A DNA stretch of 64,000 bases from Ylistrum balloti (GCF_031769215.1 NW_026782152.1:930001-994000), one strand, 5' to 3'. Shown: positions 1 to 64,000, counted from the stretch's first letter. Notes: generated by a model not told the origin, from the sequence alone. Made by a program: numbers and translations.

Positions 1-66
1 TAGCTCGATTGGTTGAGCGTCAGACTAGTAAGCCAGGGGTCCCGGGTTCGATTCCTAGCGGAGGCA
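1..66 (+). tRNA. 5'-truncated tRNA-Thr(AGT)-like sequence; probably a pseudogene or tRNA-derived SINE head
   Basis: A-box-like TAGCTCGATTGG, anticodon loop CTAGTAA (AGT), B-box/T-loop GGTTCGATTCC and acceptor-like 3' end CGGAGGCA. The anticodon stem (TCAGA/GCCAG) pairs poorly and no oligo-T terminator follows. Confidence 0.5.
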
Positions 67-2137
67 TTGAAATGAAAAATGACCTCTGTTACATTAACAC
101 CAGACTTTCATTGTCATGTCAAATCATTTGTTAGTCATGGATTCACTAGTGTGGACACCTATTAAACAACACCATTAAATATACCAAATAGATCCAGAAG
201 AACACATTATTCAGTCGGCTCGGAGCTGACTAATTAAGTATGGGTATGAATAAACTGACATCATATTTTGTTTACATTTGGTTTATCACTGTAGACATTA
301 TATAACACTTTTGATTACAGGATGCTACATATATTACCATATTAAGTAAAAAACATATTTACAAATAGTCTGCAGTAGCAGATAGCCTATAAGTGATCTA
401 AAACCAGCAAAAATCACAGATAGCTCGAGGGCTCTACCCCATAAGTTACGATATTGTAATATACTCTTTGGTGTGTTACATTGGCAGCATCAGAGATCTA
501 CTCTGATGTTGTGATATGGACTATGACGTCATATCTGTCTCCATTTGAATTTATACTCCATATTTTTACTAAATGGAAAACCTGCCATAATGAAATTTTT
601 CTGGTTTATGTGATAAACAGTATCTTAGACAAGTTAACTTTTTATATGAAATCTTACTTAACTTGCCTCAAAGATTTTATTTTTTGCTCACCAATACAAA
701 TGAAAGAGATTTGTTTCATAAAATTGGTCCTGCATATTACAAAGAAATGTAAGGATGCCTTTTCATCATGAAAAACAGATTCATTAAACATTCCATAAAC
801 ATGGTCAGTGGGAGGAGCATTATGGGATCTCACCAAAATCTTGTTTCAAGTATTACTGTTATTTGATCTCTTGTTCTATCAAATAAGCTTAAATTGACAT
901 GTATATGTGACCGAAGTGCTATGAAGTCTCATTAAAATAGGTGTGTTCCTGATGACAAGTAAAATAGAATATGACCTTTGACCATGGTGTTTATTGTGGT
1001 ACAGTAAAGTTTGGAAGGATCATGATTACTTAACATACCCCTAAGGAGTTTGCTACAGGTGTATTTGTATAAAGTTTCTACAATTTTTCTGGAATTCTAT
1101 CAAATATGAAATTAGAATTTATAGATATGATAAAAATCATTCTGAATTAATTGAGACATAAAATTCTCTGAGGCTTGATTAAGTATCAGTATGTTAAAAG
1201 AAATATTCAGAACCACACTGTAAAAAAAGTGCAGTTTTCATCAATATGTGAACCTGTCTTTTTGTCCATAAATACATTACATATATGCAGTTTTCAGATA
1301 TTATAGAGATATATATGGTTATTTGACAAAATTTGTATGGTGTAATTACATCTTCATCATCAGAACTCCATGTGCTGGGTTTAATTACTCTGAATTAATT
1401 CCGCGTTTTGACGATAAATATTGTGAAGTTATTTAAGCTAATAAGACTTTGTTGACCGTGGCTAGCTGAAACGTGATCCATCTGACTTACCCAGTCTGGT
1501 CATTAATGCTACAACAGGGAGACATGCATTGTAGAGGTGTAGCCAACACTGTCAAACTTATCAAACCAACCTCTGGTCAATCTTAATTGGCTAATCACTT
1601 TATCAGTATGCAAATTTATGCTGTGTGTTCACTTAGTACTGTAGAAGGCTGTTAAGGGTAGTGAATTAAATCTGACATTGTGTTGGTAACAGCTGGGGCA
1701 GTTGTTAATAGGTGTATTATACAGCATATTACCCCTGTTATTCCCCTAACACTGCTCAAACACTCCCTTCGCCAGACTCTCTACTTCCATACACACAATT
1801 ATACATTATAATGATATGAGCTTCAATTTGGAATTAATTACTGGATGAAGATAATCTGAGGAAATGAAGTTTAGTACATATTTGTCTAAGGTTACGCCCC
1901 TTCTTACAAACTACAATACCTATTTTCAGAAAATTGTAGGGCTTTGCTGTGTGTGCATTCTGACAGTAACATGTCTTTGATAGTTTAGAAATTTGACAGT
2001 ATAACCTTGACAACACAGATGCATTCAAATTCAAATTGCATTAATTCTAAATATTTTGCAAGGAACAGTGTTGCTACAATGATTAAGGGTCAACAGTTTT
2101 CGGTGGATTTCTGCTTGTGAAGGATACATATGTAACA

Positions 2138-5100
2138 ATGGCAGGTAAGGACACTTGCATATGGATAGCATCATTGTTCATACTGATGATGACTCATATG
2201 ACTTTCGGATACACATGTCATCCTGGCTGTGTCTGTACCCACAATTTCACCATGGTGACCTGTGCAAGACTACAGCTGCTAAATGTAAATAGTTTACCTC
2301 CACACACTAAAGATTTCAGCATCACTAAAAGTAATGTGGGACCTGTGTTCAACTATTCTCTCTCTTCCTTAGTTGAGTTAGAAGTTATAGATCTATCACT
2401 GAATAGCCTCACAGAAATATCAGGAGACGTCTTTCACCATCTTGGGCGCGTCAGAAGTCTCAGTTTCCGTGGAAACCGTCTTCATCGCCTGATGAATGAT
2501 GTATTTCTTCACACAGCTAACTTACAAATCTTGGATCTCAGCCATAATAGTTTTTCTGTACTTCCTGATGTACCGTTCAGATTTCTACAAAACTTGAAAG
2601 TTCTAAATTTAAGCTTCAATCACTTTACAACTCCTGTTTTAGGACTGCGATTCCAAGTTATGACTAATATGGAGTTGCTAGATTTTACTGGAAACAATTT
2701 CCACACCATTCCCCAGAAAACTTTTGAAATGGCGCAAAACTGGAATGATGCAATACAAAAGACTCTGAACTTTTCTTTCTGTGGCATTCATAGTATTGAA
2801 GAAGGTGCATTTGACGACTTGAGAAAAATCAGGACACTTTTATTGACTGGAAATTATCATTTGACTTCTGAAAATCTCACTGCTTCATTCAATTCATCAG
2901 ATTTTTCGAGCTTAGTTTCCCTGGATTTGTCTCGGATGAACCTTACAGACATTGGGAATATTCTTGTAGCACTTCAGGCATCTCCTCTAGCAGAACTTCA
3001 CCTGTCTCACAACAAACTTATCACCATTCCTCAAACGTTATCCGACTACCATGCCAATCTGCAAGTTCTTCAAGCCCATCAGAATAAGATAACAGAAATC
3101 GGAACTTCACTAACTCAGATACTGACCCTGACTCATCTTGACCTTTCCTACAATGACATCGCTAATGTAGACTCAACGTTTGGTGAAAACCTCGTAAATC
3201 TACACACTTTAATTTTGTCAAACAATCAAATCAGTGACGGAATGGTTGTGGTTACAAATATGGCTTCTCTCAAGCATTTAGATCTCAGCAGTAATCAAAT
3301 TACTAACTTTGGTATTCCGGATTCTCTTACAAATTTAGAAATCCTGTTTCTTGCAGGAAACCGCATAACTGACTTAAATCAGCTCATTGGCCTCAACAGT
3401 TTGTTGAAATTTGATATAAGTCGCAATCAACTTTCTGAACTGAAAGCATTTCTTTTTCCAGATTCTTCCAATATATATTTAGCAAACTTCAGTGGAAATG
3501 CCATTTCCAAAGCTGATCATCAAACATTTCGACGAAACACCCCCTGCATCGTAGATATATCACGTAATAGAATACAACAAATCTTCAATTTAGGATGGGA
3601 GGAAGTGGAGGAGGTTCATCTCCAGGGAAATCTCATATCAGAAATGGACAGGAACACATTTTATGGACTATATGCTGTTAAGTATTTGGATTTCAGTCAT
3701 AACACACTGACAGGATTTGATGCGGATGGGTTTGTTTATTTGAGAAATTTGACTGAACTTAGAATGAGCAACAACGATCTCATGGATTCTGCCTCTTTAC
3801 AAATCGCTTTGTCAGCGATGTCAAAGCTTGAAAAGCTAGACGTAAGTCACAATAATTATACAGTTTTCCCACCAGACATGCTAAAGAAAAACAAACATCT
3901 TCAAAGTTTGAAAGTAAATGATAATAAGGTGTTGACATTTCAGCCTGAACTTTTCAATCATTTGGTCCAACTGAAGGAAATTGACCTGTCCAACAATATT
4001 TTCCGCTGTGATTGCGCGTTACTAGATTTTCGAGACTGGTTGAGAAAAACCAAGGTTTTAGTGATACATCGAGTCAATACAAGCTACTCGTGTCAAGGGC
4101 CTACAGACAGAAAAGGTAGGTGGGTTGTGAATTACGAAGTTGGAAAGTTTGAATGCCACCAAACTCTCTTGTACATCATAATTTTCTCCTCCGTTGGAAC
4201 TGTATTGATGTTGGTGATTGTCATAGGGATACTGGTATTCAAGGGTTATTACCAGTGGCGTAAAAAACTTAAATACGGTCAACGTCTTAACACCGTTGGA
4301 TACAAATCGGTCAACGGTAATCATCTGGTTACGGATGAAAATAGCAAAACGAAGTATAACAAACCAAAAACTTACATGAATGGTGGACATCTATCGAAAC
4401 AAATTTCAAGAGACAGTTTGGATTTTGAAGTTGAAAATTTGATGAGAAAAAGACAGAAAAATCAGAGATTGCTCAACGGCTACATGGGAATACCACTTGT
4501 AGGCCTAGCTAAGGAAAAAGAAGAGTCAAGAACCAAAAAGGCGAAAAATTCAAAATTGAAAAGGAACGCTAACAAAAAGAATAACCAAACTAAAGGAAAA
4601 AAGGGACAAGAAATGAACAAGACTAAAGGATTGTCAGAAAGGGAATTGTTAAAGGAAATTAGGTTCAAAAACATGAAGCGAGATGCAGCCCAGCGATACG
4701 CCCACAGAATGAGCCGTTACCATGAGGGACGGAATGACCTCATGGTAAGTCGTATGGTGCCGTACTTTTATGATAGACATGGCGTCCGACGCTCTACAGC
4801 AAACATGTTCATGAGGAGTCGCCAACCAGATATTCACGGTCATGGTGACGTCATCAGGTTACCCAGACCAGTTCCTAGGCCACGACATTCCCAAAGTGTA
4901 CCAGACATGCATGGTTATGTCAATTCAATACCTCGTAGAAGATACCCTCTTACACCTGAAGTCCATGTTCTTAGTCGTCACCATCACAGGAATTTAGATC
5001 CAAATTCTCCAGACTTTCCTTTGTCTAGGCGTAGATATAGATCCCTTGGAAACCTTCAGCCTCTAGCAGAAACTCAAGGTCAAGAAAGATCTCACCATCA

Positions 5101-5236
5101 GAGTGAAACAGACTTGTATCGTAAGCGGGACAATATGTTTTTGCCAGCTCGCTATGACAATGTTAAATATCACACAATAAGTGCAAGGCCAAGGTCATCT
5201 AAAGGTCAATTTGGCAGTAGATCAGAATGGATATAA
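2138..5236 (+). CDS. Single-exon leucine-rich-repeat type I transmembrane protein (Toll-like ectodomain, no TIR domain), ~1032 aa
   Basis: Uninterrupted ORF with first ATG at 2138. It has a hydrophobic signal peptide, an LRR-NT cap (CHPGCVC..VTC), about 20 LxxLxLxxN repeats, an LRR-CT cap (NIFRCDC..F.DWL..C.GP..C), a TM helix at 4166-4240 and a ~330-aa basic low-complexity tail. Confidence 0.9.
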   Translation: MAGKDTCIWIASLFILMMTHMTFGYTCHPGCVCTHNFTMVTCARLQLLNVNSLPPHTKDFSITKSNVGPVFNYSLSSLVELEVIDLSLNSLTEISGDVFHHLGRVRSLSFRGNRLHRLMNDVFLHTANLQILDLSHNSFSVLPDVPFRFLQNLKVLNLSFNHFTTPVLGLRFQVMTNMELLDFTGNNFHTIPQKTFEMAQNWNDAIQKTLNFSFCGIHSIEEGAFDDLRKIRTLLLTGNYHLTSENLTASFNSSDFSSLVSLDLSRMNLTDIGNILVALQASPLAELHLSHNKLITIPQTLSDYHANLQVLQAHQNKITEIGTSLTQILTLTHLDLSYNDIANVDSTFGENLVNLHTLILSNNQISDGMVVVTNMASLKHLDLSSNQITNFGIPDSLTNLEILFLAGNRITDLNQLIGLNSLLKFDISRNQLSELKAFLFPDSSNIYLANFSGNAISKADHQTFRRNTPCIVDISRNRIQQIFNLGWEEVEEVHLQGNLISEMDRNTFYGLYAVKYLDFSHNTLTGFDADGFVYLRNLTELRMSNNDLMDSASLQIALSAMSKLEKLDVSHNNYTVFPPDMLKKNKHLQSLKVNDNKVLTFQPELFNHLVQLKEIDLSNNIFRCDCALLDFRDWLRKTKVLVIHRVNTSYSCQGPTDRKGRWVVNYEVGKFECHQTLLYIIIFSSVGTVLMLVIVIGILVFKGYYQWRKKLKYGQRLNTVGYKSVNGNHLVTDENSKTKYNKPKTYMNGGHLSKQISRDSLDFEVENLMRKRQKNQRLLNGYMGIPLVGLAKEKEESRTKKAKNSKLKRNANKKNNQTKGKKGQEMNKTKGLSERELLKEIRFKNMKRDAAQRYAHRMSRYHEGRNDLMVSRMVPYFYDRHGVRRSTANMFMRSRQPDIHGHGDVIRLPRPVPRPRHSQSVPDMHGYVNSIPRRRYPLTPEVHVLSRHHHRNLDPNSPDFPLSRRRYRSLGNLQPLAETQGQERSHHQSETDLYRKRDNMFLPARYDNVKYHTISARPRSSKGQFGSRSEWI

Positions 5237-6133
5237 GAATTATTAGATGAAGTTTTGAAAGTACTAATGTAAAAGTATATTTAACACATTTCTTAAAATT
5301 TGGTACATGTGTACTGTAGTACAAATATTTACTTTATTTTTGGGAATTCACTTTTTGTGGTTAGGCGAGTAAACACTCGGGGAGTGCTAATTCTAACATC
5401 ATCCTGTTTGTGTTCAGTGCTCTTAGTGACAACCTTAACACTGGCGATATTGACACTATACCATCTTAGAATATTGACACATGTGGATATTCTACAGGAC
5501 CAGAGAAGGACGTCTATTTATTTTCTGAGAACAAAACAACTTGGTACAAATGTCTAAGTATTGCTCAGAAACATTGAAATAACATGCATATCAACCATTT
5601 TATACATGTGTAGAAGTGTAAACCACCTTCTGACTAAAAATCAGTGACTTTTCAAGATCATACGTACAGCTTTGGGTATATGGTGCATGAAAATATCTTA
5701 AAAGTCATAAAAATGCCAAAAATACGAAATTTCATATCTTCAGTGTAAACATCATAAAATAAGTGTATTTTATAACTATAAATGTATGATGCCATATGAA
5801 TTTAATCTCATTATTTTTGTGTTCTCCCTTGTATTTTGAAACTAGGGGTAGAGTTAACCCCTAACAATATATTCATATAGGAGTCATTGAACGGGGTATA
5901 TCAAACCAGAAGGTTCATCAATTTTGAGGGTTTTGTACCCTCATTCAGGGGTAAGAGGGATCATTGATATTCATTTAATGTTAGCTAGCATATATGTATA
6001 CAGGCAATTAATGATCGAGACACTTGATAACAAATATCATTTCTTGTCAGTCTTGTATTTCTTTGTTATATAACATTGGTTTAACTTTGTATTTAACATA
6101 CATAATTGAAGGATAAACAAATTGCTGACATTT

Positions 6134-6140
<7 letters not shown>

Positions 6141-6164
<24 letters not shown>
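6141..6164. repeat. (TA)n microsatellite
   Basis: About 12 perfect TA units. Confidence 0.9.
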
Positions 6165-8617
6165 CACTGAATAGCACTACCAGTTAATATAAATTAACTA
6201 ATCTTGTTCTATCAACTGTAAATTGATTTTTACCATATAAGGAAAAAACATTATTAATTCATAAGATAATTTCATTATTCTTAAGACTAAAAAATTCCAC
6301 TGGTTTTCAACAATAGTCTTTAATCTATACAAAAATTAAATAACATTTTGCAGAACATTTATAAGTTTTAGTCTAGTAGAAAAAAAAATGTACAACTTTC
6401 GGAAGTATTTAAAATTTTTAAATAAATTTACTTCACAAGATTCTGAGTGTCTCCAGTATAAATAATTAGAAATCTGATTTAACAATGCATGCTTTATATT
6501 GACCACATTTATTCCACTATGAACAAATTTGAGAAGTTTTAAAAAATTATCATTTACTCCATTGTTATAATAATGATATAAAATGTATTTATGTATATAA
6601 AGTAATGAAACATATACAAAATGTATATAAATTTTCCATACAACACCCAAACCTCATTTTCTGTGTTGATTTAAATCAATATCTTCATCAGGTTCAAACT
6701 AATTACAAATTGTTTCCACTATCTTCGGTTATCTCCCCTAGTATGTGTGTTTTATCGGTCAACAAATCACGAAGGATTTTATAGTCACTGTGGAAATCCA
6801 CAAAACTTTCTTGTAAATCTGTTATAAAAACATAAAGATTATGATATATCCAAACTTTTTGTGGGTCTGATAATGGAAACAATTGTTTTATTTGGCCTTG
6901 TCCTTCTGTATGTAATCATCTTTCTGTCAGTTTGTATCAATACTTCAACTGTCTTAAATTTTTGTCAATGTGTCCTTATATTTTTATTATTCACTGTAAA
7001 TATTTTTTAGTATCGTGTATCAATTGTAAATGTGTAAGTGATTTCTTTTTTCTAAGCAACAAATAATATTATATAAAGCAAAAAGAACAGAGAAAAGATA
7101 CAACAAATTTTGAGTTTGTAACAAAGACATTCATTTGCATTATGAGATTATTAAAAAAAAGATTAAAAAGTATTTAAAGTTTTTTTCTTATTTCAATACT
7201 TTAGCTTATTATGCCTTTTTTATTCTTTGCAACAGCAAAGAAAAAGGGAATTCATTCATGTGTGGTCCTTAGTTTGCTAATTAGATGAAATGGTGTATTT
7301 ATTTGTAAAATCTGACGATCACTTAATCATTAAAAGGAGGGTAAAATCAAAATGATGGAAATAAAACCAAATATGAAGTAAAGATGAAGACAGGTGCGGG
7401 CAGGGCAAACACAATGTCCCTGTCCTTCACTGTAGCGGGGATATCTTTAAACAGAAAATTTAGTAAATCTATAATGGCGGTGTATTAAACACCTATCAAA
7501 TTAATTATGGTGTTATCTTCTGTCAGCGTGCCTTTAGGTCTAAATAAAGGACTCTGGTATCTCTAAGGTAGTATCCATATTTATACATTAATGTATACAA
7601 CACCACACCCCTTCATTAGTGAATGGGTTAATATAATCCTTGTCATTCACCAAGAGATATCTCTGCAGAAAATGTCAGCTATTTTAACAATATTATCTTA
7701 ATTTGATAAGGAGTTTTACTAAAAAATATCCCAGAATTTTCAGAATATCTATCCCCGAACAAGCTGTGGCCTACATGATCAGTAATGTTTACCTGATATA
7801 GACAAAGTGTCAAGGACACTGGTAAACGCTGTGTATGATAGGTATTCAAAGAAATAAAAGAAGTGGTGTGTCAGTAAACAATGGACAGCTATAGGCCGAA
7901 TTCAGCCAGCAGCTAGGAGCTGTGTTTTTCATTACTCCTGCCAATTACATCTGTATATATTAATTATATGCATCAAAATCCAAGAAGATCTAAATATTTT
8001 CATTTTTAAGTAAAAATATAAACCAATTACACCTTTAATTTCCAAATATGTTCAACAACAACTACACAATTGGTTTCATTTCAACAGAAAAGAGTTGATA
8101 AATCCTTGTTTGCGATTGTACATGTGCGACGTTAACACAATGATGTATAGCGTATATTCCATGTACAAGACTGATACATTTTGTATAACATGAAACAAGG
8201 GAAAAAAAACATAAAGGCCTATAAACTGTTCATGCTATTTTAACATGCTCTTCAAGACATACTGCAAATTCATAATTAGACCTATAAGCTTATAACAAAA
8301 CAACACGTAATACGCCAACCACATTTTATCTCTTTAAGTAATGTATCTTTCATTTCTTGTCCATGCTTATAAACAGAGTTTAAGCTTTTTGGCAGAATTC
8401 ATTGTTAAAAAGTCTAATTCTACACTAGTCAGTGTTGTTTTGTACTTATTTTCATAAAGTGTTCTGATGAAGCATCACCAAAGATGCAAAATCGGTCAAC
8501 CACCACTATGTAGTGAACAGATACACGAATCGGCTGTGGTGTGTTAAGATTGTATCCTACCCTATCTTATTCTCTGCATACAACTGCTTTGCATAACTAC
8601 GGTATCCATACCGACAG

Positions 8618-8649
8618 CAGGGACGTATAATACGTATTATACATCCCTG
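8618..8649. mobile_element. 32-bp palindromic TIR-only mini-element with 7-bp target-site duplication
   Basis: CAGGGACGTATAATAC/GTATTATACATCCCTG is a palindrome with one mismatch, flanked by CCGACAG at 8611-8617 and 8650-8656. Confidence 0.65.
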
Positions 8650-9874
8650 CCGACAGCTAGGATCTTACGAAGAACCTCTTGGCATAACGGCATTGGTTCC
8701 AAAATTCTTATTTTATTTTAGTTTTCATAAACATGTCAATTAATTTATTGTTATCTTATAATTTTTAAAAAGTGGAAAATATTTCAAACCTCTACAAGAT
8801 GAATCATGTATGAAATGAGACATCGTGGTATCAGACTTAAATATTGATAGGAAGTCTGTGGTGGTTGGCCTACTGAAAATGAAACTTCCTGTTTCAGAAT
8901 GATGTCAGAAATCAGTTACCCTTTTAAATATGTATGATCAACACTGATATCTTAAAGAATAATAAAAATATTTAAACATCTCTTTAGTTATGTGGTGGTA
9001 TTAAGACCATATCGCACAATATCTTGAGTATAAGAAACTTGGAGTCTAAGGACAAATGGAAATAAATTGAAAAGTGTCAACGATACAATTTGTCTTCCAA
9101 ACAGAGAAGAAGAGTAGTAATGCCTGTATACATAGTAAAAAGCTGTCATTTAACATATGACATCTTATAACGTTCTGCATTTCCATTTTTGTCTATTTAT
9201 ATTATATACATGTTTTTATAAAATAAAAGTATAAACTACCTCCCGAACTAATTTCAAACCACATTTTATATCCGTTCCACAGGAACGTATGTGTTATTTG
9301 GTCTCATTGCAGTGTAAAATTTGGTCAAGCTAGCTAACAGCTGATCCAGGTAATGGCTATAGATGCCAAGCATCTGTAAAGCTACTTTAGATCCATGCTT
9401 TTTTTTCTTTCTTTTTTTTTTTAATCTTCTAGACACAATAATTTGGGTGTGTTACAGTATCAACACTTTTATGCGAGGAATTTAATTTTTTTCGTTACAT
9501 ATGCTGTCACTTAAGATGGCACAAAACTAATACCAAGGAATGTTTACACAATGAACCAGTTACCTGGTAAATGCCTGTTAACATCGATACTACCTTATCA
9601 ACATGCTGTGAAATTTAATCCCTGCAAACCAGCCTAAATCAATAACACAGCCAAATTAAACAACCGTAATGTACTGTGGTTTGTGGGAGATTGGGACCCT
9701 GTCAAGAAAATGATATGATGACAAAGCAAGAATTTATTGATATCACATCAACAGTGCCACACACTGAGATAAAGATAAACCAGATATTAAGCTACTAAGC
9801 TAATATTGATAATATGTTTAAACATAGCATTGCATAATATCTACACACATCTTTAAAGCACCTGTTCATTCTTG

Positions 9875-10278
9875 ATTTTGAAAGACTGTGACCAGATATA
9901 TGATCATGGCATGCTTACAAAACACAAATAAAGGGAGACCACTCCTCCATCCCAAAATAATTTGGGTAAAACCGATAGTTAAACACTAGTTAAAAGAAAA
10001 CAAAAAGCATATTTTGAAAGACTGTGACCAGATATATGATCATGGCAGGCTTAAAAAACTCAAATAAAGGGAGACCACTCCTCCATCCCAAAATAATTTG
10101 GGTAAAACCGATAGTTAAACACTAGTTAAAAGAAAACAAAGAGCATATTTTGAAAGACTGTGACCAGATATATGATCATGGCAGGCTTCCAAAACTCAAA
10201 TAAAGGGAGACCACTCCTCCATCCCAAAATAATTTGGGTAAAACTGATAGTTAAACACTAGTTAAAAGAAAACAAAGA
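9875..10278. repeat. Three tandem copies of a 136-bp unit
   Basis: ATTTTGAAAGACTGTGACCAGATATATGATCATGGC recurs at 9875, 10011 and 10147. Confidence 0.9.
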
Positions 10279-10855
10279 GAATAATCTCTCCAAGAGGGCA
10301 AAAGGAAGACTTTTGACAATACTGGGCCCAGGTGTGATTAAGTTGTTCCTGTACATGCCGAACCTCTGATGATCATGGCACCCCTATCATTGATGAAATC
10401 TCATAATGTTCTGTTTGCCATTAAAAACTAGGACACAAGACTTCTGTTTATTTTTTTCAATCCATAATAATGATTGACCAATCTTTACCTCACTGTCCAG
10501 GAGGGTGACCCTAGCATGACAGTGTGTAGTATAATCGTGTATTGTGCAGGATTGTGGACTATTTACAGACATGTAGGGTGTGTAGACAATGCTGGACAAT
10601 GTGTGAATGGTATCTTTGATGCATTGTACTAAAGACTCAAAACTGAATCACTTCTATTCATGATACAGTTTCCTAAGCAAATTACCAATTATATTCTGTG
10701 GATTGTATCCCTATACAAAAGTTGGGAGTCCCTGGGCCCTAATTTAAACAGTGGATTGAGTACGGGAGTTCTTTTGAGTAGGTCATGTTTATGTAAACTA
10801 GATTTTATTTTAGACATTTAGCAAATGTATCACACTGATTTTAAACAATATTTAC

Positions 10856-13800
10856 CTTCTGCCAGTAGTCGATACCAAATCTCATGTACCATATGTCACA
10901 GTCCCGATAATCAAACCGATGTACCACCGTCACTTTATTTTCTTTGGATTTGAGAGTAGTATCGGTGTCGCACAGTTGTCCTGGCTTCCAGCAGATAATA
11001 CAATTCTCACATGACTGAAAATATATAAAACAGTTACAGAAAACAGTTTCAATTAGAAAACAAAACAGCCAATGTTTATTAGTCCAAGGGAGATAATCGA
11101 CTTAAAATTTCAAGCTGTCAACCCCTATGAATTTCTCTTAAGGTTTGTGATTTGAAAGGAGCATTCACACAACCTATATGATGCCCAGTCTGTTGCTACC
11201 TTACCTTAGACAAAACAAATCTTCCGAGCCATCGTACACAATCCACGTAATTTCTATGGACATCTCGTGTAGAAAAATCAGGAAAATGCTGGAAAACTGT
11301 ATTAAATTTTCTAAAATATAAATATGAATAAAACTGTGATCAATCAGGTCTCTGCCATAGAATGGTGGTTCTAGCTTTGTTGAAATGGTTGCAAAGTATT
11401 ATATTTGGCACATGATTATGGTGATTACATACAAAAAAAACCTTTCATGAAGGGGATATTTCAACTAAGTGTGGAATGTATATGGTGCCAAACCAAACCT
11501 ATATCTTAAACAATCTTGCTGGATACTCTGAAACCATTCCATTGAAACACATAGGTATTTGACGGTACCATATCAGAGGACTGCAGGTTTGTCTCATGTG
11601 AACCAAAAGGAGAGGTTCTTATGCAAGTTTCATTTCACATAAGATAATAAAACAAGTCTTAGAACTTTTCAGTTTAAAGAGCCTTTGGCAAGTTAAATTG
11701 AAATATTTGACAAGTTTCATAAATCTTACATGAAATGGTAAGAAATGCAAGATTCCATTTATCACATAGCAGCCAATAGTAGCTCTGCCAGGTAATACTA
11801 CATTTGTGCAAATAACAAAAAATATGTTATTACACTGATAACAAGGTAGCTATGTGATTAAAGAAATTTAATTCAAAGTTCAAACAATTCTTTTCCTCAA
11901 GCAATCACCATTTATTGAAGTTTTCGGTCTGTAGAGACCTCCGGAAGGACAGATGTAATGTTAGACAGAATCTTGTCAGAAACAGAAGAATTCTGTAGGT
12001 GATCCAGACAGAATCTTGTCAGAAACATTTAATTGGTAATTAAAAGATCCAAGTCTAAGACATATACAGACATATCAAAATAAACGTTTTACAAATATTT
12101 TCAAATCTTAGAAGAATTCTGTAGGTGATCCATAAAGAACTATTAGACTTACGTTTTTCCTTGGACAAAGTTGTAAGATTCCTTGAGAGCAGTTTGGATG
12201 GATTCATGGTCAGTCTTCCACATCTTTAATGAATGGTCCATTCCACAAGACACAATAATGGAACCGTCCATGTTGAAGTCCTGTGAAGTACATTTAATTG
12301 GTAATTAAAAGATCCAAGTCTAAGACATATACACACACATCAAAATAAACAATATCAAAGATCACAGACGTATCTTGTTTAAAAATATTTTCTAATTCTA
12401 ACACAAATCATTAGGCCATAAACTCAGCTGTCATTATGATCCACTGTCACAATCTAATTTGAAATTTAATATTAAATCATTTTCAATGCAAACCCTGAGA
12501 AAATTAACACAATTAATTTCCAATTTCTCACAATCATTACAAGGGTATATGTCATATGGAATGATCTTAAGCATGAAAAAATAATATTATTGATAAAAAT
12601 GATAATTAAATCAGAATCATATGTCAGGGATGTCCATCTACTTACAGCACTAAGTACTTCATCTCTATGTCCATCTACTTACAGCACTAAGTACTTCATC
12701 TCTATGTCCATCTACTTACAGCACTAAGTACTTCATCTCTATGTCCATCTACTTACAGCACTAAGTACTTCATCTCTATGTCCATCTACTTACAGCACTA
12801 AGTACTTCATCTCTATGTCCATCTACTTACAGCACTAAGTACTTCCTATGTCCATCTACTTACAGCACTAAGTACTTCATCTCTATGTCCATCTACTTAC
12901 AGCACTAAGTACTTCGTATGTCCATCTACTTACAGCACTAAGTACTTCATCTCTATGTCCATCTACTTACAGCACTAAGTACTTCATCTCTATGTCCATC
13001 TACTTACAGCACTAAGTACTTCCTATGTCCATCTACTTACAGCACTAAGTACTTCATCTCTATGTCCAGCTACTTACAGCACTAAGTACTTCATCTCTAT
13101 GTCCATCTACTTACAGCACTAAGTACTTCATCTCTATGTCCATCTACTTACAGCATTAAGTACTTCATCTCTATGTCCATCTACTTACAGCACTAAGTAC
13201 TTCATCTCTATGTCCATCTACTTACAGCACTAAGTACTTCATCTCTATGTCCATGTACTTACAGCACTAAGTACTTCATCTCTATGTCCATCTACTCACA
13301 GCACTAAGTAGTTCATCTCTATGTCCATCTACTTACAGCACTGAGTACTTCATCTCTATGTCCATCTACTCACAGCACTAAGTACTTCATCTCTATGTCC
13401 ATCTACTCACAGCACTAAGTAGTTCATCTCTATGTCCATCTACTTACAGCACTAAGTACTTCATCTCTATGTCCATCTACTTACAGCACTAAGTACTTCC
13501 TATGTCCATCTACTTACAGCACTAAGTACTTCCTATGTCCATCTACTTACAGCACTAAGTACTTCATCTCTATGTCCATCTACTTACAGCACTAAGTACT
13601 TCATCTCTATGTCCATCTACTTACAGCACTAAGTACTTCATCTCTATGTCCATCTACTTACAGCACTAAGTACTTCATCTCTATGTCCATGTACTTACAG
13701 CACTAAGTACTTCATCTCTATGTCCATCTACTTACAGCACTAAGTACTTCATCTCTATGTCCATCTACTTACAGCACTAAGTACTTCATCTCTATGTCCA

Positions 13801-16800
13801 TCTACTTACAGCACTAAGTACTTCATCTCTATGTCCATCTACTCCCCCAAATATCACCACATTGACATCCGTCTTCAGGTTCCAAATCCGTAATGTATGA
13901 TCTGAAGTAAAGTTAAAGCATTAATGGTAAACTCCTGATGGGTAGCTCTCAAAATTACCACCTGATGTAGATTCACACCTGTCTGTACTGTCAGAAAGGT
14001 AGACACTATAGGCAGTTGTCCTTTATATCATACCACCACGAAAAACTGTTTTTCTTTTTTTAAATTCACTTTTATATCTTAAAGAAAAAATCTGTGCATA
14101 ATTAAAATTGTACAAAATAAAAATGCATTTTCTTTATTTTAAGGTGGATGTAACACACCTTGATGAGGTCTGAGATTTGAAGTTAAATTCAAATGCTAGG
14201 GAAAGGCTTTTTAGGGATTCAAAGAGACAATTAACAGTTACTGTCCTTTTGTCTTTTATATAGTAAGCACAAAGCATGATGAACAAAGTGAGACAAAAAG
14301 ACTATTGAAAAAACTAGCACGGGGAGTTAAGTCACAAACACAATGAACTGTTGTTATAGACTAACCTTTTGATACAGACATCAGCATATTGGGGTCCCTG
14401 GGGTGAACTTTGAGCTCATTGATGGCATTTCCATGACCTTTGTAATACTATAATAAAAACAATCACAATTTATTTTCATTTCGTATCCATTTCAAAAAAA
14501 TATTTTTCATATTCAATCACATCAACTAACACTTTTGATAAAAACAATATGTTTCTCTTGTACTAGTAATATTTCAAACCAAAAAAATGGCTGACAGCTC
14601 TGAAGCATTTAACAGTGACAAAAGAATAAAAAAATTGAAGAAACAATGCTTCAGAAATTTAAATTTTACAGTTGTGCCAGTTCCTCTGGCATAAAGATGA
14701 CAATAGTGCAGACCATCTTTTAAGAGAAAAATATTTTCAATGATCTGTCTTTTTCATTAACTTGGCATATCCTCTTGAGCCTCCTTGGCAAAAGATTCTG
14801 TATAGTGATACTGAAAGAATAATCTTTTCAATGATTTTTCAATAATTGTGCTCTTCCCCCATCAGGGCACTGGTGGGTCAGTGTATCTTCCATTCATTTA
14901 AACTTCTTGCTTTTTTGTGGCCAGGTGATCTAGCTGAATATCATATATAAATCTCAGCTCCTTCCACAAAATATTCAATGCTGTCATGTTACCAAACTAT
15001 CACACCAGTAAATTCAGTTTTCCCTACCTAAACCCATGTATGATTTTGTTAGAATGTCTACATACCTTGATACATGACATTGTAACAGGACTGATGATAC
15101 GGATGATTCCTTTGAGACCCGCTGCTGCTAGAAGTGGCTGTCCTGTAGTCGACTCAAATGTCCAGGTACAGCAGTAGAAATTTTCCTCACTGTCCACACA
15201 CTTACTATGTTAAAGAAGACAACTTGCTATCCTATGTGCATGTACAAATGAAACATCTAGAAATGTTCCTCTTTCATCACAGGGTTTTAGCTTTTTAAAT
15301 ATAAGAGGCTGTTCTCTCAAGTTGAGTCTTAATTTGGCTTTATCTCCCCTTGATTTGAAACTTTGGAATCAGATATATTCAGTTCAAGAAATCAAAATTT
15401 TCAGTTGCTTCTATTTTTTCTATATGAATTCCAGATTCTAGTTACAGGGTTGCCTCTACAATACATAGGTGCTTGTTTAAGATTCTGATGCATAGCTAAA
15501 ATATATAATTATCACAACGACCAAATATTACAAAGCTTCAAGGTATTAGGATATATAAGAAATCAGCTGTGTATGGTAAATTCAAGTCATTAAAGTAAAT
15601 CTCAAAACACACAGACAATTACTCTGATAGTCAAAAAAAGATTTGCTGAAGTGACAAACTAGCTGGGGAAGGGGAGAAAAAGGATACAGGAGGGTCCATG
15701 TAGGCTTGTAGTAAGTTGATCTTTCCTCCCTCTAAACACTCGTACAATGTTACCTGTTTACACACAGCAAATATTTGGGCAACATTACTCAAACATTAAT
15801 CAATTGTAAACATGTACCTAGCAAACAACTATAGACATTTACAGGTGTTTTATTTCAAAAGGTGTAGTGATTTAATAACTTAACGAGATCTGAAATAAGT
15901 ACGAAACAATTAATACAATGTATTTGGTATAACATTTATACAAGGCAACCACTTAGAGATATGTGAAGCTGAAGTTTTCTGCATACAGGGAGTTTGGCTA
16001 ATTCTGTATCCCATCGTCAACTTCTGGGGTATTATTAGTAAACTTTAGAAACATAATTTTTATACTGCAGTGTAGAAATAGTTTAATAATATTCCTACTT
16101 CACTAGTTTTTGTTCGGTTTTGAAAGATGGGTAAAAGTTTGTTTACAACATTAAATACACTGAAACTACAGAATTTCTTGGTGACAATAGCAATTATTGA
16201 TATAAGTCACTTACCCTGTTTGATCCAACTGTTGCAAAAAGTATTGGGTCTCCTTCCTTCGTAAACTGGTTAATATGAAGTCCAAACAGAGGTTGTCCAT
16301 GGTCTTCCTGAAATTTTTTGCAAACCATTGTAAATATCAAATCATTTAAGTATCTTGGTTATCATTTCATACTTGTAACATGAAAACTAACTTAAAGCAT
16401 TTTGGTCTAAATTTGAAATGAGAAATTGTATATGACAAAAAATTAATATTGTCTTTGATATCAACATAAAACACACTGGTTATAAGGAATAATTTTGAGT
16501 GTAACCTTTTTGGATAAAGCATTTTGGTCTAAATTTGAAATGAGAAATTGTATATGACAAAAAATTAATATTGTCTTTGATATCAACATATTATGTAACA
16601 CACTGGTTATAAGGAATGATGCAGAATATAATTTTGAGTGTAACCTTTTTGAATAAAGCATTTTGGTCTAAATTTGAAATGAGAAATTGTATATGACAAA
16701 AAATTAATATTGTCTTTAATATCAACATATTATGTAACACACTGGTTATAAGGAATGATGCAGAATCTAATTTTGAGTGTAACCTTTTTGGATTAGAACT

Positions 16801-19036
16801 GTGAAGATTCAACCACAAAAATATAGAAAAATAGAAGATAATTACATGTTAATGTGCAAAAGTAATTGATACATAAGAATGTACGATACAGCAAGTCCAT
16901 GGATGGTAACTAATGCATCTATCAAAAACATTTACAAAACTTCAAGCCTCAGAAAAGCAGGGTTTTCCATAATTTTGTTAGTAGTAGGCTGTGTAGTGAA
17001 AGTAGGAGGCTGGCCTGCTGTGTATGTGTAGTTGTGTACAGAACATTATTACGGAACTGGATTGGTGTAGGCGGCCAAATGATCAAAGTAGTCGGTCAAA
17101 TTGGCCGGCGACCGGCTTTTATGGAAAACCCTGGAAAAGGACATTAAATGTTGAGACAAAGCTACCTCTACCCCTCAGAACAGTTATTTTCTTAATTACT
17201 TTTAAGCTGCACTAAAAAAGATTTTTTAAATTTGGAAAAGTTAAGGAGATTCTTGCATTGATAAACTTTTTGTTTAAAAATTGGGAATCTCAATCATAAA
17301 GAAAGAGATTTGGCAGCATTTATGTTTAATACAAACTAATTTTGCTTTTACCTTGATAAAATTTGTACATTTATATTGAAGTTTACATCGCTTATTTTTA
17401 TTTTTCCCACGTCCAAATCGTCGCTGTGTTGGAGGAGTTTCACTACGGATGGAGGAGTCTTCCATAATGGTACTGGCTGTACTGGAGATATCATCCTGTA
17501 GGAAATAAAACAGGTTCCTGAATGAAAACAACATGTATAGGTACCAACAATATTAACTGACATCAGTTAATGATTTGTAGACCCCACCTTGCAGTACACC
17601 AAAGATGAGTTCATATGTACTAGGTATGGGGCTATATGTTAATTTTACATGTGAAATATTGATATATTACATTAATACCCATGTAGATAATAATCAATGC
17701 ACATCACATTTTATTCAAGCGACTATTCATAGAATATTAATCAACAGTCGACACTTAATACAATGTACAAGTACTTCATACTCATAAAGATCTGTTCTCA
17801 AAATACCCATATTGCACAACCTACCCAGTGAACTTCAATAATAACCATCAAGAAACCTCCATATTTTATTAACACAATCTTATAAGGAAAAACAACACAA
17901 GTAACAGAGGGGGACCATTTCCTTAGTTTTGCGGGCAACTTTGTTGCATCAAATTCTAGAGCACAAGAAAGGATTTTATTCTCAGGGCTGAGAGAGTATG
18001 TTAGATTTGTATTATATCTTTTAAAATGAGATAATAACTTAGATGCATTTTGTATTTGAACTGTTGAATGATGTGTAACAACAATCATTTTGCTAAAATG
18101 AGACAAAAGATACCTTAGGTTTTCATACTGTACAATTTAGATGCCAAAGATCCCTGTATTTATTTCACACAGCAGTCAATTCCACAGAGCGAGGTCCACC
18201 AAAAATATTTTATGCCAGCATTACCTTAAAACTGGCCTTATCATTAAATTCTATTTGTAAAAATAATTAGCAAATCCAATTGATATATTTTTCTCTCTTT
18301 TTTTCCATTGAATTTTAAGATATGACAGGATTTTGATATTGTGGTATGGCACCATTTCAATATTTCTTTATCATATTGTTCTTTTGCCTTTTAAATGTAC
18401 TCAATAATCAGCATGGTGCAGTCCGGGCCTAGACCGAGAAATATCTGACTCTAACATTATAATTTAATGTCAATATTCACATTTATTATGCTGTTATTGA
18501 TATTTACATTTTAATGACTATGCTCATTTTAGAAACACTTGCTACATTTTATATATTCACGCAGGTCTTTGAAATATTGAGAAATTTGTATATCATAAAA
18601 GATATGGGTACTTTAAATGTACTATAGAAAGGCAGTTCTTTTTCTACAGTGATTCGTAATTTGAAGCCAGAATTTCAAACACTAATCATTTGTATTACGA
18701 AGTCTAATCGGTACATCGCGAATAAGAAACGCGGGTCATTTTGGGTACTGTTCCGATTTTGGTCCTGTGACGTTACATCAGTAATCCGATTAGCGGAATA
18801 TTATTTTTTAAAATCACAACAAAAGAATATATATAACAGATCAATACGAATCAACTGCCGGCAATCACTGCCATTCAGAGAACACGTGTGATATAATTAT
18901 GATACATATATGCAGTATACTGTTTCTTCTTATATACCTGTTCGTCACCGGAGACATCTGTATACGTAGGAACTACCAATCGCGAACGTTTCTCTCTCTG
19001 TAAAACAGGCATGTCTACATTAGTGTCCGCAGACAT
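10856..19036 (-). CDS. EED: Polycomb protein EED/esc (PRC2 WD40 subunit), exons 1-10; C-terminal exons not found in window
   Basis: Exons: 19036-18938 (MSAD..DVSGDEQ), 17495-17352 (DDISS..CTNFIK), 16307-16215 ([16 protein letters not shown]), 15753-15688 (VTLYEC..YMDPP), 15191-15066 ([14 protein letters not shown]), 14447-14366 ([22 protein letters not shown]), 13901-13810 ([17 protein letters not shown]), 12280-12153 ([21 protein letters not shown]..), 11310-11205 (..[22 protein letters not shown]), 11014-10856 ([23 protein letters not shown]). These join in frame and closely match the vertebrate EED sequence as I recall it. All junctions are GT-AG except intron 4. Confidence 0.96.
12630..13843. 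repeat. 37-bp minisatellite (~33 copies, five 33-bp variants) made of the EED exon 7 3' end plus splice donor
   Basis: Unit ATGTCCATCTACTTACAGCACTAAGTACTTCATCTCT. On the minus strand it reads AGATGGACATAGAGATGAAGTACTTAGTGCT|GTAAGT, i.e. codons [10 protein letters not shown] followed by a consensus donor. Confidence 0.95.
15192..15687 (-). other. Candidate U12-type (minor spliceosome) intron of EED with GT...AC termini
   Basis: Donor GTATCCTTT matches the U12 consensus RTATCCTTT. A branch-like TTCTTTAAC lies ~17 nt upstream of the 3' end. Only the AC acceptor (or a more distal AG that deletes 2 codons) keeps the frame; the two nearest AGs put TAA or TGA in frame. Confidence 0.65.
16394..16793. 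repeat. Three tandem copies of a 122-139-bp unit in EED intron 2
   Basis: AAAGCATTTTGGTCTAAATTTGAAATGAG recurs at 16394, 16516 and 16655. Confidence 0.9.
16958..17133. mobile_element. 176-bp MITE, hAT-like termini, 6-bp target-site duplication
   Basis: Perfect 15-bp TIR CAGGGTTTTCCATAA. Direct repeat GAAAAG at 16952-16957 and 17134-17139. Confidence 0.85.
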
Positions 19037-19058
19037 CTTGTCTTCTCTTTGTTTTGAT

Positions 19059-19096
19059 CACGTGCTAGTCATGTGACATTACTTTTATGGCGGGAA
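19059..19096. promoter_or_regulatory. Candidate EED proximal promoter motifs (E-box, CLEAR-like palindrome, E2F-like site)
   Basis: CACGTG at 19059-19064, GTCATGTGAC at 19068-19077 and GGCGGGAA at 19089-19096, all within 60 bp upstream of the EED ATG in a CpG-containing patch. Confidence 0.3.
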
Positions 19097-20122
19097 CATG
19101 ATAGCTTCAGACCTTATGTTCGACACTCAGCTTTGACGAAAATTAATAACTAAATAAAAAATTAATAAAGATGGGATGTACTATTGTTTTTAAACAATTC
19201 ACTTCTTCACTTATTATTGTCGAATCAAAAGGGAAAATAATAACGACGATATAGTGATAATAAATATATTTTGTCTTGAAACACATATTTAATGATAATA
19301 ATTCATACAGAAGATATGTATAATGTAACCTGGTTAATTCACATCGGAGTGTATCTTAGAGAAAATCACTTACACTCAGACATGTATGAGAGGTGTCGGG
19401 GAATTGTTTTTCACCCCTATTTACGAGTAGTGGATCTGGGCAGTGTCCTGGTAGAGGCATTTGAAAGCGAAGTCCTTCCCCATCCTGGAACTAATGGTTT
19501 TTAGGGAATTAACATGCACAATACGACTGGTCTTTGAATGGGAAACAAGTTTAATGATGTTATTGTACATGACCGTTTCTAGCTATTTGGCTGTTGTCAC
19601 TATTGTACAATGTACATGCAGGTAAAGTTATTTATTTTGGATTTGTGGATATCAAATGTTATAGGAGAATAAACACATTTTTTACAACATTCATATGCTT
19701 CATTTCAAAAGTACAAATTGAAATATTTACTGACGACCCAAGTTTTTAAAAAAGAAAACATAGAAACAATGCATTTAAGGCTCTGTAAATTAAATTCACG
19801 AATTCGTTCTCAAATAATCTGTTTTGAAATGTCTAAATATAACTAGATATGATAAAACGTTACCAGTGGGTTGGCGCATAGCTAGAATAGTGGCTTGCGC
19901 ATCATAATCAAATACCCATAACTCCATCTGTTGTCAATCAAAGACGTCACAATTAGCTGACGTCATTTTCATTGTATCACAGCGATTTCTCCACACAAGG
20001 CAGTGGACTGACAAACTGATAAGTTGGCAAGTTGTATTTCCCTATCTTACTAAATGTAATTTATGCAAATTACTTATAAAACACACATATATCTCGGTAT
20101 TAGATATGGGTGAATGAAAATA

Positions 20123-20124
<2 letters not shown>

Positions 20125-20171
<47 letters not shown>
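20125..20171. repeat. (AG)n microsatellite followed by a G run
   Basis: About 19 AG units, then about 10 G. Confidence 0.9.
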
Positions 20172-21327
20172 AGAGAGATTCAATTATGTGCTGAAAGCTG
20201 CATATTGTCTCATCAATGCTATGCGGTGAACATTTTTTGGAACTGGTACGATTTGCCATTCATTAATGCTTTATTAGTAAACAATACGGAAATTAAGGGC
20301 TAAGACCTATGGCTCAAGTCAGATCTTCTTAGACAGACACACCAACAATAAATCTACAAATTGAGAAATCGATATATTCTCTTTTGATAGAACATTTATG
20401 AACGTTCCACGGAGACATCTCAATTCGATGGTATTTTAAAGTCTAATGGAAGTTTTTCTGGTGATTGATAATTTGTTCTCCCATGCTTTCCAATAAATGT
20501 TATGCGCCATAATACTGTGAGTCAAAATTGATGACGTAATCCATTGTGATATGGTTACGCTACAAAAGGTAATGACGTAGGGCTTTTGTGAGTAGCGAAG
20601 TTTTATGATCAAAACGCATGTGCTCACTAGCTACTTTAATAACTCGCCTAATTATTACATGCATTTTTTTAGACTGGTTCATGTCAAAATAAGATCCATA
20701 TAGTTATAAAAAGATAATAGGAATTTCTCTGATTGCTATTACCTGGCATTTATCGGAAACAATTTGTAAATCCTGAGTCCCTCTATTTCAGATTTTTGGT
20801 TATACGATCTGGTTATATTGAATTTACGTCATGACTCAGCGACGTCACATTGTAGTAGATCCACAGGTTTGTTGTCTTTGCGATCAATATGAAATTATTA
20901 CATCATATACTAAAATTTTCTTGTGTTGTAAATAGAATTTCGTCATTTGACTACTTGTAATTTGCTCGTAACAAGAAACGGCATTGTGGAATTTGGTGAC
21001 AACTCTTAACACGGAATGGCATTATGAAAGTTGATGATGGTTTTTACCATGGAAATTGCATTGCGATTTATGAAACCACAATTATAAATATATTTTTCCA
21101 GATTTTGACAATAAGAAAAGCCTCAAGGAAAAGTAACATTAAAAAGTGAAAAAAAGGTTGTGTTGAATGATTTATAAGCATTAAGATGAAAGTTTTGCAT
21201 TAATTGTGGAGTCATATTTTGGTAACAGGGATAACATTGATTAAACTACTTTGTAGTATGAGAAAATAGTGTAAATATAATTCTGGCGAATCCATCAATT
21301 GATAATTAGTATGTTTCTTGCTTGTAG

Positions 21328-21828
21328 GACCTTGCAGATGTTGCCAGTCTGAATGGTACAGAAGGGTGCCCAGCACCACTGTTGGGAAGGTGTCTTTTAG
21401 GGTGTTACTACTTTTTCCGTCCGAGTAAGAGACCATTTGTCTACGAGATTGACCCAACATTATTTGTGGAACCCGTTTGGACTAGCACCCGATCGACTGA
21501 CGTTCAAACAGACGACGAAGTGGTAATCGACACATTAGTGGAATCTAGGCCACTGCGACTCATGTCTTCAGTATTCTCCAGCACCCTGGCGCCCTCTATC
21601 AGTCAATCAAGGACTGTCCAACTACCAGGACAGCTACCGGACAAGATGGAATCTCCAGTTCCAGTAACAGCAAGTTTAGAGAAAGGTGTGGATGGAGCAG
21701 AGGAACTAACCGACGTGAGGACAGCCGATGGAGACGGCGACAAACAACAATCGGTTAAAAATACCTCGGATGTGTCCGTATATCGATATGAATGGTTCCG
21801 ATTCATTCTTGGATGGACCACTGTGTAA
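21328..21828 (+). CDS. Putative terminal coding exon of an unidentified gene (S/T/D/E/V-rich, 166 codons)
   Basis: Acceptor TTCTTGCTTGTAG at 21327, then an open frame DLADVASLNGTEGCPAPLLGRCLLGC..GWTTV* with GC higher than the flanks. No recognisable domain and no compatible upstream exon identified. Confidence 0.3.
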   Translation, partial: DLADVASLNGTEGCPAPLLGRCLLGCYYFFRPSKRPFVYEIDPTLFVEPVWTSTRSTDVQTDDEVVIDTLVESRPLRLMSSVFSSTLAPSISQSRTVQLPGQLPDKMESPVPVTASLEKGVDGAEELTDVRTADGDGDKQQSVKNTSDVSVYRYEWFRFILGWTTV

Positions 21829-22223
21829 TTACAACGTTTACGATAATGATGGTAGCTTTTTCAGTACCACAAATTTACTTGCAATTAAAATGGAATGTTT
21901 GAATTTTATCCATGCTTTACCAGCAGGCTACTTTACTGGTAGTCAATAAAGGATTGAAATTGAGAAAAAAGAAAGTTTTTTTTGTCATTGAGGTAGTTGT
22001 TTACATTTAAAATATCGAATAAATCACAAAAGTCACATTCCTTCTCAGAGTAGAGAGTTGGGCATACGACCCATTTTTTATGTTACCTTTATTGAAAAAT
22101 ATCTGAAATAATTAATTTTATTTTAAATATCTTATTTATACATTGTATGATATGACGTCAATAAAATTGCGTAATACTTTTACTGATAACACTTTCAAAT
22201 GCTGAAAGTGAACGATGGATAAG

Positions 22224-22936
22224 CAGTGTTTCAGATTGGGCCCGACCATCGGCCAATGGCCGAAAAAAATGAAAATGGCCGAAAAAAATGAATTTGGGAC
22301 ATATAGGCCCGGAGTATTTCAGGTTTGCAGACTAAATGGCCGATAAATTTTCCATTGAATAAGACATCTGACGATAAATTTCAGCAATTAATCGGTTCGT
22401 CATAATACTCTCATTCAAGGCCTAACGAATACAGTTCGACTGGATTCTGACTATCTATTCTCTGAATGCATGTCGTGGAAGCGCTTCTTAATCTTTCACT
22501 CGTAACACCTCGCCTAGCCCTTCCAACGTAGTTTCTAAAGAAAACAATGAACAGTATTCCGAACGTTTCTATCGCTCAGACACTTTAAATAAAAACAACA
22601 TGGCGCCGAAGAAACGAAAGTACATTGAAGAGGGCCAAAAAACGTTATTTTCTTGCGGTGTTTCTAGACCAACAACGGAACAGGACGAAACAATTATAAT
22701 TGCCAAACAAGAAGAAAACAAGAAAAAACGACAGCCAGAAAATTTCAGCCAAAATGGTTACAACAATTTAAATGGCTGATGTACTCTACTACTGTGACTG
22801 TCTTGTGCATAAAAATAAATGTTTATCGTTTGACTGTGGCCTCAATGTTTTTTGTTCTTTCGGACAAAATGGCCTTAAAAAATTTCAGTCTTTAGGACAT
22901 CTGTCCTAAAGAAAGCTGGGTAAATCTGAATCACTG
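22224..22936 (+). mobile_element. Internally deleted hAT-type DNA transposon (713 bp) with 5-bp target-site duplication
   Basis: 14-bp TIR CAGTGTTTCAGATT / CAGTGATTCAGATT (one mismatch) and ATAAG direct repeat at 22219-22223 and 22937-22941. A residual ORF from ATG 22600 (MAPKKRKYIEEGQKTLF) is followed by frameshifted RKFQPKWLQQFKWLMY, typical of the start of TTF-type zinc fingers in hAT transposases. Confidence 0.8.
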
Positions 22937-25828
22937 ATAAGTCATGTGTTTGAGAGGATAAATTGAATGGTAAAATTACATTGTCATCACATAATCCAGC
23001 TCAGCCGAGGCTAAGTGTTCTACCGGTATGCTTCCGAATTTGTCACAGATTTACCTCTGTTTTTTCTCTCTAAAACCATGAAACATTGTCCGAGTTATTC
23101 TGATGTCAGCGATCGATTTTTTTTATATCGTTCTGAAGTCGATGAACATTTTATATTTGATCGAATATGATTAGAATAAGCAGTGTCAATAATAAATGTA
23201 AATATCAATAACAGCATAATAAATGTGAATATTGACATTAAATTATCATGAAAGAGACAGAAATGTTTTGATCTCATTCGACCGAACTACGTGTCCTGTC
23301 TGTAATACTTGCTTGTTTAATTAAAATATATTGATGCACATTAATAAATCCTGTTATTTCATACTTGTATAATCCATGAAGTAATATTAGGAACAACATT
23401 GGTGTATGACCCATGGAAAAAAAATGAAAAGTACATGTAGTTAGAAGAACGATATGTACAACAGCCCGAGCACCGACGTCTGGTCGAACTTCTGTTGAAG
23501 TCGTGTTGTACAATTCCCAGAGAAAACAGATCAATAGAATTCGATGAAATGAGCCATCCAAATGTTTCACTTTCAGTTTCGGAAACTTTCTGAAACCTTC
23601 TGAAACCCCTCGCTGTTTTTCTAAAAACCCTATATAGGTCACATACAAGAGGACACTGCGGTTTTCTGTAAACAGTTGTTACACTTGTACTTGACCTTTC
23701 GAGATTATTCAAATATTTACATATACCGACCGCTCTAGTTTTAAGGTTTATAAATAGTTTGCCGCTACCAGAGACAACAGTTCAGATTAAAATGGAATGT
23801 GAATAACCATGTTGTTTTTGTTCAATAAGTATTTCTGAATTTATTTACTAACTTATAAATGCTTTACGTATGTGAAATGTGACATGTATATCTGGCTTGT
23901 TTTTCGCATTCTTTTTGTTCTAAAGGGTCCATGGTGTTTTCCCTTTCATTTTGGTTTCTTTTCAGTCCATTCAAGTTCTTCATGCTGTCTTTCCCGTACT
24001 TTCCTGTTGTCTTTTCATTTTGTCGATGTTATTTATCCTCGTTTAATATCCCTTTATCTGCGATTGTCTTTCGTTTGGCTTCAAAGTCTCACTGGAACTT
24101 GTAATCTTTTTTTGTTTGTGTTTTCCGATTTCATGAAGCCATTGTATTATATGACCTCTGTTCTTGTTTCAGTGACCCCTCGATCGGTTACCTTTCTCCT
24201 CTCTGTTCGGAAGTATACATAATTTTGTGATATCATTGATAATGTCAGGTACGAGAATATTGTAAATACGGTTCAACTAAACAGGTTGATGTACATGAAC
24301 GTAATAAAGAACTTGAACTTTCAGGTGTTTGGTCTGGTTTTTGGGGCTTTGATAATGCAATTGTAACTATCATTTAATTTCTCAACTACTGTCTACCCTT
24401 CGCTTGTTTTACTCTTTTTTTCACTTATTAAGTTTTTTGTTGTTCACACTCAATTTTTTTCTTTTGTCTTCTATCTTTTTTTCATGACACGAGTTGCCTT
24501 AACAGGGAGAAAAACGTTATGTACCGATTTAACTACAACGAACATTAAATACGGGAGGACTGTGTCTCCATGCAACTGTTCAATGGTTCGTTAGATTTAC
24601 CAGCGGCGCGTGAAAAAATTAAAGTAATGCTACTGAAAACAAAAAAAGTTTCAAAGCCAAAGTGACACACAAAAATATCAACCTACCTTTCTCACCAACT
24701 CCACAATGTGTAATGATAATGAATGTTCTCATTTTCGTTTAAGTCATATTTGAAAACAATTCATTGACCTCTGCTTAATCCTGACCAAGCTTTGAACAAC
24801 TGGGCTGACATATAAGAAGTCAATTTAAACTTCTATACACAGACCAAAACGGTTCCAATGTTTTATTAACCGACACATCACATATTTTGTAATATTTGAA
24901 ATAATTCTGTTTGATGTATATATATATATAATTATGTAAGTATCTTATTTGTTCATTAAATATCTCACATTAGGTTACTTGTATTTGGTATATTTGATCA
25001 TACTTAAATTATGAAATTTTTATTTATTTTCAGATATCCAAGGCATTATTTCATGTGAAAATGTCTACATGGTTTGTTACTAGGAGTGTGATAACCTTAC
25101 CAGCTATATTCATTACACCGCAATTTAAGGTAAATATATTCAAAGCTGTTGCTGATATTGATCTTGACAATGACGAGTTTTTTTTCTAGTTCGTTTATGT
25201 TGATACAATCAATTAATATTTAATTCTAGGACTGAGTTAAACTAATTCTTTTGCATAAATGAAACAAATGGACCAGGAACAATGTACGTCAATACAAAAA
25301 TCACCCTCCCTTAGTATTTAAGACATAATATTAACTGATGTGATATAAGATACAGTTGGTAAAAATCAATTCTATTTCATTTATAAAAATATATGCAATA
25401 TCAGAAATATTAAAAAGGAAAAAGTAAAACGAAGGAAAAAAACAATGAAATGTTGCTGTTATTTATCCCACACGTTTTGATACTATTTACCGGGAAAAGA
25501 TGGCATTCCCTGTAGTACTTTCGGTTTCGGTTCTGGATGTTTTCCAGAATCACCTAGCACAGCAGTAGGTCACATTCAGAAAACAGTGGAGATTTTCTGT
25601 AAACACAGGACACGAGTGAAATGGAACACACGTTATCAACACAACACAGGCGTTTCTGATAACGTAAAATATCTCATGGCTTTCGTAAATTTTGTTTTAC
25701 ATTGTATAACGTACCGCCATAACATGAATTAATCTGTGAGTGTCACTGGATATTATTGTCCCCTTTTTACTGCATAAAATATCCAACAAGTTAAAAACAA
25801 AAGCAAACATATTTTTTTAAATTGCAAC

Positions 25829-28800
25829 GTACGGGTGATATTTTCTGTATGGTCCTTCATATTTATGTACCTCGGGTGATATTTTCTGTATGGTCCTTCA
25901 TATTTATGTACCTCGGGTCACTCTTATTTATGTAGAGCAGACAATGCTTTTTGTATGGTCACTTTATAAATGTAGAGCAGGAAATGTTTTCTGTATGGTC
26001 ACTTTTATATATGTAGAGCAGGCAATGTTTTATGTTTGGTCACTTTTATATGTGTAGAGCAGGCAATGTTTTCTGTATGGTCACTTTTATAGATGTAGAA
26101 AAGGCAATGCTTTCTGTATGGTCACTTTTATATGTGTAGAGCAGGCAATGTTTTCTGTTTGGTCACTTTTGATATATGTAGAGCAGGCAATGTTTTATGT
26201 TTGGTCACTTTTATAGATGTAGAAAAGGCAATGCTTTCTGGATGGTCACTTTTATATATGTAGAGCAGGCAATGCTTTCTGTATGGTCACTTTTGATATA
26301 TGTAGAGCAGGCAATGTTTTCTGTATGGTCACGTTTATAGATGTAGAAAAGGCAATGCTTTCTGTATGGTCACTTTATAGATGTAGAGCAGGATTTGTTT
26401 TCTGTTTGGTCACTTACATATATGGAGAGCAGGCAATGTTTTCTGTTTGGTCACTTACATATATGTAGAGCAGGCAATGTTTTCTGTATGGTCACTTTTA
26501 TATGTGTAGAGCAGGCAATGTTTTCTGTTTGGTCACTTTTATAGATGTAGAAAAGGCAATGTTTTCTGTATGGTCACTTCTATATATGTAGAGCACGAAA
26601 TGTTTTCTGTTTGGTCACTTATATAAATGTAGAGCAGGCAATGCTTTCTGTATGGTCACTTTTATATATGTAGAGCAGGCAATGCTTTCTGTATGGTCAC
26701 TGTTATATATGTAGAACAGGCAATGCTTTCTGTATGGTCACTTTTATATATAAAGAGCAGGCAATGTTTTCTGTATGGTCACTTTTACAAATGTAGAGAA
26801 AGCAATGCTTTCTGTATGGTCACTTATATAAATGTAGAGAAGGCAATGCTTTCTGTATGGTCACTTATATATATGTTGAGCAGGCAATACTTTCTGTATG
26901 GTCACTTCATAGATGTAGAGCTGGATTTGTTTTCTGTATGGTCACTTTATATATGTAGAGCAGGCAATATTTTCTGTATGGTCACTTTATATATGTAGAG
27001 CAGGCAATATTTTCTGTATGGTCACTTTATATATGTAGAGCAGGCAATGTTTTCTGTATGGTCACATTGATATATGGAGAGCAGGCAATGTTTTCTGTAT
27101 GATCACTTATATATATATGTAGTGCAGGGAATGTTTTCTGTATGGCTCTTTTATATATGTAGAGCAGGCAATGCTTTCTGTATGGTCACTTTTATATATG
27201 TAGAACAGGCAATGTTTTCTGTATGGTCACTTTGATATATGGAGAGCAGGCAATGTTTTCTGTATGGTCACTTTGATATATGGAGAGCAGGCAATGTTTT
27301 CTGTATGGTCACTTTTATATATGTAGAGCAGGCAATGTTTTCTGTATGGTCACTTTTATATATGTAGAGCAGGCAATGTTTTCTGTATGGTCACTTTGAT
27401 ATATGGAGAGCAGGCAATGTTTTCTGTATGGTCACTTTGATATATGGAGAGCAGGCAATGCTTTCTGTATGGTCACTTATATATATATGTAGAGCAGGCA
27501 ATGCTTTCTGTATGGTCACTTTTATACATGTACCTCGGATTATATTTCAGTATCTTTACATTGATACACCAGGGTTGAAAAATCAAAGATTACATTTTAA
27601 GGCTATCAGAAGCCCTGCTTAGTTTTCAGAAAACTACCATCAGACGGTAGGCGGCTCAAATTATCTAGAACAAATCTTTTAAATTCCGAGAATGGATAAC
27701 TGAGTTTCATTTTTGATCATTTTCTGAAATCTCAAATCGGGCACCAAATCAATATCTAATTTTAGCACAGACTTGGTTACAGAAAACCGACCTCTGTGCT
27801 GCATTTTTTTTGTGAAATACGTGGAATAAGATAACACTAGGTATAGAGTTCTACAGGCACCAGATACAAACTCTAATTCATTGAAAAAGACCTCCCGTTG
27901 TTTAAAGGGATTTTATCATAACGATAGCCTGATTTAAATGAATGAAGACATTATACAATCTTTTCATAGTTGATTTCTTTGAAGCGTAAAATTTTCAGAC
28001 TTATGAATAAGTCGTTTTTTGAGTATACACTCTGTTTATGTTGAAAATGGACATATTGATCATGACCAGTTATTCACAGTGTGACAACAGAGTCCTTGCC
28101 AACCAATTTTATTAAAATAGAGATATTAATTTCCCACTCCAATACTTTCCATTCATTAACAGAAAGCATTCGCGTGGTAAAAGATCTGTATTTCAATCAG
28201 ATTTGGCCCTATCTTGAACATGACGCAAATTGTAAAAACCAAATAAAGCAGCGGCGTTTTTTCTATTTGTTTAAGGAAACCAAAGACGTGGTGAGACAAT
28301 TTTTAATTGTTTTTATCATCAATGGGAAATTTTCAAAAATTGTTCTGATATTATTGACGTATTGTTTCTTTGTGTACCTTCAGCTTATGTTTAATTTTAC
28401 CACGATATTCCGGAAAAAATATATAGTATACGTTTTTTGTTTAGTTAGTTAAATAGTCTAAAAGAAAGGACCGGTGATTGAGTTTACCCGACAAAACCTG
28501 ACAAAATTTCACCACGCGCTACCTATAAGTTTTCCTTAACATTTAAGAATAGTAATGACGATGTTAACTCGTGAGTAAGTATATCGGGGGAGAGGGTATG
28601 ATAGAATTCACCGTTCTATAAAAGCATTTTTCAGAGGAAAAGCGACTTCCTAAAACTGAACATATTTCACAGAAGCAAGAAAGTTCCTAAAATATGACCA
28701 GGATTATTTTTCATGGAAGCAAACGTGTTTCTAAAACTGAATAGTAATAGTGCGTGGCACTGTAGTAAATTAATGTGTCTGTTTATCTTTAACGCATGAG

Positions 28801-31800
28801 GTTCGGAGAAAATATTCCTGTAAGCTAAAGTCAAATATTTATTACGTAATCTTTAATCATGACTAATATCTTATTTATCAAATGAATGAATTTTTCTTAG
28901 ATTACTGTAATGGGATTACAGGACGTTTTACTAAGGTAGAAAGATAGGACAGAGTTTTTGTTCTTTCTTCGTAGATATAATATTATTATTAAGTTTATGT
29001 TTAATGGTTGTAGGCCTAACACGCAGAACAAGACAGATTTTTTTGTTTTTTGTACCTTGTAATAGGTTCCTGCAGTATTGTTATAAGTGTTTCTCTGCAG
29101 AGACCACTTCATTCATCTTTCAAATACACGTTATACATGATTGCATGTGTTTTATATCTTTTTAAAATATAGCTGCGATGTCATTCATTGCGTCACTGTT
29201 ATATATGTAGAGCAGATAATGTTTTCTGTATGGTCACTTTTATATATGAAGAGCAGGCAATGCTTTCTGTATGGTCACTTATAAATATGTGGAGCAGACG
29301 ATGTTTTCTTTACGGTCAATTATTAGAACTGTATGTTTTCCGTATGGTCACTTTTATATATGAAGAGCAGTCAATGCTTTCTGTATGGTCACTTTTAGTC
29401 ACTTATATAAATGTAGAGCAGGCAATGTTTTCTGTATGGTCACTTTTATATATGTAGAGCAGGCTTTTATATATGTAGAGCAGGCGATGCTTTCTGTATG
29501 GTCACTTTTATATATGAAGAGCAGGCTTTGATATATGCTTTCTGTATGGTCACTTTTATATATGAATGTTTTCCTTTTATATATGTAGAGCAGGCAATGT
29601 TTTCTGTATGGTCACTTTGATATATATTTCTTAAAAAATCAATGATTACATTTTAAGGCTATCAGAAGCCCTGCTTAGTTTTCAGAAAACTACCATCAGA
29701 CGGTAGGCGGCTCAAATTATCTAGAACAAATCTTTTAAATTCCGAGAATGGATAACTGAATTTCATTTTTGATCCTTTTCTGAAATCTCAAATCGGGCAC
29801 CAAATCAATATTTAATTTTAGCACAGACTTGATTACAGAAAACCGACCTCTGTGCTGCATGTTTTTTGTGAAATACGTGGAATAAGATAACACTAGGTAT
29901 AGAATTCTACAGGCACCAGATACAAACTCTAATTCATTGAAAAAGCCCTCCCGTTGTTTAAAGGGATTTTATCATAACGATAGCCTGATTTAAATGAATG
30001 AAGACATTATACAATCGTTTCATAGTTGATTTCTTTGAAGCGTAAAATTTTCAGACTTATGAATAATTCGTTTTTTGAGTATACACTCTGTTTATGTTGA
30101 AAATGGACATATTGATCATGACCAGTTATTCACAGTGTGACAACAGAGTCCTTGCCAACCAATTTTATTAAAATAGAGATATTAATTTCCCACTCCAATA
30201 CTTTCCATTCATTAACAGAAAGCATTCGCGTGGTAAAAGATCTGTATTTCAATCAGATTTGGCCCTATCTTGAACATGACGCAAATTGTAAAAACCAAAT
30301 AAAGCAGCGGCGTTTTTTCTATTTGTTTAAGGAAACCAAAGACGTGGTGAGACAATTTTTAATTGTTTTTATCATCAATGGGAAATTTTCAAAAATTGTT
30401 CTGATATTATTGACGTATTTTTGTTTAGTTAGTTAAATAGTCTAAAAGAAAGGACCGGTGATTGAGTTTACCCGACAAAACCTGACAAAATTTCATATAC
30501 CTATAAGTTTTTTAACATTTAAGAATAGTAATGACGATGTTAACTCGTGAGTAAGTATATCGGGGGAGAGGGTATGATGAATTCAGTTCTATAAAAGCAT
30601 TTTTCAGAGGAAAAGCGACTTCCTAAAACTGAACATATTTCACAGAAGCAAGAAAGTTCCTAAAATATGACCAGGATTATTTTTCATGGAAGCAAACGTG
30701 TTTCTAAAACTGAATAGTAATAGTGCGTGGCACTGTAGTAAATTAATGTGTCTGTTTATCTCTAACGCATGAGGTTCGGAGAAAATGTTCAAGTAAGCTA
30801 AAGTCAAATATTTATTACGTAATCTTTAATCATGACTAAATATCTTATTTATCAAATGAATGAATTTTTCTTAGATTACTGTAATGGGATTACAGGACGT
30901 TTTACTAAGGTAGAAAGATAGGACAGAGTTTTTGTTCTTTCTTCGTAGATATAATATTACTGAGTTTATGTTTTAATGGTTGTAGGCCTAACACGTAGAA
31001 CAAGACAGATATTTTGTAACTTTTAATAGGTACCTGTAGTTATTGTTACAAGTGTTTCTCTGTACAGACCACTTCATTCATCTTTCAAATACACGTTATA
31101 CATGATTGCATGTGTTTTATATCTTTTTAAAATATAGCTGCGATGTCATTCATTGTTATATATGTAGAGCAGATAATGTTTTCTCTGTTTTCTGTACGGT
31201 CACTTTTTTTATATATGTAGAACAGGCAATGTTTTCCGTATGGTCCCTTTTATATATGAAGAGCAGGCAATGCTTTCTGTAGCACTTTTATATATGTCAA
31301 ATATTCACTTTTATATAATCTTTTTCATGTCACCTTTTTATATATGTAGAGCAGGCAATGTTTTCTTATTCACTATTATAATGAAAGGCAATTTTCACTT
31401 TTATATATGTAATGGGATTATATAAATGTAGACAGGCAATGCTTTCTGTATGGTCACTTTTATATATGAAGAGCAGGCAATGCTTTCTGTATGGTCACTT
31501 ATATATATATGTAGATATGCTTTCTTATGGTCACTTTTATTAGAGCAGGCAATTTATTCACTTTTATATATGTATGCAATGTTTTCTGTAGGTCACTTTT
31601 TTATATATGTAGAACAGGCAATTTTTCTGTATGGTCACTTTTTTATATATGAAGAGCAGGCAATGCTTTCTGTATGGTCACTTTTATATATGTGGAGCAG
31701 ACGATGTTTTCTGTACGGTCACTTTTTTATATATATGAAGAGCAGGCAATGCTTTCTGTATGGGCACTTTTATATATGTAGAGCAGGCAATGCTTTCTGT

Positions 31801-34800
31801 ATGGTCACTTTTATATATGTTACGGTCACCTTTTTATATATGTAGAGCAGGCAATGTTTTCTGTATGGTCACTTTTATAGATGTAGAAAAGGCAATGTTT
31901 TCTGTTTGGTCACTTATATAAATGTAGAGAAGGCAATGCTTTCTGTATGGTCACTTTTATATATGAAGAGTAGGCAATGCTTTCTGTATGGTCACTTTTA
32001 TATATGTAGAACAGGCAATGTTTTCTGTACGGTCACTTTTTCATATATGTAGAACAGGCAATGCTTTCTGTATGGTCACTTTTTTATATATGAAGAGCAG
32101 GCAATGTTTTCCGTATGGTCCCTTTTATATATGAAGAGCAGGCAATGCTTTCTGTATGGTCACTTTTATATATGAAGAGCAGGCAATGCTTTCTGTATGG
32201 TCACTTTTATATATGAAGAGCAGGCAATGCTTTCTGTATGGTCACTTTTATATATGAACCTCGGATTATATTTCTTAAAAAATCAATGATTACATTTTAA
32301 GGCTATCAGAAGCCCTGCTTACTTTTCAGAAAACTACCATCAGACGGTAGGCGGCTCAAATTATCTAGAACAAATCTTTTAAATTCCGAGAATGGATAAC
32401 TGAATTTCATTTTTGATCCTTTTCTGAAATCTCAAATCGGGCACCAAATCAATATTTAATTTTAGCACAGACTTGATTACAGAAAACCGACCTCTGTGCT
32501 GCATGTTTTTTGTGAAATACGTGGAATAAGATAACACTAGGTATAGAATTCTACAGGCACCAGATACAAACTCTAATTCATTGAAAAAGCCCTCCCGTTG
32601 TTTAAAGGGATTTTATCATAACGATAGCCTGATTTAAATGAATGAAGACATTATACAATCGTTTCATAGTTGATTTCTTTGAAGCGTAAAATTTTCAGAC
32701 TTATGAATAATTCGTTTTTTGAGTATACACTCTGTTTATGTTGAAAATGGACATATTGATCATGACCAGTTATTCACAGTGTGCCAACAGAGGGGTTTGC
32801 CAATTTGATTAAAATACAGATCTTACCACTCCAATACTTTCCGATCATTAACAGAAAGCGTTCTCTTAGATAGTCTAAAAGAAAGGAACAGTGATTGAGT
32901 TTACCCGACAAAACATGATGCGTGGCACTGTAGTAAATTAATGTGTCTGTTTATCTCTAACGCATGAGGTTCGGAGAAAATATTCCTGTAAGCTAAAGTC
33001 AAATATTTATTACGTAATCTTTAATCATGACTAAATATCTTATTTATCAAATGAATGAATTTTCCTTATATAACTGTAATGGGATTACAGGACGTTTTAC
33101 TAAGGTAGAAAGATAGGACAGAGTTTTTGTTCTTTCTTCGTAGATATAATATTATTATTAAGTTGATGTTTTAATGGTTGTAGGCCTAACACGCAGAACA
33201 AGACAGATTTTTTTGTACCTTGTAATAGGTTCCTGCAGTATTGTTATAAGTGTTTCTCTGCACAGACCACTTCATTCATCATTCAAATACACGTTATACA
33301 TGATTGCATGTGTTTTATATCTTTTTAAAATATAGCTGCGATGTCATTCATTGCGTCACTGTTATATATGTAGAGCAGATAATGTTTTCTGTATGGGCAC
33401 TTTTATATATGTAGAGCAGGCAATGCTTTCTGTATGGTCACTTTTATATATGTGGAGCAGACGATGTTTTCTGTACGGTCACTTTTTATATATGTAGAAC
33501 AGGCAATGTTTTCTGTATGGTCCCTTTTATATATGTAGAGCAGGCAATGCTTTCTGTATGGTCACTTTTATATATGTGGAGCAGACGATGTTTTCTGTAC
33601 GGTCACCTTTTTATATATGTAGAGCAGGCAATGTTTTCTGTATGGTCACTTTTATAGATGTAGAAAAGGCAATGTTTTCTGTTTGGTCACTTATATAAAT
33701 GTAGAGCAGGCAATGTTTTCTGTATGGTCACTTTTATAGATGTAGAAAAGGCAATGTTTTCTGTATGGTCACTTTTATATATGTAGAGCACGAAATGTTT
33801 TCTGTTTGGTCACTTATATAAATGTAGAGCAGGCAATGCTTTCTGTATGGTCACTTTTATATATGAAGAGCAGGCAATGCTTTCTGTATGGTCACTTATA
33901 TATATATGTAGTGCAGGCAATGCTTTCTGTATGGTCACTTTTATATATGAAGAGCAGGCAATGCTTTCTGTATGGTCACTTTTATATATGTAGAACAGGC
34001 AATGCTTTCTGTATGGTCACTTTTTTATATATGAAGAGCAGGCAATGCTTTCTGTATGGTCACTTTTATATATGAAGAGCAGGCAATGCTTTCTGTATGG
34101 TCACATTTTATATATGAAGAGCAGGCAATGTTTTCCGTATGGTCCCTTTTATATATGAAGAGCAGGCAATGCTTTCTGTATGGTCACTTTTATATATGTA
34201 GAGCAGGCAATGCTTTCTGTATGGTCACTTTTATATATGTGGAGCAGACGATGTTTTCTGTACGGTCACCTTTTTATATATGTAGAGCAGGCAATGTTTT
34301 CTGTATGGTCCCTTTTATATATGAAGAGCAGGCAATGCTTTCTGTATGGTCACTTTTATATATGAAGAGCAGGTAATGCTTTCCGTATGGTCACATTTTA
34401 TATATGAAGAGCAGGCAATGTTTTCCGTATGGTCCCTTTTATATATGTAGAACAGGCAATGTTTTCTGTATGATCCGTTTTATATATGAAGAGCAGGCAA
34501 TGCTTTCTGTATGGTCACTTTTATATATGAAGAGCAGGCAATGTTTTCCGTATGGTCCCTTTTATATATGTAGAACAGGCAATGTTTTCTGTATGGTTCC
34601 TTTTATATATGAAGAACAGGCAATGTTTTCTGTATGGTCCGTTTTATATATGAAGAGCAGGCAATGCTTTCTGTACGGTCACTTTTATATATGAACCTTG
34701 TATTATATTTCTTAAAAAATCAAAGATTACATTTAAGGCTATCAGAAGCCCTGCTTATTTTTCAGAAAACTATCATCAGACGGTAGGCGGCTCAAATTAT

Positions 34801-35688
34801 TTAGAACAAATCTCATAAATTCCGAGATTGGATAACTGAGTTTCATTTTTGATCCTTTTCTGAAATCTCAAATCGGGCACCAAATCAATATTTAATTTTA
34901 GCGCAGACTTGATTACAGAAAACCGACCTCTGTGCTGCATGTTTTTTGTGAAATACGTGGAATAAGATAACACTAGGTATAGAATTCTACAGGCACCAGA
35001 TACAAACTCTAATTCATTGAAAATGCCCTCCCGTTGTTTAAAGGGATTTTATCATAACGATAGCCTGATTTAAATGAATGAAGACATTATACAATCGTTT
35101 CATAGTTGATTTCTTTGAAGCGTAAAATTTTCAGACTTATGAATAATTCGTTTTTTGAGTATACACTCTGTTTATGTTGAAAATGGACATATTGATCATG
35201 ACCAGTTATTCACAGTGTGCCAACAGAGGGGTTTGCCAATTTGATTAAAATACAGATCTTACCACTCCAATACTTTCCGATCATTAACAGAAAGCGTTCT
35301 CTTAGATAGTCTAAAAGAAAGGAACGGTGATTGAGTTTACCCGACAAAACATGATGCGTGGCACTGTAGTAAATTAATGTGTCTGTTTATCTCTAACGCA
35401 TGAGGTTCGGAGAAAATGTTCAAGTAAGCTAAAGTCAAATATTTATTACGTAATCTTTAATCATGACTAAATATCTTATTTATCAAATGAATGAATTTTC
35501 CTTAGATAATTGTAATGGGATTACAGGACGTTTTACTAAGGTAGAAAGATAGGACAGAGTTTTTGTTCTTTCTTCGTAGATATAATATTATTATTAAGTT
35601 GATGTTTTAATGGTTGTAGGCCTAACACGCAGAACAAGACAGATTTTTTTGTACCTTGTAATAAGTTCCTGCAGTATTAAGTGTTTCC
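25829..35688. repeat. Higher-order repeat: four ~41-bp satellite arrays alternating with four copies of a 1.0-1.7 kb spacer
   Basis: Satellite unit ATGTAGAGCAGGCAATGTTTTCTGTATGGTCACTTTTATAT at ~25920-27530, 29200-29620, 31155-32258 and 33362-34695. Spacer copies at ~27533-29200, 29622-31155, 32259-33362 and 34696-35688. Confidence 0.92.
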
Positions 35689-36018
35689 TGCCCAAAATCT
35701 TTAGAATGGTAGTTATTTCTCATGGCGTAACACTAAGCATTGACGGGTTCGCCATAGTCAGTATAAAGCTACCGGCTGTGGTGTTCGTCTGGTGGCCTTT
35801 GAAGTATACTTCAGTAAATCGGCTTCAGTTCCACATTATCTTTAGGAGACTTCCATGAACATATCGCAGCCTCCCAAATGTACGAACAATCAACATATGG
35901 ACTCATCTCCCATACACCGGTAGACCATTCTTAACATTCAAAGTTCATAGCTAGAAACGCGTTAGAGAAATTAAAAATGTAACGATTAAAAGATACAAGG
36001 TACAAAATATGTACAAAC

Positions 36019-37497
36019 CTTTTCAGCAAGAGACACCGAGATCCTGCCAATTCCATCTGTAAAACAGTACATTTAATTTTTAATGTCATGCACATATTTT
36101 ACAATTCCATCGCGGATCGGAATTGCGGCCTGCGCAGAAGAGAAACATAATCCCATGCGTGATACATATGTCGCTACACACCTTTCAATGCTGAGGTCGC
36201 CAATATCATTTCGTATTGTCTCTGGCGTTATACCGTTGTAAGAACAAAAGAACCATACTCCATGGTCACGTAATTGACTATTGGAACAGGACAAGAACTC
36301 GTACCTTCTCTCCCCAATGGTGAATCCTTTGTCCATGAACGTACATATTCGTTCAGTGATTTCTTGAAGTCCATCTCCACTAAGTTTTGTAAAATCTTCA
36401 TCTCTGAAGATCACACGTATGAAGAAATCATCATTGTACTGGCGGAGGATTCTGTTTAAGACGATAGGTTCTTTCGCGAGAGAAATCACGCGACTGGGTG
36501 TGACAACTAGCCGTCTGGACATAGTGAAATGGGGAGGCATTTCGTCATCACTGTCCTCTATTGAATTTTTGACATGTTGAAAACTTTCCTTGAATGCATT
36601 GTCGAAATCAAACAATTGATTACTTTCAGCTTTCCTGGCCATGTCATGGAATAGGTCTGGAGTTATATAAGACTCGTGTTCCTTCAACAAGAGTGCTGAT
36701 TTTGAGGTGATCGCGTCTGTTACTGAAGCCGCACGAGAGAAGACAGTGCCATCCATATTCAAGATCAAACGTGTTGAACTGAAGTTGGCAAGTTCGTTTT
36801 GTTTTATCCGTGACATTAGAATAGACGATTGAAAATCCTTGTCGCTTAAACCTCCCTAAGATATTCCAAATATTTGGCTGCTTCTCATCTAATTGTCCTT
36901 TAAGTTTGTTGTCTGGAATAACCAAACAAATGACAGAGGTATTTCCGAAATCATCCGCGTCAGTAGAACGTATCGACAAAGCGCGTACCTCATGAGCATC
37001 TAATGTCTGTTTGAAATAAACTTTGGGAACATATTTCAATCCAAAGTAGAGCTGTCAAGAGCATTCACGGTAGTTAGCAACCACCCTGTCTTCAATATGG
37101 TTATATGGTATTTGTACAATCTCTGTAGGGCGCTTTATTTCAATTAAATCTCTATCATGGTGAAACGATGCGTTCCAATATTCTTTTGTACTAAAAAATG
37201 AAAAAGGTGTCAACGATTTCCTAATGCTCCAGTGGCAAATGAAGCTATTTGATGACACCACAGCACCACCGCGCATAGTGACGGTTTTAAAAGTGGTAGA
37301 TGATTCTGCGTTGTCTTCTGGTTTGTACATCCAGCGTTCCACTGGAATGACCTCCATCCAAGCAGCATGTCCAATTTTGTCCTGGAAAACAAACCACCTC
37401 TCAAATAGCAAAGACTCAAGTTCTTGTACACTAACATTATCCTGAAGTTCAACGGTGGCTTTGTAACTAGAATCGCCGTCACCAAAACTCTTTTCAA
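36019..37497 (-). pseudogene. Pseudogenised paralogue of RdRP exon 2
   Basis: Aligns by eye with exon 2 of the intact gene (AWMEVIP, FDLEYGW..CGF, HFTMSRRLVVTPSR, IRVIFRDEDF, FLSCSNSQLRDHGVWF, TYVSRMGLCFS, YCFTDGIGRIS). Acceptor and donor are at the same positions and phases. Lesions: TGA at 37055-37057 (at a Trp position), a frameshift near 36722 and TAA at 36073-36075. No downstream catalytic exons are seen. Confidence 0.9.
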
Positions 37498-39085
37498 CTG
37501 CAAGAAATCGTAAAATATGTCCACATTACGTTATTTCAATATATATTTTGTATATTTATATGTCTTTATAAAATTTAATTTGTCTTTAAATTGTCTTAGT
37601 TTTTCGATAGTCGATAACAATGGATCATTTGATCTGTAGTGTTGCACATGTTTAATGGTGATACCATAGCAGTATCGCTTGCTTTATTGGTCATTTTGCT
37701 AGTGTTGTTTCGAAAATATAATACACCTTCGTCATCCCAATTGTCATGTAGTAACATACTGCGACTAAGTTTATATACTACGTAACTTCAAGCCTTCTGT
37801 ATTACCAGATTACCATTAAGCCCCATTTACCTAGTGTTTGTTCATTTGCTTAATAAATCTTATAGCCATCTTTAAAATTCGTAAATGAATTAATATGTAT
37901 ATATATATATATATACCAGGTGAGCGGTGCAGGCCCATTGGTGATCATGTATAGTAACATACGTTTCTGTTATACAATTAAGGTCGTTCTCAGGATGTGA
38001 GAAAGTGTAATTGTTACAATAGGGTATTTTCCAAACCCGTAATTCTCGCGTAGTACTCTTAATAATCACCATTACCCTCTGTAGCTCTGAGTTTTTGTAA
38101 TCCCTCATGTAATCAATTTATATTCAATAGTGTACCTTATAATTGTCTGTCTGATCATTAGTACCAGCTGTCACATATGACATTGTCAGTCATTCCATGG
38201 TTATGTGTATATGTACAGTTCGTCTTAGCCTCTAAATTCTGTTAGTTAACATATTTCCTTGTGTGTCTTATTACAATTACCTCCGGGAATCTCTGTTATA
38301 AAGAAACGCTGAGCCACGTGTGTTGTCAAAGCACTGGTTAAGAACTTCCTGGTAAAATCTTTGCTTGGCACATAGTGAAACCAGACGTCACATTTATTCT
38401 GGTTTCGGTAAGATTTCGGTCACCCTGCGCTACGCAATGATAATGCTTTGTAAAACAGGTGTACTTTAACTTGACAAAAACTCATAAGATAAGCCTATTG
38501 AAAAATACGCCACATAAGCATTTTTCAACAATAGTACAGGTAACTTATATATGTTAAAGTGCAACGCCAATGTCAATGCCATTTTATAATGGAAATCAAT
38601 ACTACCTTAGCCATAATAAATTATTTAGGCATACAAGCGCGTGATTTCTATGACATCATTATTGTTGTCATTGAAAGGACGACAATACGCATTCAAAATG
38701 ACATATTGCATTGTGGATAATGAATACTTTATTTAATTGAAATTAAATACGGTTATAGGAGCAATTACAAGACTGTTCCTTGCAGAAGAGTATCACATAC
38801 ACACGTCATATATAATGAATCACTAATGCTTATATCAGTCTTATTCTTAAGTGTCCGCTTCCGTCAGTCGTAATTGAGGAGGGGAGGGGGGGGGAAGGGC
38901 GCAATTAAGCTGCATTTACAAATTTTAACTCTGTGTGTTATGTTATTAATATTAATACTTTATGATTGATTTTTGCCATGTATGTGCTATATCACTTGAA
39001 TATTTATAATCCTACTGTGAGTTTGTGAGAAGAGATACAGATCATTATTTTGTATCACGTAAAACTTCATTTTGCAGTAAACTCC

Positions 39086-39186
39086 ATCCTCAATTGGTTT
39101 TACCAAACATTAAATTGATTCCTCAATTGGTTGTACCAAACATTAAATTAATTCCTCAATTGGTTGTACCAAACATTAAATTGATC
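39086..39186. repeat. Three tandem copies of a 33-bp unit
   Basis: TCCTCAATTGGTTGTACCAAACATTAAATTGAT x3. Confidence 0.85.
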
Positions 39187-42100
39187 AACATGCGACGAAT
39201 TATTATCTACGCATCAACTGGAGCTTCTATTCTTAAATCGCTCCGTGTCTATTATCGGTTCGTTCGTAAACAAAACAAAATATCTCCGTTTCTTAAGAAG
39301 TGTATGGTGGATCAAATTTAAACTGTATGTTCCTCGTGGTCTCTATTTGTTCCAGGTCTATTATGCTATCTCGCTTTCGGGAGAAATAATAGAACATTCT
39401 CAGATTTCATATATTGACTTGTCTAATTGTGTAGATGTGCATTCCCCATCTTGGGATATATCGCGTGAAAGTGGCCATCTTGGATTTAAGCAATAAGATA
39501 TTTTTATCGTTATTTCTCAGGAAATACTTTATGGGACTTTCTTATATTTAGTATTTGGGTTTCACTTGGTCCCCAAGTGTGTCATTTTGATAATAGAACT
39601 GATTAAAAACTTGTCTGATAGGTGGTTTGAAAGTTTGTTATAGCTAGTTCTTCAGATCGACTGGGAGGTTCTTTCTAAAATTTGACTCTTGAGAATCTCC
39701 TTGGTCTCTTATTGTGCTCCTTATTTTGGGACAGATCAGAAAATCAAAATAAAAAGGAAAAAATCCAAAGAACAAAGAGCAATCAATATCGGGCCCGAAT
39801 ATCCCTTTCTTGAAAATTACTGTTTCAGTAGGGATATTAAACCTAATATGACGTTCCGCATTTCCGTGGTTATTTTTAAAGTTCGTTTTGGAAATATTTT
39901 TTAAAAAACACGTCAGGGATATTTCTCAGTCATGGAGTGTAGGAACCGTTTGTTTCTTTTGGCCCCAAATTACTTCATCCATTTTAGTGTCTGGTTCAGA
40001 AAAGCAAAATGACTAAGCGACGATCATCTGAATTTGAACAGTTACAATTTGTATGCTATTTCACAGAAAGTTCTTGTTAAAACTCTCTATAGATTTCATC
40101 TTATCAAATCATTAAAGGGAAAAGGAAATCGAAGGGAAAAGTATGTAAAATATATCGAGCATCCGATTGTGAACGCCAAGATCACTCTAGGATCTTTTGT
40201 ATATAACGAAATAATTGATTCTACGTTTATTTTGGAAAGAAGGGAAATAAAGGATAAAGATAAGTTTATTTCATGGTGAACGCCAGATCTCTCTTGGAGC
40301 TGTTGTCTAGAGGTACCAGTGAGACTGTCGTGTTTATATTCAGCTACTTCACTTAAAATAGCATATAAAAGACAACGCCATATGAATTTCAAACATGGTT
40401 TATTGAAAACTATCAAACGCAGACGAAATCTTGAGGCTCTAATAAAATATTTAGATCTTCTAGTATTTAGTGAAATATTGTAGTAATACAATGATACAAT
40501 GCCATTGTATTACAGAATGTGTACTAATTTACATGTTTTCATGTTCCCTTCATTTAAAGGTGAGAGCAATGAAAGATTATCTGTAATGTAGATATTCTTT
40601 CACAAGTTTGCATCAGTACTGGATCTGCTTAACTAACAGTAGTACACACGTGCGCACCACCTGTCGAGTAGGCTATTCACAGCTGGAACAGAGCCATGAC
40701 CTGCATACAAAGTGAAACTACTCCCCTTCGTAATTCGTGGAATACGCTCTGTTCTGCGAAAACAGGGCGTCGGTGTTTTCTGTAAACGTAAATCTAGGTC
40801 AATAAATAGCTTTCCCAGTATTAGCGTAAAACGAAAGCAAAACAAAAGATATTCAGAATGCCAGTGTTTTACGATAGGAATTATATCATCTGTCTTTACC
40901 ATTCAAACATGACATATATATTTTAACAGCAATCGCTTGCAATCGGCGGAAGTAAGTACTGTTTTGACACTAATAAGACACGCAATGAAGATTAATTAAT
41001 CATTGTCACAGAAAACGTTCCTATTTAACGGTGATTATATGTTAGTGTTTTTCGCGGTAAAAGTATTGGCTAAAATGTGATGAAATTAATTGCAGCTTCT
41101 ATATAAAAATTGTTGCTCATGCGCATGTTTATCATTGAGCTAATTTACGTAAAAATACTACTGCGCTAAAATTTGATTGTGCCAAATTAAGTACGTTTGC
41201 ATTATCACACTCGCTACAAAGATTACTTATATAAAGATTTTTTATAAACAGGCGCAAACGGAAATCGATAAAATCTATATCGTATATAAAAAATAACGAT
41301 ATAGCATACAGAAAATAACCGATTTGCATTTAAATCAACTTGGAAATGAAAAAAATCACTGTAATTATCAGACGAATAAGTATAAAATTAAAATGGAAAA
41401 TAAGCTACTGTGATTGTGACGTTGGCTATGTAATCATACATAGGTATAGAAAGACACAAAAACACACACAAAAAATGATAAGACGGCAGACTCTAAGTAT
41501 GTAAACCTTCTGCTATGAATATGTAATTTAAAATAAACATCATAGATAAAGATAAAAGAACATAAGTTAGTACGGGTTAGTCAATAGATATGTTGAAACG
41601 TCATTGATTTAAAAAAACTAATGATAAAAGGGAGATAATAACCTTTGAGTGGTAATATCTAAAAATAGAGTATAAACATTAACTGCACACGGGAGAAAAT
41701 TCGCCATATCTAAATTCCGATCATTTCGCCCTTTTGTGCATAAGGCGAAATGAAATCAACCAAAGTTTCATGATAAAGCTGAAATATATCATATTATGTT
41801 TCGGGTGAATTTAACATTGGGTGAAGACAGATATTTTGATGGGAGAGTGAAAATAAGCCTGGGCGAAATATTCGAGTGTAAGAACGAAATCTAGTCTTAT
41901 AACCATCTCATAATATCCTGGCAAAATATATGTTACCTACTCTTCTCTCCTCTTGTCTTCCACTAGGTCTGCTAGATTCAGACAAGTTGTCATAATAACT
42001 AAAAAAATAAAAATCCGAAATAAATCTAAGTTATGTACTTCTGGAATCAATACGATTATAAGTGGACACAAAGAAATCAAAAATAAAAAAAAAAAATGTA

Positions 42101-42774
42101 AAATGCTTTTTGTATAAAATGTAAAATGTAAAAAAAAACATGAAAGGTCTCGAATTAATTACGAACTTAACTATTTCTCACGGTCATTTGAAATCGGCTG
42201 GTCATGTATCAGTTAATTTACCAGCTAACTTCCATGTGTTAATACAGTAACGACTGCTTTAATTCGCTATAGTCAAAATATCGCAGTTTTATCATATGCT
42301 TAATCTAAAAGGGATGCACTTTTTGCGAAAGCAATAGAATGGACATTGTTTTTCTTCATCAATTATATTTTCAAGGTATCAATTTTTCGTGACTTTATTC
42401 AACCGTTGAAAATAGCGAAAATTAGAAACCCTCAAATATTAAACTTTATAATATGTTGTTAGCATATGCTATATTCAATCTCTTAAATCATCTTTTTGTT
42501 AATTATATAAAAAAAACAATGCATGATGTCATTAATATGTCGTTAATAATTACCAGGTGTTTTCGTTCAAGGTTGACCTTTTAAGAATTTAGCACCGTCT
42601 TATCCATATATTAACATGACTACCTAGGTATCAGTTGGTAACTTATAAACATTTGTAATACCACACAGATAGTCAAACATATTTCTTTATGGATAGGTAT
42701 GTGTATAATTGTACAGGTAATCAGGTGTAATGTTATAGACATTGCACAGATAAATATATGCATTATTAAACACG

Positions 42775-44700
42775 TAGGTGTGTATATTGTTTTACAGGTA
42801 GGTGTGTGTGTTGTTGTATATGTAGGTGTGTGTATTGTTGTACAGGTAAGTGTATGTATTGTTGTATATGTAGGTTTGTGTATTGTTGTACAGGTAGGTG
42901 TGTGTATTGTTGTATATGTAGGTGTGTATATTGTTGTATATGTAGGTGTGTGTATTGTTGTATATGTAGGTGTGCGTGTTGTTGTACAGGTAGATGTGTG
43001 TATTGTTGTATATGTAGGTTTGTGTATTGTTGTACAGGTTGTTGTATTGTTGTATGTGTAGGTGTGTATATTGTTGTACAGGGAGATGTGTGTATTGTTA
43101 TATATGTAGGTGTGCGTGTTGTTGTACAGGTAGATGTGTGTATTGTTGCATATGTAGGTGTGTATATTGTTGTACAGGTAGATGTGTGTATTGTTATATA
43201 TGTAGGTGTGCGTGTTGTTGTTTATGTAGGTTTGTGTATTGTTGCATATCTAGGTGTGCGTGTTGTTGTTTATGTAGGTTTGTGTATTGTTGTATATCTA
43301 GGTATGTGTATTGGTGTAAAGGTATATGTGTGTATTGTTGTATATGCAGGTCTGTGTATTGTTGTATATGTAGGTGTGTGTGTTGTTGTACAGGTAGATG
43401 TGTGTATTGTTGTATATGTAGGTTTGTGTATTGTTGTAAAGGTAGATGTGTGTATTGTTGTATATGTAGGTGTGTGTGTTGTATATGTAGATTTGTATAT
43501 TGTTGTAAAGGTAGATGTGTGTATTGTTGTATGTGTAGGTGTGTATATTGTTGTACAGGTAGATGTATGTATTGTTGTATATGTAGGTGTGCGTGTTGTT
43601 GTACAGGTAGATGTGTGTATTGTTGTATATGAAGATTTGTATATTGTTGTACAGGTAGATGTGTGTATTGTTGTATGTGTAGGTGTGTATATTGTTGTAC
43701 AGGTAGATGTGTGTATTGTTGTATGTGTAGGTGTGCGTGTTGTTGTACAGGTAGATGTTTGTATTGTTGTCTATGTAGGTGTGTATATTGTTGTACAGGT
43801 AGATATGTGTATTGTTATATATGTAGGTGTGCGTGTTGTTGTACAGGTAGATGTGTGTATTGTTGTATATGTAGGTGTGTGTGTTGTTGTATATGTAGGT
43901 GTGTATATGTATGTGGTTTGTGTAGGTTTGTGTATTGTTGTAAAGGTATATGTTGTTGTATATGTATGTGGTGTGTATGTGTAGGTGTATTGTTGTTTAT
44001 TGTTGTAGGTTTGTGTATTGTCGTATATCTAGGTGTGCGTGTTGTTGTTTATGTAGGTTTGTGTATTGTTGTATATCTAGGTATGTGTATTGGTGTAAAG
44101 GTATATGTGTGTATTGTTGTATATGTAGGTTTGTGTATTGTTGTATATGTAGATGTGTGTATTGTTGTATATGTAGGTGTGCGTGTTGTTGTTTATGTAG
44201 GTTTGTGTATTGTTGTATATCTAGGTATGTGTATTGGTGTAAAGGTATATGTGTATATTGTTGTATATGTAGGTGTGCGTGTTGTTGTACAGGTAGATAT
44301 GTGTATTGTTATATATGTAGGTGTGCGTGTTGTTGTACAGGTAGATGTGTGTATTGTTGCATATGTAGGTGTGTGTATTGTTGTACAGGTAGGTGTGTTT
44401 ATTGTTGTATATGTAGGTGTGGGTGTTGTTGTATATGTAGATGTGTGTATTGTTATATATATAGGTGTGCGTGTTGTTGTACAGGTAGATGTGTGTATTC
44501 TTGTATATGTAGGTTTGTGTATTGTTGTAAAGGTATATGTGTGTATTGTTGTATATGTAGGTCCGTGTATTGTTGTATATGTAGATTTGTATATTGTTGT
44601 ATAGGTAGGTTTGTGTGTTGTATATCTAGGTGTGTATATTGTTATACAGGTAGATGTGTGTATTGTATATGTAGGTGTGCGTGTTGATGTACAGGTGTAT
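42775..44700. repeat. Degenerate 24-bp GT-rich minisatellite (~80 units)
   Basis: Consensus GTAGGTGTGTGTATTGTTGTATAT; the + strand is strongly depleted of C. It produces spurious VGVCIVVY and CRCVYCCI ORFs. Confidence 0.92.
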
Positions 44701-45474
44701 ATTTTTATAGCGGTACAAATAGATATATGTATTTCTTTACAGGTATACCAAGGGACATGGGAAGTGTTACTTAGTAAATTCAGATGTGAAAAACCCCATG
44801 AAATATGGGTGTGGCGTTTATTTAACCGCACTATCACCACAACAAGACATAATGGTGTAATGTGACATACGATGATGATAACAGAACGATAAAAATTGAT
44901 ATAAAAGTATTTACAAAGAACATGAAAGTGCATAAATACATCATTTTCAATTAATTTCGTGAGATAAAAAATCTTCTTGATATGAAGTTGATTAAATGAA
45001 TAAGATTTTTGAAAAAAAAGAAACTAGTGGTTAAAATATATCAATGATAAGGTGAGCTTAGGCTCATTTCGAAATTTTGACTTCGACCCTTTTACCTGAT
45101 GTTGTGATAACCTGAATTGATAAATCGTTGACATTTTAACCTTTGTTAATGATTTTCAAAAATAGAAAATGTCTATTGATTATATGGTCTGGTTAAGGTT
45201 TTCTTTTATCTACGACCTGGTCAACTACATTCTACTAGATGAATTCTCAATCCACTGTGATGTATGTTTTGGCTGGTGAAATACTGCGTAGGTGTTAAAC
45301 TGTATGAAAACTGACGCGCAGTACTTTTACTTTTACATGTAAAATTCAGACAAACATACATGCAGGACCCAAAACCTACGTACTTATTGTATGTAGCAGG
45401 AATGTGTAGTCAACGGTGTATGCTGATTAAGTCTATCGGAATTGCAACATAATGCAGTTCTATTGGATAAACGT

Positions 45475-48400
45475 CTACGAAATGTCCGAATCGAACTGTT
45501 CGCCTAGATGTTCAATTAGTTCCCAGACATCTTCTGCATACTGTTCCCACTCGGTGTCTTCTGTCTCTAATGAGGGAAGTTTGGGAATTACTGTGACTTC
45601 CTGTTTCTCAACCATGTCTTGGAACCGGCCACTAGCATCTGGTATTGAGTATTCTAGCACTCTTGCTATTTCAATACTCATATCTTTCCATATGTTGTAA
45701 TCGGTCACTGGTCCGTCATAATGATACGTTCTAACGTGCTTCTCTCTTACGAATGGTACCCTGTCCTTAAACTCCTGACAGACATACAGAATATTCGGTT
45801 TGGGCTGAAGCAGAACGGTGTTGTCAGGGTCTAAAAGCATTTTCGTGTCAGTCATCTCTCGCACACCCTCCAAATCCATGAGGCGTCTTGATTGCAGCTT
45901 ACACCGTACATCAAGACGTTTCCTAGTATTGGACATGTCGGCATAGCCACGACAGACATCTACTGCCATCCACTTCAAGTCTGAAAGACGTAGTTCAATG
46001 AATCTGAGATCTTTGTCAAGAACAACTTGACCTTCGTGTCGTTTTCCATAATCTTGATTACCCATTTTGAATGTTGCGTGAAATTTCACTTCTTCATGCT
46101 GCTCTCGGAAAAACTTGTTGAGCAGAAAAGCACTGACATTGTTTTTGTCACATTCCAATGGCATAAAGGAGGTCCGTATGTGTCTTGGTCTTGGCTTCGT
46201 AAACCTGCTATGCCTTTTGCGATTTCGCCATCTGCCACGTCCCGATGGGTTGAGTTCTAATTTCTCTTCCTTTCGGTAGGTATTGCCATTCATTTCCATT
46301 TCCAATTCTGAAATGGTGAATTGGGGATTGTCGACATAGAATATGTAGTATATTCCAAATGTGATTGCAATCCGTAGTTCCCCATGATATGTACTCTCAA
46401 AATCTTGTCGGATAAGCTCTATCTGTGTCCTGAATACTTCTTTGAACATTTCCAAGGATTTTCCGTTATCCTGGTTGGACGAGTCTACAGACGCAATGTA
46501 TAATGGGATCTCCTTGTGCGCTGGTTGACACCTCCCTTGATAACGTTCGAATGTGAGTTGCTGATCAGGGCCGGTGGACCCGTAGAATAAACGCTTGAAG
46601 GCGCCACCAATAAAAGCTTTGTCACGAGCCGCGGTAGTGATAAACTTTGATGATTTGTCATTGAGGTTTTGTAAGGAATGCTGGACATCCCATAACTGCT
46701 CTCGAGTTCCCCACGCCTCTAGTATAAGCCCGGGAGTGTCTCTATATGTCTTTCTGCGAATGCTGATTTCGGCACCTGTGTCCGCCGATAATCGTCTAGC
46801 AGTATATGTTTCTGCGAACATTACAGATCCCCAGATATCTAACGGCAGGTTTATCATCAGATGATCTTCTTCAATGATGTTTTGGTCGAAGAAGGCACTG
46901 ACAGATCTGTTTTTTGCGATTTCCTGGTAAACGAAGAGAATTTCTTCCGTGAGGTGTTTGTATTTCCTCCAGTCTATCTTGCCAGGGAATAGAAGCCGTC
47001 GACTGTTAGTATCTGTCGGGTCTGGCAAAGATATCTTAAACATTCCATTCTTGTCCTCATTCAGTAGAGAATTAAACGTTCTCAAGACGGTTAGTAGAAG
47101 ACTAGCTGTGTTGGCCTGATCATTTGATGATATCTTTCCTGGAAACCAACTTTTGTTCAGGTCTACAGGCGCTGCTGTTGGGTTGCTGTCTGCATCTGAC
47201 AGGAGTTTTAGGACAAGCATCACAAACACTATTTCATTGAACAATGCATGTCTGTTTCTGCCAACGAGTCCAAACTTCCTCCCCCAGTCAAGGAGAAAAG
47301 TTAAAATAAGCGTATAGTATGGACGTTTCTGGAGTTCTTGACGGATAAAGTCCGTTCTGTTCTTATCGATGGTGTTTTGTGAAAACGTTACTGTAACTGG
47401 ATCATCATTTGTTGGGATTACATATGACACTGGAGATACATTCTGGTAGGATCTCATACCATACTTTACGCGACGAGTGAAGTCTTCTTTTGACAACCGC
47501 TGAGGGAAATCGAGACAAACATCAATTTCGCTCGTGTATATGTCCATCAGACACAATGATTGCATTCCTGTAATTGACAGCTTTATCTCTTTGTTAACAT
47601 TGTGATATAGGTGGCCATGAAGCATGCCGAAACATTCATGAAGAAAACGAAACGTCTCATCCCGGTCTTCATGTCTCATATCGAAATGTCGAAGTATCGA
47701 TGAACCGATTTGAGCAAGGACTGGCCGTTCTTGATCAAGCTTTATGTCCTTGATTTCGTCTCTTGTTGAAGACTCTGCATCCGATTTCATCTCAGACAGG
47801 ATCTCGCTTATAATCCAGGGAAAACTGACAAGGCGCTTACCTGTGCTGACTTTCTGAAACTTAACATCATAGGCAACAATGTACCATGCTGACGCCTTAG
47901 CCAGGATTTTCCTCTTATTATCTTCGGAATTTGATGGGTATAGCATTTCTTCGCCGAACTCCTCAAAGAAGTCTGCTCGCACGTTTTGCCTAATCACGCT
48001 CATTTTACCCTGAATAACTTTCCCCAATTCATATTTTTCATTCTGAAGATAACCACGCTTCTTCTTTAGCTTCTGTATAATACCTGTGACAATTTCTGCT
48101 TCAGTTTCCACACCATACAGAGACATCAGCTGTAAGATTTTCTCATTATACATGTCATACGAAAGTTGTGCGGATTCTAAATATGTCTCATATCCCGGAT
48201 ATATCATGTCTGGATCAATAACAGTTGCGTGTTGAAGAAGATCTATTTCATATGTACGACTGTGTGCATGCTCCAAAGATCTACACTGGCGAAATAATTT
48301 ACCTAATACCTTGTTGGATGTATAACGAGGTTTGTCCGATTTCATCATGAAATCCGGGTACTTTTCACATCTCAAGTCTTGAGTCATCTCTGGTACAACC

Positions 48401-51400
48401 CCAGTTTTTGGAAAGTCAACGGCATCTGAGTGTTTCCTCGACAGATTGATGCATTCCTCACAGAAGATATCTTTAATATCTGCATGGACAACGTGTGCAT
48501 TAGCAATAACGCCAAGCTGATCATTTCTAATGTACTCTGATATAAAATGTGTGACATCTGATACTTGGACTGGTCGGGGTAATTTTGATTTGTTCGGAAT
48601 TTGGAAGTCCATAGCTGTTTTGTTTTCCCCTAAGGGATGCATCTGCTTATCCCAGCACACAAAGTACATATCTCCATCTAAGTCTGAACCAGACATCTCG
48701 TCTGGATGTGGTCGATGTCCTTTTTGAGGAAACACGATGCAATCAACGTGGTGATGCAATCCAGGCACATCCACTGCCTTAAACTTCCGCAGATCTCCTG
48801 GATGGAAACAGGGGTTTTTAGCAACGACAACTTCGGTGTCAAGAATTGTTATACCTCTGAAATTCATCCCGTCGTGCTGTGTGTAAGAGACAAAGATTTG
48901 TCCGTACTCCAATGTCCCCGTTTCGTCAGTAGTGCCCATCATGCTCCTTCCTTGATCATAATCTATCTCGATTCTCGTCTTTCGAATCAACTCGGCGAGT
49001 TTGCGTTTGTATATTGTCATTAATATTGACCTAAAGAACGCCTCGTCAATAAAAGAAATCCCAGCCCTCATTAGGTCCATGTACTTCATTCCAATGTTGA
49101 CCTGTAAGGAACAACAACCCAACTAACAAGATTTGTCGGATAAAGTGAAACTGCAAAGGACCGAAGAAACATCAGAAATAAAGACCAAGATGTATATGAT
49201 GAAGTTAATTATTTTCAAAATTAACAACGAGGCTGACAAATTAACATGTCTTCTTTTAATACTTTAAACGATGATGCATGTTTGTAATAGCTTGATGAAG
49301 GAAGAGTGTTATTTTTAAGGAAGGCATAAAGGAAACAATGAGTTTGCTTATAAAGTGGATGTTCAATGTATATATTTTCAGTGATTTTATATCATCTCAG
49401 AAAAAAGAGAAAACATAATCCACCGAGAATACCAACATTTACAATATTTCAAAGCTGATATTCATTATTCCTGTAATCAAAACGTTTGTGAGACGTTCTG
49501 AAAATACAAAGATGAATGTTAAATATCCAACACTACAGGTAATTCATTTACTTTAAACATCTTTAAATCAGTCTCCAAAAGTCATTATATACTAGAAAAT
49601 GTTTTGCCCCATTTAATTTTGACAAAATATTGATTTACATAGTCTTAATCGAGTCTAAATAATTTTACAACTTAGAAACAAAAACACTCTTTAAAAGCAA
49701 CATGAAATGTGGCGAATCCGATAACGAGCGAATTTTATGCAAAATGAAGTTTAGACTGCCGTTAACAAATCCCAGCAGCTTATAAACCTGAACTCACATT
49801 TTCAAATCTGTATCTATGATAAAATTAGCACCTGTTCAGATCTCTTACTAAAACTTACATTTGACCATTCTCTTTCACTAATACGTATCTTGTAGTTTTA
49901 TAATTGGATCATAATTAGTACGATTACAAGATGACGACCTGTAATTTTATCAAAGGGAGGTGCCTTAGTTTTCGATATTTTTTCCGTCACATATTGGTTT
50001 GGTTTGGAGCGTTCTTGATTATAATTATAACTACTACCTATATATCTCTTAAAAGTAAGTCATTGTGATAACAAAATGATTCCGGTGACGTTAACAATAC
50101 TTTAAATTATTTAGTTTTCGCGAATACTCTATTTGCAAATTTACCTTTTCAGACATATTGGCAAATACATGATTTCGCGAACGCTGATCTCAAAATGGCT
50201 TAAAATTCGCGAATGGTGGTGCTATCAGAGACCTAGACTCCGATATTGGTAACCAAAGAATGAATATTTTATTTACTTACAAATAATCGCGAACGGATTT
50301 GAAGTTGCGATTGACGCGAAATTAAATCCCAAGCGAAATACAAGTTATTTGCAGTAGATGGCATGAGCAAATTGATGTGTTTTCTCCCATTTTCAGAAAT
50401 TGAATAATTCGGCTGTATCGGAGAATGAGTGTACATGTCAGCTTACACCAATGCTGAGAGCTATTATCTTATAAACTGTTTAGGGAACTCACCTCGGATA
50501 GCGCACGTAAGGCCCTCTTATTTTCGAGCAGCATGTCAGCAATGTTAAAAAGCATCTTCTCTTGAAGCGACATGAAAACGTTGTCTGGGACTCCCAGTCC
50601 TGACATCAAAGTGATCACTTGTCTGTTTAAGTGCAACTGACCTGGTGATTTGAAATGAAATTGATACATTGGAAATATGTTTACAGATTACAAAGATGAC
50701 AATTAGATTAATTTCAGTTAATTATATATACCCGGTATATTTCATTTTGATGAACAAAATATTACCAGGATGAGTTGTCTGCAATATTTCTAGGTTTTTA
50801 GAGGGAGATTCGAATTTGCGCATGCTGCCACGGATATGGATTTGCTCTGTCTTTCCAAGAGTGGGATCCATGGCGATTACACCTTTGCAACCACCGTAGC
50901 GGATCTGAAATGCCGAAGGCACCGGATCCATCTTCAAGGAACCAGCAACCTAAAAACGCGTGAAAATTGAAAAAAAGAATTTAAAGAAAGAAGATTATAC
51001 CTAAGAAAGTATGCTTTTGAATCACATATTTTCTACTAATCTTGATGTTACATAGATTTTTCGGTATCCTATTTATTCTCTGTGAATTTTTTGATTGGTG
51101 TTGGAGTTATATAGAAAAATGAATTAAACATATTGATAGACACGATCGTAAGCGAACATTTTTTCACTTATTTTACTTAAAAATCATATAAAAGCTATAC
51201 AAAAAGGGAAAGATTACAGATGAAGATGAATTCGCCTACGATACCTTTTTCGCTAAGGGTACTGAAATCTTCCCTATGCCATCTGTGAAGCAGTAGGATC
51301 CCAATTTCACGTCATCAATGAACTTAACTGAACCGCGATCTACATCAACCTCCACAGTAGCTCGGGATGCTGAGAAACATAATCCCATGCGAGACACATA

Positions 51401-53483
51401 CGTGGCAACACATGTCTCTTTAGTCAGATCACCAGCCGCGAACCTGATGCTTTCTGCCGTCTCACCGTTGTTAGGACAAACGAACCACACTCCATGTTCA
51501 CGTAACTGACTGTTTGAGCAGGCTAAAAACTCGTACTTTCTATCGCCAATTTGGAATCCATGGTCCATAAATTCTTGAAGACGATTTGTAATGTTTTTGA
51601 ATCCTTCTGAACGAGTTGCGCTCAGTCTAGTGAAATCTTCATCACGGAATATCACGCGGACGAAAAAGTCGTCATCGTACTTTCGAATAATCCTGTTTTG
51701 AACAATCGGTTCTTTCCGGAGTGGAATCATACGAGTTGGAGTGACAACTATTCGTCTTGTCATAGAAAAGTGAGATGGAAGTTCTTTTCTCTCATCTGGA
51801 ACGCTCAAATGGTCAAATCTCTCTTGGCTTTTAGTAAGAATTCTATCGAATTCAAAAAATTGGCTGTTGTCAGCACTGCTTGTCATTTCCTGGAATACCT
51901 CCGGAATCAGTACAGATTTCTTTTGCTCCAATAACGCCAATGACTGTTCTGTTATAGCGTCTGTCACTTTAAAGCCACAAGCGAGGAGACTTTCCCACGC
52001 ATAGTTAAGATCGAAAGTGTCGAATTTTATTTTATTAACTTGACGATTCTCGGGGTCTTTGACGGACACATTGGCATAGGAAATTGAAAATCCATGCCTT
52101 TTCAATCTTGCCATAAGTGTCCACATGCTATTTTGGTCTGTGGATGTCGATGGCGACGGTTGTTCTTTCTTGTTATCAGGCACATCTAAACATAGAACAG
52201 AGGTAAAGCCTATGTTTTCTCGCGTGACAGAAGTGAGATGGACCATCCTTTTCTCTTCCATCTGGTCAGATTTAGGTCTTTTAGATTTTTCGATAATTTT
52301 CGGTGGATATTTTAGTCCAACATAAATGTGCCAGGCATTTCTGTTGTGATGTGCTATCATAGTGTCGCTTAAAATACTGTAAGCTATTTCCATGACTTCT
52401 TCGGTGCCAAAACCGCGTTTCCGGGTAACAGATAAAAGTTCATTATCATGTTCAAAAGTGACTTGCACTGTGCCAGCTACCGACCAGTGCTTAATGAATA
52501 CAGTTGGCGATATCATGGCACCTCCTGACACCACACTATCGACACTACTAACAGACGAAAGCTTGTTGGATATCTGGTAAGCCCGACGTTCTGCAGGGAT
52601 AACTTCCATCCATGCTAACTTCTCGGAATCTTCCTGGTAATTAAACCAAGCACGAAATAGCAATGTTTCAAGATCCTGTACAATGGTTCCTTTGGGCAGG
52701 TCAAGCGTCGACTTTAAACTTTGATTACAATCAGCAAAACATTTCTCGCCTGTAATATTAAATTTAAATGACATTACAACGGGTTTGAGTTCGAAAACTC
52801 TATCAATATCAAAGGAAATACGGATAAAAGCATATTGTGGTACATAGTTACGAATGAGATATAAACAATGTATGACTCTCACCTTCTTCGTCTGGTTTTT
52901 GTTTAACGACTGTGACGTTTGACGGAAGATAACTGTGGAGAAACCGCCTTGCAGACTCATTATTAGACAAATAGTGGAATATAACATCGCACAGACCATG
53001 GTAGGTGTGCCTTTGTTCAGGTGTTTTACTCGGTGCTTTTTGTTTCTTCCTATTCTTCCTACTTGGTAGTTTCGGCTTCTCCTGCTTTGATGTTTGTTGA
53101 TCTTGGTTTTGAGAAGATGATGAATTGTTGGTAGTTTCGGCTTCATTTTGGGATGCTAATGGATTGTTCGTAGTTTCGGCTCCATTCTGGGATGCTAATG
53201 CATTGTTCGTAGTTTCTGCTCCATTTTGGGATGCTAATGGATTGTTCGTAGTTTCGGCTCCATTCTGGGATGCTGATGAATTGTGGGTAGTTTCGGCTTC
53301 AAGTTGGGATACTGATGAACCGTGGGTAGTTTGATGCTCTGTAGAATCTGGTTGAGGCGTTGGATCCTCCGTTTTATTCACAGTTTCTCCATGCTGTAAA
53401 AGTATCTTTCGCGTTTGGTGATTGGGAGGATCCTCAGAAGGGTCTTTGAAACGTGCTTCCTTTTGCTCCTGTTGTGATTCCAT
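45475..53483 (-). CDS. Cellular (eukaryotic) RNA-dependent RNA polymerase, RDR/EGO-1/QDE-1 superfamily, ~2021 aa, with a long C-terminal extension
   Basis: Exons 53483-52883, 52749-51245, 50949-50766, 50641-50493 and 49101-45475 (GT-AG, phases 1,0,1,0; 6066 nt in frame). Motifs: FLACSNSQLREHGVWF, RMGLCFS, YCFTDGIGKIS, PSAFQIRYGGCKG, LNRQVITLM, KNPCFHPGD, catalytic SGSDLDGD (DLDGD at 48684-48670), KHSDAVDFPKTG, KYPDFM, ASAWY, SFPW. Confidence 0.96.
50098..50356. mobile_element. Degenerate MITE-like element in RdRP intron 4
   Basis: Imperfect termini TACTTTAAAT / ATTTGCAGTA and several internal TTCGCGAA/CGCGAAA motifs in otherwise CpG-poor intron. Confidence 0.4.
53118..53330 (-). repeat. Coding 39-bp tandem repeat (~5 copies, AETTNNxLASQNG) in RdRP exon 1
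   Basis: Repeating GTAGTTTCGGCTCCATTCTGGGATGCTAATG.ATTGTTC on the + strand; 13-aa periodicity in the translation. Confidence 0.85.
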
Positions 53484-54294
53484 GACAGAAAGTTGACTAC
53501 TAATGCCTCGTCAGATGATGGAACCTTCATTAATATCACCAAATGTCTCCATTATCCCAGGCATTTTTTATCTCTGGTGATCAGGTGTGATCTTGGCCAT
53601 GGTCTGTTGTACATCTCATTTCGGCAAATCTTCAACAAAGAAAATGGATCGTTGGGATGTTATTGTAATACGTATATCAAATTGTAGCAATAGCAATATG
53701 TAATATATTCATAACAGCGAGATTAATTCTAGTTGTCTTAAGATCAGTTTATCACACCAGGTATAGGAAAAAAAATCTGATAAGTATTTATATAGAAAAG
53801 CCAATTTCTATGTTAATGACTGTAACGACTGTACAACTGATTTGAGGAAATTAGACTGAATTAGATTATCTAACTTCACGGGGACATTGTACAAATTTTA
53901 CACACGCTATTTAAATTCAAATCCAAGCTGAATGGAGATTTAACAATAGCTAAGTAAGCGCTTCATTTATTTTAAATACTATAAAATCAATTTGATTACC
54001 GATGATGAGTAAAGTTAATTTAAGATCAATATAACCAGATTATACTATTAATAAATAAAAATAGTATTGACACAATTTCTTCTTTGTATGTTTGGAAAGA
54101 TACTTCTTGAATAAATTGTGTAAATAAGCAAATGTACGCAGTTTAGAAAAAGCCTGTGTTTGGGACTGATTTACAGTAACCTTTCAATCGGCATGGGAGG
54201 ATAGATTTCATGATGTTTGTAAACACATTTTCACACAAAAGAACTGATATTTTGCAAATACAAACATAGGATAAAACTCAGCAAACAGGTAATA

Positions 54295-54469
54295 CAGTTG
54301 AACCTTGTTATTTCGAACTCGGCGGGACCATGAACAAACTTCGAGACAACGGAGTATTTGATTTAAGAAAGTTCGGATGTTTTTTGTAAAGTTAGGCAAG
54401 ATCGACAAAATGTTTTGAATCAAACAGAGCCTTCGAGTTATACATGATCGCGATAACAAGGTTCCACTG
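54295..54469. mobile_element. 175-bp Tc1/mariner (pogo/Tigger-like) MITE
   Basis: 17-bp TIR CAGTTGAACCTTGTTAT / CAGTGGAACCTTGTTAT (one mismatch). TA on the left flank and AA on the right. Confidence 0.7.
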
Positions 54470-57400
54470 AAAGTATGTTTTTGTTTCTTAAGCTTCAATA
54501 AACACCCTGGAGCTAGATAGTTAAGATACAGTAATATATGAATATTTCTTATCAGTTATAATAATAATATTGATAAATTAAAAAAAGCAATCTAATCGTC
54601 GCGTTATGTCGATGTTATGAAGGAAGGATATGTTTGTTCGTTTTGATGATTGATAGTATAACCGTAGTAAGCATGTCTTAATTATTGTTGTCAGCACGTT
54701 TTATCTAAGTGTACTGTGAACAAGTGACTAATCATCTTTTAATGTAACTTAATGTTGAAACAGATATTTTCCTTCAGTAAATTGACTTGTTGCGTTGATT
54801 TCCATATTTCTACCAGGGCTTTGTTATCATATGTGCCATCTAAATGTTTACATTTTTTTTCTTATCCGTCGAGAGTTGTCGTTGGTCGCTCGGTTTATTC
54901 CGTAACTATTGATCGGTATCAAACGGCACCGAGATCATCCGCCAGGGTTAACCGAACGAATGTATTGTATAGCAGTACCTTTGTAATACTTGATTTACAT
55001 ATCAACTTACACACTACTCGTGTACTTGGGCCTGGATGCACTCCGTGTTGTATATCTTATATATGAATAGCTTTGCCTATCGAAGCGTTGACAACATATT
55101 TGTACTCATACTAAAATATGCATAAACATGTTTCGTTCAGAAATTGGAAATATTAAAAATTAATATAGCATTACGACAATTCCGTGCGCTTTATCTTAAT
55201 TACTCAATATTAACAGAACATATTTGATATAAATACGTGTATTGTTAAAAAGGTTGTCGAATGTGTGCTGATTTTAAACAGCCGTCCACGAATTCACTCG
55301 AGTGTCGTCTTCGTGATGGCTGCCCGATCTCAATACAAAGATTTTTAGAACAGATATACACGTGTATTAATTATCTTCTGATGTGTAATATTAATAAGAA
55401 AATAAACTAAACAAATGATATAAAGAACCTACCTCTGTGAAGAGTCTTGATTTACCACTATTTTGATATATGAAACGTACATGTCACAGAATCGAAAACG
55501 AAACTAAATTAACTTCCGTACTCGGAATTCCAATGACGTAAGTTGTAACAGAATATAAAGAGAGACACTTTAATGTTAGTAATGGGAAGGCGAATAACAC
55601 TATCGTGGTATTTAATCGTACAGCAATTGATTTTTGTCGTTGAAAAGACCAAGGTTCGGCTGCCTAGGTATAATTAACCGAGTCGATGGTTAGCCCATAA
55701 AATCTAATTATTATGGAAGGGAGGTAACCACTACTTAAATATCTGTCTTGTACATTTAATGGTTTCGTTGAATATCATATATATTTTACGAGTATAATAG
55801 GATGTCTTTGCACTCGTGAAACATTCAAATAAATATGTTATACAAGATATATATAAATATGATATTCAACGGGAAAGCATTACTTTCTAAAACTTCATTT
55901 TATAAAGGGGAAACATAAAAAAGGAAGTCGATCCAAACATAAGAGAAAGAGTTGTTTGAGAAATATAAGCACGTGCTTTGACGTCAAATAGTTATGGGCT
56001 ACACTTGAAAAACAAGACGACGCCATTTTGAATAAAGGCTGATTGTATTATGCTGCTATCTGGTAAGACCCGCTTACAAAACTGTTTTGTTATACAAAAT
56101 CGGAGAGAGCCAGAAATGTACGCTGGAATTATTTGATAGAAAACCTTATTCAATCCTCGCTTCGAGACCAAAGAGCAAAATAGGTGCGTTTCCATGCAGT
56201 TACTAAGACGTATTCCTCTGGTTAGTCAAATTAGCGAAAGTTACATGTATATCATCAATGGAAAAGTTATATCATCTCTAGTAATGATATAAGAATTATT
56301 GTATCATCACTGTAGTAATGCCCTTATTTTTTTTTAACAAATTAAGAAATTCCTATATTTCACTGGCAAAATTGCAATAAATGATTATGATGTATATGGG
56401 TCTCTTCGGGAAAAATCAGACATGTTAAACCAATTCTTGCCATAGTTGTCGTTCCTTAACAGTCACAATATAACTCTGTTAACGACTCACTGGCTACCAA
56501 TTGTTGACCTCGCTGTCAGGGTTGAAGTTTAAAGTTTGAAAAGTATTCTATTTCTTTGTGTGATATAGAGCTGGGTGTGTTTGATGCTCGTTAGTATAAC
56601 ATATCAAGATGTACAACCAATTCGCCTATTCCGTATTACTCACACAAACATGAAAATGAAAGTTCCAGCAAATTAACAAGGGTAAATACAACTATATTGA
56701 TATAAATTTGTCTTGTAAATTTGGCGTCATACATTGTATGGGAATACTTTCTTAAACATGTTGTACCAAAAAAAATCATTCAATAAAAACTTAGAATAAG
56801 ACACATTATAATTAATGAATTAATCTACATCATGCAGTCATTTTCCCCGAGACTTATCAGTGGTGTCAAGGGTCTAAATATAGTTTAAGAAACTAATCTC
56901 ATTTTGGCATAGTTTGTCTTCAGTGATGGGAAGGGACTAAATGTTATAAAGACATAGAAGGGCATAATGAAAGGAAAGAAATCATTCTAGTTATGACATA
57001 GTTTGGCAATGGGATTGCGCTTAGTTCCAAATGTAAACCTTAATGATAAAAAATGTACTTATGTATGTGTGAACGAATAATTTTGCTTTGATACGCCAGA
57101 TGGAATGTTTTCATTATTCATTGAAGTCGATCCTACCTTTACCTTTCTTCCATGTACAGCCTTTGATATTGCTTTTGAGTAAAATATGTATTTATGTATG
57201 GTTACCTACTAAAGAACACAAGTTCTACATCATGTATTATAACTTATCTAACAGGCATTAAAACCGACAGATGTTTCTTTCTACCCACACCAATATAGTA
57301 AATCATACATACTGTAAAACCAAAAATTTTAGAGGGGCTTTTGTTTTCTTTTGGTCTAAGGATAATATTTAACAACGAATTCATATGTCGGCAAACTTTT

Positions 57401-59613
57401 AAAATTTGTAAATGTGTATTTATTAAACCATACTCATCCACGTTGTGAAATTCCGCGAAAAAGTACCAAAATCTATGATTTTTTTATATTCATGTCATCT
57501 TGTTTCTTGCGTTTTCACAAATCACCTTAGCGGTATATTGTCCTTTTTTCGTCTCTAACACGATTCATAATTATTAATTGGTGATTGTGCTTTGTGCTTG
57601 TTAATACCATCGGTTGATTTGACGTGCAAATGTACTTCTAAACCATAAAGAGACCGAATCCAGCTAAACAAAAAGATAAGATTAGAATGTCATTTGATTT
57701 ACCAATAAAATTAAGTCCCCATATAAGTTATAGGCAGCATATGGTGCATTACACTCATGTTAAAGGGATAAGCAATTTAATGCGATTTATTTACGTTGTA
57801 AGTAGTTGAACATTGCATTGACATCAGATCGTAACTGAACAGGTGGTTGTCAGTGGGTTGTAATATATTTGAATATTCTTGCGAGCAATATCTATTACCA
57901 TTTTAGACCAAAAAGTTACATACCAAATTGGGAATGGTTCTTTTCCTTTTATAAAAAACAAGAATTATGTCGGTAACAATAATATTTGATTACAAAACTC
58001 AATTATTTCACTTGTTTTACCGGAGAAAATATAACATTTAAAAGTGGGCAATGATTGATATAACCAATAACAGTGTTTTATTTTCTTATCTGAAATCAAT
58101 AGTAGTTAAGTAATGGATGTGTTATCATCGTTCAGAATACAGGTTATTTATAGGAATATCAATTTTCCTGGTTAACTGCTTTTAACTGCTTAAAAAGGAA
58201 CTTTCACCGATAAGATTCTTATTGGTATATAAGTTTGTTTTATGAATTCTCGCAAGTGGTCAAAGAAACTTCAGAAAAACACATACATAGTTACAGTCAA
58301 ATAAAGTAATTTATTATTTATGTACATTTTATTAAAACAAATAATGTCCTGTATTAGGTAAAATTTCACGCTTCACGGCTTTCCGAAAGTGACGAAGCTT
58401 CTCGAGCAATAAACGGGAAATGGTGTGGCTTTAAAATTACCTTGATTAGTTTTTCGTACGTTACAGTTAACATAATTACTTGATATGTTTGTGAAGTTTA
58501 TCTTAATGACATAAGATTTACATAGATGAGTTATTTTTTTCCACAGGTAAAAAAATTTTTTCAACCATTCAACCGGTCAGTTCTCAATCCGTTCAGCAAA
58601 AGAGCTATTCAACACTGATCAAATATTCAGTTTGTTGGGTTTGTTTTTAACTATGTCATAAACAACATTTTTTACAACTAATTGTAGGTGTTGTAAACAA
58701 CACGCTTTCCAAACTTATTTTTGGCAATTCGTAATGAAATAAGTTATCATATATAAACAAAATGTAAATTCATAAGCGAATTTATTGAATTTATATACTT
58801 GCTTTGAAAAAACAACAGCATATCAAATTTGATAATCAAGGATACATGCTTTTTTTATCTAAAGAAAAAAACATTATAGAATATGTGCAATGTATATTTT
58901 TAAAAAATCCTGAGAGTTGACCACTTAAATAATACGTTTTCTGAAGTGCGAAATATAGACTAAATATCAAGATTAAAAACAATTATGACATGTGACAAAT
59001 TCGCATGATTTGGCTGAAAAAATGCATTCACTATTCTGCACAAGGTCGTATCTGGTAACGAATATAAGCACACGTCCAGTTTAAGACAGGAGAATTGTAG
59101 TAAAATGTATATCGCAGTCAAGCACATGATTGGATGGATTTCAGGTTGTTGATTTCCTCTTCAAGCTCCACTATGTTGTAGCATTTATAGTATTGACTAT
59201 TGGTCATAAAAATATGGTATCATCCTTCATCAGGTCGGACCCTACCTTTCTTTGCGTTATTGCTAAACGAACAACGTTTGGTATTTCTTCTCAGTAAAAG
59301 ACGTACTTAGCATTGTTATTTATACCGAAAAGTATGTTTTACAACAGGTATTATTGCCTGAAAATCTGGTATTAACCGACAGGTGTTCCTTTCGTCCCAC
59401 AACATTTTTTATACGTAAATTAAAGAAAGTGTTGTGTACTTTATTGTCCCTTTATGAAAGATTTAATATCTTCGTTTTTCAACCAGATTTTCATTTTCAA
59501 TACTGGCTATTTCTTTCTGTCAAGTTGGGCATTCCTTGACTATACAAAAATTCAAGCAAGAGTCAGAGACAGATGTTAAATATATGTTTGTGCATGCGTA
59601 GTCGTTGTCGATG

Positions 59614-59620
59614 TATAAAA
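59614..59620 (+). promoter_or_regulatory. TATA box of the EGF-repeat gene
   Basis: TATAAAA starting 46 bp upstream of the ATG at 59660. Confidence 0.55.
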
Positions 59621-59659
59621 GCCTTGCATTCCGTCAAACCTAAACTAAACCTGTGAAGG

Positions 59660-62600
59660 ATGTTTCCACTTCCATTCGTGGCGTTTTCTTTCTTTTTTGG
59701 AATACAAAATACTCTGGCATGTACGTATATCAAAGTGTGTTTAGATATATAAATATATATATAAAAAAAAAGAGAAAATTTTGGAAGTATTACATTATCT
59801 TAGTTTTGAGACAGTGACAATATTTACTTTGCTAAACGATTACTTTTTTTACCACATTTTTAAGGGGATAATTGTCATGGCGCCTGTTCCAAAAACTCCT
59901 GGTGTGACCCTGACGACAATAGATGTAAATGCAGTCCTGGCTATTCCGGGGATCCGTACTGCTCTACTGGATGTGTCCAAGGTAAGACAAATGATACTTG
60001 TGTTTATATATCTTTCTATGAGCATGAATCGTTAATTATATTCTGTACAATTACACGTGATCGCTTCTTGTGGACTTACATTTACAAAATAATGTTTTAT
60101 GTAGCATTCATTTTCTGAAACAAGTTAGCATTTCAAAAAGCGTAAAGAAATAAATGCGAAAAAGCTGTATACTATTTTTTTTAAATAGCATTAAGGTAAT
60201 GACCATTTTCTATTTAAAGTTTCTTTGCAACACATGACTTTGGTTTTTACAAATGTCATTGTAAACTGAATTATATTAATATAATGCAAATAAAGACTTT
60301 TGAATTAACATGCAGGTTTCAGCATATTCAGAAACGTTTTGTAATATATGTATAACAAGGTTTAAAAATAAAACACTTTCTAAATCGAATATATAAATAA
60401 AAAAATGGACGAACAGATTAACTAATGGTTAAAGTTAAATCTGTTTTAATAAACTGGAACATAATAGGAATCAAAAGTTGATTCTAATAGAAATTACCAA
60501 CGTATCTTTTAAAGCTGAAACAATTAAAACACCCAAAGACACATAAAATGATTTGAAGACTATATTGATCTCAAGTTTGATTTATAAATACTTACAAAAT
60601 CACATAACTGATCTACTGGAGCTAAACAATGCATTGAACTGCATCAAACAGCTCTTTCGTCCTTCTAGGACACGTCAGTGATACTAAGGGCCTAAATTAT
60701 AAACCAAGGAGGCGACTGAGGACTATCCAACGTGATCGAATGAAATATCGAAACTATCTTGATAAACAAGCGGTAACCAGAGTTGTACACGATGTCTAAA
60801 AAATATTGTTTTGTATGTGATTGTGTCTTGGCCGTTATATATTTATTACATTTTTTCTGAATTTAGACAGCATATTAGGTATACTTGTTGATATCAGTGA
60901 ATATATAATGAAAAAGACAGCAATGCGATACATACATGATAAGAGAGCAAGTGTTTTTTTCTTGATTTCAGATCCTAAACTACCCCGGTGTTGTGAAAAT
61001 GCTATTCGAATAGATTCAGTGTGTGTGTGTAAGACTGGGTATATAGGCGATGGGTTTAGTTCTTGCGACCCAGGTATGTGTTCCATATAAACATGACAGG
61101 AAAAACTACAAGACTACATAACAATAGGACATGTTTTATTAAATGAAATGATGCGATGAATGGCATTCCAAAGAAATGGACAATATAAAAATTGCATTTC
61201 TTTGTATCAAAGTCTATATAGAAAATAATCTTCATAAATGGGATAATTAATTAATGTTTCATTTGATTAAAAAGTTTTTGAAAATCATTTCTGTAGGAGT
61301 TCGTACAACAAGTTCTAAATTAAGTTGGACTTTAAAGACTGAAAACCTTCCCAATAATATTGTCTGAAATGTATATCAATCATAAAGTTTGTTTTAATAA
61401 TTTTTATTTCCTTTGTTTGTGCTAACAGAACGAAGTAAGACACGATTCCGATACTCTGTCTTTGTTGTCGTGACGGTAACGAACTATCGCGAACGCAAAT
61501 ATGTGGTGTTACTTATTCGGCGTCACCAACATTTTACTTTGAATTTTTTAATATAAATCTTGCTTTTAAAAGGTCCAGACTCAAAAGGAAGATCTGATGG
61601 CATAAAATATAGCGGACATTTAAACATATCCATCCTGTAAAGAGTATCTTCCAACGTTTACTGTGAACGGACTCTGAAAATTAGGGATGCTGAAAAACTA
61701 GACCTATGATTTTCGTGTTAGGTCAGGTGACCTTAACAAATAAGTGATAGTCCAAAATAAGTTAACATGATAACTGATGACGATGATTGGTGATACATTG
61801 TTGTAGTAATGATGATAATAATGATGATGATGGCAGTGTTGATGTATTGATAATGGTGATGATCGTATATTCATAACAAAAATGTTCAATTCCAGTCCCG
61901 TGTTATGGTAAATGTAAGACAAATGCCTACTGTAGGACCTCGGACAACAAATGTTACTGTAAATCTGGCTTTACAGGGAACCCGTATGTTGGATGTCGAG
62001 GTATGTTAATATTCGATGATATGACACCATGCACTTTGCATGTTTTGCTCCTGAATTGAATATACAATTACAATATAAAAAGGCTGCCTGCTGTATATAA
62101 AATTTAGTATTTCCTACATACCAAATATGCTGAATTGCCAAGGTTTAATTCTTCGTGTTTGCTATTTAGAAATATTTCTGTTTCAGTCCCGTGTTATGGT
62201 AAATGTAAAGAGAATGCCTACTGCAGGACCTCGGACAACAAGTGTTACTGTAAATCTGGTTTTACTGGGAACCCGTATGTAGGATGTAGAGGTGAATAAA
62301 GTAGCAACAGAAAAATACGCCCTGATATCATTGGTCACAATTGCTTTCTAAATAAACGAATTTTGTTAATTTGTGTCTTTCGTTTCCAATTCAATATAAT
62401 CTGTATTCACATTCTCCAGAACTTTCATTATTCCTTTTATTGAATCAAATCAATTGTATTTTTAGTGAAAATCATCGTATTTTTTTTTCAAGAGCTTCTT
62501 TTTTTGTTATCAGTCCCGTGTGATGGTAAATGTAAGACAAATGCCTACTGTAGGACATCGGACAACAAATGTTACTGTAAATCTGGATTCATAGGGAACC

Positions 62601-63670
62601 CGTATGTAGGATGTAAAGGTATGTTATAGTATTATATACATTTATTAATACAATACATCATTCATTTTAACCATATTAATTCTTTGAATGATGTTTTAAC
62701 GTAGGAAACGAAATCTACAATAAACTTTTCGTAATTATTCTTTATTGACATTTTCATGGAATGTTACAGTTCCATGTGATGGTAAATGTAAGACGAATGC
62801 CTACTGTAGGGCATCAGACAACAAGTGTTACTGTAAATATGGCTTTACTGGGAACCCGTATGTAGGATGTAAAGGTATGTAAATAATCAAGCATGTTTCT
62901 GAGGTCGGTTAATTGATACCAACACTTGGCGTGTTTTTCTGCTTACTTGGATATGAACTTACAATCTCAAAAATATTGCCTGCTGTTAATAAGATTTTAT
63001 ATTTTGAACATACCAAATACGCAGAATAGCCAAGACATAATTCTAAGTGTCTGCGTTAAAGAAATATTAATGTTTCAGTCCCGTGTTATGGTAAATGCAA
63101 AGCGAATGCCTACTGTAAGACTTCGGACAACAAGTGTTACTGTAAATCTGGCTTCATAGGAAACCCGTATGTAGGATGCAAAGGTAATCTTATAATGTCC
63201 AATCAAACAAGTGTCCGGATTCCTGTATTCTAATAATCGTTGTAGAATTTTACTTCGTAATAGTTTTCTGACCTCTGGCAGCACTTTTAATGATATGATT
63301 ACAGAACAGAATTCGAAGTTATTCCAAAACATAGTTTTGTTGAAGTGATGAATGAAAATGCTTGAAATAAATTGGTCAAGGGTACAAATTATTCTTTAAT
63401 AGAATCGAAACTGAGTTGAAATCTTCACAAATCTACGAAATGATTTATTACTTCATTGCAGTACCGTGTGATGGAAAATGCAAGACAAATGCCTATTGTA
63501 GGACCTCGGACAACAAGTGTTACTGTAAATCTGGCTTTACTGGGAACCCGTATGTAGGATGTAGAGGTGAGCTTTAAACTTTCAACAAAGATATTTTCAT
63601 TTAACAAAGTTTGAAATGAACACCAAGCATACTTTTTCTTTCCAATCCTTTTCCTACAGCTAATAGTTGA
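59660..63670 (+). CDS. Secreted EGF-like tandem-repeat protein, 306 aa, 8 EGF modules, Cys/Lys/Tyr/Gly-rich, no TM segment
   Basis: Exons: 59660-59720 (signal peptide MFPLPFVAFSFFFGIQNTLA), 59865-59981, 60972-61073, six 105-bp exons (61896-62000, 62187-62291, 62514-62618, 62770-62874, 63079-63183, 63462-63566; VPCxGKCKxNAYCRTSDNKCYCKSGFxGNPYVGCx) and 63660-63670 (ANS*). All introns are phase 1 and GT-AG; 921 nt in frame. Confidence 0.9.
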
Positions 63671-63879
63671 CGAGGCCAAACTACTTATATTGTTGTTACT
63701 CTTTCTGCAGTGATGGCGCCGACATCATCATCGTCAATATTTTTACTAGGAGGTTTTCGTTTAGATTGTTCTGAAAAAGTTCGCAGTCCAGCGTAAAACA
63801 AACGTCATATTTCGACCACATTTGAAATATCAACACTTAATCGTTTACATAGCTCTTTCAGATTGTACAAATAAGCTGC

Positions 63880-63885
63880 AATAAA
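63880..63885 (+). terminator. Polyadenylation signal of the EGF-repeat gene
   Basis: AATAAA about 210 nt downstream of the stop codon. Confidence 0.5.
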
Positions 63886-64000
63886 AATTACAAATATTAA
63901 CAAACTGGGTCGCAGTATTTTAGGGTTAGATTTCTATCTGACGAAACAGCAAGTGTTATATATTAAGTGACATTGTTGTAAGGACCTCGAAAGACATGAA

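Follow-up and report, generated by a model that had tools for sequence, protein, structure and literature searches.

What is encoded by the long open frame that follows the polymerase in a scallop (Ylistrum balloti) gene for RNA-dependent RNA polymerase (RdRP)? The window analysed here, a stretch of 64,000 nucleotides (NW_026782152.1:930001-994000), holds on its minus strand a single ORF of 1215 codons (49122-45475) in which the ORF listing shows no internal stop, and comparison with the NCBI protein found the C-terminus of LOC132550843, the Y. balloti RdRP of 2021 residues, to be 100% identical to it. The last coding exon, located by tblastn, the ORF list and this identity, spans 45478-49104 (~3.6 kb, residues 813-2021) and is followed by the stop codon at 45475-45477. 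LOC132550843 is an intact cellular RdRP gene of the QDE-1/RDR type and the 3.6 kb exon is its terminal exon. The upstream exons, placed by tblastn on the same strand at ~53483-52878, 52750-51239, 50949-50758 and 50645-50487, encode 13-residue repeats at the N-terminus, a stretch that is PH-like, and the RdRP domain's first half. The ORF at 51239-53146 has weak Pfam matches to PH_met_RdRP and PH_fung_RdRP together with RdRP profile positions 1-177, and a 39-bp tandem repeat lies at 53120-53319, in the upstream part of the gene. All features described below are on the minus strand.

The Pfam profile PF05183 matches the last exon with an E value of 1.4e-87 and the upstream exon with 7.1e-43. The C-terminal half of the catalytic domain (ORF residues 13-280, 48283-49086, profile positions 300-582) has an intact metal-binding loop, DLDGD (DxDGD), within the motif DLDGDMY at 48664-48684, and on this profile and loop we assign the predicted protein to the eukaryotic cellular RdRPs. 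The head domain (ORF ~290-440, 47803-48255) closes with a conserved SFPW; PF26253 (RdRP_head) is precomputed on every full-length relative, and a phmmer search with the head region anchored 28 relatives at S/G-F/L-P-W. A preliminary description of this locus had ended the RdRP homology at SFPWIISEIL, near 47790, and this motif is indeed found at 47797-47826. Past the core and head the frame runs on for 782 codons without a stop, close to the ~770 given there, and encodes, in order, a nucleotidyltransferase (NTase)-like, a KH-like and a triphosphate-tunnel domain. Every motif that it quoted was recovered by motif search of the minus-strand ORF. Its NTase stretch, begun at ~47685, was set about 100 nt too high, the remaining positions being consistent with ours; its NTase and KH part was right, and the third domain (~380-390 codons, 45487-46617) was overlooked because the region that it covered stops at 46660.

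The NTase-like domain (ORF 467-738, 46909-47724) is predicted to adopt the ncPAP/TUTase fold. A Pfam scan of the scallop sequence alone, which in this domain stays under the Pfam thresholds, found nothing beyond RdRP in the extension, and the assignment of both the NTase-like and the KH-like domain is based on family profiles and AF2 models. The extension-family profile (A2) matched GLD-2 (E 3.5e-11) and TbTUT4 (1.6e-6) in the PDB, and also CutA and Tailor. The best 50 Foldseek matches of the AF2 model (pLDDT 87) are mostly ncPAP/TUTases, the exceptions being other Pol-beta NTases, CdnC and a CCA-adding enzyme, and in VIA-align the model aligns with URT1, TUT7, GLD-2, CutA and Cid1 over 250-270 residues with Z scores of 19-19.6. 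Its language-model neighbours all belong to MTPAP-like/PAP-OAS1 families. The two-lobed arrangement of a catalytic palm and a central/PAP-associated helical domain is shared with Cid1, GLD-2, TUT4/7 and URT1 (Z ~19), as are the N-R-T...W-A/G-R-K helix motifs; NRTDFIRQ lies at 47338-47361, SLLLTVLRTF at 47074-47103 and ISLPDP at 47017-47034. These results bear out the Cid1/TUTase-like fold proposed earlier.

Unlike these enzymes, however, GM replaces GS in the scallop domain, ExD replaces DxD, and a Thr stands where the third Asp would be. The hG[GS] position is G519-M520 (47563-47568, within IKLSITGM, 47563-47586), with Met replacing the Ser, and other bivalves have GI, GV, GL or GT. The first carboxylate is E532 (47527-47529), a Glu where DxD has Asp, and the second, D534 (47521-47523), is kept, SEIDVCL being at 47512-47532; the third position, aligned to GLD-2, is T579 (47386-47388; PVTVTF, 47383-47400). 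The degeneracy reported in the preliminary description is thus confirmed in our motif table, where among the relatives only two distant ones, P0051 and P0076, have a complete GS/DxD/hDh. Two distant RdRP-fused sequences, P0028 (30.7 bits) and P0076 (E 4.6e-12), score above the Pfam thresholds for NTP_transf_2 / MTPAP-like_central, and this, like the GS/DxD/D set kept in distant fused kin, supports its proposal that an RdRP has been fused with an NTase partner. Profile and modelled fold show the domain that follows the head to be a member of the Cid1/GLD-2/TUT family lacking the GS serine and the third Asp. It is probably a pseudo-enzyme, and in this it resembles the DZF domains and the N-terminal NTase of TUT4/7, which is inactive.

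The second domain (ORF 748-826, 46645-46881) is KH-like, of type I, and includes INLPLDIWG (46828-46854), QHSLQNL (46663-46683) and a strongly conserved LEAWG strand. The best 11 matches of its profile (A3) in the PDB, with E values from 9.6e-5 to 0.04, are all KH domains and align to one and the same set of profile positions; those named, IGF2BP, Nova and hnRNP K, have modest E values of 1e-4 to 1e-2. DSSP assigns to model residues 22-94 the beta-alpha-alpha-beta-beta-alpha order of type I KH domains, and VIA-align gives Z scores of 7.0-7.6 over ~73 residues (rmsd 2.7-2.9) against Nova-1, MEX-3C, IGF2BP3, PCBP and hnRNP K. The GXXG loop is absent, F-A-E-T being aligned to the G-K-G-G of the IGF2BP KH, and no conserved Gly is found at this position across the extension family. 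Pfam KH_1 matched no family member, and five members have a weak match to DUF7636. A degenerate type I KH had been suggested from motifs, with a structure search of an AF2 model as the way to check both folds, and that search, by Foldseek and VIA-align, gave TUTase/ncPAP and KH folds.

The last ~380 residues (ORF 836-1212, 45487-46617) are modelled (pLDDT 83) as a beta-barrel of the triphosphate-tunnel (CYTH/Cet1/RESC-like) type. Foldseek matched the model to RESC1-RESC2 (6.8e-12) and Pct1 (3.5e-5), and the best VIA-align matches are likewise RESC1/RESC2, with Z scores of 20.6 (291 aa, 3.5 A) and 19.7 over 240-290 residues. Structure strongly supports a kinship with RESC1/RESC2 (GAP1/2), whereas sequence alone does not: identity is ~11-12%, only 2 of the 32 family members match Pfam RESC1_2 (PF25477), with an E value of 0.025, and the domain profile (A4) matches RESC1 weakly (E 0.36) through a shared strand, D-V-R-x-x-L-x-S-R. 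RESC1 and RESC2 bind the 5'-triphosphate of gRNA non-catalytically, the RESC2 tunnel holding a 5'-triphosphate nucleoside and lacking the metal-binding Glu residues (PMC10201420). In our conserved-charge scan, basic residues are kept on alternating strand positions (K1050, R1073, K1075, R1126, K1128 and K/R1173, ORF numbering), and this periodicity suggests which of the conserved Arg, Lys and Glu residues line the tunnel. The model also has a disordered Arg-rich insert of the RGRGRWRNRKRH type (ORF 949-976, 46195-46278; pLDDT <50 at model residues 217-244), with an RGRxR core in the family consensus and a conserved R at model positions 232/234. RESC1/RESC2 and the scallop domain both lack the Cet1 motif-A Glu pair, and the conserved basic residues of the scallop barrel may line its tunnel as those of RESC1/RESC2 do, but RESC1/RESC2 form a free heterodimer while the scallop tunnel is fused to RdRP, NTase and KH domains. 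The structure search found the KH-then-barrel order also in fungal DUF7905, plant DUF7903, SLS1-like and cnidarian and oomycete KH proteins, which are uncharacterised and not RdRP-fused; we found no tested function for any of them.

The barrel may instead be an active metal-dependent RNA 5'-triphosphatase that converts triphosphorylated RdRP products to di- or monophosphates, so that they can be loaded into Argonaute or escape innate sensing. C. elegans PIR-1 acts in this way on triphosphorylated RNA. The topology and the Glu residues on the last strands are shared with the Cet1, Pct1 and mimivirus enzymes (Z 14.8, 13.5 and 9.7; T. cruzi Cet1 gives 10.5 and YgiF 8.4), and E1157 (27 of 30 sequences) and E1175 (29 of 31), on the last two strands, are conserved beside the basic ladders. 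However, the charge scan found no ExExK/motif A Glu pair, the consensus first strand, in the inferred register, being HGxLRxxxxFG and the scallop having E-L-R; no family member matches Pfam mRNA_triPase or CYTH; the domain stands outside any capping apparatus; and the nearest structures by a wide margin are the non-catalytic binders RESC1/2. Reports of tunnel RNA triphosphatases are usually confined to fungi, protozoa and viruses (PMC10201420). On this evidence we regard a catalytic role as rather unlikely, and the models show a Cet1/RESC-type tunnel with Arg/Lys ladders and without the ExExK Glu pair.

What then might the fused protein do? In S. pombe the RDRC consists of Rdp1, the helicase Hrr1 and the NTase Cid12, Tetrahymena has Rdr1-Rdn1/2, and the RdRPs of C. 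elegans act with DRH-3 and RDE-3/MUT-2. Like the scallop protein, these sets combine a QDE-1-type RdRP with a Cid1-family NTase, but as separate proteins rather than as domains of one polypeptide; the animal fused NTase, unlike theirs, lacks GS and the third Asp, and the KH and tunnel domains are additions of the scallop-type fusion, for which we know of no counterpart in RDRC-like complexes. From the folds displayed by the models we infer, with somewhat more confidence than doubt, that the scallop RdRP is a single-chain counterpart of such complexes, with a pseudo-NTase and a module that binds or processes 5'-triphosphate ends. What is provided elsewhere by several distinct proteins of RNA silencing would here be joined in one chain, a built-in RdRP and NTase (and helicase) complex that other organisms assemble in trans. 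In the animal lineage the NTase would have become a pseudo-enzyme holding the RNA 3' end or a partner, and it may serve as a 3'-end or template sensor. The tunnel would grip the 5'-triphosphate left on products by de novo synthesis, as RESC2 does with gRNA, or alternatively that of uncapped templates, and the enzyme would in this way link polymerisation to the recognition of ends and to hand-off. We speculate, more tentatively, that the RdRPs of this clade, in bilaterians and other eukaryotes, may be self-contained, RNA-end-coupled enzymes, in which the RESC2-like tunnel captures or hydrolyses the 5'-triphosphate of their own product or selects 5'-triphosphorylated (uncapped, e.g. viral) templates and the pseudo-TUTase/KH part positions the 3' end. 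If so, this would be a hitherto unrecognised route for product hand-off or for the choice of non-self templates, and the gRNA-binding RESC1/2 of trypanosomes, stated to have no homologs beyond kinetoplastids, would join a pan-eukaryotic family.

A somewhat less probable reading still than a catalytic tunnel is that the extension is mainly architectural, the pseudo-NTase and the RESC-like barrel serving homo- or hetero-oligomerisation or the recruitment of partners and not reading RNA ends directly. The DZF domains of NF90-NF45 and ILF2-ILF3, which dimerise, score against the NTase-like model on a level with true TUTases (VIA-align Z 18.1-18.4), and RESC1 and RESC2 dimerise through a swapped hairpin (PMC10201420), so a purely architectural role is conceivable, and the missing GXXG of the KH domain is in keeping with it. 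Against it stand the alternating basic residues of the barrel and the conserved Arg-rich insert, a sequence profile that points to GLD-2/TUT and not to DZF proteins, and the kin with an intact NTase site, which argue for an ancestral function at RNA ends.

That the NTase-like domain has remained active, as a terminal transferase adding tails to templates or products, is improbable. E532-x-D534 leaves it two carboxylates, so that some residual activity is conceivable, and the fold is whole, the central domain included (AF2 pLDDT >90). The Thr at the third carboxylate and the Met in place of the GS serine argue against activity, as does the freedom of the active-site positions to vary among scallops (GM, GI, GV or GL; EIC and DIN variants). 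The domain is also the least conserved of the protein: identity to Pecten, oyster and amphioxus is 55/24/19%, against 82/62/57% in the RdRP core and 81/58/39% in the KH domain, the conservation of KH and tunnel being close to that of the core.

An annotation or assembly artefact that fused the RdRP with an unrelated gene lying downstream or with a transposon ORF, in favour of which there is only the unusual size of the exon, is effectively refuted by the 1215 codons without a stop, by the recurrence of the same head-to-NTase junction in 28 independent sequences of scallop, oyster, amphioxus and metagenomic origin, and by the best structural neighbour in AFDB, which is another RdRP with the same C-terminus. 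The RdRP-NTase-KH-tunnel fusion, of which we found no earlier description in the searchable literature, is kept in scallops, oyster, amphioxus and many environmental eukaryotic sequences. In amphioxus, which has this architecture, RdRP-dependent secondary siRNAs were not detected (PMC6396948), and the tie of the fusion to RNAi amplification is therefore uncertain. The helicase partner of RDRC-like sets also has a RIG-I/Dicer-type counterpart among the relatives: P0076 carries, besides its complete NTase site, a Helicase_C domain nearest to LGP2/MDA5/RIG-I/Dicer/DRH, and on the TARA scaffold L001 DEAD/Helicase_C ORFs lie upstream on the same strand.

The preliminary description of this locus, made from the sequence alone, proposed an RdRP followed in one frame by a Cid1/TUTase-like fold and a KH domain, both degenerate. 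In the ORF listing of the window an uninterrupted ORF of 1215 codons runs from 49122 to 45475 on the minus strand, and its residues 434-1215 are the C-terminus, at 100% identity, of LOC132550843 (P0001), the 2021-aa RdRP protein of Ylistrum balloti. When this protein is mapped back onto the window its coding blocks lie at 53483-52878, 52750-51239, 50949-50758, 50645-50487 and 49104-45478, all on the minus strand, so that the region first described lies in one terminal exon of 3.6 kb. This exon carries positions 300-582 of the Pfam RdRP profile (E 1.4e-87) and an intact DLDGD loop, with profile positions 1-177 on an upstream exon. Beyond SFPW (47797-47826), the end of the RdRP head, 782 further codons (the extension) stay open, close to the ~770 that had been claimed; the motifs that had been quoted were all located in the ORF, at most ~100 nt from where they had been placed. 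With the scallop ORF alone, Pfam finds no domain besides RdRP even at E<=1, and family profiles and structure prediction were therefore used.

Word-indexed protein searches recovered RdRPs with the extension from Pecten maximus, Mizuhopecten yessoensis and Argopecten irradians (60-67% identity over the extension), the oyster Crassostrea virginica (35%) and the amphioxus Branchiostoma floridae (26%). The same kind of search with P0051, a relative from a TARA Oceans scaffold, and with the family alignment A1 gave nothing beyond self or close matches. An exhaustive phmmer search of 1.8 billion cluster representatives gave 76 matches, 44 of them with E<=1e-10. The RdRP head, anchored by the motif S/G-F/L-P-W, lies directly upstream of the matching region in 28 sequences; given this junction and the 1215 codons without a stop, we reject the extension as a stand-alone gene or transposon ORF. 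Identity to Pecten, oyster and amphioxus, respectively, is 82%, 62% and 57% for the RdRP core, 81%, 58% and 39% for the KH-like domain, 76%, 41% and 33% for the main part of the C-terminal tunnel domain, and 55%, 24% and 19% for the NTase-like domain. Judged by these identities, the KH-like and tunnel domains are under constraint comparable to that of the polymerase, with the NTase-like domain the most relaxed.

The tunnel domain (45487-46617, minus strand), defined by an AF2 model, Foldseek and VIA-align, was missed in the preliminary description. The second AF2 model, made from extension residues 300-782 (pLDDT 83), gives a confident, strand-rich structure for the last ~380 residues. Their best Foldseek matches are RESC1-RESC2, the trypanosome gRNA-binding CYTH-like proteins (8cdp, 8fn6, 8fn4; E 6.8e-12 to 5e-9), followed by the tunnel-type RNA triphosphatases Pct1 and Cet1 (3.5e-5 to 4e-4) and then CYTH proteins. 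VIA-align, independent of Foldseek and run on ~48,000 representative chains, gives Z scores of 20.6 (291 residues, 3.5 A) and 19.7 for RESC, 14.8 for Cet1, 13.5 for Pct1, 10.5 for T. cruzi Cet1, 9.7 for the mimivirus triphosphatase and 8.4 for YgiF. The sequence signal is weak: two of 32 members match the Pfam RESC1_2 CYTH-like family (E 0.025), and the tunnel-only profile A4 finds RESC1 at E 0.36, not significant by itself, its alignment placing the family strand D-V-R-x-K-L-Q-S-R opposite D-V-R-L-L-L-R-S-R of RESC1. A disordered Arg-rich insert (46195-46278), whose RGRxR core is kept across the family, breaks up the barrel. The products of de novo synthesis by RdRPs bear 5'-triphosphates, and the tunnel domain may engage this group. 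That it is an active triphosphatase, like Cet1 and Pct1, is possible but doubtful, as the first barrel strand (HGxLRxxxxFG) has no conserved ExExK pair across the RdRP family. Of the three Glu residues with which Cet1 binds metal, two are missing in RESC1 and likewise in RESC2 (PMC10201420). Together with this first strand, the conserved charged strand residues, K1050, D1071/R1073/K1075, R1126/K1128, E1157 and K/R1173/E1175 in the numbering of the last-exon ORF, form a pattern that we infer to resemble a binder of the RESC2 type more than a hydrolase of the Cet1 type.

The preceding domain (46645-46881, minus strand) is KH-like by AF2 model, profile and VIA-align. A beta-alpha-alpha-beta-beta-alpha order occupies residues 22-94 of the second model, and each of the best eleven PDB matches of the family profile is a KH domain, aligned to one and the same part of the profile (IGF2BP2 with E 9.6e-5; also IGF2BP1, Nova-1, hnRNP K and KSRP). 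VIA-align to KH domains gives Z 7.0-7.6 and rmsd 2.7-2.9 over ~73 residues. F-A-E-T stands in place of the GXXG loop, where Gly is conserved in no member, and the earlier reading of a degenerate KH was correct.

The proposed Cid1/TUTase-like fold also holds. The NTase-like domain (46909-47724, minus strand) was delimited by family profile, AF2 model and structure searches. Directly after the head, several distant RdRP-fused relatives have Pfam MTPAP-like_central and NTP_transf_2 domains, above the curated cut-offs in P0028 (30.7 and 24.4 bits) and likewise in P0076 (E 4.6e-12). Profile A2, of 28 sequences over extension residues 1-325, matches GLD-2 (E 3.5e-11), T. brucei TUT4 (1.6e-6), CutA and Tailor in the PDB, and the searches with the AF2 model built on its alignment (mean pLDDT 87) agree. 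TUTases and ncPAPs predominate among the best 50 Foldseek matches, alongside a few other NTases of the Pol-beta superfamily (CdnC, a CCA-adding enzyme). VIA-align gives Z 19.6 for URT1, 19.4 for TUT7, GLD-2 and CutA, and 19.2 for Cid1, over 250-270 residues. The highest-ranked Swiss-Prot models are Cid13, GLD2, Cid14, Cid1 and Cid11, and the language-model neighbours all belong to MTPAP-like or PAP-OAS1 clusters. An OAS/cGAS-type synthase was rejected, CD-NTases standing low in the Foldseek list and sequence profiles leading to GLD-2/TUT.

When the scallop domain is aligned with GLD-2, G519-M520 stands opposite G-S, E532-x-D534 opposite D-x-D and T579 at the position of the third Asp, the degeneracy that had been noticed at first reading. 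GS, DxD and hDh occur together only in P0051 and P0076 among the 28 family members; a large group of environmental sequences combines GS with S-x-D and lacks the third Asp, and the motifs are degenerate in every named animal sequence. Both complete-triad members fall in a clade of four (P0076, P0067, P0051 and P0045) set apart from the rest with 99/98 support in an unrooted ML tree of the KH-tunnel region. We suggest that the NTase has turned into a non-catalytic module that would bind an RNA end or a partner. The DZF dimerisation domains, pseudo-NTases of NF90-NF45, score nearly as high as TUTases against the model (Z ~18), so the fold alone cannot tell the role of the inactive domain; this favours a purely architectural role for the extension, which we nevertheless regard as unlikely. 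Residual tailing activity is very improbable in the least conserved domain, with GM, ExD and Thr at the catalytic positions.

The module also occurs in other settings. In the AFDB cluster search the best match also bears the name 'RNA-dependent RNA polymerase' and shares this C-terminus. The second, a protein of 983 aa named 'Poly(A) RNA polymerase central palm domain', matches KH and tunnel with its residues 461-983 and is apparently the NTase-KH-tunnel module without RdRP. KH followed by a barrel is also found in fungal DUF7905, plant DUF7903, SLS1-like mitochondrial, cnidarian and oomycete KH clusters (AFDB clusters, ESM Atlas). The family that includes the kinetoplastid RESC1/2 fold may therefore be pan-eukaryotic. 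The architecture of the animal RdRPs, too, suggests that this fold, reported without relatives, is part of a wider eukaryotic family, and that Cet1-like tunnels are present in animals. P0076, a single 1851-aa ORF from a Logan assembly, combines Helicase_C, a full RdRP, the Pfam-significant NTase with complete active site (GS/DxD/D) and the KH/tunnel region; its helicase most resembles LGP2, MDA5, RIG-I, Dicer and Dicer-related helicase. On the scaffold of P0051 (L001:1406-13411), helicase, RdRP, complete-site NTase and KH/tunnel are spread over co-oriented adjacent ORFs: upstream of P0051, and on its strand, lie the DEAD/ResIII and Helicase_C ORFs together with further RdRP ORFs. An entire RDRC-like set is thus in cis in both, in one ORF or in adjacent ORFs. 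As far as sequence can indicate, the family ranges from helicase-RdRP-active NTase-KH-tunnel forms to the RdRP-pseudoNTase-KH-tunnel forms of animals.

In S. pombe, Tetrahymena and C. elegans, RdRPs have NTases of the Cid1 family and helicases as partners. The fold identities, motif states, conservation and fusion are documented here; on our preferred reading, the scallop chain is a cis version of such a complex; gene fusion, in the Rosetta-stone sense, ties animal RdRPs to RDRC-like complexes. Within this clade, the RdRPs of amphioxus, oyster and scallop share a conserved pseudo-TUTase, a KH and a 5'-triphosphate-type tunnel. The extension bears on what RdRPs do in animals other than nematodes, and its domains offer concrete handles, namely binding or hydrolysis of 5'-ppp RNA, 3'-end binding and deletion mutants. 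Amphioxus has intact RdRP genes, but RdRP-dependent secondary siRNAs were not found there (Pinzon et al. 2019, PMC6396948); as it shares the architecture, this is a caveat on an RNAi framing. The same study gave a helicase (AAA_12) as the only extra known domain on amphioxus RdRP candidates, and a 2026 study of RdRP domains does not mention an NTase, a KH or a C-terminal extension. The limited open-access full-text literature yielded no prior description of an RdRP-NTase/CYTH/KH fusion, which does not prove novelty. Automatic Pfam annotation places MTPAP-like_central with RdRP on some environmental sequences and not on animal proteins. The RdRP-NTase partnership is already known; what is new is the single chain with a pseudo-NTase, a GXXG-less KH and a RESC/Cet1-like tunnel in animals.

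In Mizuhopecten yessoensis a contig of 1,480,524 bp carries four related gene models (P0004, P0005, P0009 and P0010); P0005 (753 aa) spans the extension without the RdRP part, and P0009 and P0010 are without the NTase palm (extension residues ~50-155), which points to a tandem family whose members have lost domains or else to incomplete gene models. In the window, 36013-37495 (minus strand) holds a paralogue of the RdRP gene's second coding block, matching residues 202-704 of P0001 at 35-56% identity, that is broken by in-frame stops and a frameshift and has no detectable downstream exons; this stretch is not a second functional RdRP copy, and a local duplication probably left it as a pseudogene fragment. 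The first coding exon of the RdRP gene contains a 39-bp tandem repeat of ~5 copies (53120-53319, coding on the minus strand), translated as 13-aa repeats of ASQNGAETTNN type within the low-complexity N-terminal part of the protein. A GT-rich 24-bp minisatellite of ~81 copies with strong GC skew (42774-44691) starts ~800 bp past the stop codon of the RdRP gene and accounts for the long Cys/Val/Tyr-rich pseudo-ORFs there.
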